From contig JAEWAU010000077.1 in assembly GCA_023391535.1 (NCBI GenBank), forward strand, positions 1 through 15,584: a stretch of 15,584 nucleotides of DNA. Reading direction: 5' to 3'. Positions within the stretch are counted from its first letter, which is position 1; each line of letters starts with the position of its first letter. A model generated the notes under the pieces. It did no database searches and was not told where the DNA came from. It saw only the letters and a list, made by a program, of their open reading frames with translations. The position numbers and the translations under genes were made by a program. The DNA is from Bacillota bacterium (lineage in GTDB: Bacteria > Bacillota > Clostridia > Oscillospirales > Ethanoligenentaceae). This document shows, piece after piece, positions 1-15,584 of this stretch.

Positions 1-174
1 GGGGGGGCACTGGTTTACGGCTTTTCCCTATTTCCCCCCGGCGCGGGCCTAACGGCCCGCCGCGCATATATTGGAATGTTATACGATTTTCCGATAAACA
101 CGCGGCTAAAATCCGTTTTCCATCGGAGAAAAGAATTGCCGGTAGCATCCAGCAAGAAAGGGAGGGCCTTTTTT

Positions 175-807
175 ATGGAAGAAAATCTCGGCGGCAAAAC
201 CGTCCGGCTCCAGACCGTGCTGCGCCTGCCTTATTACAGCTCGCACGCGGAGGACGCGCGGATTTCCACGGAGGATCTGTATGTCCGGCCGCTGCCGGAG
301 GGCGGCGCGCTCGTGTATGGAAGCTGCCGCGTCACGCTGCTGTTCAGCCGCACCGATTCCAAAGGCGAGCGGTTTTACGGCGTCGAAAGCAAGGACATCC
401 CCATGTGCGAAACGGTGCCGTGCCCGCAAGGCGCGTCGGGCCGCCTGCTGGCGCGCTTCGAACCGGAGCTGCGCTGGCAGCACGGCGGAACCGGCTCCTA
501 TCTGTGGGAAATTGCGGCGGAAGGGCAGCTTTCGGTGCAGCAGGAAAATACGGAGCGGCGAAGCACCGCGTTCGGAGAAACGCCGGGCGCCGCGGAGCCG
601 GAAGGCACGGCGCCGGGCGTGCCGGCGTTTGCCGAAGCGGACGGAACGTCCGACGGCGTCACCGTTTTTCCGCTCGGGAAGCTTGGCCTGAACGCGGGCC
701 AGGCGCTGGATCTCGGCAGCGCCGCGCTCGGCCGCCTGTTCAGCGAAGCGGATGCGGCGCCCGCGCAGGGCCGGAATCCCGGAGCGCCTTCGGCTCCGAA
801 AGATTAG
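175..807 (+). CDS. Hypothetical protein (about 210 aa). The ORF track starts it at 76, but the ATG at 175 has a strong RBS. No family recognised by eye; Ala/Pro/Gly-rich C-terminal half.
   Basis: Open frame 76..807. GGGAGG at 162-167 sits 7 nt before ATG 175. The opposite-strand 488-aa ORF 106..1572 is Arg-rich high-GC noise. Confidence 0.5.
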   Translation: MEENLGGKTVRLQTVLRLPYYSSHAEDARISTEDLYVRPLPEGGALVYGSCRVTLLFSRTDSKGERFYGVESKDIPMCETVPCPQGASGRLLARFEPELRWQHGGTGSYLWEIAAEGQLSVQQENTERRSTAFGETPGAAEPEGTAPGVPAFAEADGTSDGVTVFPLGKLGLNAGQALDLGSAALGRLFSEADAAPAQGRNPGAPSAPKD

Positions 808-877
808 CGCGCGGGCAGTGCAAAACCCGCGCCTTTGCGCATATCCACCGCCGTTTCCGGCAAAATAAACGTGAAAT

Positions 878-986
878 GGTTGCGGCGTTCCATAAAAGCC
901 TGAAAGAGACTTCGTTTCGTCCGCCTGTCTTCGCGAAAAGGCGAAACGCTTCCAAAGCCGTCGGTCTTTTCTGGAGATGCCGCGGG
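878..986 (-). repeat. Copy C5 (minus orientation) of the ~105-nt intergenic repeat/structured-RNA-like element family.
   Basis: The reverse complement begins cccgcggcatctccagaaaag...ggaagcgtttcgccttttcgcg and ends ggcttttatggaacgccgc. This aligns block by block with the copy at 9350-9460. Confidence 0.6.
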
Positions 987-1146
987 AACAACGGATTTCC
1001 GGCCCGCTTTTCGCGAGCTGGATTGCCGCGGATGAACGATACGAATCTCCAATAAAATAATCAGGAAAAATCCGCATCAAAACCCATACGGGAGCGTCTT
1101 TGACGCGAATTTTTTTCCGGATTGGAATCGGACATTCGTTGAAAGG

Positions 1147-2391
1147 ATGGTCATAAACATGACGCAAACGGTGTTGGACGTTCCGTTCTGGACAGCGGAA
1201 GCAAAGGTGCCGAACCAGTATCCCTACCTGACGGAGGATTTGGACTGCGAGGTGGCCGTGGTGGGCGGCGGCATCACGGGTGCCCTGTGCGCATACGCGC
1301 TGGCGAAAGCGGGCGTGAACACGGTGCTTCTGGATTCCGCTCTCATCGGTTTTGGCGCGACGGGCACGGCGTCCTCCATTCTGCAATACGATATCGATTA
1401 CGATCTCTCGAGTCTGAAAGACCTCATCGGCATCGAAAATGCGGTGCGCGCCTACCGCGCCTGCGCGCGCGGCCTGGACGAGATCGACCGGCTGGTGCGC
1501 GAGCTGGGCGCGAACGTGGGCTTTTCGCGGCGCGACAGCTTCTATTATGCCCAGGACCCGTGCGACGCGCACACCATCAAGCAGGAATATCTATTGCGCC
1601 GCCGCCACGAATTCCCGGCGGAACTGCTCGACAGCGCCCGCGCGGCGGACCGCTTCTCGTTCCGCGTGGAAGCGGGCATCTACGCGTCCAACATGGCGGG
1701 CGAGGTGGACCCGTACCGCCTGACGCACGCGGTGATTGCGGACGCCGTTTCCGCCGGCCTGCGCGTATTCGAGAACACGCCCGTGGAAAGCGCTTCGCCC
1801 GAGCTTTCGGGAATCCGGCTCACCACGCACACGCATCACACGGTCACGGCCAAAAAGATGGTGAACGCCACCGGGCTTGCCGCGGCGCGGGAAGCCGGGC
1901 ACGTGGTGCAGAAGCGCACCACGTTCTGCGTAGTCACCGCGCCCGTGCAGGGCTTCGACGGCTGGTACAACCGCTGCGTCATCCGCGACAACTGCCCCGG
2001 CTCGGTGTATCTGCGCACGCTGCCGGACGACCGCATTCTCATCGGCGGGCTGGATACGTGCTTTTTGGATGTCCGCGGCGCTCTCGCCGGCATCCTGCCC
2101 GTACACAGCGCCGCGAACAGCCGGTTCGATTACCTGGAGCACCGGCTCGCCTCCATGATGACGGGTATCGACGGCATCGAGTCGGAATACCGCTTCAAGG
2201 GCGCTACGATCGATACGGGCGACGGCCTCCCCTATGTGGGAGAACGGCCGGACTGCCCGAACGTCTATTACACGCTCTGCGGCGGTTCAAACGGCATCGT
2301 GTTCGCGCAGCTCGCGGCCGACCTTGTGCGCGACTTTTACCTCGGCGGCGACGCCGCCGACTGCGACCTCTTCGCCTTCGGCCGCCTCTAA
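1147..2391 (+). CDS. FAD-dependent oxidoreductase (DAO / glycine-oxidase-like family).
   Basis: N-terminal Rossmann motif VAVVGGGITGALCAYALAKAGVNTVLLD. Length 414 aa. Start ambiguous: ATG 1147 lies directly after AAAGGA, and ATG 1159 is 12 nt downstream. Confidence 0.8.
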   Translation: MVINMTQTVLDVPFWTAEAKVPNQYPYLTEDLDCEVAVVGGGITGALCAYALAKAGVNTVLLDSALIGFGATGTASSILQYDIDYDLSSLKDLIGIENAVRAYRACARGLDEIDRLVRELGANVGFSRRDSFYYAQDPCDAHTIKQEYLLRRRHEFPAELLDSARAADRFSFRVEAGIYASNMAGEVDPYRLTHAVIADAVSAGLRVFENTPVESASPELSGIRLTTHTHHTVTAKKMVNATGLAAAREAGHVVQKRTTFCVVTAPVQGFDGWYNRCVIRDNCPGSVYLRTLPDDRILIGGLDTCFLDVRGALAGILPVHSAANSRFDYLEHRLASMMTGIDGIESEYRFKGATIDTGDGLPYVGERPDCPNVYYTLCGGSNGIVFAQLAADLVRDFYLGGDAADCDLFAFGRL

Positions 2392-2580
2392 CCAGCTGCG
2401 CTGGAGGCAATACGTGGGGCAGCCGGGCAAAATCAGCAAATCGGTTCCCCGCGAACGGTTTCCGAGCGGCAAAGGCACAAAGGCGGACCGGCTGGCGCCG
2501 GGGCGGGACGCGGGGCAGCCGGATGGAAACCGCGGGCTGAATCCCCGCGAAAAGTATTTTAGCTAAGGCAGAAAAAACGG

Positions 2581-2627
2581 GCCGCCCGGAAAGCGAATTT
2601 TCCGGGCGGCACGCTTTTTTATATTTT
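2581..2627. terminator. Bidirectional rho-independent terminator between the convergent oxidoreductase and GH2 genes.
   Basis: Perfect 12-bp inverted repeat GCCGCCCGGAAA / TTTCCGGGCGGC with 6-nt loop gcgaat. Flanked by an A-run (cagaaaaaac) upstream and a T-run (cgcttttttatatttt) downstream. Confidence 0.7.
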
Positions 2628-2631
2628 GCGC

Positions 2632-4338
2632 CTAGCGGCCGATGCGGTCCATCAATGCCTTAACCTGTTCGGGCGAAAGCTTGATCTGCTTGCGGTCGTA
2701 GGTGATCAAGCCGTTGAGCTCGTCTTCCACGTCGGTGAGCTGGGTGTAGACGGCGGCGGCAAGGCCCGCCTTTTTTGCCGGTGCGATCTGCTCCTCGTAG
2801 AGCTTTGCGAATGCGTCCCAGAGCTCCCCGGGCGACCTCAGCTTTTTATAGCCGAAGTCCTTTGCGTTAAAGCAGTGCCCTTCCACGCGGAAGTTATAGC
2901 CGCCGAACTCGGAAAGGCCCTCCGCGCGCCCCAGCCGGTCCGGGCGGAACCGGTATTTCCGGAAGTAGACGTGGCGGCTGTGAAATTCCCCGGCTCCCTG
3001 GTCGTACCAGCCGCTCGCGTGGTCCGCCACGCGCGTGCCGTCGAGCTTTCGGAGCAGGGCGCAGGCCTTCGCGGCGTCGAACTGCCCCCATCCCTCGTTG
3101 AAAGCGACCCACATGGAGACGCACACCGTATTGTACAGGCAGGCAACCGTCTCCTCCAGCTCCCGGATATACTGCGCGCGGCCCTGCGCGTCCCCACGCG
3201 AAAAGAGGGAATAGCGGCTGTCCTTCGTGCGAAGCTCGCCCAGCGCCGGCAGGCTCACCACAAGCGGCCGGTAAGCTCCGCCGCCGCACACCATATCCTG
3301 CCACACCAGCATGCCCAAACGGTCGCAGTGATAATACCAGCGCAGCGGCTCGACTTTGATGTGCTTGCGAAGCAGGTTGTACCCCATGCTCTTGGCCGTT
3401 TGGATATCGAACACCATGGCCTCGTCCGAGGGCGCCGTGTAGAGCCCGTCGCAGTAATAGCCCTGGTCGAGCAATCCGTTCTGGAAATACGGCCGGTTGT
3501 TCAAAAACAGGCGGCGGATTCCGGCCTCGTCCGTGCCCACGGAGAATTTCCGCATTCCGAAATAGCTTTGCACCCGGTCCTGCCCCATCGTGACGGTGAG
3601 GCCGTACAAAAACGGGTTTTCCGGCGTCCACGGCGTAAACTCCCCCAGCGGAAGCTTCGCCGGCTCCCCCGCCGCAAAGGCGATCGTTCTGCCGCCCGCC
3701 TCCGCCGTGCACGGGAGGGAGGAATCCGAGAGCACCGTGATCTCCACCGCGCCTTCGTCGAACAGCGGCGTAACGCGCAGCGAGCGGATATACGCCTCCG
3801 GCACGCTCTCGGCCCACACCGTCTGCCAGATGCCGCTCTGCGCCGTGTACCAGATGCCGCCGCGCACAAGCTTCTGCTTTCCCCTGCCGTACGGCGAGGC
3901 GTCGCTGTCGTCGCGCACCTTCACCACGAGCGTGTTCTCTTCCCGCAGCCCTTCGGTGATATCCGCGCCGAACGGGGTGTATCCCCCCGCGTGGGAGCAC
4001 ACCTCCCGCCCGTTTACATACACTGCGGCTTTCTGGTCCACCGCGCCGAAATGCAGCAGCACCCGGCCGATGCAAAACCCCTCGGGGATGCGGAACGTGC
4101 GCCGGTACCACAGCGTCTGCCCCGGCCGCAGGGTGCGCCCCACGCCGCTCAGCTCACATTCGGGCGAAAAGGGAACCAGAATCTTCCCCTCGAACGCGTC
4201 GGGTATCCGCTCCGTATCGGTAAACGCGTAGTCCCACGGGCCGTTGAGGTTCAGGCAGCTTTCGCGCGCCATCTGCGGGCGCGGGTATTCGGGCAGGATC
4301 TTGTTTTCATCCAGAGCTTCCCCCCAGGGAGTTTTCAT
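2632..4338 (-). CDS. Glycoside hydrolase family 2 enzyme (beta-galactosidase / beta-mannosidase / beta-glucuronidase superfamily), 568 aa. Specificity not resolved.
   Basis: N-terminal sugar-binding domain (LNGPWDYAF, WYRRTF). Acid/base motif WVAFNEGWG and nucleophile motif LSEFGGYNF in the TIM barrel. Start is MKTPWGE at 4338 with RBS GGGGGAG. The ATG lies 1 nt after the upstream MFS stop (TAAcATG). Confidence 0.85.
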   Translation of the reverse strand: MKTPWGEALDENKILPEYPRPQMARESCLNLNGPWDYAFTDTERIPDAFEGKILVPFSPECELSGVGRTLRPGQTLWYRRTFRIPEGFCIGRVLLHFGAVDQKAAVYVNGREVCSHAGGYTPFGADITEGLREENTLVVKVRDDSDASPYGRGKQKLVRGGIWYTAQSGIWQTVWAESVPEAYIRSLRVTPLFDEGAVEITVLSDSSLPCTAEAGGRTIAFAAGEPAKLPLGEFTPWTPENPFLYGLTVTMGQDRVQSYFGMRKFSVGTDEAGIRRLFLNNRPYFQNGLLDQGYYCDGLYTAPSDEAMVFDIQTAKSMGYNLLRKHIKVEPLRWYYHCDRLGMLVWQDMVCGGGAYRPLVVSLPALGELRTKDSRYSLFSRGDAQGRAQYIRELEETVACLYNTVCVSMWVAFNEGWGQFDAAKACALLRKLDGTRVADHASGWYDQGAGEFHSRHVYFRKYRFRPDRLGRAEGLSEFGGYNFRVEGHCFNAKDFGYKKLRSPGELWDAFAKLYEEQIAPAKKAGLAAAVYTQLTDVEDELNGLITYDRKQIKLSPEQVKALMDRIGR

Positions 4339-4339
4339 G

Positions 4340-5674
4340 TTACGGCTCCCCCTTTTCCGGGGCGGCGAGGGCCTCCGGCGCGGCCGTGGGGTGCAGGCCC
4401 GCCGCTTCCCGGCGTTTGAGCAGCAGCACGGGCGCTGCCAGGAAAAGCAGCGCAAAAGCCGCCGCCAGGAAAATGCCCGGCGTTGGCACCTGCTTCACCA
4501 CGCCCAGATCCACATAAGTGTTTTTGCTGTTCTGGATTACGGCCGCGCCGATATACGGCCCGATAATCATCGGCAGCATTACCGCGAAGATCATGCGGAT
4601 GCCCTGAAAATGCCCGGCCTTATCCGGAGGCGTGTAATCGCGGATCACCGCGGAAAGCGAGGCCGTCACCAGCATGTAGCCGGACATCATCACCGAGCCG
4701 GCCACCGCCACCGCCGCCGCTCCGCGCACGAAAAACATGCCGAGCAGCCCCGCCAGCATCACGGCCGAGGCGGGGAGCGAAAACTTCAGTTTGCCCACGC
4801 GGTCGATGAACGAGCCGCCCGCCACGCTCACGGCGGAGGCGACGAGCAGCACAATGCCGAGCAACACGGCGTAATTGCCGATCTTCAGGTAATTTTCCAG
4901 ATAAATAATCAGATAGGGGAAGAAGATCTGCACCGAAACGGAAAGGACGCAGAACGCGCACAGGGCAAGGTAAAGCCCGGGGTTGCGCCGCATCACGGAA
5001 GGGCGGAAGCCGTACACGAGGTTGCGGAAGAACGAATCCTGCTTCCAGCCCTCCTTTTTGTCGCGCACCAGAAAGAGGGCCGCCACGCCGGCCAGCGATA
5101 CCAGCGCGCCGAAGATGGCGAAAAACTCTTTCCATTGCCCGCGCCGCGTCATCGGGTCGAACAGGCCGAAGATCACGAGCATCGAAATCAGCGGAAGCAC
5201 GGCCAGTACCGATTCCACCCGGCCGCGGTTGCGCGGGCTGGTGACATCGGTGACATAGGCGTTGAACGTGGAATCGTAGGCCGTGGAACCGAAGAAGGTC
5301 ATCACACAGTCCATCACCACCACCATTGTGGCGGCGGCGGCCACGCTGTTCCACATCGGGAACCACGCGGCGGCGTTTTTGACGCTGATGAAGCCGAACA
5401 CCCCGGTGGTGAAGCCCCAGATGATAAACCCCGTGCAGATAAACGCCTTGCGCCTCCCCGCCTTATCGGACCACGCGCCCATCAGCAGGGTGGTAAGCGT
5501 GGCCGCCACGGCGCTGGCGGCCACCATTTCGGCGATGTAATTCGGATTGGTGGAGATCGTGTTGTAGAGAAAGAGATTGAAGTACATATTCTCAATGGTC
5601 CACGCGAACTGCCCCATCAGCCCGAGCAGCAGGAACGATGCCCAGATGCGCTTCGAAAGCCCGTATTTTCCCAT
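4340..5674 (-). CDS. MFS transporter, glycoside-pentoside-hexuronide (GPH):cation symporter family. Cotranscribed with the GH2 gene.
   Basis: Twelve predicted hydrophobic segments; N-terminal motif GLMGQFAWTIENMYFNLFLYN. Start chosen at MGKYG (5674), which has the better RBS GGAAAGGCGGA; an alternative ATG is at 5692. Stop TAA at 4340-4342 abuts the GH2 start. Confidence 0.8.
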   Translation of the reverse strand: MGKYGLSKRIWASFLLLGLMGQFAWTIENMYFNLFLYNTISTNPNYIAEMVAASAVAATLTTLLMGAWSDKAGRRKAFICTGFIIWGFTTGVFGFISVKNAAAWFPMWNSVAAAATMVVVMDCVMTFFGSTAYDSTFNAYVTDVTSPRNRGRVESVLAVLPLISMLVIFGLFDPMTRRGQWKEFFAIFGALVSLAGVAALFLVRDKKEGWKQDSFFRNLVYGFRPSVMRRNPGLYLALCAFCVLSVSVQIFFPYLIIYLENYLKIGNYAVLLGIVLLVASAVSVAGGSFIDRVGKLKFSLPASAVMLAGLLGMFFVRGAAAVAVAGSVMMSGYMLVTASLSAVIRDYTPPDKAGHFQGIRMIFAVMLPMIIGPYIGAAVIQNSKNTYVDLGVVKQVPTPGIFLAAAFALLFLAAPVLLLKRREAAGLHPTAAPEALAAPEKGEP

Positions 5675-5935
5675 AACCGTCCGCCTTTCCATCCGTCATA
5701 CGTTTCTTCGATTGGAAAGAGAAAATCTTCGCGCCGGATTTGCTTTATGGGTTTTGGCGCGGATTTTCTCCGCAAGCCGACCGGAGAATCACATCCCACG
5801 CCCAGCCGGCCCGGTTTTCCTGCCTCCGCGGCGCAAGCGCGGCTTTTACACCAGTATACCGCAGGAAAACGCAAAAAAGAATCTTTTCCAGCAAGGTTCC
5901 GGGGCGCGGACGGATTTTTTTGTAAAACCGGGGAA

Positions 5936-5973
5936 GGCGCCGCGGAAGAAACCGAAGCCTCTTCCGCGGCGCC
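5936..5973 (-). terminator. Hairpin terminator downstream of the flotillin gene (minus strand).
   Basis: Perfect 14-bp inverted repeat GGCGCCGCGGAAGA / TCTTCCGCGGCGCC with 10-nt loop, 35 nt after the flotillin stop. Minus-strand U-run is short (GGUUUUAC). Confidence 0.55.
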
Positions 5974-6008
5974 TTTCCGCCGCAAAACAAAACAGGGTGA
6001 AAAAACGC

Positions 6009-8060
6009 TTACATCGGCTTTGCGTTCCCGGAGCTTTCTTCCGGCGCGGGAGCCGTTTCGGCCTGCGGCGCCGCGGCGGGCGCCGGGTTCGCGTCTGCGG
6101 GAGCCTCCGCCCTGGGCGCGGAAGGCATCTCCACGCCGAGCTTCGAGAGCGTGAGCAAATTGAGCAGCACCGAAAGAATGCCGCCGTCGCTCTGCTTCTC
6201 CGCGCCTCCCATGTTTACAACGGTCGTGGGCACGAGCGGGATTTTGGATTCGCGCATCGCCTCGGAGAGCTTGTCGGCGATCTCCTGCGTGAGCCGGTAG
6301 CCCGAACCGCCGTAGGCTTCCACCTGCTTCTGGATGGCCGTCGCCTTTGCGGTGCCCACGGCGGCTTCCTTTTCGGCCTCCGCGTTGCCTTCGAGGCGCA
6401 CGCGCTCGGCGTCGGCCCGCGCGATGGAGACGATCTTGTTGGCTTCCTGCGCGGCCTTGCGCGCAATGGCCTCGCCTTCGTTGGCCGCCACGTCGATGGC
6501 GATCTTGGACTGCGTGAGCGCCGTCTGGTTCTGCGCGGCGGCCTGCGCCTCGCGCAGGCTGCGCTCGGTTTCGGCGGCTTCGCGCTGCTTGTCGTAGGTG
6601 ACCTTCTGCTCCTCGGCGATCTGCCGGTCGCGCAGCTGGGTGAGGATGTTCTCGATGCGGCTGTCGCCCGGGGCGGCCTCCGGCGTACCGATGAGCACCT
6701 CTTCAAGGCTGAGGTTGTAGGCCGCGAACTTCTCGCGCATCTCCACCACCGCGCGTTCGCGGATGGCGCTGCGCTCCTGGATCAGCTCGATGAGCGTCTT
6801 GGTTTGGGCAATATCCTTGAAATACGCGGAAACCAGCGGGTCCAGCGACTGATTGACGAGCTTGGTAAGATCCCCGAAGCGCTGGATGACCCAAGGCGCC
6901 TCCTTGTAATCGATGTGCATCACGACGGAAAGCGGCAGCATCGGCTCGAACGCGTCCTTGGTGATGATATCCACCTCGGCGAGGTCGGCGTCGTATTTCT
7001 GCCCGCCGCTCTCATCCTTCTTCCACTTGAGGATGATGTTGGTGGTGGGCACCAGCGAGATGGCGCCCGCGTCGGTGTTGAACGCGTATTTGCCGGGCAT
7101 CAGCGGCTCGGCCAGCACGCCCTTGCAGCCGGCCTTTACCAGCTCGCCGTGGCCGTACTCCTCGCCCGTGGTGTCGGCTCCGCGCTTGCCGTAGAACGAC
7201 GTGACCACGCCCACGTACCCGATGGGGACAATGGTTTTGGGCCGCAGCTCCACCGTGGCGAACAGGCGGTTGATGTAATAGGTGCCGTCCGTGAGCACCT
7301 GGAGCTGTTTGCCGCGGCAGCCGCCCTCGGCAAGGAAATGCTCCGGGTCCTGAAAGCTCGCGTGGCCGTTGCCCACGTCGGGCGCAATAATCTCATTCTG
7401 CGCAATGGAAGGCCCGTCGTGCACGGTGACGATGCCGAGCATGTCGCTCGCGTCGCCCATGCCGGGCGTGCGCGGCCCCGCGCTGATGATGACCACGGGC
7501 GTGAACGCATTGCGCGCCTTGAGCGTGTTCTCAAGGCTCTGAAGCTCGGAGAGCTCGCGGGCTCCGGCGGCGATGGATTTGATGCCCGAGGTGGTGACGA
7601 CGATGAACTGGGCGAGGTTGATGGCGTAGGTGCCCTCGCGGAGGATACCGCGCTGCGGGCCGCGCTGCCCGCCGTTTTTCAAAAAGCCGCGCACGTCCTG
7701 AAAGTTATCCGCTTCCGGAACCACGCGCCCGAGGGTCTGCTGCGGCGCGAGGGGAACGCCGTCGCGGGCGAACACATAGGCCATTTCGCCCTGCGAAACG
7801 GTGAGGAGCGGATACCGGTGGATGCGGTACATCAGCGCCGTGCGGAAGTGGACGCCGCCGCGCAGCAGGTCGGGCATATAGCCCGCCTCTCCGTTTAACG
7901 CGATGATGGAATTTTTGAGCGAGCCTTTGAAGCTGAACCATTTTTCCACCACGGCTACTTCGCTCGGCTTGATGACGCGCAGGCCCAGGATTTTGAAAAT
8001 GAGGAGCCAGAGGACGATCAGCCCTCCCACGACGTAGAGGACCGGCAGGAGATTACCCAT
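6009..8060 (-). CDS. floT: Flotillin-like SPFH/band-7 domain protein (FloT/YuaG type), 683 aa, with an Ala/Pro-rich C-terminal tail.
   Basis: N-terminal membrane hairpin MGNLLPVLYVVGGLIVLWLLIF, SPFH core, and a long Ala/Glu-rich coiled-coil region (EAQAAAQNQ..., AEAEKEAAVG). Start at 8060 with RBS GAAAGGAAGG. The annotated 727-aa ORF adds 44 unsupported N-terminal residues. Confidence 0.85.
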   Translation of the reverse strand: MGNLLPVLYVVGGLIVLWLLIFKILGLRVIKPSEVAVVEKWFSFKGSLKNSIIALNGEAGYMPDLLRGGVHFRTALMYRIHRYPLLTVSQGEMAYVFARDGVPLAPQQTLGRVVPEADNFQDVRGFLKNGGQRGPQRGILREGTYAINLAQFIVVTTSGIKSIAAGARELSELQSLENTLKARNAFTPVVIISAGPRTPGMGDASDMLGIVTVHDGPSIAQNEIIAPDVGNGHASFQDPEHFLAEGGCRGKQLQVLTDGTYYINRLFATVELRPKTIVPIGYVGVVTSFYGKRGADTTGEEYGHGELVKAGCKGVLAEPLMPGKYAFNTDAGAISLVPTTNIILKWKKDESGGQKYDADLAEVDIITKDAFEPMLPLSVVMHIDYKEAPWVIQRFGDLTKLVNQSLDPLVSAYFKDIAQTKTLIELIQERSAIRERAVVEMREKFAAYNLSLEEVLIGTPEAAPGDSRIENILTQLRDRQIAEEQKVTYDKQREAAETERSLREAQAAAQNQTALTQSKIAIDVAANEGEAIARKAAQEANKIVSIARADAERVRLEGNAEAEKEAAVGTAKATAIQKQVEAYGGSGYRLTQEIADKLSEAMRESKIPLVPTTVVNMGGAEKQSDGGILSVLLNLLTLSKLGVEMPSAPRAEAPADANPAPAAAPQAETAPAPEESSGNAKPM

Positions 8061-8221
8061 AAACACGCCTTCCTTTCTGCGGCCCGGGCGGATTTGCCCG
8101 GGCCGGTCTCGGTGCTTCGTTTGCTGCCTTCCTTGCTTTTCTTTTATAGGAAACATACGTCCGGCGCGCCGGCGTATGAGGAGCAGGCACATGCCCGCCG
8201 TCTGTTTTTTCCGCGCGTTTC

Positions 8222-8244
8222 GACGAAATCCAACAAAAAAAGGT
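8222..8244 (-). terminator. Palindromic hairpin plus T-run (minus strand) between tspO and the flotillin gene.
   Basis: AAGGTTCCGGAACCTT, a perfect 16-bp palindrome, is followed on the minus strand by TTTTTTTGTTGG. Confidence 0.5.
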
Positions 8245-8602
8245 TCCGGAACCTTGCTGCAGCGGGCGAACCCGCGCCGTTTGCCCTCCGCTGCAATATG
8301 GGAATTATAACATACCCCCGGCAGGATACAAGGCCGGAATTCGGACGGTTTGTGCGGATTTGTGTCAAATTTGTCAATCTCCCCGTATCCGCCGCGCCGG
8401 AATTTTTCGGAACCTTTCGGGCGTTTATGCCGCCGCGCGGCGCGCGGCGCTTCGATGCGGCAAAGCGGCGATCATCGTGTGAAAAAGCGGCATTTATTTC
8501 CATATTCGTATTGCGCGGTTGTGCGGCGTATTCTTGCATTTTCTCTTTCAATCGCCGTTTTTCTCTGTTTTCCTCTGCTTTCATTTTTTTGGGGGGCGGC
8601 CT

Positions 8603-9085
8603 TCAGCCTTTCGCGAACAGCAGGGATGCCTGCAATACGCCGGCATACGCCGCCCAGAGCAGCAGCGGCAGCAGCAGGAAGCCGGCGGCGCGGTCCGCGC
8701 GGAAGAACCGCACGGTGGCCAGCAGCAGGTACAGCAGCAGGAGCAGCAGGCACACGAACGCGGCGAAATGCAGCCCCAGCGCGAAAAAGAGTACGCTCCA
8801 CAGCACCTGGAACGCGAGCTGCAGCAAAAACGCCGAAAGCGCCCCTTTCGCCCTTTCCCCGTCTTTACGCCACACGCGCCAGAAGGCGATGCCCGAAAGC
8901 AGGTAAAGCGCGCCCCAAACCGGCCCGAACGCCCACGCGGGCGGGGCGAACGCCGGCTTTTGCAGCATGGCGTAGATTTCCCCGGCGTTTTGCGACGCGA
9001 GCGCTCCGAGCGCCCCCGCTCCGAACGTCAGCAGCAGCGAGGCGACGAGCTTCAAAGCCGAGCTCCCTTTTGCCGAATCCGCCAT
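8603..9085 (-). CDS. tspO: TspO/MBR family tryptophan-rich sensory protein (translocator protein homolog).
   Basis: About 160 aa with five TM segments and Trp-rich conserved blocks (FAPPAWAFGPVWGALYLLSGIAFWRVW, LLLWAAYAG). Start ATG 9085 lies 7 nt after GGAGAAGGAG. Confidence 0.8.
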   Translation of the reverse strand: MADSAKGSSALKLVASLLLTFGAGALGALASQNAGEIYAMLQKPAFAPPAWAFGPVWGALYLLSGIAFWRVWRKDGERAKGALSAFLLQLAFQVLWSVLFFALGLHFAAFVCLLLLLLYLLLATVRFFRADRAAGFLLLPLLLWAAYAGVLQASLLFAKG

Positions 9086-9124
9086 ACGCACTCCTTCTCC
9101 CGGTTTTCACCGTACGTCCCATTC

Positions 9125-9163
9125 TATGCCCGCGCGCGCACCGTTATGCCCGGGCGCGCACCG
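9125..9163. repeat. Tandem direct repeat (2 x 19 nt, 20-bp period) in the tspO/mazF divergent region. Candidate operator.
   Basis: TATGCCCGCGCGCGCACCG / TATGCCCGGGCGCGCACCG, 17/19 identical. The minus strand of the first unit ends in the TAGAAT -10-like hexamer of the putative tspO promoter (9121-9126). Confidence 0.5.
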
Positions 9164-9349
9164 AACTCGGACAAAGTGAAAAGTTGTCCCACATCACACC
9201 GGCGGCGAATATACTGAACCAGAAGCGAAAATATTTTTCCCGCTTTGCCAATACCCGACAGACATCTGTTTTGAAATATATGGATATTCAAGGGAATTTC
9301 ATGTTTAAACGGCGCATTTTTGCGGCACAATAAAAATGGTTCCGGCAAT

Positions 9350-9460
9350 CCTGCAGCATTTCCAGAAAAGATGGATGCATTCCGAAGCGATTCGCCTTTT
9401 GCCGGAGGCAAACAGACGAATCGCGGCTTCCCCCGATTTTTATGGAATTGCCGCCATGCG
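9350..9460 (+). repeat. Copy C1 (plus orientation) of the ~105-nt element. It forms the 5' leader of mazF.
   Basis: cctgcagcatttccagaaaag...ccgaagcgattcgccttttgccggagg...acagacgaatcGCGGCTTCCcccgatttttatGGAATTGCCGCc. The first 21 nt are the exact reverse complement of 10723-10743. Confidence 0.65.
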
Positions 9461-9512
9461 CTTCCGAGGCGCCGCCGGGGCCGTAGAAAATCTTACCGGA
9501 GAGTGGAGAGTC

Positions 9513-9890
9513 GTGACGGTTCACAGAGGAGAAATCTATTACGCCGATCTCAGCCCCGTTGTCGGGTCCGAGCAAGGCGGCGTGCGGCCGGTGCTGATCG
9601 TGCAGAACGACGTCGGCAACCGGTACAGTCCCACCGTGATCGCGGCGGCGATCACGAGCCAAACAGCTAAAACGCGGCTGCCCACGCACATCAACATCAA
9701 TGCCGACAGCTGCGGGCTTTCGAAAAATTCCGTGGTGCTTCTCGAACAGATTCGGACCCTCGACAAGAGGAGGCTCAAAGAGCGCATGGGCACGCTGGAT
9801 ATACCTTCCATGCAGAAGGTGGACAATGCGCTCACCATCAGTTTCGGGCTTGGCCTGAAAGGTTCCAGCCGGGGCGTGGAACATACATAA
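9513..9890 (+). CDS. mazF: MazF/PemK-family mRNA interferase (EndoA/NdoA-like endoribonuclease toxin).
   Basis: Near-identity blocks to Bacillus EndoA: [28 protein letters not shown] and [19 protein letters not shown] start 9513 follows RBS GGAGAGTGGAGAG. The in-frame upstream 59 codons (from ATG 9336) have no RBS and overlap the repeat element. Confidence 0.85.
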
Positions 9891-9918
9891 AACTGTCCCG
9901 GAAAAGAATACCCGATTT

Positions 9919-9966
9919 TCGGCGCTGTGAAACGCAAATTCTGCGCTTTGCGGCGCCCCTTTTTTG
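9919..9966 (+). terminator. Rho-independent terminator after mazF.
   Basis: Nested stem GGCGC..CGCAAA-uucugcgc-UUUGCG..GCGCC followed by CCTTTTTT. Confidence 0.6.
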
Positions 9967-10120
9967 CCCGGGAATAACGTGCGCGCGCCGCGCGAATACT
10001 ATGAGCAGTTCCATTTCTGTTCGGGAGAAGCCGAAAAAAAACCTGCAGGAAATGCCGCCGCACAAAATCCGTTTCCTATCGGGCTTCGTACCGCTATTGT
10101 AGAAGGAAGGATGGACCGCA

Positions 10121-10306
10121 ATGCCCAATATCACCGACCGGGAGCTGGAAACGCTGCAGAATCTGCTCGGGAACGAGCAGGTGCTCGTAAAAAAGTACCG
10201 CTTTTTCGCCTCCTCCTGCACCGATCCTCAGCTCCGCGTCAAATTCCAGCAGATGGCGGCGCGCCACACGGACCATTTCAACCGCCTGCTCAGCTACCTG
10301 AACTGA
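10121..10306 (+). CDS. Small CotF-family (Coat_F domain) spore coat protein, 61 aa.
   Basis: Coat_F-like N-terminal pattern TDRELETLQNLLGNEQVLVKKY. RBS GGAAGG 10 nt upstream of the ATG. Paired with a second Coat_F gene, as in Bacillus yraD/yraF. Confidence 0.65.
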   Translation: MPNITDRELETLQNLLGNEQVLVKKYRFFASSCTDPQLRVKFQQMAARHTDHFNRLLSYLN

Positions 10307-10360
10307 ACACACCGCCGAAAGGCGCAGCGCCGAAAATGCGCGGAAAGGAAAGCCGCACCG

Positions 10361-10639
10361 ATGGATCAGAATCAGAACAGCGCCAACGTCCTGGGCGACC
10401 GGGAAATGCTGGAGGATTTTATCTCCTCCCAAAAGCACCTCACGGAAAGCTATAATGCATTCGCCAATACCTGTGCCACGCCCAATCTGCGAGACGAATA
10501 CATGAACATCCTCAAAGACGAGCACCAGATTGAGGCGGAGCTGCTCGACGAGTCGCTCAAGCGGGGCTGGATGCAGATTCAGCAGGCAGACCTGCAAAAA
10601 GCGGCGCAGCTTAAGCAGCAATATCAGAACGCTTTTTAG
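10361..10639 (+). CDS. CotF-family (Coat_F domain) spore coat protein, 92 aa.
   Basis: LGDREMLEDFISSQKHLTESYNAFANTCATPNLR is typical of Coat_F domain proteins. RBS GGAAAGGAAAG 7 nt upstream. Confidence 0.7.
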   Translation: MDQNQNSANVLGDREMLEDFISSQKHLTESYNAFANTCATPNLRDEYMNILKDEHQIEAELLDESLKRGWMQIQQADLQKAAQLKQQYQNAF

Positions 10640-10743
10640 CAATTCCGGTAAAGATTGAGAAAAGCCGTATTTTGTCTCGGTTTGGCAAAATACCCCCGAA
10701 ATATCCCGGAATGATCCGATCTTTTCTGGAAATGCTGCAGGCT
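10639..10743 (-). repeat. Copy C2 (minus orientation) of the ~105-nt element. The most divergent copy; its end overlaps the cotF stop codon.
   Basis: Reverse complement begins cctgcagcatttccagaaaag, a 21-nt exact match to C1, and ends ...ctttaccggaattgct. Confidence 0.6.
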
Positions 10744-10765
10744 GGCGGGAAACCGCCCGGCAAAC

Positions 10766-10803
10766 GGCTCCGGACCGCGCGGGCGCGTTCCGGAGCCTTT
10801 TGC
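10766..10803 (+). terminator. Rho-independent terminator for the cotF pair.
   Basis: Perfect 8-bp inverted repeat GGCTCCGG / CCGGAGCC with a 16-nt GC-rich loop, followed by TTTTGCC. Confidence 0.55.
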
Positions 10804-10810
10804 CGGTTTA

Positions 10811-10908
10811 TAGCAACTTCATAAAAAATTGAGAAAAGTTGCGTTCCGCCCCTCCGGCGGAAAGGCGGAACGCTTCGGAACCTGCCAAACTTTTCTGGAA
10901 ATGCTGTA
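10811..10908 (-). repeat. Copy C3 (minus orientation) of the ~105-nt element, in tandem with C2.
   Basis: Reverse complement: tacagcatttccagaaaag tttggcaggttccgaagcg ttccgcctttccgccggagg ...GCAACTTttctcaattttttatgAAGTTGCta. The hairpin stem covaries with C1 and C4. Confidence 0.65.
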
Positions 10909-10916
10909 AAGAGCAC

Positions 10917-10958
10917 AAAAAGCGGAGGACCTCCCATAACGGGAAGCCCTCCAGAGGT
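10917..10958 (-). terminator. Rho-independent terminator of the SASP gene (minus strand).
   Basis: Minus-strand RNA GGAGGGCUUCCC-GUUAU-GGGAGGUCCUCC forms a 12-bp stem with two G-U pairs, followed by GCUUUUUGUG. Confidence 0.7.
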
Positions 10959-10959
10959 C

Positions 10960-11127
10960 TTATTTTGGTACGTTGCGCTCCGCCATCTCAATCGCCTTTT
11001 TGACGATATTGCCGCAATCGCGGCTTGAAACGGAACCCCAGCCCTCGCGTTTGACCTGTTCGTCAACCCCGAGTTCCTTGGCTATTTCATATTTGAGCTG
11101 CTCGCTCATCATGGAATGCCTGCCCAT
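10960..11127 (-). CDS. Alpha/beta-type small acid-soluble spore protein (SASP), 55 aa.
   Basis: MGRHSMMSEQLKYEIAKELGVDEQVKREGWGSVSSRDCGNIVKKAIEMAERNVPK. The KYEIA-ELGV and GSV..R.CGNIVK blocks are hallmark SASP motifs. RBS AAGGGGG 8 nt upstream of ATG 11127. It is the C-terminal part of a spurious 608-aa ORF. Confidence 0.8.
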   Translation of the reverse strand: MGRHSMMSEQLKYEIAKELGVDEQVKREGWGSVSSRDCGNIVKKAIEMAERNVPK

Positions 11128-11466
11128 CGCTAAGACCCCCTTCATGGTGTTGCCATGATACGCTTCAAAGAGAGGCGTTTCCGGGATGCACGGATTCCGG
11201 TTCGGCGCGTTTAGCTTTCGTTTTCCCGCCATAAGCGGGAAGGACGCGAGCCCTTCGTGTCTTCCGCTTCGTCCGTGCGCTCTTATTGTGTGCGCGCCGC
11301 GCAAAGATATGCGCCTCCAAAAAACGGCTGCGGCATCCTGGCAAAAGCAAAAATATTTCTTTGTTTCCCGGTTTATTTTGAACGCGCAGCCGCCAAAGCG
11401 GCCGTATCGCGCATAAACCGCCCCGCGCGCGCATAAGATTGCACCGGCACGGTTCGCCGATCCGCC

Positions 11467-11495
11467 TTGCGAAAAAGTGCGGAATATGATACAAT
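11467..11495 (+). promoter_or_regulatory. Strong sigma-A-type promoter with extended -10 driving the dac gene.
   Basis: -35 TTGCGA (11467-11472), 17-nt spacer, TGaTACAAT extended -10 (11487-11495). Predicted TSS about 11502, just before the start of repeat copy C4. Confidence 0.65.
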
Positions 11496-11505
11496 ATAAA
11501 TAATG

Positions 11506-11618
11506 CCGTTTCCAGCATTTCTGGAAAAACCGGCATATTTCAATGCATTTCGCCGAATCGAGAGAGACAGACGGAATGCAGTTCCTCCCGATCTTTATGG
11601 AATTGCTATAGCGATGCG
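11506..11618 (+). repeat. Copy C4 (plus orientation) of the ~105-nt element. It forms the entire 5' UTR of the dac gene.
   Basis: ccgtttccagcatttctggaaaaacc...atgcatttcgccgaatcg...acagacggaatGCAGTTCCtcccgatctttatGGAATTGCtatagcgatgcg. Here the 5' motif has an inverted central tetranucleotide (CTGG versus CCAG) and folds as its own 7-bp hairpin UUUCCAG-CAUUU-CUGGAAA. Confidence 0.65.
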
Positions 11619-11661
11619 GCCCGGAAAACGGCCGGACATCCGGAAGGGGCGACAAAGCGTT

Positions 11662-12846
11662 ATGAGGCGAAAACCACCCTGCGGTAGAATGATACTTTCT
11701 GCATTGCTGGCGGTTTTTTTCTTGTTTACAGGCTCCGTCCTGCCTGGCTCCGCCGCAGCGCCCGCCGCGGCGAGTTTTGCCTCCTCCGCTCCCGATATCA
11801 CCGCCGTGAGCGCCATTGTGGCGGACGCGGGCACCGGCGCCATCTTCTACGAGAAAGACATGCACCGCGCGATGTACCCGGCGAGCATCACCAAAATTCT
11901 CACGGGGCTGCTTGCCGTGGAGCGCGGGAATACGCAGAGCGCCTTCGCGGTGACGCCCACGGCGCTTTCCGCAATGCCGTCCAACGCGGCGCGCGCGGGG
12001 CTTGTTTCCGGGGAGCAGATCACGCTCGACGAAGCGCTCTACACCATGTTTCTCGCTTCGGCCAACGATTCGGCGAACGCCATCGCCATCCAGGTCGGCG
12101 GCTCCATCCCGAATTTCGTGCAGATGATGAACGCGCGCGCCAAACAGCTCGGCGCCGTGGACAGCCATTTCGACAATCCCAGCGGGCTGCCGGATAAAAA
12201 CAACCTCACCAGCGCCTACGATATGGCGATCATCACGCGTCAGGCCCTGGAAGAGCCTTCCCTGATGAAATATTTCGGCGCGAAATCCTACGTGATGCCC
12301 GCAACGAACAAATATCCCAAAACGCGCGCGTTCACCACGCTTCAGAAGATGATGAAAGACACCGCCTACCAGTACGACGGCACCATCGCGGGCAAAACCG
12401 GGTGGGAAACGATGTCCGGCCACACGCTGGTGACGGCCGCGCAGCGAAACGGCCGCACGCTCATCTGCGTGGTGCTCAGAAGCAGCGACGGGTATTCGGT
12501 GTACCAGGATTCCATCAAGCTGCTCAATTACAGCTTCACGTTGCCCGCGTCCTACAGCGTCGGCTCGCTTCTGGCGCCGGCAGCCGCGCAGCCTTCGTCT
12601 TCGGCCCAAAGCACACGCTTCGCCTCCTCTTCCCCCGCCGTACCTTCCAAAGCGGCGGTTCATACGGGAAAAATCGCCGTCCCGCGCGATATGGGCACCA
12701 CCGCGGCTCCGATTCTGCTCCTTTTGTTCATCCTCTGCCCGTTCGTCCTTTTCCTGCTGCTGCGCCGCCCGAAGCTCGCCGCCCAACAGCCCGAGCCGCC
12801 CCGCGCGCGCATCCGGCCGCGCCGCCCGCCTGAAGGACGCCCGTAA
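11662..12846 (+). CDS. D-alanyl-D-alanine carboxypeptidase (peptidase S11; DacB/DacF-like low-molecular-weight PBP) with signal peptide and C-terminal membrane anchor.
   Basis: Active-site motifs ASITK (SxxK), SAND-like SANDSAN and KTG (AGKTGWE). N-terminal signal MRRKPPCGRMILSALLAVFFLFTG; hydrophobic C-terminus ILLLLFILCPFVLFLLL. ATG 11662 with RBS GGAAGGGG 11 nt upstream. The opposite-strand ORF 10960..12786 is spurious here. Confidence 0.85.
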   Translation: MRRKPPCGRMILSALLAVFFLFTGSVLPGSAAAPAAASFASSAPDITAVSAIVADAGTGAIFYEKDMHRAMYPASITKILTGLLAVERGNTQSAFAVTPTALSAMPSNAARAGLVSGEQITLDEALYTMFLASANDSANAIAIQVGGSIPNFVQMMNARAKQLGAVDSHFDNPSGLPDKNNLTSAYDMAIITRQALEEPSLMKYFGAKSYVMPATNKYPKTRAFTTLQKMMKDTAYQYDGTIAGKTGWETMSGHTLVTAAQRNGRTLICVVLRSSDGYSVYQDSIKLLNYSFTLPASYSVGSLLAPAAAQPSSSAQSTRFASSSPAVPSKAAVHTGKIAVPRDMGTTAAPILLLLFILCPFVLFLLLRRPKLAAQQPEPPRARIRPRRPPEGRP

Positions 12847-12860
12847 GCGAACAGCTGCAA

Positions 12861-12893
12861 AAGAGGGGGAGAGCGGATTCCCCTCTTTTTTAT
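12861..12893 (+). terminator. Rho-independent terminator after the dac gene.
   Basis: AAGAGGGG-gagagcggatt-CCCCTCTT followed by TTTTTATT. Confidence 0.75.
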
Positions 12894-12901
12894 TCCGGCT
12901 C

Positions 12902-12962
12902 TTGACAATGCCGGCGGCTTGCAGTATCCTTTAAGTACACCTATTATGTATACTTGCAAGTA
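12902..12962 (+). promoter_or_regulatory. Promoter of the Rrf2 gene with a 12-bp perfect palindrome (candidate auto-operator).
   Basis: Either TTGACA-N17-TATCCT (12902-12930) or TTGCAG-N17-TATTAT (12919-12947). The palindrome TACTTGCAAGTA (12951-12962) lies between the -10 and the RBS GGAGAG. Confidence 0.6.
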
Positions 12963-12973
12963 GGAGAGTTGCT

Positions 12974-13411
12974 ATGAAACTGACGCAGGAAGACGACTAC
13001 GCGCTGCGAGTCGTTCTGTTCCTTTACCGATACGGGCAGGACCGGCGCATCGAGGCCAAGATGATCGCCGAGCACGAGAATGTTCCGCTGCGTTTTCTGC
13101 TCAAGCTGCTGCGCAAGCTGGCCGTTGCGGGCGTAGTGAAATCCTATATGGGCTACGGCGGAGGCTACGCCGTGGAAAAGCCGCCCGAACGCGTGAACCT
13201 GCTGGAGGTGATCGAAGCCATCGAAGGCCCGCTCGCCGTAACCAAGTGCCTGGAAGACGTTTCGGGCTGCAACCTCGGGCGCGCCGGCTCGTGCGAGATT
13301 CACCGCGCGCTGGGCGGCGTGCAGCAGCGTCTGGCGGAGGATCTGCGGACCATCACCTTTCAGAATTTGCTGAAGGAGTTTCCGCCGTGCGCGCCGGACG
13401 CGCAGGTATAA
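12974..13411 (+). CDS. Rrf2-family transcriptional regulator (IscR/NsrR/CymR-like) with a three-Cys Fe-S ligand motif.
   Basis: N-terminal wHTH (YALRVVLFLY..., RFLLKLLRKLAVAGVVKSYMGYGGGY) and C-x7-C-x6-C (KCLEDVSGCNLGRAGSC). RBS GGAGAG 6 nt before the ATG. Confidence 0.85.
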   Translation: MKLTQEDDYALRVVLFLYRYGQDRRIEAKMIAEHENVPLRFLLKLLRKLAVAGVVKSYMGYGGGYAVEKPPERVNLLEVIEAIEGPLAVTKCLEDVSGCNLGRAGSCEIHRALGGVQQRLAEDLRTITFQNLLKEFPPCAPDAQV

Positions 13412-13423
13412 AAGCCGCAAACG

Positions 13424-13463
13424 CCGCAAAGCGGAACGCCATCCGCTATGCGGCGCTTTTTTT
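13424..13463 (+). terminator. Rho-independent terminator after the Rrf2 gene.
   Basis: GCCGCAAAGCGGA-acgcca-TCCGCTATGCGGC (one central mismatch) followed by GCTTTTTTT. Confidence 0.7.
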
Positions 13464-13499
13464 GCGCGTGATTTGATATGATTTAATTGGAATTTCGGT

Positions 13500-14009
13500 T
13501 CAACCGTCCTTATGCCGCACCATGAGGTAGATATAAAAGCCGATCGAGCCGAACATCACCAAAAGCGTTACCGGCAAAAACCATCCGCCGAGGCCGATAC
13601 GCGCGTTTCGCGCGACTTCCACGGTCTGGAACTGGATGTAGCTGAAGATCAGCACCACCACCGTTTTGAGTACGACGATCAGTTCGCGCCCGAGCCGGTA
13701 GAGCACGGCCGCGTTTTTTTCGTTGATTTCCACGGGGAAATTGAAGATTTTAGGAAAGCGTTCGAGCAGCGTGAGCCCGGCCGCCATAACGGCCATCAGA
13801 ATGGGCATCAGGAGCAGCGAGCCTTTTCCGCCCCAGGCATCCGCCGCGCCGGAAGCGCCGAAATGCGTAGGGATGCGCACGGGCAGGCTGCCCCACACCG
13901 CCGCGAGCACGGCCAAGTTGGCAAGCACCAGCACGGCGCACAGAGGCTGGAGTATCTTTTCGAGCAGCGACCATTCGGGGTTGCGATCGGGCCTGCCGGT
14001 TTCAGGCAT
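13500..14009 (-). CDS. DUF1648-domain membrane protein (SdpI/YfhL-like N-terminal domain family), about 169 aa.
   Basis: RIPTHFGASGAADAWGGKGS matches the DUF1648 signature (IPxHxNxxGxxDGxGSK), and four TM segments are predicted. Start chosen at MPETG (14009); the ORF track extends to 14261 across the yaaH promoter repeats, which is unlikely to be real. Confidence 0.6.
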   Translation of the reverse strand: MPETGRPDRNPEWSLLEKILQPLCAVLVLANLAVLAAVWGSLPVRIPTHFGASGAADAWGGKGSLLLMPILMAVMAAGLTLLERFPKIFNFPVEINEKNAAVLYRLGRELIVVLKTVVVLIFSYIQFQTVEVARNARIGLGGWFLPVTLLVMFGSIGFYIYLMVRHKDG

Positions 14010-14164
14010 AGGAAAAACCGTCCTTTCCAATTCCGCCGCATGGGAAACGCACGGATACATACGGTGCAAGCGGAAAACAGGAAAAGTATAGCACACGGGC
14101 GGGCAAACGGCAAGCGGCTGTGCCCTGCGGCCGCGGGGCGCTTTTTCCGCCGCCGCATATACTG

Positions 14165-14213
14165 ATACCGTGAACGTTACGCATACCGTGAACGACAATG
14201 CGTACCGTGAACG
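14165..14213 (+). repeat. Three tandem direct repeats of (A/G)TACCGTGAACG (period 18-19 bp), plus an overlapping palindrome, upstream of the yaaH-like gene.
   Basis: ATACCGTGAACG at 14165-14176 and 14183-14194; GTACCGTGAACG at 14202-14213; degenerate fourth unit TCAACG follows. GCGTACCG-TGAA-CGGTACGC palindrome at 14200-14219. A sigE/sigK-like CATACCGT lies inside unit 2. Confidence 0.6.
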
Positions 14214-14253
14214 GTACGCCGTCAACGCAGGACCGAAAAGGACAGTGATCGGT

Positions 14254-15534
14254 TTGGTCATCTATGTGGTACGGCCCGGGGACAGCGTCTATTCCATCGC
14301 CCGGGCACACGGCGTCACGCCCGAAAGCGTCATCCGCACCAACCGGCTCGCAAACCCCGCGCAGCTCGTCGTGGGGCAGGCGCTGCTGCTCCCCGTGCAG
14401 GGCTACGAATACACGGTGCGCAGCGGCGACACCGTCTATTCCATCGCGCGCGCCACAGGCGCGAGCCAGGCGTCCATTTTCCGGGCGAACCCGCAGATTC
14501 CCCAGAGCGGCGCGCTCTCGCCCGGGCAGGTGCTCATAATCCCCGCGCCGGAGCCGAAGCTCGGCACCATCGAGGTCAACGGCTACATATTCCCCGGCTC
14601 CAATGAGCAGGTGGTGCGCGACGCGCTGCCCTCCCTCACCTATCTGAGCGTTTTTTCCCACGAGGTTGCCGCGGACGGCACCCTCAGCACCGTGGACGAC
14701 GCCAAATGGATTGCCATGGCGCGTGCGGCGCGCGTGGCGCCCATCATGGTGGTGGCGAACATCCGCCCCTCGGGCGGCTTCTCCAGCGATATTGCCGGCG
14801 CCGTCCTCGCCACTCCCGAAACGCGAAGCAAGCTCATCGACATCATCGCGAGCACCATGCAGCGCAAGAACTACTACGGCGTGAACATGGACCTCGAGTA
14901 CATCCGGCCCGAGGACCGCGAAAATTACAACCAGTTCCTGCGCGAGCTTTCGGCGCGGCTGGGGCAGCTGGGCGCTCCGCTGCTCACCGCCGTGGCGCCC
15001 AAGGTCTCGGCCACGCAGCAGGGCCTTCTCTACGAGGCGCACGACTACCCCGTGCACGGCGAGGTGGCCAACCGCGTCATCCTCATGACCTACGAATGGG
15101 GCTACCTCGCGGGCCCGCCGCAAGCCGTGGCGCCGCTCGACCAGGTTCGCCGTGTGCTGGAATACGCCGTAACGGCCATTCCGCCCCAGAAGATCCTCAT
15201 GGGGGTGCCCAACTACGGGTACGACTGGACCCTTCCCTACCGGCGCGGGACGCTCGCCACCACGTTCTCGAACGTCGAAGCCGTAAACCGCGCCTTCCGC
15301 AACAACGCCGAGATCCAGTTCGACCAAACGGCCCAGTCTCCGTTTTTCAACTACACCGACGCCCAGGGCCGCCAGCATGTGGTGTGGTTCGAGGATGTGC
15401 GCTCGCTTCGGCAGAAATTCCTGCTCGTGCACGAGCTCGGCCTCGCAGGCATCAGTTACTGGACCATTGAGCGCCCCTTCCCACAGAACCTGGCGCTGTT
15501 AAACTCCATGTACGATGTGAAAAAGCTGCTGTAA
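14254..15534 (+). CDS. Spore peptidoglycan hydrolase of the YaaH/SleL type: two N-terminal LysM domains and a GH18 catalytic domain.
   Basis: LysM1 YVVRPGDSVYSIARAHGVTPESVIRTN; LysM2 YTVRSGDTVYSIARATGASQASIFRAN. GH18 active-site region YYGVNMDLEYIRPED resembles YaaH DGVNIDFE. Start uncertain: TTG 14254 lies 11 nt after AAAGGA; in-frame GTG 14245 and the track's GTG 14170 are less plausible. Confidence 0.8.
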   Translation: MVIYVVRPGDSVYSIARAHGVTPESVIRTNRLANPAQLVVGQALLLPVQGYEYTVRSGDTVYSIARATGASQASIFRANPQIPQSGALSPGQVLIIPAPEPKLGTIEVNGYIFPGSNEQVVRDALPSLTYLSVFSHEVAADGTLSTVDDAKWIAMARAARVAPIMVVANIRPSGGFSSDIAGAVLATPETRSKLIDIIASTMQRKNYYGVNMDLEYIRPEDRENYNQFLRELSARLGQLGAPLLTAVAPKVSATQQGLLYEAHDYPVHGEVANRVILMTYEWGYLAGPPQAVAPLDQVRRVLEYAVTAIPPQKILMGVPNYGYDWTLPYRRGTLATTFSNVEAVNRAFRNNAEIQFDQTAQSPFFNYTDAQGRQHVVWFEDVRSLRQKFLLVHELGLAGISYWTIERPFPQNLALLNSMYDVKKLL

Positions 15535-15584
15535 ACGCACCCGTTTTTCAAAAAGGCCGCCGCAAAACACCCTCGGCGGGGGGT

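Follow-up and report, generated by a model that had tools for sequence, protein, structure and literature searches.

Bacterial MITEs of the size and shape considered in this paper have been known for decades. Intergenic palindromes of ~100 nt are likewise abundant as REP/REPIN elements, in which the hairpin is conserved by compensatory changes; to our knowledge, REPIN-like elements copied by HUH/RAYT enzymes are little documented in Firmicutes. RUP, a 107-bp MITE of Streptococcus pneumoniae, is thought to be mobilised by IS630-Spn1 (PMC2229807; PMC3049150), and 110 copies of it are present in the pneumococcal genome (PMC3049150). It encodes no protein and folds into a long stem-loop (PMC2229807; PMC3049150). 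The Correia/NEMIS elements of Neisseria (~107 and 155 bp) come in size variants distinguished by an internal segment, possess terminal repeats of ~24 bp and TA termini, insert near promoters and 3' ends and give rise to hairpin transcripts (PMC2229807). Here we describe a repeat family from uncultured Ethanoligenens-related Clostridia and ask how it compares with these systems. We regard it, with a probability of about 70%, as a MITE-like, non-autonomous palindromic mobile repeat that propagates, or formerly propagated, at the DNA level; this was one of three candidate explanations offered by the original prediction and is the one that we favour. Relative to the known kind, it would be one more bacterial MITE-like family.

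The window, i.e. the whole stretch of 15,584 nt that was analysed, had been predicted to contain five intergenic copies of ~105 nt in both orientations. The limits drawn by a covariance model (CM) bear out both the copies and their places (Table 1), with scores of 83-108 bits and E-values of 1e-18 to 1e-24, and on the gene map all five lie between genes. The 184-aa MazF ORF as called by gene callers is spurious, in that it runs across C1 and thereby gains ~60 codons. The top terminator-like site of the window in a terminator scan is the central hairpin of C3 (15-bp, GC-rich) together with a T-rich tail; C3 would add such a hairpin on the 3' side of the SASP gene. The D-Ala-D-Ala carboxypeptidase gene (dac) probably has C4 in its 5' UTR, since C4 lies directly downstream of the dac promoter-like site.

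Table 1. Positions of the repeat copies and of the parts of copy C1. Positions refer to the window unless L009 or L139 is given; bits are covariance model (CM) scores.
Feature	Position	Strand	Size and score	Context or remark
C5	880-986	-	107 nt, full length; model R1 97.6 bits, model R2 90.7 bits	between 210-aa ORF (175-807, +) and DAO oxidoreductase gene (1147-2391, +); antisense to transcription
C1	9350-9456	+	107 nt, full length; model R1 108.2 bits	divergent spacer, TspO (8603-9091, -) / MazF/PemK (9513-9890, +)
C1, 5' terminal inverted repeat	9354-9372	+		CAGCATTTCCAGAAAAGAT; same block in every copy
C1, central hairpin	9387-9424	+		GCGATTCG...CGAATCGC; sequence varies among copies, pairing retained
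C1, 3' terminal inverted repeat	9435-9451	+		GATTTTTATGGAATTGC; pattern match 9438-9451 on minus strand
C2	10634-10741	-	108 nt; model R1 92.2 bits	abuts CotF stop codon (10639); convergent spacer CotF (+) / SASP (-)
C3	10808-10910	-	103 nt; model R1 100.7 bits	~50 nt past SASP stop, beyond SASP's own terminator-like hairpin (10953-10923)
C4	11509-11611	+	103 nt; model R1 92.9 bits	directly 3' of conserved dac promoter-like site TTGCGA-17-TACAAT with TG, 11467-11495 (promoter scan)
Extra full copy	L009 5428-5531		model R1 57.5 bits, model R2 84.6 bits	
Extra mini copy	L009 8815-8878		64 nt	both terminal repeats, centre missing
Extra degenerate copy	L009 1898-1999			
L139 copy R1	L139 16954-17060			
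L139 copy R2	L139 7068-7173			5' element fragment abuts R2
L139 copy R3	L139 8142-8245			
L139 copy R4	L139 19334-19453		120 nt	
L139 copy R5	L139 1816-1872		57 nt	centre missing

A full copy measures ~105 nt and consists of imperfect terminal inverted repeats of ~21 nt that flank a central hairpin. The consensus ends read (TA)CAGCATTTCCAGAAAAGAT ... ATCTTTTNTGGAAWTGCTG(TA). With up to two mismatches, the 5' block GCATYTCYRGAAAA occurs seven times in the window against 0.84 expected matches, a number that none of 200 shuffles reached. Two of the seven matches fall on the opposite ends of C1 and C2 and thereby confirm the terminal inverted repeat and with it the earlier claim that the two ends are imperfect inverted repeats of each other. 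The inner blocks ATGCATTCCGAAGCG, TTCGCCTTTTGCCGGAGG and ACAGACGRA, by contrast, had been taken as common to all copies and are shared only in part; they represent the two arms of the central hairpin, whose sequence is variable between copies. Full copies further possess an internal loop that is asymmetric, one of its sides carrying a pyrimidine tract, CTTCYC, and in C1 the conserved tract CTTCCCCC precedes the 3' terminal repeat. None of the reading frames stays open in all copies consistently. The elements are thus small (57-120 nt over both species in which we found them, compared with the limit of ~300 bp for MITEs), bounded by terminal inverted repeats and devoid of coding capacity. Their GC content in the window genome is 50%, compared with 55% in the remaining intergenic DNA and 63% in coding sequence. 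The copies in a second species (contig L139, see below) have 30-34% GC (43% in R4) compared with 41% for the L139 locus.

Pairing is retained despite a sequence divergence of ~40-50% among copies. Across nine copies, 87% of the cells of the outer helix (5' with 3' repeat) are paired, and in the central hairpin the figure rises to 95%, all seven of its pairs being changed on both sides. For the whole fold, 89.7% of cells are paired and 11 pairs show double changes, a level that was not attained in any of 500 shuffles. Compensatory changes preserve the hairpin to a greater extent than would be expected from simple decay, and this maintenance is not explained solely by a DDE transposase recognising the sequence of each end. 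It could be accounted for if the family were a hairpin-selected repeat, either a REPIN-like element copied by HUH/RAYT enzymes or one kept as a transcript hairpin in either orientation, a reading that is based on the preservation of pairing across two species whose copies are 41-51% identical and that we consider unlikely. As a transcript hairpin, the element could serve as a processing or stability module or as a 5'-UTR roadblock. In its more specific form, which we judge quite unlikely, a domesticated transposase of the HUH kind (RAYT/IS200-type) would copy a REP/REPIN-like palindrome in single-stranded form and would recognise the shape of the hairpin instead of the sequence of the ends, and the hairpin might in addition be useful in transcripts in either orientation (mRNA stabilisation, RNase III processing). 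Besides the compensatory changes that accompany sequence turnover, this form would fit three coupled changes inside the terminal repeats of L139 copy R2 (ACTTAAGA/TCTTAAGT), the high local density (eight copies in 35 kb and five to six in 21 kb), the location of every L139 copy on one strand and the near-palindromic core of the terminal repeat itself, TTTCYRGAAA. However, the dyad TTTC-CA-GAAA of that repeat leaves a loop of 2 nt and can therefore form no stable REP-type hairpin. Short self-folding REP hairpins were accordingly not found, and neither was a RAYT/Y1 transposase gene within the loci covered, although these are a small part of each genome and the absence of the gene carries little weight here. 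TA-flanked CAG...CTG ends are, moreover, typical of DDE (IS630/Tc1) elements, and mini copies that lack the centre retain their terminal repeats, which suggests that the ends are the essential part. Finally, strain L004 tolerates in C2 an 11-nt deletion of the centre, accompanied by three substitutions there, and this deletion destroys the inner hairpin.

The same covariation would also suit a defined RNA fold, and both a multicopy small RNA and a shared cis-regulatory leader had been put forward for these sequences. According to such a reading, the family would comprise structured ncRNAs or leaders linked to sporulation, acting as an sRNA or through a 5'-UTR CUUCCC tract that masks ribosome-binding sites. 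C1 and C4 do immediately precede mazF and dac and share their orientation, C4 following the promoter-like site directly; the conserved pyrimidine tract resembles an anti-Shine-Dalgarno sequence; and the element is asymmetric, in that for L139 the CM gives the forward strand 17-30 bits more than the reverse strand. The orientation of 13 copies to transcription is nevertheless inconsistent (same, opposite, divergent and convergent): C5, the mini copy and L139 copies R2 and R4 are antisense, while C2 and C3 occupy a convergent spacer. G·U cells show no strand bias and do not exceed A·C mismatch cells (7 versus 11), folding energies are alike on both strands, and folding bears no relation to the transcribed orientation, the reverse strand being slightly more stable in the majority of copies whatever their context. 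The element is missing from the orthologous dac and DAO leaders of relatives in which the same promoter is retained, the neighbours in L139 are not sporulation genes, and the element diverges fast within strains. No conserved promoter or terminator exists inside the element, only C3 scoring as terminator-like. An Rfam 15 search at the gathering score gave no hit on the copies of the window, L009, L012 and L139, in agreement with the earlier failure to match a known RNA motif, and at E<=10 the sole hit on any copy was a sub-threshold chance match at the C3 central hairpin. On this evidence, notably the orientations, the missing G·U bias and the empty orthologous spacers, we consider an RNA or leader function very unlikely.

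Several other known signals were compared with the copies and rejected. A family of intrinsic terminators would comprise one strong member, C3 (15 pairs), and a weak one, C2 (7 pairs), the remaining copies lying in 5' regions or antisense. By eye, neither sporulation promoters (sigma-E/K with a CATA-type -10, sigma-F/G) nor a sigma-54 -24/-12 element nor integron attC sites showed a consistent spacing or match across copies. The reverse-strand GGGAAG/GGGAGG tract, viewed as the ribosome-binding site of a small peptide, is not followed by a start codon.

Copies of the family are not restricted to the window. The 35 kb covered of the 151-kb source scaffold contain three more, which brings the number there to eight, and the outside copies adjoin groEL/tRNA genes and an AraC-family gene. 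A distant relative, represented by contig L139 (Dac protein 61% identical; 41% GC compared with 61% in the window organism), harbours five to six copies in 21 kb, all of them intergenic, on one strand and at sites unrelated to those of the window, where they adjoin amylase, PPIase and DedA-type genes. Consequently, the clustering around sporulation-associated genes that had been noted is true of the window neighbourhood and is not a property of the element, as copies elsewhere adjoin unrelated genes; the nearness to sporulation genes is coincidental. The same copies bear on an explanation by local segmental duplication of a promoter or terminator region, or by the repeated operator of a dimeric regulator (e.g. 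a CodY-like box, AATTTTCWGAAAATT), to which five copies within 11 kb and a terminal repeat (CATTTCCAGAAAAGA) that by eye agrees with the CodY consensus in 11 of 15 positions would lend themselves. A match of 10-11/15 is within chance for AT-rich DNA, and the agreement declines in the L139 copies. The ~105-nt architecture with its variable central hairpin is left unexplained by a single operator, and the window copies are only 47-68% identical. The original prediction had itself named a local duplication with no further copies as the outcome that would speak against a repeat family; copies occur instead further along the scaffold and at unrelated loci of a different species. We give this explanation hardly any credence, the L139 copies having already largely refuted it.

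The distribution of the family among relatives is patchy. No copy was found in the samples of six other related lineages (L138, L140, L141/L142, L144/L145, E. harbinense L171 and L172/L173), and by Dac protein identity the L139 species stands nearer to one of these, the L141 lineage, than to the organism of the window. In the SASP-dac spacer of L139, L141, L144 and L140 the promoter block is conserved and the element absent, and the ORF175-DAO spacer of L144 (~98 nt) is likewise without it. Filled and empty orthologous sites and the patchy distribution point to mobility, these being comparisons between distant species. Further afield, a scan of a genome collection with the AT-rich, degenerate pattern GCATYTCYRGAAAAN{50,80}CRRKYTTTN{0,1}AY returned at least 116 single matches in unrelated phyla, none of which was CM-confirmed among the matches listed. 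Nine chance matches, none confirmed, were returned by a metagenome scan with the 20-base pattern GCATTTCCAGAAAAGN9TTCCG, and scans of viral contigs yielded chance matches only, inside phage coding sequence. BLAST searches of plasmids and phages with C1 and L139 copy R1 gave nothing above chance, and a full-text search for the terminal-repeat sequence retrieved nothing but unrelated primer sequences. The description of the family as previously unrecognised holds only within the reach of Rfam, of the collections of phages and plasmids and of the text search.

The flanks of the elements provide an indication of how they may have inserted. The better-preserved copies read YTA/CAGC…GCTG/TAR. In L139, TA precedes the 5' end in five of five copies and follows the 3' end in four of five, copy R2 being situated in C-TA...TA-G; in the window genome, TA is kept at either end in only two to three of six full copies. 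Elements of the IS630 family insert into TA with a 2-bp duplication, and IS630 prefers TA within CTAG (PMC2170065). The YTA/CAG...CTG/TAR flanks are compatible with an insertion of the IS630/Tc1-mariner type with TA duplication, although TA is self-complementary and the flanks could therefore be no more than the terminal base pairs of the palindrome. According to the MITE-like reading, a transposase encoded elsewhere in the genome would bind both terminal repeats, and the bound element would be moved into TA dinucleotides of AT-rich intergenic DNA, possibly by a system of the IS630/Tc1 type as proposed for pneumococcal RUP. As parts of this reading we infer transposition itself, the kind of transposase and a duplication of TA at the target site. 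The stretches covered, ~35 kb in the source genome and 21 kb in L139, contain neither a transposase gene nor an autonomous IS with matching terminal repeats. Support for the reading comes from the non-orthologous copies in two distant species and from the derivatives with internal deletions. Size, terminal repeats, TA termini, AT-richness and the long stem-loop all agree with what has been published on MITEs of bacteria (PMC2229807; PMC3049150).

With pairwise identities of only 47-68%, the window copies are old and not recent duplicates. C1 and C2 do share an exact match, of 23 nt (CCTGCAGCATTTCCAGAAAAGAT) rather than the 21 nt first reported, which is confined to the terminal repeat; since their overall identity is ~61%, the recent duplication that had been deduced from this match is unsupported. 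Among the sampled strains, which are ~99-100% identical, no insertion polymorphism was seen. Strain differences amount to four substitutions and the 11-nt deletion in 316 nt of element, compared with 14 substitutions in 3133 nt of coding sequence, and the elements are without detectable constraint at this level. The copies in the window genome are thus old, partly decayed and fixed among the sampled strains, whereas those of the L139 lineage look young.

Likened by description, the family resembles RUP in its near-identical size (~105-107 nt) and Firmicute host, in its terminal inverted repeats with TA termini, in being AT-rich relative to the host, in its intergenic position in both orientations, and in its long stem-loop and lack of a protein product. 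Unlike RUP, it is far more diverged, and compensatory changes preserve the pairing of its central hairpin. Copies are also denser locally, at ~0.2 per kb here against ~0.05 per kb for RUP, the latter value being calculated from an approximate pneumococcal genome size of ~2.2 Mb. The size variants of Correia/NEMIS have counterparts in the minis of 57-64 nt without a centre and in the 120-nt copy R4, and the two groups are also alike in having terminal repeats with TA termini and copies near promoters and 3' ends. Correia/NEMIS, however, belong to another phylum and show no sequence relationship, and Correia elements contain promoter elements along with a site for IHF, whereas no conserved promoter was found in the present family. 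With REP/REPIN-RAYT systems it has in common the ~100-nt intergenic palindrome and the compensatory conservation of the hairpin, but its units are not paired short self-folding hairpins, its ends are of the DDE type and flanked by TA, and the loci covered contain no RAYT gene.

For the genomes concerned, the family is relevant in the first place because it misleads the annotation of uncultured Clostridia, as in the extension of MazF via C1, and because what appears as a shared motif of sporulation genes is an artefact of a mobile element and not the signal of a regulon. Effects on neighbouring genes would be incidental and would include a ~100-nt hairpin in 5' UTRs via C4 and probably C1; similarly, the copies in the dac and mazF leaders and after SASP could change expression incidentally, as Correia and BOX do. 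The scientific value of one further family is modest, and its wider interest lies in the strong compensatory maintenance of the hairpin, a point relevant to the recognition and copying of such elements.

The five intergenic segments of about 105 nt singled out by the original prediction as one repeat family (C1 to C5) were borne out. Their limits were set by alignment and by a covariance model built from that alignment (model R1), which scores them at 83-108 bits. The 5' block pattern GCATYTCYRGAAAA, with at most two mismatches, has seven matches in the window against 0.84 expected, a number reached in none of 200 shuffles; two of the seven fall on the opposite strand, at the other end of C1 and of C2, so that the ends of an element form an imperfect inverted repeat, as had been proposed. 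C1 and C2 do share an exact match (23 nt, within the terminal repeat), but the recent duplication read into it does not hold: overall identity among copies is only 47-68%, so that the copies are old. All five lie between genes, and Rfam gave no matching family, whether gathering scores or E<=10 was applied.

Repeat copies (C1 to C5 with covariance-model limits; C6 and two reduced copies on scaffold piece L009) and genes of the window, mapped by Pfam scans
Feature	Position	Strand	Remark
ORF of unknown function, 210 aa	175-807	+	C5 follows
C5	880-986	-	
DAO oxidoreductase	1147-2391	+	after C5
GH2, MFS, SPFH	between DAO and TspO	-	
TspO	8603-9091	-	C1 follows
C1	9350-9456	+	
MazF/PemK	9513-9890	+	after C1
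Two CotF genes	end at 10639	+	C2 follows
C2	10634-10741	-	
Palindrome, 24-bp arms	10757-10806		between C2 and C3
C3	10808-10910	-	
SASP	10960-11127	-	between C3 and C4
C4	11509-11611	+	
D-Ala-D-Ala carboxypeptidase (dac)	start 11662 or 11689	+	after C4
Rrf2, DUF1648, LysM-GH18	beyond dac		
C6, sixth full copy	L009 5428-5531	-	between groEL and tRNA cluster
64-nt copy	L009 8815-8878		both terminal repeats kept, centre lost
Degenerate copy	L009 1898-1999		between AraC-family gene and kinase gene

The window belongs to a 151-kb metagenome scaffold (ERZ28601458 scaffold_32) of a species present in several other samples, whose nearest named relative by Dac protein identity is Ethanoligenens harbinense (47%). 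Covariance-model searches of 35 kb of this scaffold (L009 and L012) revealed three more copies, none of them in the 10 kb right of the window. The neighbours of these eight copies are mostly unrelated to sporulation, which leaves the suggested link to sporulation genes unsupported.

Upstream of the MazF/PemK toxin gene no gene for a MazE-type antitoxin is present: C1 and the divergent TspO gene are all that the spacer contains (window 9100-9890). Automatic gene calls lengthen MazF to 184 aa (from 9336), reading through C1. The GC-rich palindrome between C2 and C3, its arms 92% complementary, resembles a bidirectional terminator. Strain L004 has the 2-nt loop inverted (GG to CC at 10781-10782), and differences are also present at 10765 and 10775 in L004, L007 and L002. 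The 210-aa ORF, which is without Pfam match, is kept beside the DAO gene in the related contig L144 (3794-4426), where a SipL-domain sporulation gene adjoins it; such a gene lies one gene away on L009, and from this vicinity the ORF may encode an uncharacterised sporulation-linked protein. Four tRNA genes are clustered on the minus strand of L009 (4231-5229) just downstream of groES-groEL, with C6 between the groEL terminator hairpins and the first tRNA. Contig L010 agrees with the window except for five isolated intergenic differences and for the first 55 or so bases (1-55; start GGGGGGG), where about 15 positions disagree, probably through an artefact of assembly or of the contig end.

The family also occurs in a second species, represented by contig L139 (Dac identity 61%, 41% GC, gene order SASP-dac-Rrf2-DUF1648 retained). 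This contig carries three full copies (R1, here a copy and not the model, R2 and R3), a 120-nt variant with a different centre (R4), a 57-nt copy without centre (R5) and an extra 5' fragment abutting R2. Terminal repeats are near-identical between L139 and the window (CAGCATTTCCAAAAAAGA versus CAGCATTTCCAGAAAAGA), and the copies adjoin DedA-type, DUF347, FtsW, amylase, PPIase and GH16 genes; none of these sites is related to a site in the window. No copy was found in 12-21 kb samples from each of six further related lineages, one of them E. harbinense. By its Dac, L139 is nearer to the copy-free L141 lineage than to the window organism, so that the distribution is patchy. The 34-nt fragment beside R2 (7036-7070) shows a pattern identical to the R4 5' end (19334-19370), TAGCATTTCATTTTAAGAATGTGAGACAGCGC, which suggests that one copy inserted beside or within another, or that copies recombined. 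The DUF347 gene, as called, ends inside R2 (at 7139).

Relative to flanking genes, 13 copies are oriented with transcription (2) or against it (4), or lie in divergent (5) or convergent (2) spacers. This mixture rules out a leader or small RNA in fixed relation to genes, and the multicopy small RNA and shared-leader candidates of the original prediction are thus unsupported. A strong terminator-like match is confined to the central hairpin of C3, C2 giving a weak one only.

Each copy folds, on either strand, into one long imperfect hairpin. Nine copies, drawn from both species, were aligned (A5); in the consensus fold the terminal repeats pair as an outer helix around a central one, and 89.7% of cells are paired, a share that drops to 30-49% once partners are shifted by 1-3 columns. 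Changes on both sides affect 11 of 22 pairs, among them all seven of the central helix (95% paired), values reached in none of 500 shuffles; pairing is kept despite such changes, and the hairpin is therefore conserved as shape, not sequence. The central hairpins of L139 copies have no sequence in common with those of the window, yet form almost perfect stems, and folding z-scores are -6 to -12 in L139 versus -1 to -5 in the window genome. The hairpin signal is not strand-specific: the orientation as originally read contains 7 G·U versus 11 A·C cells, the latter reading G·U on the other strand, and the transcribed orientation has no advantage in folding energy. The element itself is not symmetrical: one terminal repeat is always accompanied by a pyrimidine tract (CTTCCC and variants), and in L139 the model gains 17-30 bits on the forward strand relative to the reverse. 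Hairpin upkeep by compensatory change, which extends to coupled changes in the terminal repeats of R2, exceeds a simple MITE (small non-autonomous mobile repeat) picture and leaves a REPIN-like or RNA-level hairpin function as an unlikely alternative.

The SASP-dac spacers of L139, L141, L144 and L140 keep a promoter-like block (TTGAAT-17-TAAAAT with TG; window counterpart TTGCGA-17-TACAAT, 11467-11495), and downstream of it the element is absent in all four; C4 thus has the appearance of an element inserted in the dac leader. Similarly, the orthologues of the 210-aa ORF and DAO lie about 98 nt apart in L144, with conserved flanking blocks and no element, versus about 340 nt in the window, with C5 in between. 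The dac block (about 9865-9900 in L139, 9650-9685 in L140) is sigma-70-like with an extended -10, unexpected were dac purely sigma-E/F/G dependent like Bacillus dacB and dacF. Upstream of dac, L140 (about 9765-9880) carries a tandem array in which a 17-nt unit, GCGATTGTAACAATTTT, is repeated some seven times; neither the window nor the other relatives have this array.

Comparison with strain L004 (99.1% identical overall) gave no hint that individual copies are under purifying selection, substitutions numbering 4/316 nt in elements, 14/3133 in coding and 9/1038 in other intergenic DNA, and no presence/absence polymorphism; C2 has there an 11-nt deletion and three substitutions that destroy its inner hairpin. 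The elements have 50% GC, against 55% in other intergenic and 63% in coding DNA. Better-preserved L139 copies are flanked as cTA/CAGC...GCTG/TAa or TAg (R2: C-TA...TA-G); in the window genome TA stands at both ends of C3 and C6 and at the 3' end of C4 (TAG), the others having drifted. Bacterial MITEs are non-coding, AT-rich, shorter than 200 bp, with terminal repeats, TA termini and long stem-loop transcripts; one of them, the 107-bp pneumococcal RUP, is attributed to IS630-Spn1 (PMC2229807; PMC3049150). IS630/Tc1-mariner elements target TA, which is duplicated (2 bp) on insertion; terminal repeats of about 24 bp suffice in cis, and IS630 itself prefers TA within CTAG (PMC2170065). Mobilisation of the IS630 type would duplicate TA at insertion, a tentative candidate for the specific mechanism.

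Of the kinds of element originally considered, the best-supported is a MITE-like, non-autonomous mobile palindromic repeat (probability roughly 0.7). This kind is already well known; within the reach of Rfam, of collections of plasmids, phages and viruses, and of a text search, the family itself appears undescribed. The best-supported reading of its history is a family that is old and decaying in the window genome and less decayed in the L139 lineage.

Follow-up and report, generated by a model that had tools for sequence, protein, structure and literature searches.

A hairpin upstream of mazF in a Clostridia contig probably marks the right end of a MITE/REPIN-like palindromic repeat

The analysis of a 15,584-nt stretch of clostridial DNA, hereafter the window, indicated that the hairpin at positions 9421–9456 (UCGCGGCUUCCCCCGAUUUUUAUGGAAUUGCCGCCA) probably forms the right end of a non-coding, palindromic repeat of only approximately 100 bp that is of the MITE/REPIN kind. 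This assignment follows from the combination of inverted ends, variable interiors, constant length, derivatives, and occurrence in any orientation, together with the absence of the element at the orthologous sites of relatives and a hairpin potential that is symmetric between the strands. The element is a further example of a known repeat class and is ordinary in kind; its host is a poorly studied Clostridia genome. The hairpin had been interpreted in a preliminary description as part of a structured RNA, on the basis of compensatory changes in three copies and a conserved UUUUAU loop.

A search with nhmmer detected five full copies of the element in the window (C1–C5, E = 5e-30 to 2e-35). The window also contains a 55-nt deletion derivative, C10, which was absent from the preliminary description (Table 1). 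C10 consists of the left inverted repeat fused to the right-end hairpin, without the central stem-loop. The genes were assigned on the basis of Pfam, GC content by codon position, and the gene calls that accompany the source contig. All copies were intergenic or touched gene ends, the right end of C2 overlapping the Coat_F stop codon (10637–10639). C1 and C4 were located in gene leaders in the sense orientation, C2 and C3 between convergent genes, and C5 antisense to both of its neighbors. In agreement with a non-coding element, the sole open reading frame across a copy was a gene-caller extension of mazF, which had been over-called by 59 codons and ran through C1; the likely mazF start codon lies 60 nt downstream of this copy.

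Table 1. Positions of the repeat copies, their parts, and the neighboring genes in the window.
Feature	Position	Strand	Context or basis
210-aa ORF	about 175–807	+	
Copy C5	883–982	-	antisense to the flanking + genes (210-aa ORF, DAO oxidoreductase)
DAO oxidoreductase	1159–2391	+	
GH2, MFS, Band-7	between 2391 and 8603	-	
TspO	8603–9091	-	
Copy C1 (CAGCA...TGCCG)	9354–9453	+	nhmmer E = 2e-35; between TspO (-) and mazF (+)
C1 left terminal inverted repeat (5′ box), CAGCATTTCCAGAAAAG	9354–9370	+	alignments; pairs with the right end
C1 central stem-loop, GCGAUUCG..UUUGCC GGA GGCAAA..CGAAUCGC	9387–9424	+	helix covarying between copies
C1 local hairpin, GCGGCUUCC / GGAAuuGCCGC	9423–9454	+	right inverted repeat paired alternatively with the subterminal arm
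C1 right terminal inverted repeat, ATTTTTATGGAATTGCCG	9436–9453	+	complementary to the 5′ box; includes UUUUAU
mazF	9513–9890	+	likely GTG start at 9513
Mini copy C10	10003–10057	-	55 nt; mazF–cotF spacer
Two Coat_F genes	10121–10306 and 10361–10639	+	
Copy C2	10637–10737	-	between convergent Coat_F (+) and SASP (-)
Long perfect hairpin	10757–10806		
Copy C3	10811–10906	-	immediately past the SASP terminator-like hairpin
SASP	10960–11232	-	
Sigma-70-like promoter, TTGCGA-17-TACAAT with TG extension	11467–11495		upstream of C4
Copy C4	11513–11608	+	dac leader, 80 nt upstream of the dac ATG (11689)
dac	11689–12846	+	
Rrf2	12974–13411	+	
DUF1648	13500–14009	-	
LysM-GH18	about 14188–15534	+	

The nhmmer profile also matched the reverse strand of every copy, and through these matches the ends of the element were recognized as inverted repeats. 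The 5′ box reads CAGCATTTCCAGAAAAG and the reverse complement of the 3′ end reads CAGCAATTCCATAAAAG; the terminal inverted repeats are approximately 17–20 bp long, with CAGCAWTTCCAGAAAAG on the 5′ side and its imperfect complement CTTTTATGGAAWTGCTG. Since the ends are inverted repeats, the 3′ arm of the hairpin (GGAAUUGC) and the “UUUUAU loop” together represent the right terminal inverted repeat. The UUUUAU motif itself is real; however, the sequence complementary to it is AGAAAAG in the 5′ box, and it therefore belongs to the terminal inverted repeat, not to a conserved loop as had been proposed.

In the minimum free energy (MFE) RNA folds of six of the seven full copies compared, the 3′ arm paired with the 5′ box, giving a long rod that comprises the terminal stem and the central stem-loop, and C4 was the only copy whose MFE fold used the local hairpin. 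The same rod was obtained with RNAalifold on the alignment, a check that had been suggested for the local hairpin and that did not predict it. Folding of single-stranded DNA also produced the rod on both strands, with z-scores from -3.3 to -5.9. In C1, C3, and C4, the local hairpin and the central stem overlap at their outer GC positions, so the two structures compete. The local hairpin is thus the less stable alternative, in which the right inverted repeat is placed on the subterminal arm instead of on the left repeat. The possibility that the copies reflect chance similarity or an alignment artefact, with no real family or structure behind them, is hardly credible: the isolated local hairpins of most copies do fold no better than shuffled sequences, but E-values between copies ranged from 1e-14 to 1e-35, the 5′ box was identical at 17 of 17 positions in C1, C2, and C3, the z-scores of whole-element folds reached -6, and the same ends occur in three genomes.

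The sequence of the hairpin at 9421–9456 agreed with the preliminary description, and GCGGCUUCC does pair with GGAAuuGCCGC. In the isolated fold of C1, GCGGC and UUCC are paired with GCCGC and GGAA, respectively, with a UU bulge between the two helices. This hairpin alone had an energy of -11 kcal/mol (z = -1.86) and was equalled by 11 of 200 dinucleotide shuffles, which it beats only modestly. Equivalent hairpins were confirmed in C4 (GCAGUUCC/GGAAUUGC, -10.6 kcal/mol, z = -4.0) and C3 (GCAACUU/AAGUUGC). When the arm-to-arm duplex energies of all seven full copies were compared, C1 (-13.6 kcal/mol), C4 (-12.4), and C3 (-10.2) were the strong ones, and lower stability was observed in C2 (-7.1), C8 (-5.6), C6 (-2.9), and C5 (-2.5 kcal/mol). 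The local hairpins of C5, C6, and C8 alone were at the level of shuffled sequences (z = +0.48, -0.26, and -0.42, respectively). Good right-end hairpins are confined to C1, C3, and C4; those of C2 and C8 are moderate, and C5 and C6 have none. The three copies on which the hairpin had originally been based, out of the five then known, are exactly the three best-pairing ones, and the hairpin forms in these three but is not conserved across the family, its stem being weak or lacking in the four remaining full copies. In C5 and C6 the stem is disrupted without compensation, an observation that the preliminary description itself had named as contrary to its reading.

Covariation was evaluated on only seven independent full copies, namely C1–C5, C6, located beyond the window on the scaffold, and C8, found in the relative L126. 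For the local hairpin, columns of a nine-row alignment were compared with 500 column shuffles. The proportion of paired cells was 81.7% versus 80.0 ± 1.2% in the shuffles, 104 of which reached the observed value, and the covariation score was 0.302 versus 0.258 (reached by 71 of 500). A single double-sided change was found, from U-A to C-G in C3, and 285 of 500 shuffles equalled or exceeded this number; the remaining changes were one-sided switches among A-U, G-U, and G-C. An alignment-free comparison gave -7.8 kcal/mol for arms of the same copy versus -6.4 kcal/mol for mixed arms, and 1670 of 20,000 permutations were as good (p ~0.08). Compensatory changes in this stem, reported earlier for three copies, do not exceed chance in either test.

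A different result was obtained for the other helices of the rod. The sequence of the central stem differs in each copy while its pairing is kept, with double-sided changes in five of eight pairs; arms of the same copy had a mean duplex energy of -18.5 kcal/mol versus -11.1 kcal/mol for mixed arms, a difference matched by only 2 of 20,000 permutations. The terminal helix is largely invariant, with 81% of the cells paired over 16 columns, a single column pair that varies (from A-U to G-C and C-G), and p ~0.07 for own versus mixed arms. Jointly, the terminal and central helices beat 500 of 500 shuffles in the percentage of paired cells, the number of double-changed cells, and the covariation score. 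A hairpin is therefore maintained in the element by selection or by a repair process, and it is the central stem, not the stem at 9421–9456. The earlier view of a structure under selection stands insofar as hairpin capacity is kept; it extends neither to the stem originally described nor to RNA in particular.

The comparison of the strands likewise gave no preference for RNA. The two strands were equal in folding ability, with summed RNA fold energies of the seven copies of -233.5 kcal/mol for the forward and -247.9 kcal/mol for the reverse strands, and among the rod pairs of these copies, G·U, which can form only in the forward RNA, occupied seven cells and A·C, which pairs only on the reverse strand, eight. 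The orientation of the copies relative to the neighboring genes was mixed, and no match to Rfam 15 was found at gathering thresholds, with noise only at E-values up to 10. The idea of selection on RNA rather than on DNA finds no confirmation in these four results, and nothing points specifically to RNA or to a dedicated structured RNA. Several regulatory elements were also considered and rejected. CIRCE, Spo0A boxes, and promoters of sporulation sigma factors did not fit the motifs by eye. For an intrinsic terminator, only the central stem of C3 was terminator-like, and for a T-box or riboswitch there was no Rfam signal and the pairings were not linked to a ribosome-binding site (RBS) or a terminator.

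A structured RNA family, acting as a cis-regulatory leader or a small RNA and perhaps switching between the rod and the local 3′ hairpin, is accordingly quite unlikely. Such a family would be in line with the true covariation of the central stem, with the two mutually exclusive partners of the 3′ arm, and with the location of some copies: C4 fills the dac leader, beginning a few nucleotides past a strong sigma-70-like promoter, and C1 and C8 are in the sense orientation about 50–60 nt upstream of start codons. However, besides the Rfam result and the strand symmetry, the local hairpin neither covaries nor persists in C5 and C6, the alternative pairings involve no RBS or terminator, and the genes next to the copies share no common function. 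C5 is antisense to both neighbors, convergent genes flank C2 and C3, and C6 is located past the groEL terminators. Furthermore, the element is not conserved at the orthologous dac or SASP sites of relatives, and subfamilies with the same ends have unrelated interiors.

The distribution of the repeat was followed over 61 kb of the scaffold (positions 89,664–150,885 of ENA ERZ28601458, LEMO22-1 scaffold_32, 151,685 nt). This region contained six full copies (C1–C6), the mini copy C10, a 5′ half copy (C7) located just past an AraC-family gene, and relic ends. Truncated, mini, and relic forms of this kind are decay products typical of mobile repeats. Five of the full copies were within 11 kb, whereas the remaining ~46 kb had only one full and one half copy, and no further full copies were found 20 kb outward on either side along the scaffold. 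The window is thus a local hotspot of the repeat, and simple genome-wide spread does not account for such strong clustering.

Comparison with contigs of related strains (L124, L128, L129, L131, L132, L134, and L135) demonstrated that every covered copy position was occupied. The contigs of three of them, originating from other samples (L124, L128, and L129), begin inside or beside C3, as expected if the repeats break assemblies. Relative to strain L124, whose dac gene is 98% identical, the elements differed by 2.7% versus 3.0–5.5% for other intergenic DNA, i.e., they diverge between strains like other, neutral intergenic DNA. Uncompensated changes between strains included one in the central stem of C3 and one in the 5′ box of C2 (strain L131).

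Beyond these strains, the dac homologs of the next relatives had at most 70% identity, and that of Ethanoligenens 47%, which indicates that the lineage is poorly sampled. The element was not found upstream of dac in the relatives L125 and L126. In L126, with 61% dac identity, the SASP–dac–Rrf2 synteny is the same; the SASP–dac spacer lacks the element, but L126 is too diverged to align. At the same time, a 21-kb locus of L126 carried at least five elements that share the terminal sequences (TACAGCAWTTCC...GGAAWTGCTGTA) and have three unrelated interiors. These included C8, C9 with a perfect 13-bp central stem, a 55-nt mini copy at positions 1820–1872, and two subfamilies with unrelated interiors, one of them truncated and abutting another element. 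A 100-bp copy was also detected near topoisomerase and germination protease genes in L136, a host-like IMG/VR locus of a spore-former. Thus, the same ends with different interiors occur in three spore-former genomes (the source genome, L126, and L136). The interiors vary by copy or subfamily and nearly always carry a stem-loop of their own, and the length from CAGCA to TGCTG is 96–113 bp, mostly 100 bp, despite the unrelated interiors.

Searches in other collections gave mostly chance matches. In a scan of genome contigs for the 17-mer CAGCATTTCCAGAAAAG, the matches listed were all due to chance or located in coding sequences, and all six matches of a metagenome contig scan (5′ box plus TTCCG) belonged to one unrelated freshwater gene. 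Scans of viral contigs revealed one true copy, that of L136; a broadened pattern recovered the same copy, and another pattern yielded chance matches in phage genes. BLAST with an AT-rich copy against phage and plasmid collections gave no match.

These data also bear on the possibility that the element is not actively mobile at present and serves the host as DNA or RNA punctuation, similarly to what has been proposed for REP/BIME, ERIC, and Correia sequences, acting as a protein-binding hairpin, a terminator, or an mRNA-stabilizing stem. We regard such a function as unlikely. The copies past SASP, past groEL, and between convergent genes would suit it, as would the highly conserved 5′ box, the stable positions of copies between strains, and the terminator-like score of the C3 central stem with CUUUUCUC. 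On the other hand, copies also occupy promoter-proximal leaders and antisense positions, most of them lack a U-tract after their stems, truncated and mini copies persist, and the divergence between strains is that of neutral intergenic DNA.

At most ends, the left CAGCA is preceded by YTA and the right TGCTG is followed by TAR. TA was present at both ends of C3, C6, C8, L126 subfamilies 2 and 3, and the L136 copy, as well as of C4 in strain L124; the GC-rich copies C1, C2, and C5 had no TA flanks. In one L126 copy, a possible 9-bp direct repeat (GATTATATT/GATTATACT) was observed instead of TA, and a consistent multi-base target duplication was not found among the copies. Since TA is self-complementary, the TA flanks may merely extend the palindrome; the YTA/TAR ends would fit a TA target duplication that is inseparable from the palindrome.

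We infer from these patterns that the repeat may have been mobile and that its copies may have been spread by a transposase that acted on the conserved ends in trans. A candidate enzyme would be a TA-targeting DDE transposase of the IS630/Tc1-mariner type; alternatively, an HUH/Y1 enzyme might act on single-stranded DNA hairpins, as for REPINs and IS200/IS605. Over the 61 kb of scaffold, the called genes included no transposase, RAYT among them, and no full-length parent element bearing these ends was detected; likewise, no pair of filled and empty sites occurred among the strain contigs compared. Hairpin capacity may be kept as a transposition substrate or for genome stability. Template switching between inverted-repeat arms can yield compensatory-looking changes without selection, and hairpin capacity might alternatively be regenerated in this way. 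Copies within transcripts, such as those in the mazF and dac leaders and downstream of SASP, would fold in RNA as well, and a possible side effect is a change in the processing or stability of the transcript.

Two features would also fit a regulatory role: the 5′ box is conserved more strongly than the 3′ end, and C1, C4, and C8 are in the sense orientation about 50–80 nt upstream of start codons. A more specific variant, in which both exclusive pairings of the right arm are used, can be considered only as a long shot. The leader copies of dac, mazF, and an amylase gene in a relative would then have been co-opted as RNA switches or processing sites in a neighborhood of sporulation genes, or the element would be a REPIN-like replicator of single-stranded DNA hairpins that relies on an HUH transposase of its own in spore-forming Clostridia.

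The results guard against filing the end of a repeat as a new riboswitch-like RNA, since a “covarying hairpin with a conserved loop” is how a partly read palindromic mobile repeat looks. The family described here, unmatched in Rfam 15 and in the phage and plasmid collections, consists of units of ~100 bp with the ends CAGCAWTTCC...GGAAWTGCTG and is present in three or more uncultured genomes of spore-forming Clostridia type. It breaks assemblies and misleads gene callers, as in the case of mazF. Judging from their position in the dac and mazF leaders, copies may also alter the expression of adjacent genes. If a transposase is found, the family would lend itself well to studies of why such elements retain their hairpin capacity.

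Among known systems, the ends of IS200/IS605 elements are asymmetric, strand-specific, and not inverted repeats. Unlike them, the element is symmetric, and no TnpA or TnpB gene is located nearby. Its subterminal hairpins and lack of a clear target duplication are nevertheless like those of IS200/IS605-derived palindrome-associated elements (PATEs), as far as these can be compared by description. IS608 reportedly inserts 3′ of TTAC, and in most AT-rich copies of the element TTAC or CTAC directly precedes the left end, a further likeness to the PATEs.

The Correia/NEMIS elements of Neisseria, RUP of Streptococcus pneumoniae, and MITEs derived from IS630/Tc1-mariner are MITEs with terminal inverted repeats and TA targets. 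Such MITEs are non-coding, 100–150 bp long, and bounded by terminal inverted repeats of ~20 bp with TA at both ends. They are intergenic, often located near promoters or co-transcribed, form long RNA hairpins, and include subfamilies with internal deletions. Measured against this general description, the element shares the size (96–113 bp), the non-coding nature, the terminal inverted repeats, the dispersed, mostly intergenic copies, and the existence of internally deleted forms; unlike usual MITEs, it has an interior stem-loop with compensatory changes, and no cognate IS was identified in the 61 kb.

REPINs, or REP-BIME, are REP doublets that form hairpins and are mobilized by RAYT/TnpA-REP (PMC3116915, PMC8266576). 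Their inverted ends are conserved, the spacer is defined by its length and hairpin capacity, with compensatory changes being common, and the stable rod fold is accompanied by a less stable “clover” fold with separate hairpins at the two ends (PMC3116915). A REP unit is itself a palindrome of 20–50 nt. REP palindromes are preceded by GTAG (PMC8266576). In the element, YTAC (TTAC or CTAC) precedes the left arm, and GTAG, ATAG, or GTAA follows the right arm; since GTAG does not precede the palindrome, strict REPIN membership fails on this one tested feature. In addition, more than half of the copies have weak end hairpins, no RAYT was present among the called genes of the 61 kb, and the density outside the window is low. 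The host also differs, being a spore-forming Clostridia lineage, whereas the genomes named in the REPIN study are those of Pseudomonas, E. coli, and Nostoc (PMC3116915). In other respects the likeness is close. The element is extragenic, multi-copy, and ~100 nt long, leaves singlet and truncated remnants, and consists of two conserved inverted units and a spacer that form one long hairpin in single-stranded DNA or RNA. As in REPINs, the length of the spacer and its hairpin capacity are kept through compensatory changes in the central helix, and the local hairpin at 9421–9456 resembles the alternative “clover” fold.

A 16-17-nt AT-rich string, TACAATATAAA(A)TAATG, was found shortly 5' of both C4, the full repeat copy in the dac leader, and C7, a truncated half copy. 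The dac promoter takes its -10 box from the occurrence at C4, and the occurrence at C7 overlaps an AraC-family gene at its stop codon; a weaker version, CACAATAAAAATGG, is present at C1. The string could represent an AT-rich site at which insertion is preferred or, alternatively, an extended form of the element.

In L126, the corresponding locus of a relative, C9 (L126 8141-8254) lies between GATTATATT and GATTATACT. These flanks are at odds with the TA pattern seen elsewhere in the family and possibly represent a 9-bp target duplication. The element at L126 7040-7175 is a composite of two subfamilies, one represented by a 34-nt 5' fragment (TATAGCATTTCATTTTAAGAATGTGAGACAGCGC) and the other by a complete copy directly adjoining it; the right end of the composite and the 3' end of a DUF347 gene overlap.

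Coordinates of the features associated with the repeat copies
Feature	Location	Description
GC-rich hairpin CCGGCAAACGGCTCCGGACCGCGC / GCGCGTTCCGGAGCCTTTTGCCGG	window 10757-10806	arms 24 nt, complementarity 92%
String TACAATATAAA(A)TAATG at C4	window 11490-11505	
String TACAATATAAA(A)TAATG at C7	L130 882-898	
MazF as called on the source contig	window 9336-9890	184 aa, start ATG 9336

The repeat hotspot (window 8603-12846, also L130 and L133) has a sporulation-flavoured gene neighbourhood, with genes for SASP, two Coat_F proteins, and a D-Ala-D-Ala carboxypeptidase, and SipL nearby; a germination protease gene is located near the copy in L136, a third spore-former locus. Within the hotspot, the GC-rich hairpin is placed exactly between C2 and C3 in the convergent-gene spacer, is not followed by a T-run, and lies outside the repeat family. 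The MazF frame called on the source contig runs through repeat copy C1; the start of the PemK/MazF domain is GTG 9513, a codon with the ribosome-binding site GGAGAG. No mazE-like antitoxin ORF was visible on either side of mazF in the window; thus, this mazF looks like an orphan.

Contigs from three other samples (L124 1-83 and the starts of L128 and L129) begin inside or just beside C3, which suggests that the repeat breaks short-read assemblies of the source organism.

Five IMG/VR phage contigs (L138-L142) have TTTACAGCATTTCCAGAAAAGATGAAATTGCTAT in common (e.g., L139 2776-2810); the region around it appears to be coding and conserved. The shared sequence consists of the 5' box, the left terminal inverted repeat of the element, followed immediately by the right-end-like GAAATTGCTAT; it resembles a minimal end-to-end palindrome, and the resemblance may be coincidental. 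A degenerate relative of the element was detected at L145 5152-5258 (...CCATTTCCAGAAAAGAGCGGG ... CCCGCTCTTTCCGG...), where the AGCA core is absent and the ends are inverted.

Follow-up and report, generated by a model that had tools for sequence, protein, structure and literature searches.

Analysis of the window, by which we mean the whole 15,584-nt stretch of DNA, confirmed that its mazF gene belongs to a clade-wide pattern: in the Oscillospirales mazF is a one-gene unit that has no antitoxin gene adjacent to it. The window gene also has two conserved promoter-like motifs resembling those of sporulation genes, as well as a copy of the Bacillota MazF cut motif lying across its own stop codon. 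The reading that we prefer, and whose chances we put at even, is that this MazF is a sporulation-stage RNase held in check by cutting its own mRNA at the stop codon. The features of the locus are given in Table 1.

Table 1. Features of the mazF locus, in window coordinates.
Feature	Position	Strand	Remarks
tspO	8603..9091	-	divergent neighbour, context only; PF03073, E 6e-36
P1, distal promoter-like motif	9186..9215	+	conserved motif; GTCCCA, 15 nt, GAATATACT; sigmaK-like, mother-cell type (predicted)
P2, proximal promoter-like motif	9303..9332	+	conserved motif; GTTTA, 15-16 nt, GGCACAATA; forespore sigmaF/sigmaG type (predicted)
59 in-frame upstream codons (from ATG 9336)	9336..9512	+	non-coding 5'UTR; not conserved; overlap repeat
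C1 copy	9345..9455	+	~110-nt structured dispersed repeat, inserted in mazF 5'UTR between P2 and the ribosome-binding site
Ribosome-binding region	9499..9511	+	GGAGAGTGGAGAG; block (C)GGAG(A/C)GTGG, immediately 5' of the start, conserved across seven genera or MAGs
mazF/ndoA CDS	9513..9890	+	EndoA-type endoribonuclease, 125 aa; GTG start, TAA stop; PF02452; conserved start and ribosome-binding site
3' stem-loop	9862..9909	+	UACAUAA in loop; arms 9869-9877/9892-9901; outer helix 9862-9865 with 9906-9909
TACATA (UACAUA)	9884..9889	+	Bacillota MazF cut motif overlapping the mazF stop (caT ACA TAA; stop 9888-9890)
Intrinsic terminator of mazF	9921..9965	+	15-bp interrupted stem (hairpin 9921-9957), then U-run
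CotF-like ORF (61 aa, 10121-10306) and CotF-domain ORF (10361-10639)	10121..10639	+	Coat_F, E 3.6e-16

The 125-aa product is a MazF toxin. It matches the Pfam family PemK_toxin with an E value of 1.5e-35 over profile positions 2-109 of 109, and its best solved relatives are the structures of Bacillus subtilis EndoA/MazF (PDB 4MDX, 4ME7 and 1NE8; E ~1e-42), with identity to the B. subtilis protein at 70 of 116 residues (60%). The segments holding Arg25 and Thr48 (GGVRPVL and AAIT), which we take from the work on 4MDX to be the catalytic residues of B. subtilis MazF, are conserved in the alignment, and the segments compared for the catalytic residues and RNA-binding loops, LLEQIRT among them, are identical or almost so. 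NCBIfam returned sub-threshold matches only, to the proteobacterial MazF and ChpB equivalogs. The gene is a probable orthologue of the chromosomal MazF/EndoA endoribonucleases of Bacillota, the toxin family of the B. subtilis EndoA/EndoAI module (MazF-bs/MazE-bs; ydcE/ydcD) and of the Staphylococcus aureus and Listeria MazEF modules. Across Oscillospirales families the protein is 75-90% identical and its catalytic segments are preserved, pointing to purifying selection.

The initial annotation gave 9350-9890 for its observation; the MazF/EndoA homology stood, and the conserved start and ribosome-binding site define a coding sequence that begins at 9513 (CGGAGAGTGGAGAG and the start position are kept in seven relatives). 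Public gene callers over-called mazF as a 184-aa product (P0001), and because they took this longer start, an exact-protein look-up found no record of the 125-aa product. The long call would allow the gene to be read as a fused antitoxin-toxin, which had been named as grounds for rejecting solitary status, or as the decaying, inactive remnant of a toxin. We find both readings barely credible: the 59 extra codons, already described as lacking a ribosome-binding site and lying within a repeat element, indeed overlap an inserted repeat, match no Pfam family and are not conserved among relatives, and the identity of MazF across families, with intact catalytic segments, speaks against decay. Also rejected as fusions were P0002 and similar proteins of 134-180 aa, which are MazFs with internal duplications and probably assembly artefacts.

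Searches for an antitoxin came back empty on either side of mazF, in agreement with what had been proposed from the letters of the window. Six-frame stop-to-stop ORFs of at least 25 aa from both flanks matched no antitoxin family in Pfam at E values up to 10. EndoAI was found neither in the window nor in 93 related loci, whether by tblastn or with an HMM built from 120 homologues; the positive control for these searches, the B. subtilis alr-mazE-mazF locus, was recovered at E 9e-44. No conserved peptide was present in the mazF flanks among seven close relatives, and of the 89 ORFs (40-130 aa, same strand) directly adjoining mazF in 87 loci, none matched an antitoxin family. These 87 loci are the wide comparison set, which consists of non-redundant, species-level Oscillospirales mazF loci that are phylogenetically related, so that p-values overstate their independence. 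mazF was solitary in 87 of 87. The window gene thus departs from canonical type II modules, in which an antitoxin gene adjoins the toxin, most often upstream and in the same transcript, and has the solitary arrangement of developmental MazFs, with no adjacent antitoxin.

An ordinary type II toxin might nevertheless be neutralized in trans by a protein encoded elsewhere, as the solitary MazF-mx of Myxococcus xanthus is by MrpC. Such an antitoxin would be, for example, a MazE/AbrB-fold sporulation regulator like SpoVT or AbrB, and a recent preprint (bioRxiv 10.64898/2026.08.06.743204) keeps this possibility for Bacillota that have no upstream antitoxin. The DNA of the source genome that was inspected amounts to about 20 kb, in which no MrpC-like candidate was found, and no antitoxin family was detected within the 15.6-kb window or a 20.5-kb stretch of the contig. 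EndoAI-type antitoxins were confined to Bacillales in a database-wide search, and no neighbour of mazF is conserved across the 87 Oscillospirales loci. We regard a trans-acting antitoxin as unlikely, although it deserves serious consideration; it is compatible with both promoters and with the self-site described below, but it offers no reason why TACATA should be under selection at the stop codon.

The surroundings of mazF were largely as initially described, with divergent tspO upstream, a non-coding gap (421 bp, gene-free) and a terminator of its own downstream, which folds with an MFE of -33.8 kcal/mol (z -4.08). tspO lies upstream of mazF in 5 of 7 close relatives, the exceptions being Ethanoligenens harbinense and locus L093. 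Among the genes around the window mazF are several associated with sporulation (CotF, SASP, SipL and Peptidase_S11). The gene order mazF, 61-aa ORF, cotF, often with tspO, is a feature of the close clade only, which here means the window, [Clostridium] cellulosi, E. harbinense and four MAGs; in 80 wider GTDB loci none of the window's mazF neighbours is conserved, and the genes downstream of mazF vary from locus to locus. The 61-aa ORF and CotF pair was considered as a partner of MazF and rejected, since it is not found near mazF in those 80 loci of the wider solitary set.

The initial annotation had also raised RNA-based control, perhaps type III-like, by the structured element C1 in a leader shared with dac. 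The element is indeed structured (-38.8 kcal/mol, z -2.35; comparison of the five copies reveals compensatory changes at 9 of the 26 consensus pairs) and does lie in the mazF 5'UTR. The dac leader has a copy that points the same way (~11511-11612), just downstream of a sigmaA-like promoter. The window, however, contains five copies in both orientations, three of them reversed in unrelated intergenic positions (10650-10751, 10808-10908 and 888-984), and C1 is for this reason a dispersed repeat and not a regulon-shared leader. It is missing upstream of mazF in all relatives, and in the alignment the window copy stands out as an organism-specific insertion between the conserved promoter and ribosome-binding site; the idea that the leader supplies an RNA antitoxin of type III-like kind is consequently unsupported. 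ToxIN-like systems have a tandem direct-repeat array directly upstream of the toxin; at mazF there is a single C1 copy and no adjoining array, and TRF reports only a two-copy 20-nt repeat at 9125-9163, ~350 nt upstream. Rfam searches of leader and repeat had no meaningful hit at gathering or permissive thresholds, a metagenome scan with a C1 17-mer gave single chance matches only, and nhmmer gave no true copies. Control by C1 has already been largely refuted by the comparison with relatives, and we consider it highly improbable; as judged from the alignment, the copy in the mazF 5'UTR is a lineage-specific insertion outside the conserved control.

Conserved upstream of mazF are two promoter-like motifs, to which sigma factors can be provisionally assigned from their resemblance to consensus sequences. 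The distal motif, P1, is kept in all seven close relatives as TTGTCCCA-N..-GAATAnnATG, with a -35 that is divergent in the close clade (CCCA in the window instead of ACA). A sigmaK-type pattern, AC-N16/17-CATAnnAT(A/G), was counted in 42 of the 85 upstream regions, whereas shuffled sequences gave 3.2, the reverse strand 3 and the downstream side 1; alignment on the P1 -10 alone yielded an independent AC signal 17 nt upstream, with C at 62%. P1 resembles mapped sigmaK promoters of Clostridioides difficile, such as that of CD1133 (TCACA-N16-GAATATACT). Its -10 contains a TATAAT-like core and could be that of a sigmaA promoter. A motif of the form AAC-N15-GAATACTAT precedes the neighbouring cotF pair.

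The proximal motif, P2, reaches a score of 13 of 15 or better in 67 of 86 loci, versus 2.8% of shuffled sequences. Its distance from the mazF start is 25-110 nt in every case but the window, where the repeat is inserted; compared with the majority form, the window -10 is short by one base. Among mapped C. difficile promoters, P2 fits those of the sigmaF/G type at spoVT, CD0347, gapN and tepA. Strict regular expressions for the clade-specific promoter motifs had no match in distant loci, which were scanned with mismatches tolerated instead. Some Ruminococcus that have the promoter motifs are not known to sporulate. Transcription of mazF appears, from these predicted sigmaF/G- and sigmaK-type motifs, to be confined to spore formation. 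The expression of C. difficile mazEF is sigmaE-dependent, and the developmental role suggested in the initial annotation gains support by inference from both.

The most distinctive feature of the locus, absent from the initial annotation, is the cut site on the stop codon. UACAUA is, according to the preprint, the site common to the B. subtilis, Listeria and S. aureus MazFs (bioRxiv 10.64898/2026.08.06.743204), and cleavage at this sequence by the window MazF is predicted by extrapolation from these homologues, which are ~60% identical. TACATA stands at CDS end minus 7 (nnT ACA TAA/TAG) in the window and in 22 of the 87 loci, and just past the stop in 4 more. In all 22, Thr is encoded by ACA, the codon for 24% of Thr in gene bodies, and the codon before it has T as its third base; none of them uses TGA as the stop. 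These codon statistics indicate selection on TACATA at the nucleotide level. Of the 113 nearest clusters whose tail has 4 aa or more, 93 end in Thr. In many Ruminococcus and Acutalibacteraceae MazF has no tail, and these genes are solitary yet have no stop-codon site; since, moreover, only 22-26 of the 87 loci have one, it is no universal substitute for an antitoxin.

The site is also displayed in a hairpin at the 3' end of the ORF, the 5' arm of which is coded by the hypervariable C-terminal tail of the protein. Each sequence was folded on its own and judged by an apical-loop criterion, which asks that the site lie in the loop capping a helix of 5 bp or more; this arrangement was seen in 21 of 26 loci versus 36% of flank-shuffled controls (p 3e-6). 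An earlier criterion, requiring all 6 nt to be unpaired above a contiguous 4-bp stem, was satisfied by 8 of 26 and was judged too strict. The arms vary in sequence between genomes while their pairing is kept; ungapped RNAalifold predicted no pairs for the stop-codon hairpin because loop lengths differ among loci. It is plausible that control operates at the RNA level through the 3' end of the gene and not through its leader, and the position of the site on its own stop codon suggests that MazF limits itself by cutting its own mRNA.

The TACATA(A/G) hairpin might instead be something other than a self-cleavage site: its conserved loop could be bound by another factor, the structure could signal termination or recoding or be a variant kind of terminator, or the RNA could serve in cis as a decoy, binding MazF without productive feedback. 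In several loci a U-run follows the hairpin, which may thus double as a terminator (L092, L093), and the UACAUA specificity of the window enzyme is itself predicted from homologues. The motif is nevertheless the exact hexamer reported in the preprint to be cut by the B. subtilis and Listeria MazFs, it lies in a loop, where it can meet the requirement of MazF for single-stranded RNA, and it is missing from the antitoxin-bearing B. subtilis mazEF operon (no TACATA in 5.3 kb). A promoter role is unlikely because the downstream genes differ between loci. We consider it improbable, on balance, that the hairpin is something other than a self-cleavage site.

In the self-limitation that we propose, the antitoxin would be replaced by two things, timing and negative feedback. 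Transcription from the proximal forespore (sigmaF/G)-type and distal sigmaK-like promoters would restrict the RNase to non-growing cells, namely the dormant forespore and a mother cell that is bound to lyse. The last codons, nnU ACA UAA, make UACAUA overlap the stop, and the hairpin loop would keep the site single-stranded. Active MazF would cut U^ACAUA, removing both the stop codon and the 3' stabilizing structures. The resulting non-stop mazF mRNA would be degraded, and any MazF made from it would be tmRNA-tagged for proteolysis; these consequences of self-cutting are predicted from the position of the site. Such feedback would set a ceiling on free MazF, and the hypervariable, Thr-ending tail would be mainly the coding shadow of the 5' arm of the hairpin. 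More tentatively, and with rather less confidence than in the proposal for this locus, we suggest that a widespread subclass of Bacillota MazFs might work without any antitoxin. Such an enzyme would be a sporulation-stage RNase made in both forespore and mother cell, and its activity would be set by the hairpin with UACAUA at the stop codon: free MazF would turn its own message into a non-stop mRNA, newly made MazF would be tmRNA-tagged and destroyed, and the tail would serve only to encode the hairpin arm.

Comparison with known systems shows where this arrangement differs. In B. subtilis an EndoAI of the RHH type is encoded in an alr-mazE-mazF-rsb/sigB context, and the window mazF has neither this antitoxin nor this context; the RNA-binding and catalytic segments of the two toxins are almost identical, so that UACAUA is the expected site. 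Unlike the B. subtilis gene, the window mazF has predicted sporulation-type promoters and encodes a C-terminal tail whose end makes the cut site. C. difficile MazEF (CD3462-CD3461) includes a clostridial EndoA-type MazF with expression tied to sporulation, as is predicted for the window gene, and it has been proposed to contribute to the death of the mother cell. It retains mazE in an operon with mazF, however, and depends on sigmaE, whereas the window promoters are predicted to be of forespore (sigmaF/G) type and sigmaK-like. MazF-mx likewise has no adjacent antitoxin; it is developmentally regulated in a spore-forming life cycle, as is predicted for the window gene. Its lineage and its MazF subfamily are unrelated, however, a transcription factor encoded far away acts as its antitoxin, and no stop-codon self-site has been reported for it.

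About 25% of MazF-encoding Bacillota, Enterococci for example, were reported to have no putative upstream antitoxin (bioRxiv 10.64898/2026.08.06.743204), the same general observation of EndoA-type mazF as made here; the available part of that preprint commits to no mode of control and does not mention Oscillospirales, sporulation promoters or a stop-codon cut site. Locus L216 is an alr-mazF variant without mazE. The logic that we propose for the window resembles two systems together. Escherichia coli MazF cleaves its own mRNA, a post-transcriptional autoregulation, and in ArfA regulation the cleavage of a 3' hairpin leads to a non-stop message and a tmRNA-tagged product. E. coli MazF, however, acts through frequent ACA triplets within mazEF and has MazE, and the ArfA message is cut by RNase III and not by its own product, whereas at the window locus there is one 6-nt site, placed exactly on the stop codon of an antitoxin-less toxin.

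These findings bear on two questions about toxin-antitoxin systems, namely how orphan toxins are tolerated and what purpose chromosomal MazF serves. For annotation, solitary mazF genes of Oscillospirales should not be counted as broken toxin-antitoxin modules, and the 184-aa call is wrong. For one large clade of gut and rumen bacteria, the locus and about 90 relatives provide an answer that is concrete and can readily be put to the test. If the proposal is true, it would represent a new form of toxin regulation, in which an mRNA acts as its own antidote through non-stop decay, and it would link MazF to spore development in the Oscillospirales.

The reading frame flagged in the initial annotation (9350-9890) contains a complete PemK/MazF domain (PF02452, E 1.5e-35), with S. 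aureus MazF and B. subtilis EndoA/MazF as its closest matches among solved structures (E about 1e-42). Alignment with B. subtilis MazF showed 70/116 identical residues, with near-identity at the RNA-binding loops and at the segments containing the catalytic residues Arg25 and Thr48 (B. subtilis numbering); by sequence, the window toxin belongs to the EndoA/MazF family. The domain was correctly recognized, and the extent of the gene is revised to 9513-9890: in an upstream alignment of seven related genomes the RBS block CGGAGAGTGGAGAG was conserved, the start position was identical, and there was no protein-level conservation upstream of the RBS, so the in-frame stretch of 59 codons that begins at ATG 9336 is assigned to the 5'UTR; its lack of an RBS and its overlap with the repeat element had been noted in the initial annotation. 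Public gene callers output a 184-aa product (P0001) from ATG 9336, a start rejected on the same evidence. The divergent tspO, the non-coding gap first estimated at ~420 bp, and a terminator belonging to mazF itself were all recovered (table). The window matches a section of a metagenome scaffold of 151 kb (ENA ERZ28601458, locus L081) at 99.99% identity.

Features at and around mazF, with all copies of the C1 repeat
Feature	Position	Strand	Remarks
C1 copy	888-984	-	~110 nt; one of five within 15.6 kb
tspO	8603-9091	-	divergent from mazF; 421 bp gene-free between
P1, distal promoter-like motif	9186-9215	+	-10 element CATA(t/a)aAT(A/G) across loci
P2, proximal promoter-like motif	9303-9332	+	TG(A/T)T(T/A)TA(A/T)-N14/15-GG(T/C)AAnAATA
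C1 copy	9345-9455	+	in mazF 5'UTR
mazF CDS	9513-9890	+	GTG start
TACATA, predicted MazF cut site	9884-9889	+	overlaps mazF stop; gene end caT ACA TAA
mazF intrinsic terminator	9921-9965	+	strong; follows mazF
C1 copy	10650-10751	-	
C1 copy	10808-10908	-	
C1 copy	11511-11612	+	

Pfam searches (E up to 10) of all stop-to-stop ORFs 25 aa or longer, read in the six frames of each mazF flank, matched no antitoxin family. Neither the window nor any of 93 related loci had a tblastn match to B. subtilis EndoAI (sequence checked against PDB 4ME7_E), and an HMM of 120 EndoAI homologues had the B. subtilis control as its sole match (E 9e-44); a database-wide search turned up EndoAI homologues in Bacillales only. 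A scan of relatives, one genome per species, gave 80 loci at 70-82% identity from Oscillospiraceae, Ruminococcus, Acutalibacteraceae and relatives; [Clostridium] cellulosi, Ethanoligenens harbinense and four MAGs were added through closer proteins, and the non-redundant set numbers 87 loci. An antitoxin-sized ORF of recognizable family abutted mazF in 0 of the 87, and among 89 same-strand ORFs (40-130 aa, at most 150 nt from mazF) none matched RHH, MazE/AbrB, PemI or Phd, the sole family matches being CotF-like, SpoVAC, BacA and RNase III. The gap to the upstream gene in related loci is typically 90-190 nt, and no neighbours of mazF were conserved across the wider related loci. Because the gene is strongly conserved and adjacent antitoxins are missing throughout, we infer that the solitary state first noted for the window is a stable, clade-wide arrangement and not local decay. 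The adjacency that defines a type II module is absent here. Solitary MazF has been noted before in some Bacillota, a 2026 preprint in general terms putting MazF-encoding Bacillota without an upstream antitoxin at ~25% (bioRxiv 10.64898/2026.08.06.743204). An antitoxin encoded elsewhere in the genome has a precedent in M. xanthus, whose solitary MazF is already known to be paired with the distantly encoded MrpC, and the DNA examined from the window genome was the local stretch; we consider this reading possible and rather unlikely.

Several loci showed further arrangements. In one MAG (L216, 4611-6543) mazF comes right after alr (alanine racemase), with 235 nt in between and no mazE, which is the alr-mazE-mazF synteny of Bacillus minus the antitoxin. 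A lipoprotein-like ORF of ~150-200 aa (MKK..LSGC..), not antitoxin-like, is a conserved upstream neighbour ending about 95-140 nt before mazF in Acutalibacteraceae, Fimenecus and Fimivivens (L012, L019, L023, L029, L030, L032, L041, L042, L057, L058, L063, L070). Internal duplications (a ...LPTH segment) occur in 134-180-aa MazF homologues P0002, P0015, P0039, P0043, P0058 and P0061, and in L216 (mazF at 6001-6543) a stretch of 39 nt upstream is duplicated as well; assembly artefacts are a likelier source of such sequences than true fusions.

The initial annotation also raised RNA-based, type III-like control of mazF through C1, the structured repeat in its leader. The five copies share conserved ends (CAGCATTTCCAGAAAAG ... 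TTTATGGAATTGC) and fold as an inner hairpin within an outer helix, with compensatory changes at several pairs, the inner hairpin included, and no Rfam family was matched. C1 was seen only in contigs of the window organism, a C1 17-mer gave only chance matches in metagenomes, and the upstream alignment shows that C1 was inserted after a conserved promoter motif and ahead of the conserved RBS, so C1 does not count as a partner conserved with mazF. No tandem array was found beside the gene, the repeat-array feature of type III systems thus being absent, and control of this type is very improbable. A leader common to mazF and dac holds insofar as both are preceded by C1 in plus orientation, but the three minus copies occupy other intergenic regions. 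The plus copies lie just 3' of promoter-like sequences (P2 for mazF, a TTGCGA-N17-TACAAT motif before dac), and two minus-strand copies are in tandem after the SASP terminator.

An unexpected feature lies at the other end of the gene. The target of B. subtilis and Listeria MazF is U^ACAUA, which is also the site preferred by S. aureus MazF, according to the preprint (bioRxiv 10.64898/2026.08.06.743204). TACATA was found exactly at CDS end minus 7 in 22/87 loci, and in further loci 1 nt (three loci) or 13 nt (one locus) past the stop. All site-bearing MazFs have a 5-14-residue tail beyond the conserved SFGL, hypervariable in sequence yet ending in Thr without exception. All 22 genes with the site at CDS end minus 7 use ACA for the terminal Thr (24% of Thr codons in the same gene bodies), have a T at the end of the codon before it (eight different codons) and stop with TAA/TAG, never with TGA, the stop of 18/65 site-less genes, although the loci are related and these statistics overstate independence. 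By these three features, selection at the mazF 3' end is on the nucleotides, and simple inheritance is made less likely by how much tail and stem sequences vary. Tails of 4 aa or more were present in 113 of the 120 nearest protein clusters, 93 of these Thr-terminated. There is no TACATA in 5.3 kb of the antitoxin-bearing B. subtilis alr-mazE-mazF-rsb locus. Tail-less solitary MazFs (many Ruminococcus, Acutalibacteraceae) lack the stop-codon site, so the self-site characterizes only a subclass of solitary MazFs, to which that of the window belongs.

An inverted repeat flanks TACATA, with sequence varying between genomes and pairing retained: the arms are CCGGGGCGU/AC-GUCCCGG in the window and AGGTGTGGC/GCCACACCT, CAGAAACGC/GCGTTTCTG and CGGGAACGC/GCGTTCCCG in relatives. 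The site fell in the apical loop (4 or more of its 6 nucleotides in the loop, helix 5 bp or longer) in 21/26 loci, whereas controls with shuffled flanks gave 36% (binomial p 3e-6; loci related), and predicted folds around it had a mean MFE z of -2.5.

Another recurrent class of tails, with (E/Q)(L/M)V at the end (e.g., AQTELV, TQPELV, HPETMV), is without the stop-codon site (L007, L018, P0002, P0058, P0061, P0104, P0117). The window has six TACATA hexamers, at mazF 9884, at 4015, 5583, 14056 and 14584 (+), and at 12945 (-); besides mazF, apparently only 14584 is on the sense strand of a called gene, a LysM/GH18 gene (14170-15534) that is a further candidate MazF target.

Upstream, P2 scored at least 13/15 in 67/86 loci versus 2.8% of shuffled regions, and its distance to the start codon is always 25-110 nt except in the window, where the C1 insertion extends it to 180 nt. 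It closely resembles TSS-mapped sigmaF-/sigmaG-dependent promoters of C. difficile (spoVT TGTATA..N..GGTAAAAATA, CD0347 GATTA..GGTAAATACTA, gapN GTTTA..GGCTATAAT). At P1, loci aligned on the -10 alone gave an independent -35 signal at -19 to -17 (A 53%, C 62%, A/C 85%), and AC-N-CATAnnAT occurred in 42/85 upstream regions versus 3.2 in shuffles (max 8), 3 on the reverse strand and 1/85 downstream; C. difficile promoters of sigmaK type are described with this same combination (AC plus CATATAAT). In the window's clade P1 reads GTCCCA (-35) and GAATAnnATG (-10), and the -10 also holds a TATAAT-like core. By consensus, P2 would be sigmaF/sigmaG-type and P1 sigmaK-type. A sigmaK-like motif, AAC-N15-GAATACTAT at 9975-10003 (+), precedes the 61-aa and CotF ORFs (10121-10639), with a -10 resembling that of P1 (GAATATACT). 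Genes for CotF, SASP, SipL, a Peptidase_S11 carboxypeptidase and the LysM-GH18 protein surround mazF, a context that fits sporulation; the sporulation role floated initially gains consensus-based support from these motifs and neighbours. Sporulation-linked expression of mazEF is already known in C. difficile, where it is sigmaE-dependent. In a Ruminococcus flavefaciens MAG (L048, 4394-4756) a gene for a SpoVAC/SpoVAEB sporulation membrane protein (Pfam E 3e-34) is directly downstream of mazF. At 9125-9163 a 20-nt sequence (TATGCCCGCGCGCGCACCGT) is directly repeated in two copies with a 94% match; the repeat adjoins the tspO 5' end, is not conserved in relatives, and may be a tspO regulatory site.

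MazF requires single-stranded RNA, and ribosomes at non-stop ends are rescued by tmRNA in trans-translation, the product being tagged for proteolysis. The hairpin loop would present UACAUA single-stranded to MazF, and with a cut at U^ACAUA the message would lose its final two codons (the stop included) together with the 3' hairpins and be left as a non-stop, unprotected mRNA. MazF made from the cut message would be tmRNA-tagged and degraded, a negative feedback capping free MazF; on this view the tail is variable because its codons have to form the 5' arm of the hairpin. E. coli MazF likewise cleaves its own transcript, and ArfA follows the same non-stop/tmRNA logic; our literature search returned no report of a lone stop-codon cut site in a conserved hairpin with an antitoxin-less MazF and sporulation-type promoters. 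Combined with an expression that would be limited to non-growing sporulating compartments, such feedback could make an antitoxin dispensable, and the arrangement with its stop-codon self-site is conserved, specific and directly testable.

What the first reader, a model, noticed from the sequence alone, without database searches (positions are those of the whole stretch)
10639..10958. Two tandem minus-orientation element copies sit between convergent cotF and SASP genes, with no downstream gene
C3 and C2 follow the SASP terminator on the minus strand and run into the 3' end of the plus-strand cotF gene. C2 overlaps the cotF stop codon. A plus-strand terminator (10766-10803) lies between them. 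Because no gene lies downstream of them, they cannot be simple 5' leaders. They may be independent small RNA genes, antisense regulators of the cotF 3' end, or mobile repeats.
Basis: seen in the sequence. Interest (0 to 1): 0.6.

Follow-up and report, generated by a model that had tools for sequence, protein, structure and literature searches.

The report
Two decayed mobile hairpin repeats (MITEs)
The two "element copies" between the spore-coat gene cotF and the SASP gene are worn copies of a roughly 100-bp mobile hairpin repeat (a bacterial MITE), one of which landed in the last codons of cotF and now supplies its stop codon; this is an ordinary kind of genome feature from a family not recorded in Rfam.

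Summary
C2 (10637-10737) and C3 (10811-10906) are two minus-orientation copies of a ~100-nt repeat. The window holds five copies, and the same scaffold holds at least two more plus a remnant. A model built without C2 and C3 still finds them (E = 3.5e-16 and 2.7e-19).

The repeat has about 20-nt terminal inverted repeats (TACAGCAWTTCCAGAAAAGA), TA at its ends (7 of 13 ends, p ~1e-7) and a variable central hairpin. It lies only between genes, in both orientations. It also occurs in unrelated 41%-GC genomes. Relatives that keep the same gene order lack it at the matching positions.

Removing C2 plus one TA restores the C-terminus seen in cotF homologues. The window reads ...N-A-F-stop. After removal it reads N-A-L-G followed by TGG, where a relative has GGC TGA. 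So C2 inserted into the TA of a Leu codon and supplies the present stop codon.

There is no G-U strand bias (13 vs 11), no Rfam match and no minus-strand promoter-like site. In other strains C2 has lost 11 bp of its inner stem.

Verdict: these are MITE-type mobile repeats, probably of the IS630/Tc1 (TA-target) type. They are not small-RNA genes or antisense regulators. New member of a known kind, low-to-moderate interest.

The parts
10637..10737 (-). C2, a MITE copy of 101 nt. On the + strand it runs TAGCAATTCC...GGAAATGCTG. Its first three + strand bases are the cotF stop codon TAG.
   Evidence: leave-out E = 3.5e-16. An 11-bp deletion and extra substitutions are seen in other strains.
10635..10636 (.). 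Left flank of C2 (TT), read as a mutated copy of the TA target duplication.
   Evidence: read from sequence. Reconstruction against homologues.
10738..10745 (+). Right flank of C2: CA (a mutated TA copy), then GGC TGG. GGC TGG is read as the relic of the ancestral last Gly codon and stop codon of cotF (GGC TGA in relative L169).
10811..10906 (-). C3, a MITE copy of 96 nt. Its minus-strand inner hairpin (10873-10841) followed by UUUUCUCAAUUUUUU looks like an intrinsic terminator.
   Evidence: -40 kcal/mol, z = -4.5; leave-out E = 2.7e-19
10809..10810 (.). TA flanking C3 on the left (+ strand).
   Evidence: TA enrichment
10907..10908 (.). TA flanking C3 on the right (+ strand).
10757..10806 (+). 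Unique palindrome (24-nt arms) between the two copies, taken to be the cotF transcription terminator. It is not part of the repeat family.
   Evidence: I9; unique in 35 kb; strain polymorphism, loop flip
10913..10953 (-). SASP intrinsic terminator (stem 10953-10923, T-tail to 10913).
10361..10639 (+). cotF-like gene (Coat_F domain). Its C-terminus was changed from ...NALG to ...NAF by the C2 insertion.
10960..11127 (-). Alpha/beta-type SASP gene, 55 aa.
9354..9453 (+). Copy A of the same family, in the divergent TspO / mazF spacer.
11513..11608 (+). Copy E, in the divergent SASP / D-Ala-D-Ala carboxypeptidase spacer. TA follows at 11609-11610. The 5' flank is TC here but TA in strain L170.
883..982 (-). 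Copy D, between two plus-strand genes (175-807 and the DAO gene from about 1159).

Best explanation
C2 and C3 are two old, decaying copies of a ~100-bp non-autonomous transposable repeat, a bacterial MITE. The element has ~20-nt terminal inverted repeats (TACAGCAWTTCCAGAAAAGA), TA at both ends and a variable central hairpin. It is scattered through this uncultured Clostridia genome and occurs in other Clostridia. A MITE carries no gene, so it needs no downstream gene.

The ancestral cotF/SASP spacer was about 100 nt and held only the two terminators. One copy (C3) inserted at a TA in the A/T-rich stretch between the two terminator hairpins. The other (C2) inserted at the TA of the penultimate Leu codon of cotF. 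That insertion replaced Leu-Gly-stop by Phe-stop, and the new stop codon comes from the element's terminal bases.

What is shown: repeat family membership, inverted ends, TA flanks, dispersal, absence at matching sites in relatives, and the restored cotF C-terminus after in-silico excision.

What is inferred: (i) mobilisation in trans by a DDE transposase of the IS630/Tc1-mariner type, based on the TA target plus TIRs beginning CAG (the CAG comparison is recalled from memory); (ii) C2 is transcribed as part of the cotF 3' UTR ahead of the terminator and folds into a long hairpin there; (iii) the minus-strand hairpin-plus-U-run of C3 can act as a back-up terminator behind the SASP terminator.
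For: Family and copies: there are 5 copies in the window. On the same scaffold there are also F (L122:5428-5536), the 3'-truncated G (L122:1896-1986) and a remnant. The leave-out and foreign-only HMMs recover C2 and C3.

Inverted ends: the termini pair with each other in all 9 aligned copies (87.9% of cells paired, against 31-55% when partners are slid). The L128 copy has near-perfect 20-nt TIRs.

TA ends: TA lies on both sides of C3, F, L128, L161a and E (E in strain L170). That is 7 of 13 ends in this genome, against a background of 0.025-0.036, P about 1e-7 to 1e-8.

Insertion into cotF: homologues end QN(A/I)LG-stop, with DNA TTA GGC TGA in L169 and CTT GGT TAA plus a terminator in L171. 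The window reads GCT TT|TT|[C2]|CA|GGC TGG.

Not conserved with the genes: L169 keeps TspO-mazF-cotF-cotF and has no copy in 20 kb. L171, L165 and the L161 SASP-dac spacer lack copies at matching places, although L161 carries 3 copies elsewhere.

No RNA-strand signal: G-U 13 vs A-C 11, p = 0.84. The more stable strand differs from copy to copy.

Decay: C2 has an 11-bp deletion of one inner-stem arm plus TIR substitutions in strains L120, L166 and L167. C2 and C3 together show about 2.7% events, against about 0.5-0.7% elsewhere.

No Rfam family matches. The features match the published description of bacterial MITEs: under 200 bp, TIRs, TA termini, target duplication, long stem-loops, and RUP at 107 bp with IS630-Spn1 (PMC2229807).
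Against: No autonomous partner element or transposase with matching ends was found. None lies in the 35 kb of scaffold, and the viral and plasmid searches were empty.

No true filled/empty polymorphism was seen. All strains at 97-100% identity carry C2, C3 and E. The empty sites are therefore inferred from relatives with about 60% protein identity.

Copies within this genome are only about 63-65% identical, which is older than typical active MITE families. Yet the central stem keeps pairing through changes on both sides (5 of 6 inner pairs; 17 cells against 6.6 in shuffles, 0/500). That hints at selection on, or a mechanism maintaining, the hairpin itself.

TA could be part of the inverted repeat rather than a target duplication.
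Confidence: 0.8

Rival explanations
1. The elements began as mobile repeats but are now kept by the host as cis-acting hairpins. Possible roles are extra terminators or insulators between convergent, highly expressed sporulation genes, or 3'-UTR hairpins that change mRNA stability, as shown for ERIC and Correia elements. This reading can hold alongside the MITE origin.
For: The minus-strand inner hairpin of C3 (15 pairs, 10 G-C) followed by a T-rich tail meets the terminator rule, directly behind the SASP terminator. The antisense fold of C2 inside the cotF 3' UTR is stable (-34.3 kcal/mol, z = -3.96). Hairpin pairing is kept through double changes across copies. Precedents are described in PMC2229807.
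Against: C2 lost an arm of its inner stem in other strains with no sign of compensation. C2 and C3 change faster than neighbouring sequence. The terminator-like look is specific to C3: the low-GC copies and copies A and E lack a proper stem-plus-U-run. Relatives manage without the elements. There is no strand bias.
Confidence: 0.2
2. C2 and C3 are independent small-RNA genes transcribed from the minus strand.
For: Each folds into a long hairpin. C3 ends in a terminator-like hairpin with a U-run.
Against: No promoter-like site lies upstream of either copy on the minus strand (sporulation sigma-factor promoters were not covered). They start directly after the SASP terminator. There is no Rfam match and no G-U strand bias. 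Copies occur in both orientations. They are absent in syntenic relatives. C2's stem is deleted in other strains.
Confidence: 0.04
3. They act as antisense regulators of the cotF 3' end.
For: C2 overlaps the cotF stop codon and lies opposite the cotF 3' UTR.
Against: The overlap is explained by the insertion itself. Minus-strand transcription would have to pass the SASP terminator, the C3 hairpin and the palindrome. By textbook knowledge of sporulation, SASP genes are expressed in the forespore and coat genes in the mother cell, so the two RNAs would seldom meet. The arrangement is not conserved in relatives.
Confidence: 0.03
4. The repeat belongs to a different mobile class that moves as single-stranded hairpins: REPIN/RAYT elements or IS200/IS605-derived palindromic elements.
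For: The whole element is one long hairpin. Five copies have TTAC at the 5' junction (C3, E in L170, F, G, L161a), which recalls IS608-type target tetranucleotides (from memory).
Against: The ends are symmetric inverted repeats with TA on both sides, a feature IS200/IS605 derivatives do not have. The 17-nt end is not itself a REP-like palindrome and has no GTAG/CTAC core. No RAYT or TnpA gene lies in the 35 kb.
Confidence: 0.08

Closest known systems
RUP (repeat unit of pneumococcus), the MITE linked to IS630-Spn1 in Streptococcus pneumoniae
   Same: About 100-107 bp, non-coding, intergenic, with terminal inverted repeats, TA at the insertion site and a long stem-loop. It is found in a Firmicute (PMC2229807).
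   Different: No sequence similarity was tested or known. RUP copies are highly similar to each other, while these are about 65% identical. RUP has a known partner IS with matching ends, and none was found here. These TIRs are longer (~20 nt vs 9 bp contiguous).
Correia / NEMIS elements of Neisseria
   Same: About 107-155 bp, TIRs of ~24 bp, TA duplication, inserted next to genes. They are co-transcribed as hairpins and can affect transcripts (PMC2229807). That they can terminate or process transcripts is recalled from memory.
   Different: A different phylum and different sequence. An IHF site and promoter elements are not shown here.
ERIC/IRU and RPE (Rickettsia palindromic elements)
   Same: Palindromic mobile repeats. 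They are co-transcribed with flanking genes and linked to mRNA stability (ERIC), or are found inserted in protein-coding genes (RPE) (PMC2229807). C2 likewise altered the CotF C-terminus and supplies the stop codon.
   Different: C2 truncates two codons rather than adding an in-frame peptide. There is no sequence relationship.
REP/REPIN elements mobilised by RAYT
   Same: Abundant intergenic hairpin repeats, often near terminators.
   Different: REPs are short palindromes with a conserved tetranucleotide and a linked RAYT gene (recalled from memory). Here the ends are not self-palindromic, TA flanks both ends, and no RAYT gene is seen.

Membership tests
Bacterial MITE (criteria of PMC2229807) | Small (<200 bp) element with no gene of its own | tested here: met
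   Copies are 96-101 nt. No conserved ORF is present. The only ORFs crossing copies are run-through calls such as 10611-11066 and the extended mazF call.
Bacterial MITE (criteria of PMC2229807) | Terminal inverted repeats | tested here: met
   The outer helix of 17 pairs is 90% paired over 9 copies. L128 has TACAGCAATTCCAGAAAAGA / TCTTTTCTGGAAATGCTGTA.
Bacterial MITE (criteria of PMC2229807) | 5'-TA-3' at the termini | tested here: met
   7 of 13 ends in this genome, P about 1e-7. Both ends of L128 and L161a carry TA.
Bacterial MITE (criteria of PMC2229807) | Target-site duplication shown by filled versus empty sites | tested here: inconclusive
   No empty site exists among the 97-100% identical strains. 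Removing C2 plus one TA restores the homologous cotF end N-A-L-G plus a near-stop codon, which supports a TA duplication. This is a reconstruction and was not observed directly.
Bacterial MITE (criteria of PMC2229807) | Many dispersed copies in one genome, in both orientations | tested here: met
   7 copies and a remnant lie in 35 kb of one scaffold, 3 on the plus strand and 4 on the minus strand. The whole-genome count could not be obtained.
Bacterial MITE (criteria of PMC2229807) | Transcript or DNA folds into a long stem-loop | tested here: met
IS630 / Tc1-mariner-derived MITE | Ends match those of an IS630-family element encoding a DDE transposase | not testable with these tools
   No partner was found in the viral or plasmid collections or in the fetched loci.
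IS630 / Tc1-mariner-derived MITE | Insertion into TA with TA duplication | tested here: inconclusive
   TA flanks are strongly enriched and the cotF reconstruction fits. TA could still be part of the TIR.
Any curated RNA family (Rfam 15) | Match to a covariance model at or near the gathering score | tested here: not met
   There are 0 hits at gathering score in the window. Only chance-level miRNA or RUF6 hits appear at E <= 10 in 10500-11700.
Strand-specific structured RNA (sRNA or leader) | G-U pairs favoured on one strand; conserved position relative to genes | tested here: not met
   G-U 13 vs A-C 11. The more stable strand differs from copy to copy. The element is absent at syntenic sites.
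REP/REPIN-RAYT | Short self-palindromic REP units with a conserved tetranucleotide and a linked RAYT gene | tested here: not met
   The 17-nt end is not a usable palindrome (TTTC-CA-GAAA only; read from sequence). No transposase-like gene is among the called genes of L118, L122 and L125.
Integron attC site | Core sites RYYYAAC / GTTRRRY and same-orientation cassette arrays | tested here: not met
   The ends are CAGCAWTTCC, with no GTTRRRY. Copies lie in both orientations among housekeeping genes such as groEL.
Intrinsic terminator | G+C-rich stem followed by a U-run | tested here: inconclusive
   C3 on the minus strand meets the rule. Other copies do not, so this is not a property of the family.

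The most novel reading that the evidence does not exclude
The repeat may be more than decaying junk. Its 17-nt end is identical in genomes of 41% and 61% G+C, and its central stem keeps pairing through changes on both sides in most copies. So it could be a host-retained module: a hairpin that terminates or stabilises transcripts, or a carrier of a protein-binding site. The end resembles a CodY box at 11 of 15 positions (recalled from memory, untested). Such a module could spread regulatory or insulating sites around sporulation and stress genes in a clade of uncultured Clostridia.
Probability: 0.12. Interest if true: 0.6.

Novelty: new member of a known kind. Interest (0 to 1): 0.28.

Why it matters
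It removes a false lead: these are not orphan small-RNA genes or antisense regulators. It also gives a concrete case of a MITE rewriting the end of a sporulation gene, with the CotF C-terminus changed and the stop codon donated by the repeat. The work defines a MITE family absent from Rfam. That family breaks metagenome assemblies at this locus and misleads gene callers, which translate the repeat as an N-terminal extension of mazF. Its very conserved ends give a handle for finding the partner transposase in Clostridia genomes.

Tried and rejected
All 117 loci were chance hits without the rest of the element, so the only genome-collection scan was lost.

2. The metagenome scan with a two-part pattern gave 4 loci, of which only one (L128) holds a true element.

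3. Three viral-contig scans and a plasmid BLAST found nothing real. The one promising hit (L162) lies inside a phage structural gene.

4. A search for a second inverted end within each 8-kb locus, to find a full-length IS, found none.

5. Rfam at gathering score and at E <= 10 gave nothing meaningful.

6. The search for empty sites in near strains failed, because all of them carry the copies.

The nearest named relative of the carboxypeptidase is Ethanoligenens, at 47% identity.

8. Walking along the scaffold through a protein search returned only other strains' short contigs, so it was dropped.

9. The orientation argument (sense copies upstream of genes) was rejected. Those copies lie in divergent spacers, and the three informative tandem spacers split 2:1.

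10. The integron attC, REPIN and retron readings were rejected on sequence features.

Full report
OBSERVATION. The interval 10639-10958 lies between a plus-strand Coat_F gene (10361-10639, Pfam E = 3.6e-16) and a minus-strand alpha/beta SASP gene (10960-11127, E = 4.2e-10). It holds two copies of a repeat, both in the same (minus) orientation. The 17-mer CTTTTCTGGAAATGCTG occurs five times in the window at <=3 mismatches, against 0.06 expected. Aligning the five places gives a ~100-nt element with conserved ends and a variable centre. The refined limits are:
- D 883-982 (-)
- A 9354-9453 (+)
- C2 10637-10737 (-)
- C3 10811-10906 (-)
- E 11513-11608 (+)

To avoid circularity I built a profile without C2 and C3. 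It finds them full length at E = 3.5e-16 and 2.7e-19. A profile made only from copies in other organisms finds them at 1.4e-7 and 8.5e-7. Between the two copies lies a palindrome with 24-nt arms (10757-10806). It is unique in the 35 kb available and reads as the cotF terminator. The SASP terminator is at 10953-10923 on the minus strand.

ANATOMY. The two ends of each copy are inverted repeats of each other. Over nine aligned copies, a 17-pair outer helix is 90% paired and a 6-pair inner helix is 82% paired. Sliding the partners by 1-3 columns drops pairing to 31-55%. One end always reads GCATTTCC and the other GCAATTCC, so the element has distinct left and right ends, as a deletion derivative of an insertion sequence would. 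Using the ends defined by the best-preserved copies, TA flanks the element on both sides in C3, F, L128, L161a and E (E in strain L170). In this 61%-GC genome, 7 of 13 ends carry TA against a background frequency of 0.025-0.036, P about 1e-7.

DISTRIBUTION. The window comes from a 151.7-kb metagenome scaffold (ENA ERZ28601458 scaffold_32). In the 35 kb I could fetch there are seven copies and one remnant. The extra ones are F, downstream of groEL, and G, between an AraC gene and an APH gene with its 3' half lost. All are intergenic, three on the plus strand and four on the minus strand.

The family is not confined to this organism. A 41%-GC metagenome contig (L128) has a copy with near-perfect 20-nt inverted ends, TACAGCAATTCCAGAAAAGA / TCTTTTCTGGAAATGCTGTA. 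A 41%-GC relative (L161) has three copies, one of them lacking the central hairpin.

Rfam has no matching family. Viral and plasmid collections hold no copy.

NOT A CONSERVED PART OF THE NEIGHBOURING GENES. L169 is a relative with 61% identical CotF and the same TspO-mazF-cotF-cotF order. It has no copy anywhere in 20 kb, neither upstream of mazF (where A sits) nor downstream of cotF (where C2 sits). In L171, cotF is followed directly by a terminator. The SASP-carboxypeptidase spacer of L161 and the upstream region of the carboxypeptidase in L165 have no copy where E sits.

C2 IS AN INSERTION INTO THE END OF cotF. CotF homologues end ...Q-N-(A/I)-L-G-stop. The DNA is AAT ATT TTA GGC TGA in L169 and AAC GCG CTT GGT TAA in L171. 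The window reads AAC GCT TT|TT|[TAGCAATTCC ... GGAAATGCTG]|CA|GGC TGG. Removing the bracketed element and one of the two flanking dinucleotides, each one substitution away from TA, gives AAC GCT TTA GGC TGG. That translates as N-A-L-G followed by a codon one change away from TGA. The six bases after the right flank match L169's GGC TGA at 5 of 6 positions, which has a chance probability of about 0.005 at a fixed position.

So the element entered the TA of the Leu codon. CotF now ends ...N-A-F, and its stop codon TAG (10637-10639) is the terminal trinucleotide of the repeat. C3 has intact TA on both sides (10809-10810 and 10907-10908). Removing it joins the cotF terminator to the SASP terminator through a short A/T-rich stretch. 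The ancestral spacer was therefore about 100 nt with two terminators, much like the compact arrangement in L171.

TESTS OF THE RNA READINGS.
- If the hairpin were selected in an RNA of one strand, G-U pairs should outnumber A-C mismatches on that strand. The counts are 13 and 11 (p = 0.84).
- Single-copy folds favour the sense strand in C3 and D and the antisense strand in A, C2 and E.
- No sigma-70-type promoter-like site lies upstream of C3 or C2 on the minus strand. Sporulation sigma factors were not covered by that scan.
- In three other strains (99% and about 97% identical overall), C2 has an 11-bp deletion that removes one arm of its inner stem, plus substitutions in its inverted end. 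C2 and C3 together show about 2.7% changes, against about 0.5-0.7% in the surrounding sequence.

These results argue against small-RNA genes and against antisense regulators.

WHAT REMAINS OPEN.
1. I found no autonomous partner. The assignment to the IS630/Tc1-mariner type rests only on the TA flanks and on TIRs that begin CAG. The resemblance to Tc1-type ends is recalled from memory and was not tested.
2. No filled/empty polymorphism was seen among close strains.
3. The copies in this genome are only about 65% identical, yet the inner stem keeps pairing through changes on both sides. This holds for 5 of 6 pairs, with 17 cells against 6.6 in shuffles (0 of 500 shuffles reach the observed value). 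The hairpin may matter for transposition, or for something the host uses, or a palindrome-maintaining process may be at work.
4. On the minus strand, C3's inner hairpin (15 pairs) plus UUUUCUCAAUUUUUU meets a terminator rule directly behind the SASP terminator. C2 sits inside the cotF 3' UTR, where it folds at -34 kcal/mol (z = -4). Effects on termination or mRNA stability are therefore plausible, as documented for ERIC and Correia elements (PMC2229807). They are not shown here and are not a property of the whole family.

COMPARISON AND VERDICT. The element meets the published description of bacterial MITEs: under 200 bp, inverted ends, TA termini, dispersed copies and a long stem-loop (PMC2229807). 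The closest analogue is RUP of S. pneumoniae (107 bp, TA target, IS630-Spn1). It fails the tests for an Rfam family, a strand-specific RNA, REP/REPIN and attC. It is a new family of a known kind. Interest is low to moderate. The useful points are the clean case of a MITE donating a stop codon to a spore-coat gene, the very conserved ends across genomes of very different base composition, and the practical effects on assembly and gene calling at this locus.

Noticed in passing
window 9092-9890: The mazF/PemK toxin gene (9513-9890) has no antitoxin gene upstream; the spacer holds only repeat copy A. Public gene calls start the gene at 9336 and so translate the repeat as a 59-residue N-terminal extension (184 vs 125 aa). 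Relatives L169 and L171 also show mazF with no called antitoxin.
   Followed up: partly
window 10757-10806: The terminator palindrome is polymorphic. The window has C at 10765 and 10775 where four other assemblies have A, which makes a perfect palindrome. Strain L120 has the loop bases flipped (GG to CC at 10781-10782), as happens by hairpin template switching.
   Followed up: partly
window 10762-10850: Seven public contigs (L119, L121, L123, L126, L166, L167, L170) begin or end inside this stretch. The repeat/palindrome cluster breaks short-read assemblies here.
   Followed up: no
window 9405-9451 and 11560-11606: Copies A and E share a distinct 3' half (77% identical, D7). It has a C-rich run (CCCCC / CCUCCC) where C2, C3 and F have UUCUCAAU. 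They form a subfamily, and the C-rich run could pair with a Shine-Dalgarno sequence.
   Followed up: no
window 11467-11495: A TG-extended sigma-A-like promoter (TTGCGA-17-TACAAT) ends about 17 nt before copy E. The 5' UTR of the D-Ala-D-Ala carboxypeptidase mRNA would therefore carry the E hairpin.
   Followed up: no
element 5' end, e.g. window 9357-9371: CATTTCCAGAAAAGA matches the CodY-box consensus AATTTTCWGAAAATT at 11 of 15 positions. The consensus is recalled from memory and was not tested.
   Followed up: no
L122:8815-8861; L122:1896-1986; L161:1810-1872: These are decayed relatives of the repeat: a short remnant with paired ends only, a copy without its 3' half, and a copy whose central hairpin is deleted.
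   Followed up: partly
window 10960-11232: Public gene calls give the SASP 90 aa. The Pfam domain and a GGGGG ribosome-binding site support the 55-aa form starting at ATG 11127.
   Followed up: partly
window 10121-10306 and 10361-10639: Two small Coat_F-like genes lie in tandem. The first (61 aa) matches Coat_F only weakly (E = 0.003, below the curated cut-off). The pair is conserved together with mazF in L169 and L171.
   Followed up: no

What the first reader, a model, noticed from the sequence alone, without database searches (positions are those of the whole stretch)
11467..11664. One element copy is the complete 5' UTR of the D-Ala-D-Ala carboxypeptidase gene, directly behind a near-consensus extended -10 promoter
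TTGCGA-N17-TGaTACAAT places the predicted TSS at about 11502. Copy C4 begins at 11506 and runs to about 11618. The dac RBS and ATG follow at 11643-11664. The element therefore makes up essentially the whole ~155-nt leader, which is the arrangement expected for a riboswitch or leader-type regulator. In this copy the conserved 5' motif has its central CCAG flipped to CUGG. That creates a local 7-bp hairpin (UUUCCAG-CAUUU-CUGGAAA) and abolishes the potential 5'/3' end pairing seen in C1. This could be an alternative conformer or switch variant.
Basis: partly seen in the sequence, partly recalled or inferred. Interest (0 to 1): 0.7.

Follow-up and report, generated by a model that had tools for sequence, protein, structure and literature searches.

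The report
Dispersed palindromic repeat in dac leader
The structured sequence in front of the cell-wall enzyme gene is one copy of a roughly 100-base palindromic repeat scattered through this uncultured spore-former's genome (a miniature-transposon-like element), sitting just behind the gene's conserved promoter, so it is not a dedicated riboswitch.

Summary
TTGCGA-N17-TGaTACAAT (11467-11495) precedes a repeat copy (core 11511-11610). The SD is at 11642-11649 and the dac ATG at 11662. The 7-bp hairpin UUUCCAG/CUGGAAA is present.

The promoter is probably real. The same cTTGaat-N12-TATGATAnAAT box lies upstream of dac in four related contigs.

The riboswitch or leader-regulator reading is not supported.
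- The copy belongs to a family of about 100-nt elements: 17-19-nt inverted arms (TA-CAGCATTTCCAGAAAAG...CTTTTCTGGAATTGCTG-TA) around a covarying hairpin.
- At least 8 copies lie in about 37 kb of this species. They occur in leaders, after genes, between convergent genes and antisense.
- A relative's 21-kb contig holds at least 5 more copies.
- The dac leaders of three relatives keep the promoter but lack the element.
- There is no Rfam match and no terminator in this copy.
- The "switch" hairpin is broken in a strain whose Dac is 98% identical.
- The "flipped" CUGG can still pair with the 3' arm through two G.U pairs.

The best reading is a MITE-like insertion that is co-transcribed as about 60% of a 160-nt 5' UTR. 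Any effect is probably constitutive, such as a hairpin at the mRNA's 5' end that stabilises it. The family seems undescribed, but it is an ordinary kind of element.

The parts
11467..11472 (+). -35 hexamer TTGCGA of the dac promoter
   Evidence: It aligns with TTGAAT in the orthologous promoters of L123, L126 and L127.
11487..11495 (+). Extended -10, TGaTACAAT. The predicted TSS is about 11501-11503.
   Evidence: The TATGATAnAAT box occurs once per locus and lies upstream of dac in five related loci. The TSS is inferred, not mapped.
11511..11610 (+). Repeat copy Ce (the finding). It consists of TA-like flanks, a 5' arm, a central hairpin and a 3' arm.
   Evidence: Covariance-model match of 82.8 bits, E 5e-16, over model positions 1-105. 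nhmmer and the alignments agree.
11503..11536 (+). Predicted 5'-terminal stem-loop of the transcript. AUGCCG plus UUUCCAG pairs with CUGGAAA plus CGGCAU, using the host flank and the element's 5' arm.
   Evidence: It is in both the MFE and centroid folds. This conformer is -39.3 kcal/mol against -31.1 for the arm-paired conformer. It is weakened in L137.
11544..11580 (+). Central hairpin of the element, UGCAUUUCG...CGGAAUGCA. It is not followed by a U tract.
   Evidence: In helix 2, 5 of 9 pairs show compensatory changes across copies. No + strand terminator call was made here.
11582..11589 (+). UUCCUCCC tract inside the element. It is predicted to pair with the dac SD with probability about 0.5.
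   Evidence: One search gives the pairing partners (leader positions 81-88 with 141-148). The effect on SD accessibility is not distinguishable from shuffled controls.
11593..11608 (+). 3' arm, CTTTATGGAATTGCTA, followed by TA at 11609-11610
11642..11649 (+). Shine-Dalgarno sequence GGAAGGGG of dac
11662..12846 (+). D-Ala-D-Ala carboxypeptidase gene (Peptidase_S11). Public gene calls use an alternative start at 11689.
   Evidence: Pfam PF00768, E 1e-45.
881..984 (-). Repeat copy Ca. It lies between two + strand genes, so it is antisense to both.
   Evidence: Covariance-model match of 80.2 bits.
9352..9455 (+). Repeat copy Cb. It lies 58 nt upstream of the likely mazF start, GTG 9513.
   Evidence: Covariance-model match of 88.1 bits. 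The PemK domain begins at residue 64 of the 9336 ORF.
10635..10739 (-). Repeat copy Cc. It lies in the convergent cotF/ssp spacer and its arm contains the cotF stop codon.
   Evidence: Covariance-model match of 87.3 bits.
10809..10908 (-). Repeat copy Cd. It lies downstream of the ssp terminator, and its central hairpin plus T tract looks like a terminator.
   Evidence: Covariance-model match of 93.3 bits. The terminator scan reports 15 pairs. The fold gives -45.6 kcal/mol, z -4.5.

Best explanation
**What it is.** The segment at 11511-11610 is one copy of a dispersed, non-coding, roughly 100-nt palindromic repeat family. Each element has 17-19-nt imperfect terminal inverted repeats, usually flanked by TA, around a variable but base-paired central hairpin. 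[quoted passage not shown] The family belongs to an uncultured Clostridia lineage.

**How this copy got here.** It sits about 10 nt downstream of the start site of a pre-existing, conserved sigma-A-type extended -10 promoter of dac, probably by insertion. It is therefore co-transcribed as about 60% of a 160-nt 5' UTR.

**What is shown and what is inferred.**
- Shown: family membership, dispersal into unrelated contexts, the paired architecture, promoter conservation, and absence of the element from the dac leaders of relatives.
- Inferred: mobility by a trans-acting transposase, the transcription start site, and the RNA-level consequences.

**Most likely consequence.** Any effect is constitutive, not ligand-responsive. 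The element's 5' arm together with the host flank forms a stable stem-loop within 1-2 nt of the mRNA's 5' end. In Firmicutes that arrangement protects mRNA from 5'-end-dependent decay. A UUCCUCCC tract may also partly pair with the SD.
For: **A dispersed family**
- There are five full copies in the window.
- The same species has a full sixth copy downstream of groEL, a short arms-only form and a half copy.
- That makes about 8 copies in about 37 kb.

**Copies in relatives**
- L126 has at least 5 copies in 21 kb. There is one copy in L133 and one in L138.
- TA flanks both ends of CAGCA...TGCTG in the five full-length copies in relatives, and in Cd, Cf and the L137 form of Ce.
- Arm-to-arm spacing is 63-67 nt in most full copies.

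**Paired architecture**
- 92% of cells are paired, against 18-43% for slid controls. In the inner helix, 5 of 9 pairs carry compensatory changes.
- The arms covary between relatives: AGAAAAG/CTTTTCT, ACTTAAG/CTTAAGT and AGTTAAG/CTTAACT.
- Across loci, G.U and A.C mismatches are about equal (4 against 6), so there is no strand asymmetry.
- In co-directional gene contexts, 3 copies are sense and 3 antisense.

**Host promoter conserved, element not**
- The promoter box is conserved upstream of dac in L123, L124, L126, L127 and L137.
- Leader length varies from 103 to 261 nt.
- No element is found in the L123, L126 or L127 leaders by nhmmer or by the covariance model.

**An insertion-like difference elsewhere**
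The orthologous dac-rrf2 spacer holds a 62-nt element in L138 and none in L126.

**Known precedent**
MITE-like repeats forming parts of 5' and 3' UTRs are documented for the bcr elements of Bacillus cereus (PMC3446304), and for Correia, ERIC and SPRITE elements (PMC10969869).
Against: - No empty-site comparison was close enough to show a target-site duplication, so the TA could simply belong to the inverted repeat.
- No autonomous element or transposase with matching ends was found in the DNA available.
- No presence/absence polymorphism was seen among the near-identical strains (L001-L005, L137, L140-L142).
- Copies within this species are only about 65-70% alike, so any mobility here is old.
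- Central hairpins differ completely between copies in the relative L126. That is unusual for a MITE family derived from one master copy.
- The stabiliser role is inferred from folding alone. The fold of the whole leader is not more stable than shuffles (z -1.6).
- This copy has 3 G.U and no A.C mismatches. That is a weak hint (chance about 1 in 8) of RNA-level constraint on this copy in particular.
Confidence: 0.8

Rival explanations
1. The copy is a cis-regulatory leader RNA of dac, either riboswitch-like or an attenuator. The local 5' hairpin and the 5'/3' arm-paired form would be the two alternative states.
For: - The copy sits immediately behind a conserved promoter and ahead of the RBS.
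- Two mutually exclusive conformers exist on paper.
- Its only non-Watson-Crick stem pairs are 3 G.U pairs, which RNA tolerates.
- The UUCCUCCC tract can pair with the SD.
Against: - The same sequence family occurs in 3' regions, in convergent spacers and antisense.
- It is absent from the dac leaders of L123, L126 and L127, although the promoter is conserved there.
- There is no Rfam hit.
- There is no terminator or U tract after the central hairpin on the + strand.
- The conformers differ by about 8 kcal/mol, and the hairpin is broken in the 98% strain.
- SD accessibility is 0.23 with the element, 0.34 with it deleted and 0.32 +/- 0.10 with it shuffled.
Confidence: 0.07
2. The family is a host-selected structural or protein-binding module rather than a transposon relic. 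The arms, which contain the near-palindrome TTTC-CA-GAAA, would bind a nucleoid protein, a regulator or RNase III. Alternatively, the elements would serve as terminator or insulator hairpins, like REP or SPRITE elements. The dac copy would then place dac under that factor.
For: - The arms and the overall length are conserved between species while the central sequences are replaced. Pairing is kept even so.
- Cd and Cc carry terminator-like hairpins followed by T tracts in their own orientation.
- The two clear leader copies (Cb, Ce) have C-rich tracts instead of T tracts after the hairpin.
- Promoter-proximal copies in this species end 33-58 nt before start codons.
Against: - No binding protein could be tested.
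- The CodY box was considered, but its half-site spacing differs by one base.
- The C-rich and T-rich variants also exist as subtypes in the relative L126. They therefore need not reflect selection at each site.
- Orientation is random in co-directional contexts.
- REP elements are 20-40 nt, GTAG- or CGTC-tagged, and were not reported in Firmicutes in the survey read (PMC3733652).
Confidence: 0.1
3. The copies are independent small-RNA genes. The promoter at 11467-11495 would drive a roughly 110-nt sRNA, with dac expressed by read-through.
For: - A promoter lies directly upstream of Ce.
- Cb also lies about 20 nt downstream of a CACAAT -10-like box.
- MITE-derived sRNAs are known, for example from QMITE in Coxiella (PMC10969869).
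Against: - Ce has no terminator.
- The other copies have no promoter. Cd follows the ssp terminator directly and Ca is antisense between genes.
- The promoter is orthologous to the dac promoters of relatives that lack the element.
Confidence: 0.03

Closest known systems
Correia elements (Neisseria MITEs)
   Same: - Length of about 100-150 nt with terminal inverted repeats and TA at both ends.
- Dispersed in intergenic regions and often co-transcribed in 5' UTRs, where they fold into a long hairpin.
- They can carry outward promoter-like ends.
These properties are as reviewed in PMC10969869 and PMC2229807.
   Different: - There is no sequence similarity, and the phylum is different.
- An IHF site and RNase III cleavage were not tested here.
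- The central region here is a variable hairpin rather than a conserved core.
- A target-site duplication is not proven.
bcr1-bcr3 (MITE-like) and bcr10/bcr18 repeats of the Bacillus cereus group
   Same: These are Firmicute interspersed repeats of about 100-160 nt that fold stably. About half of the copies are transcribed as parts of 5' or 3' UTRs or operon spacers (PMC3446304).
   Different: The sequence family and the host lineage differ. bcr1 has a TTTAT duplication, by my recollection, which I did not check. No transcript data exist for this organism.
Pneumococcal RUP, BOX and SPRITE repeats
   Same: These are small repeats that cluster together in intergenic junk regions and insert into one another. 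SPRITE carries a rho-independent terminator-like hairpin (PMC3049150; PMC10969869). Here, Cc, a 24-bp palindrome, Cd and the ssp terminator are bunched at 10635-10953, and Cd looks like a terminator.
   Different: There is no sequence relationship. The modular BOX architecture is absent. A terminator function for this family was not tested.
Riboswitches and leader attenuators
   Same: A structured segment of about 100 nt lies between the promoter and the RBS.
   Different: There is no conserved aptamer across orthologues, no gene-class association, no expression platform and no Rfam match. The same sequence also occurs in non-leader contexts.

Membership tests
MITE (miniature inverted-repeat transposable element) | Terminal inverted repeats | tested here: met
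   The arms CAGCATTTCCAGAAAAG and CTTTTCTGGAATTGCTG pair at 12-16 of 17 positions. The outer helix is 91.5% paired across copies.
MITE (miniature inverted-repeat transposable element) | Small size (under about 300 bp) with no coding capacity | tested here: met
   Elements are 55-117 nt. The open frames through Cb and Ce are in different frames at the 5' arm, so there is no conserved ORF (and inspection of the sequence).
MITE (miniature inverted-repeat transposable element) | Multiple dispersed copies in one genome, mostly intergenic | tested here: met
   There are about 8 copies in about 37 kb of the source species and at least 5 in 21 kb of L126. All are intergenic or overlap a stop codon.
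MITE (miniature inverted-repeat transposable element) | Target-site duplication flanking each copy | tested here: inconclusive
   TA flanks both ends in 5 of 5 full-length copies in relatives, and in 3 of 6 full copies of this species (counting Ce by its L137 form). No empty site is available to show that the TA is duplicated rather than part of the repeat.
MITE (miniature inverted-repeat transposable element) | Presence/absence polymorphism at orthologous sites | tested here: inconclusive
   Between species: the dac leader is filled here and empty in L123, L126 and L127. The dac-rrf2 spacer is filled in L138 and empty in L126. The flanks are too diverged to define exact junctions. No polymorphism was seen among near-identical strains.
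MITE (miniature inverted-repeat transposable element) | A cognate autonomous IS or transposase with the same ends | not testable with these tools
   None lies in the roughly 120 kb of related DNA held. The genome and metagenome pattern scans were capped and returned only chance seed hits plus L133. The viral scans found nothing.
Riboswitch / cis-regulatory leader RNA | Sequence and structure conserved upstream of orthologous genes | tested here: not met
   The promoter is conserved but the element is absent from the L123, L126 and L127 dac leaders.
Riboswitch / cis-regulatory leader RNA | Consistent 5'-leader position and sense orientation across copies | tested here: not met
   Copies lie 3' of ssp and groEL, in a convergent spacer, and antisense (Ca, L126 7070 and L126 19336).
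Riboswitch / cis-regulatory leader RNA | Expression platform (terminator/antiterminator, or SD sequestration beyond chance) | tested here: not met
   No + strand terminator lies in the leader. SD accessibility is 0.23 against 0.32 +/- 0.10 for shuffles.
Riboswitch / cis-regulatory leader RNA | Match to a curated RNA family | tested here: not met
   There are no Rfam hits at gathering thresholds over the whole window. At the E-value threshold only chance eukaryotic hits appear.
REP / RAYT-associated palindromes | Palindrome of 20-40 nt tagged by GTAG or CGTC, often in clusters near a RAYT gene | tested here: not met
   Elements are about 100 nt with 17-19-nt arms. CTGTAG appears at some ends in relatives, while others have CTGTAA. 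No RAYT gene was seen. The definition is from PMC3733652.

The most novel reading that the evidence does not exclude
The repeat family may not be mere selfish DNA. It could be an exapted RNA-level module. Under this reading, copies placed in the sense orientation 33-58 nt upstream of start codons (mazF, dac and a 253-aa gene here) provide a common long hairpin. A shared factor such as RNase III or an RNA-binding protein would act on it, coupling the expression of scattered genes in this sporulation-rich neighbourhood. The dac copy's wobble-only substitutions would reflect selection on its RNA fold.
Probability: 0.08. Interest if true: 0.55.

Novelty: new member of a known kind. Interest (0 to 1): 0.25.

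Why it matters
Small palindromic repeats are easily mistaken for riboswitches or small RNAs when only one copy is seen behind a promoter. This case shows how to tell them apart, using the copy census, orientation, and orthologous leaders.

The family appears undescribed. It has no Rfam match, the literature search for its core motif returned only unrelated papers, and its host is an uncultured Clostridia lineage.

It also causes annotation errors. The public 184-aa mazF call reads through one copy, and the cotF stop codon lies inside another.

If the 5' hairpin or the arms do affect dac mRNA, this would be one more example of a mobile repeat rewiring a cell-wall gene's leader. That would add a case to a known phenomenon, not a new principle.

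Tried and rejected
**Database scans for more copies**
- Rfam at gathering thresholds over the whole window, and at E-value thresholds over 9300-11700, gave nothing relevant.
All were seed-only chance hits by nhmmer. None of the 15 re-scored with the covariance model gave a convincing match (best E 0.009, a 43-nt stretch in L030). That spent the only scan of this collection.
- A metagenome scan with a two-arm pattern returned 9 loci. Only L133 is a true family member.
- Two viral-contig scans found seed-only hits or nothing.
- A literature search for the sequence motif found only unrelated papers.

**Alternative readings**
- Coding. ORFs run from ATG 9336 and ATG 11503 through Cb and Ce, in frame with the downstream genes. 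I rejected coding because the two copies are read in different frames at the 5' arm, there is no SD, and an extension ahead of the Dac signal peptide is implausible.
- CodY box. TTTC-CA-GAAA has a 2-nt centre, whereas the consensus AATTTTCWGAAAATT has a 1-nt centre. This rests on my own knowledge of the consensus and was not tested further.
- Integron attC site. The ends do not fit RYYYAAC/GTTRRRY.
- Independent sRNA. The other copies have no promoter and this one has no terminator.

**Tests that gave no signal or could not be completed**
- SD sequestration by the element is not different from shuffled controls.
- The leader of the closest syntenic Dac relative found (L138) cannot be read. The contig starts 64 nt before the ATG, and only a faint arm-like TTTTTTATAATGCTATAA is visible.
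- The 81% GroEL relative L172 has no copies in 21.6 kb.
Full report
**Observation.** The stated features are in the sequence.
- -35 TTGCGA lies at 11467-11472, followed by a 17-nt spacer ending in TG (11487-11488) and -10 TACAAT at 11490-11495. The consensus scan lists this site as 9 of 12 matches with TG. That places a start site near 11501-11503.
- The hairpin TTTCCAG (11509-11515) / CATTT / CTGGAAA (11521-11527) exists. It is extended by AUGCCG/CGGCAU into a 13-bp stem-loop starting 1-2 nt from the predicted 5' end.
- SD GGAAGGGG is at 11642-11649 and the ATG at 11662. Public gene calls use the ATG at 11689. I prefer 11662 because it gives a basic MRRKPP N-terminus ahead of the hydrophobic stretch.
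- The gene is a Peptidase_S11 D-Ala-D-Ala carboxypeptidase.

**The repeat family.** The window holds five full copies of a roughly 100-nt element:

| Copy | Coordinates | Strand |
|---|---|---|
| Ca | 881-984 | - |
| Cb | 9352-9455 | + |
| Cc | 10635-10739 | - |
| Cd | 10809-10908 | - |
| Ce (the finding) | 11511-11610 | + |

- The 5' motif GCATTTCCAGAAAAG is an imperfect inverted repeat of the 3' motif CTTTATGGAATTGC. Between them lies a hairpin whose sequence varies but whose pairing is kept.
- On an 8-sequence alignment, 92% of cells in the two helices are paired, against 18-43% when the partners are slid. In the inner helix, 5 of 9 pairs show compensatory changes.
- The core of Ce is about 96-100 nt of a 160-nt leader. 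It makes up about 60% of the leader, not all of it.

**Source and gene map.** The window is part of a 151-kb metagenomic scaffold (ENA ERZ28601458, scaffold_32).
- The gene order is DAO, GH2, MFS, SPFH, TspO, MazF, a 61-aa ORF, CotF, SASP, Dac, Rrf2, DUF1648 and LysM-GH18.
- The nearest named relatives are distant. GroEL is 79% identical to a [Clostridium] cellulosi MAG, and Dac is 47% identical to Ethanoligenens.

**Contexts of the copies.**
- Ca lies between two + strand genes and is antisense to both.
- Cb lies in the divergent tspO/mazF spacer, 58 nt before the likely mazF start.
- Cc and Cd lie in the convergent cotF/ssp spacer. Cc contains the cotF stop codon, and Cd follows the ssp terminator.
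- Ce lies in the divergent ssp/dac spacer.
- Extending the scaffold gave a sixth full copy downstream of groEL (L139 18636-18736). It also gave a short arms-only form just upstream of a 253-aa gene (L139 15288-15348) and a half copy between two minus-strand genes (L171 7928-8002).
- That makes about 8 copies in about 37 kb.

**Relatives.**
- A syntenic contig from a relative with 61% Dac identity (L126) carries at least five members: 7070-7172, 8144-8244, 16956-17059, 19336-19452 and a short one at 1818-1871. It also has a half element abutting 7070.
- One more member lies on a JGI contig (L133), and a 62-nt one lies in L138.
- In the five full-length copies the ends read TA-CAGCAWTTCC...GGAAWTGCTG-TA. 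Arm spacing is 63-67 nt in four of the five.
- The inner part of the arms covaries: AGAAAAG/CTTTTCT, ACTTAAG/CTTAAGT and AGTTAAG/CTTAACT.
- In co-directional gene contexts, three copies are sense and three antisense.
- Across loci, G.U (4) and A.C (6) mismatches are balanced. There is therefore no family-wide sign of selection on one transcribed strand.

**The dac promoter and orthologous leaders.**
- The box cTTGaat-N12-TATGATAnAAT occurs once in each of L123, L124, L126, L127 and L137, always upstream of dac. The promoter is therefore a conserved host feature.
- The distance from the -10 box to the ATG varies: 103, 166 and 261 nt in the relatives and 167 nt here.
- Neither nhmmer nor the covariance model finds the element in the L123, L126 or L127 leaders.
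- The strain whose Dac is 98% identical (L137) has the element with four differences.
- L138, the closest syntenic Dac relative found, is cut 64 nt before the ATG, so its leader cannot be read.
- The dac-rrf2 spacer carries an element in L138 but not in L126. This is an insertion-like difference at an orthologous site.

**RNA-level checks on this copy.**
- No Rfam family matches.
- No terminator-like site lies on the + strand in the leader. The central hairpin is followed by GUUCCUCCCGAU, not a U tract.
- The CCAG-to-CUGG change still allows arm pairing through U.G and G.U pairs. The local 5' hairpin conformer is nevertheless about 8 kcal/mol more stable.
- The fold of the whole leader is not exceptional (z -1.6 here and -0.7 in L137).
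- UUCCUCCC (11582-11589) is predicted to pair with the SD with probability about 0.5. Mean SD accessibility is 0.23, against 0.34 with the element deleted and 0.32 +/- 0.10 with it shuffled, so the effect is not distinguishable.

**Interpretation.**
- The copy is a member of a MITE-like palindromic repeat family. It lies inside the dac leader and is co-transcribed.
- A ligand-sensing or switching role is not supported.
- The most plausible consequence is constitutive. From established knowledge of Firmicute mRNA decay, a stable stem-loop at the very 5' end protects against 5'-end-dependent degradation. The element's 5' arm plus the host flank forms such a stem-loop. This is inference and was not tested here.
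- Known parallels are the Correia, ERIC, RUP/BOX/SPRITE and bcr elements, which are often transcribed within UTRs (PMC10969869, PMC3049150, PMC3446304).

**Limits.**
- Transposition is not proven. No empty site, autonomous partner or strain polymorphism was found.
- Central hairpins that differ completely between copies are unusual for a MITE. A host-selected structural or protein-binding role therefore remains possible.
- The genome-wide scans were capped and returned mostly chance hits. The family's true range is unknown.

**Verdict.**
- The interpretation as a riboswitch-type leader is not supported.
- The family is a new member of a known kind, and interest is modest.

Noticed in passing
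window 9336-9890: Public gene calls give MazF as 184 aa because the ORF reads through repeat copy Cb. The PemK domain starts at residue 64, so the likely start is GTG 9513. No MazE-like antitoxin ORF is evident directly upstream, so the toxin gene looks orphan.
   Followed up: partly
window 10635-10739 (Cc) and cotF 10361-10639: The cotF stop codon (10637-10639) lies inside the arm of repeat copy Cc, so the repeat supplies the end of the ORF.
   Followed up: partly
window 10757-10806: A 24-bp, 92% complementary palindrome with a 2-nt loop sits between Cc and Cd. Together with the ssp terminator (10953-10923, minus strand), it makes the convergent cotF/ssp spacer a cluster of hairpin elements.
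   Followed up: no
window 10809-10908 (Cd); L133 1321-1424; L126 16956-17059: The right end of several copies reads like an outward promoter: TTCTCA-N17 (ending in TGc)-TATAAA in Cd, and TTGCAA-N16 (ending in TGc)-TGTAAT or TGTAGT in relatives. The two clear leader copies (Cb, Ce) have CCCGAT in place of the -35-like box. This was seen by eye only.
   Followed up: no
L126 7036-7172: A half element (TATAGCATTTCATTTTAAGAATGTGAGACAGCGC, matching the start of the 19336 copy) abuts a complete TA-flanked element. This may be a nested insertion.
   Followed up: partly
window 10960-11130, 10361-10639 and 14188-15534; L139 14550-15113: The neighbourhood is rich in sporulation-type genes: an alpha/beta SASP, CotF, a SipL-like protein and a LysM-LysM-GH18 protein. 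The organism is therefore a spore-forming Clostridia lineage with no close named relative.
   Followed up: partly
L123 650-908: The dac leader of this relative is about 260 nt long and contains other hairpins, GCGTTCGCGTGAGCG...CGCACGC and CAGTATGGC...GCCATACTG. The dac leader seems to accumulate different palindromic inserts in different lineages.
   Followed up: no
L049 5264-5805: A 41-nt unit repeated 13 times in tandem in a Mediterranea MAG contains the seed motif by chance. It is unrelated to the family.
   Followed up: yes
L004 1016-1120 versus window 10635-10739: A strain variant of copy Cc lacks 11 nt and has a central hairpin broken by two A.C mismatches. This suggests relaxed constraint, or recombination between copies.
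   Followed up: partly

Follow-up and report, generated by a model that had tools for sequence, protein, structure and literature searches.

A species-specific tandem expansion at the predicted 5′ end of the leader of a YaaH/SleL-like hydrolase gene

The window that we analyzed (the whole stretch of DNA, 15,584 nt long) carries three head-to-tail copies of a short unit just ahead of a YaaH/SleL-like hydrolase gene, and with high confidence we interpret this array as a tandem expansion, restricted to this species, of the first ~18 nt of the gene's leader, just downstream of the conserved −10 element of a predicted mother-cell promoter. Replication slippage, which would have taken the transcribed leader from one unit to three (+37 bp), is its most likely origin. 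We put the probability of this reading, a slippage-type leader expansion that acts, if it acts at all, at the RNA level, at about one half. A tandem expansion is an ordinary kind of event, here in an interesting place. The features of the DNA to which we refer are these:

13500–14009, minus strand: upstream gene, encoding a DUF1648 membrane protein and divergently transcribed
14155–14164, plus strand: candidate −10 box GCATATACTG, matching the consensus g-CATAtacT-g at every position and 100% conserved in the sister species
14156–14163, plus strand: −10 octamer CATATACT, equal to the consensus of 58/75 orthologous loci
14165–14182, plus strand: repeat unit 1, ATACCGTGAACG-TTACGC, overlapping the predicted start site
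~14169–14170, plus strand: predicted transcription start, 6–7 nt after the end of the octamer at 14163
14183–14201, plus strand: repeat unit 2, ATACCGTGAACG-ACAATGC (19 nt; in full ATACCGTGAACGACAATGC), absent from the sister species
14184–14220, plus strand: 37 nt (18+19) in the window species, missing in the sister species when seven loci are aligned with MAFFT (where in the repeats the gap falls is arbitrary)
14202–14219, plus strand: repeat unit 3, GTACCGTGAACG-GTACGC, with two unit-specific changes (A1→G and T13→G)
14215–14227, plus strand: degenerate 'fourth unit' TACGCCGTCAACG, the GTCAACG part of which is also found in the one-copy sister species
14237–14250, plus strand: extended Shine-Dalgarno sequence AAAGGACAGTGATC, conserved as AAAGGAAAGTGAT in orthologues L002–L005 and L015
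14254–15534, plus strand: YaaH/SleL-like gene with a TTG start (Pfam: 2 × LysM + GH18)

The plus strand contains exactly three copies of the 11-mer TACCGTGAACG, at 14166, 14184 and 14203, with start-to-start spacings of 18 and 19 nt, and Tandem Repeats Finder reports the array at 14165–14219 (period 18, 3.0 copies, 76% matches, score 66). A preliminary description of this DNA had spoken of a 12-bp repeat present three times, which is true of the 11-mer; the full 12-mer ATACCGTGAACG has two copies only, the third copy starting with G (GTACCGTGAACG, 14202–14213). Other parts of that description of the array stood up: the repeats lie at −89 to −41 relative to the TTG at 14254, a palindrome surrounds the third copy (GCGTACCG-TGAA-CGGTACGC, 14200–14219), and a degenerate fourth unit follows it at 14215–14227. 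Because any one given 11-mer is expected by chance only ~0.007 times in 15.6 kb (both strands), three exact copies inside 48 nt are not a chance occurrence, and because four independent assemblies (the window, L001, L006 and L007) carry exactly the same array, it is real and no assembly artefact.

By its domain content, the gene that starts at TTG 14254 is a YaaH/SleL-like spore-cortex hydrolase. Its orthologues begin at the equivalent residue, which bears out TTG 14254 as the real start. Both flanking ORFs have N-terminal extensions that cross the repeat region (14170–15534 on the plus strand and 13500–14261 on the minus strand), and the preliminary description was right to call them spurious. 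The 37-nt indel is no multiple of 3, so the sequence upstream of the TTG is non-coding; with the frame shifted by the indel and the orthologues starting at the TTG position, we ruled out the repeats as a coding N-terminal extension. In-frame GTG codons that sit within the repeat cores would explain the three N-termini that have been called for this protein (426/429, 437 and 448 aa). The divergent DUF1648 gene has its own sigma70-like promoter (TTGCCG-17-TGCTATACT, 14113–14085), and a scan for sigma70-type promoters found none on the plus strand near the array. Nearby sporulation genes encode a CotF-like protein, an alpha/beta SASP, an S11 carboxypeptidase and TspO, and the G+C content of the locus is 61.5%.

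To place the repeats relative to a promoter, we examined the 110 nt before the start codon at 75 orthologous yaaH/sleL-like loci. The motif CATAnnnT was present on the coding strand in 58 of the 75 (14 on the other strand; 9.9 in shuffles), with an extended consensus, g-CATAtacT-g, that lies 14–102 nt 5′ of the start codon, and in GC-rich relatives (e.g., L044, L047 and L059) the box stands alone amid GC-rich sequence. These counts agree with the earlier view of this region as the control region of a sporulation (σE/σK-type) promoter of the YaaH/SleL-like gene, and orthology suggests that GCATATACTG is the −10 element of a mother-cell promoter of that type. In C. difficile, σE and σK have a common −10 type (e.g., CATATAAT), with a −35 of ATA for σE and AC for σK (PMC3789822). 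In B. subtilis, the sigE and spoIIID listings both include yaaH (PMC10653849), as they do where PMC2530871 cites Kodama 1999. A −35 would be expected as ATA ~14 nt before the −10 octamer (σE) or as AC ~16–18 nt before it (σK), and neither was recognizable upstream of GCATATACTG in the window or the sister species: positions −19 to −15 read GGCGC in the window and GCGCT in the sister species, and a GC-rich hairpin takes the −35 place in both. Across the orthologues, A(−19) is found in 54% and C(−18) in 43%. The sigma factor used at GCATATACTG would be either σE or σK.

The promoter strings in C. difficile Table S7 stop 6 nt after the −10 octamer, so that in the window transcription is expected to start at ~14169–14170, inside unit 1. 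The repeats begin 1 nt past the −10 box; given the predicted start, they would extend over the promoter from about −5 to +50, with units 2 and 3 constituting 5′ leader, +14 to +44 of the predicted transcript. The orthologues place the −10 a median of 30.5 nt before the start codon (range 14–102), compared with 53 nt for the sister species and 90 nt for the window.

This arrangement bears directly on the model put forward in the preliminary description, in which the repeats were cooperative sites for an activator or response regulator upstream of a promoter with its −35 at GCATATA and its −10 at CATACCGT, inside unit 2. Each proposed element has some resemblance to what it was taken for: CATACCGT, which is generated at the junction of units 1 and 2 (…CGC|ATACC…), fits CATAnnnT and has G on both sides as in the consensus, and GCATATA fits the σE −35 pattern KMATWWW. 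However, the supposed −35 falls on GCATATACTG, itself the −10 conserved at 58/75 loci, and the variable positions of CATACCGT (C, C and G) are each rare among the orthologues (5%, 4% and 2%, respectively). Moreover, the second CATA comes 26 nt after the first, as opposed to 20 nt from CATA to CATA in the σE-type TspO promoter of the same genome (GCATAAC-N14-CATAGAAT), and the sister species has no second CATA, yet has kept the gene and its leader. Repeats that lie at about −5 to +50 are not where activators or response regulators bind. Nor do they recur every two helical turns, as had been proposed, since the mean spacing of 18.5 bp is ~1.76 turns at 10.5 bp per turn (1.7–1.8 turns for the individual spacings of 18 and 19 bp), out of phase for a cooperative array, and such an array would also have to be reconciled with the single unit of the sister species and the 0 units of more distant orthologues (60–69% identity). 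We consider this model very improbable.

The sister lineage (L008–L010, three samples), which came from the 90%-identity protein cluster of the hydrolase, is 85–93% identical to the window at the nucleotide level and provided the most direct view of how the array arose. Its control region reads GCATATACTG-ATACCGTGAACG-TTCCGCA-GTCAACGCAGGACCGAAAAGGACAGTGATCGGTTTGG, with one unit only, which differs from unit 1 once (TTCCGC). Promoter, leader and Shine-Dalgarno sequence are the same in the two species, and outside the expansion the sister control region equals the window at 64/65 positions. In the window species, all four samples have three units in identical arrays, with no copy-number polymorphism among these samples, which are 99.8–99.98% identical overall. 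Orthologues at 60–69% amino-acid identity have leaders of 24–27 nt that contain no repeats and resemble the core only faintly (L005, ATACCCGGCAAAAC; L002, GATACGTCAATAC). The element is found in only two lineages and the array in only one. Head-to-tail copies, a sister species with fewer of them, and collinear, identical flanks are the hallmarks of tandem duplication. By sequence comparison, unit 1 is the ancestral unit and the GTCAACG of the 'fourth unit' is part of the ancestral leader, the sister species having CGCAGTCAACG there. Parsimony favors a gain in the window lineage, although the sister species could instead have gone from three units to one.

The differences among the units carry information about the insertion itself. 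Compared with the flanks, which have accumulated 1 change in 160 nt between species, the units are far more divergent from one another (6 positions in 54 nt), which implies that the unit differences came from the insertion process or from selection and not from clock-like drift. All six fall outside the 11-nt core, leaving three identical cores, and at face value this pattern suggests constraint on the core (hypergeometric p ~0.004 if the differences are counted as 6 events and 0.07 if they are counted as 3). However, ATGCGTA at 14198–14204 is the exact reverse complement of TACGCAT at 14178–14184, so that one quasi-palindrome template switch, perhaps following the slippage, could yield both the tail of unit 2 and the first G of unit 3. 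Because a single switch, a mechanism that we infer from its product, may account for most of the differences, we downgraded the core-versus-spacer statistic as proof of selection.

We next consider the array as RNA, in which two alternative structures are predicted:

14200–14219, plus strand: inverted repeat GCGTACCG-TGAA-CGGTACGC with perfect 8-bp arms, predicted to form an RNA hairpin of −13.5 kcal/mol
14166–14216, plus strand: the alternative, a long imperfect hairpin (−21.7 kcal/mol) formed by pairing between units 1 and 3, with unit 2 at the apex

The unit-3 hairpin has a z-score of −4.06, with 0/200 shuffles folding as well, and the 55-nt array folded as one long hairpin (~50 nt) has a z-score of −3.77. 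Three identical units would fold at only −13.3 kcal/mol, compared with the −21.7 kcal/mol of the real array, a value attained in 0.7–1.9% of trials when five substitutions and one insertion are introduced at random. Every unit-to-unit difference raises self-complementarity; the A1→G and T13→G changes of unit 3, for example, each repair a mismatch in the 8-bp palindrome. In the sister species, the leader with its single unit forms no stable structure (−0.9 kcal/mol). When the whole leader of the window is folded, the predicted array hairpin stands apart from another hairpin, which bears the Shine-Dalgarno sequence AAAGGACAGTGATC unpaired in its loop. The whole leader is not significantly more stable than shuffled sequences (z = −1.25), and repetition of a quasi-palindromic unit partly accounts for the high z-scores obtained with the array by itself. 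A scan of Rfam found no family, the best matches (E = 0.33–7) being far below gathering scores.

Under the slippage reading, transcription would begin at ~14169–14170 in unit 1, units 2 and 3 would form the 5′ end of the mRNA, and the leader, measured from the −10 to the start codon, would have grown from 53 to 90 nt and acquired a 5′-proximal stem-loop, in the form of the 8-bp unit-3 hairpin or of the ~50-nt hairpin between units 1 and 3, with the Shine-Dalgarno sequence unaffected. Any consequence would be expected in the RNA, as a change in 5′-end stability or in the amount of mRNA in the mother cell, and cooperative binding of an activator would not be its source. With low confidence, we regard an effect on mRNA stability or amount as most likely, by analogy to the 5′ stem-loops of Firmicutes, and the expansion may also be neutral. 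One observation sits less comfortably with an RNA-level role: identical cores are explained more simply by a protein operator than by a hairpin in which the core of unit 2 is unpaired. If the slippage reading is true, its main value is as a correction, with the repeats becoming leader instead of upstream activator sites and the promoter element becoming CATATACT; in addition, the pair of sister species with one unit and three units provides a natural experiment, which could reveal how expression of a sporulation gene responds to a small tandem duplication at its mRNA's 5′ end.

That the array is a neutral product of slippage, a fixed indel with no measurable effect, is a minority possibility that we nonetheless take seriously. 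The hairpin would then be a by-product of repeating a quasi-palindromic unit, combined with the mutational bias of template switching. Leader length is variable among the orthologues, ranging from 14 to 102 nt, small duplications have arisen around the −10 in other lineages (L023 and L073/L089), and copy number differs between the sister species without other change. In addition, the folding of the whole leader does not reach significance, and fixation says little among four samples that are so nearly identical. Set against these points are the location of the insertion, within the best-conserved 200 nt of the locus, and the unit differences, which are non-random with respect to pairing (p ~0.01–0.02); furthermore, a structure predicted at −21.7 kcal/mol near the 5′ end is unlikely to spare mRNA decay or translation.

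The insertion also created an upstream ORF of 16 codons (MRTVNGTPSTQDRKGQ), which runs from an ATG at 14198, in the divergent tail of unit 2, to a TGA at 14248, and the stop of which lies inside the Shine-Dalgarno sequence, 5 nt before TTG 14254. This overlap would suit translation coupled to that of the hydrolase, but the ATG has no Shine-Dalgarno sequence before it (only GUGA 8 nt upstream), is buried in the predicted hairpin, and is part of an ORF that is absent in the sister species and has no evidence of conservation. Of the explanations that we considered, coupling through this ORF is the hardest to credit.

We also asked whether the repeats could be binding sites for a repressor. According to this explanation, which we regard as rather unlikely, the core over +1 was the ancestral operator of a mother-cell repressor and was amplified to three sites, at about −5 to +45, which would strengthen shut-off; a SpoIIID-, GerR- or GerE-like protein could be the repressor, shutting the gene off once its pulse of expression is over. 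SpoIIID or GerR turns down nearly half of the σE regulon in B. subtilis (PMC517825), and the listing of yaaH under spoIIID (PMC10653849) fits such a shut-off, as does unit 3, a perfect palindrome of the type bound by dimeric regulators. The explanation stays live because the spacers vary around cores that are identical, and because the promoter-leader block is unusually conserved: between the species, the block at 14155–14351 has 1 substitution in 160 aligned nt, compared with 7–15% divergence elsewhere. However, that block takes in 33 codons without a synonymous change, so its conservation is not specific to the core, and the contrast between cores and spacers is weakened by the single template switch that could explain most of the spacer differences. 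A period of 18–19 bp would also leave neighboring sites ~90 degrees out of phase, and the core is not conserved in the orthologues at 60–69% identity.

Within the sequence covered for this species, the search for further cores also counted against an operator. With up to one mismatch allowed, TACCGTGAACG had no further copy in the window, and none turned up across 25.5 kb from this species, a span that takes in four other sporulation-type promoters (cotF-like, ssp, dacB-like and TspO). The relaxed pattern TACSGTGAA recovered, in the same 25.5 kb, the three units and one site in the TspO leader, just after CATAGAAT, where GTACGGTGAAAACCGG matches CGTACCGTGAA at 10/11 positions (post hoc p ~0.01). 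We rejected this look-alike as a second site: it is not kept in the sister species, which has GTAGGGCGGAAACCGG there, with 3 changes and the loss of a small hairpin. A search of 185,579 species genomes, a collection that lacks the source genome, for TACCGTGAACG-N5-9-TACCGTGAACG returned four matches, in Acidobacteria, Terriglobales, Bacteroidales and Planctomycetota. These were rejected as relatives of the array, having no similarity to it outside the core and unrelated neighbor genes, and we judged them to be chance sharing of an 11-mer among the many tandem arrays of 16–20 bp. The string CATATACTGATACCGTGAACG had 0 matches in a metagenome collection from which the source is absent.

Known consensus sequences provided no better support. 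SpoIIID, GerE and Spo0A recognize WWRRACARNY, RWWTRGGYNNYY and TGNCGAA, respectively, and none of these strings had a match on either strand of 14100–14260, where the only GGACA is at 14240, within the Shine-Dalgarno sequence. To our knowledge, none of the cre, Rex, LexA, CtsR or parS motifs fits either, as compared by eye.

A broader version of the binding-site idea seems more doubtful still, namely that the core TACCGTGAACG is the recognition element of an undescribed mother-cell factor of GC-rich Clostridia, either a DNA-binding repressor or an RNA-binding protein. Were this so, comparison of the two sister species would show a multi-site operator at its origin, arising from a single ancestral site by a tandem duplication in which the cores were kept identical and the spacers remodeled into a palindrome. 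The array would have wider significance only if the core were the binding site of a new regulator.

Returning to the slippage reading, we compared the array with systems already described. Quasi-palindrome template switching is a known mutational mechanism, and the complementarity of ATGCGTA and TACGCAT resembles its products in explaining the tail of unit 2 and the first base of unit 3 together, although one event leaves the T13→G change of unit 3 and the ACA of the unit-2 tail unexplained. Like VNTRs and phase-variable repeats, the units lie head-to-tail between collinear flanks and differ in copy number between close relatives; unlike them, they are only three in number, imperfect (76% matches) and without variation among the four samples, and the array is not a switch of that kind.

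Among response-regulator operators, those of the OmpR/PhoB type have direct repeats with a 10–11-bp period, and those of the LytTR type have 9-bp repeats ~21 bp apart. The window resembles these operators in having three or four direct repeats of an 11–12-nt core near a promoter, but the period of its repeats (18–19 bp) is out of helical phase, the array lies downstream of the −10 instead of upstream of or over the −35, the sister species has one copy, and the 25.5 kb contain no second site.

In Firmicutes, the 5′ stem-loops of the ermC and aprE leaders protect their mRNAs from 5′-end-dependent decay by RNase J1/Y. The hairpin predicted in the window would be similarly placed, a few nucleotides from the predicted 5′ end and apart from the Shine-Dalgarno sequence. 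Unlike those stabilizers, it has its origin in a recent tandem repeat and has no counterpart in the sister species, and no stabilizer sequence is conserved.

A further comparison is with the promoters of other cortex-lytic enzyme genes, of which B. subtilis yaaH/sleL is σE-dependent with SpoIIID and C. difficile sleC is σK-dependent. The window and its sister species differ from these in having a GC-rich hairpin in place of an ATA or AC −35, and the repeats of the window are without a counterpart in the described promoters. What the window has in common with them is the gene family (2 × LysM + GH18), a CATAnnnT −10 at the equivalent place, and a transcription start expected 6–7 nt downstream of that −10.

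When the window was compared with its sister species, the most conserved stretch of the locus lay at the start of the YaaH/SleL-like hydrolase gene, in a block that begins at the conserved -10 box and runs into the coding sequence.

Features around the start of the hydrolase gene (window coordinates)
14155-14351: block of near-perfect identity between the window and the sister species, from sequence comparison
14120-14146, + strand: terminator-like GC-rich hairpin GTGCCCTGCGGCCGCGGGGCGC, then TTTTT, from sequence
14198-14248, + strand: upstream ORF of 16 codons, MRTVNGTPSTQDRKGQ, from sequence
14229-14245, + strand: direct repeat AGGACCG / AGGACAG, 10 bp apart, from sequence

Within the block, the two species differed by a single substitution over 160 aligned nucleotides plus the 37-nt indel, and the first 33 codons of the hydrolase, which fall inside it, carried zero synonymous changes; outside the block, divergence was ~7% for the remaining gene and 12–15% for the flanks. 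This identity could reflect either constraint on the 5′ end of the mRNA or a recent recombination tract. Directly 3′ of the hydrolase, the window species has a GFO_IDH_MocA oxidoreductase gene (11659-12639 of its locus L001), which is missing from the sister species (L008, 3855-4141).

The hairpin and its T tract, which look like a terminator, occupy the exact place expected for the -35 element of the hydrolase promoter, and at the same place the sister species has another GC palindrome, GGCGCGC-TTTG-GCGCGCC, inside a 13-nt direct repeat. The hairpin could shield the promoter against antisense read-through of the divergent DUF1648 gene, or it could be part of the promoter architecture.

Because GTG codons in frame with the hydrolase occur within repeat units 1 and 2 (positions 14170 and 14188) and again shortly before the TTG (14245), the N termini assigned by gene callers vary among assemblies (448 and 437 amino acids from 14188, 429 from 14245). 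Orthologues support a 426-amino-acid protein starting at TTG 14254. The upstream ORF, which arises from the divergent tail of unit 2 and has no Shine-Dalgarno sequence of its own, stops within that of the hydrolase, 5 nt ahead of the TTG. The AGGACCG/AGGACAG repeat, kept in both sister species, also overlaps the hydrolase Shine-Dalgarno sequence, and its second copy contains the sole GGACA of the region.

Small duplications near the -10 box were also found at other yaaH orthologues; this promoter-leader region seems to be slippage-prone. Tandem arrays that include the 11-mer core of the window's repeat units, TACCGTGAACG, were found in three metagenome-assembled genomes (MAGs) of unrelated phyla as well; these arrays had no similarity to the window beyond the TACCGTGAACG core, their adjacent genes were unrelated, and the sharing is probably coincidence.

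Duplications and arrays at other loci
L023, about 1437-1470: TGGCATATA twice, 25 nt apart, around the -10 box of a yaaH orthologue
L073 and L089, about 1448-1470: AATATACT twice and CAATCGA twice, around the -10 box of yaaH orthologues
L012, 3980-4110: TACCGTGAACG array, about 7 x 18 nt, Terriglobales MAG
L013, 5934-6050: TACCGTGAACG array, 4 x 20 nt plus one inverted copy, Bacteroidales MAG
L014, 7087-7117: TACCGTGAACG array, 2.5 x 20 nt, Planctomycetota MAG

Elsewhere in the window, two elements lie upstream of the TspO_MBR gene (8603-9085, - strand).

Features upstream of TspO_MBR (window coordinates)
9121-9163, - strand: sigmaE-type promoter GCATAAC-N14-CATAGAAT
9176-9194, - strand: element ATGTGGGACAACTTTTCAC of the pemK-TspO intergenic region, conserved across species

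Judged by its sequence, the first is a well-formed candidate promoter, and both of its GCATA elements fall in a 20-nt tandem repeat (TRF, 9125-9163, 2.0 copies, 94%). Since CATATATT boxes are also present at the yaaH-adjacent TspO orthologues of L002 and L005, it seems that TspO in this clade is one of the sporulation genes of the mother cell. The second element is kept amid diverged surroundings in L095, L096, L097 and L098, and partly in L002 and L005; it contains GGACAA, which resembles the SpoIIID core.
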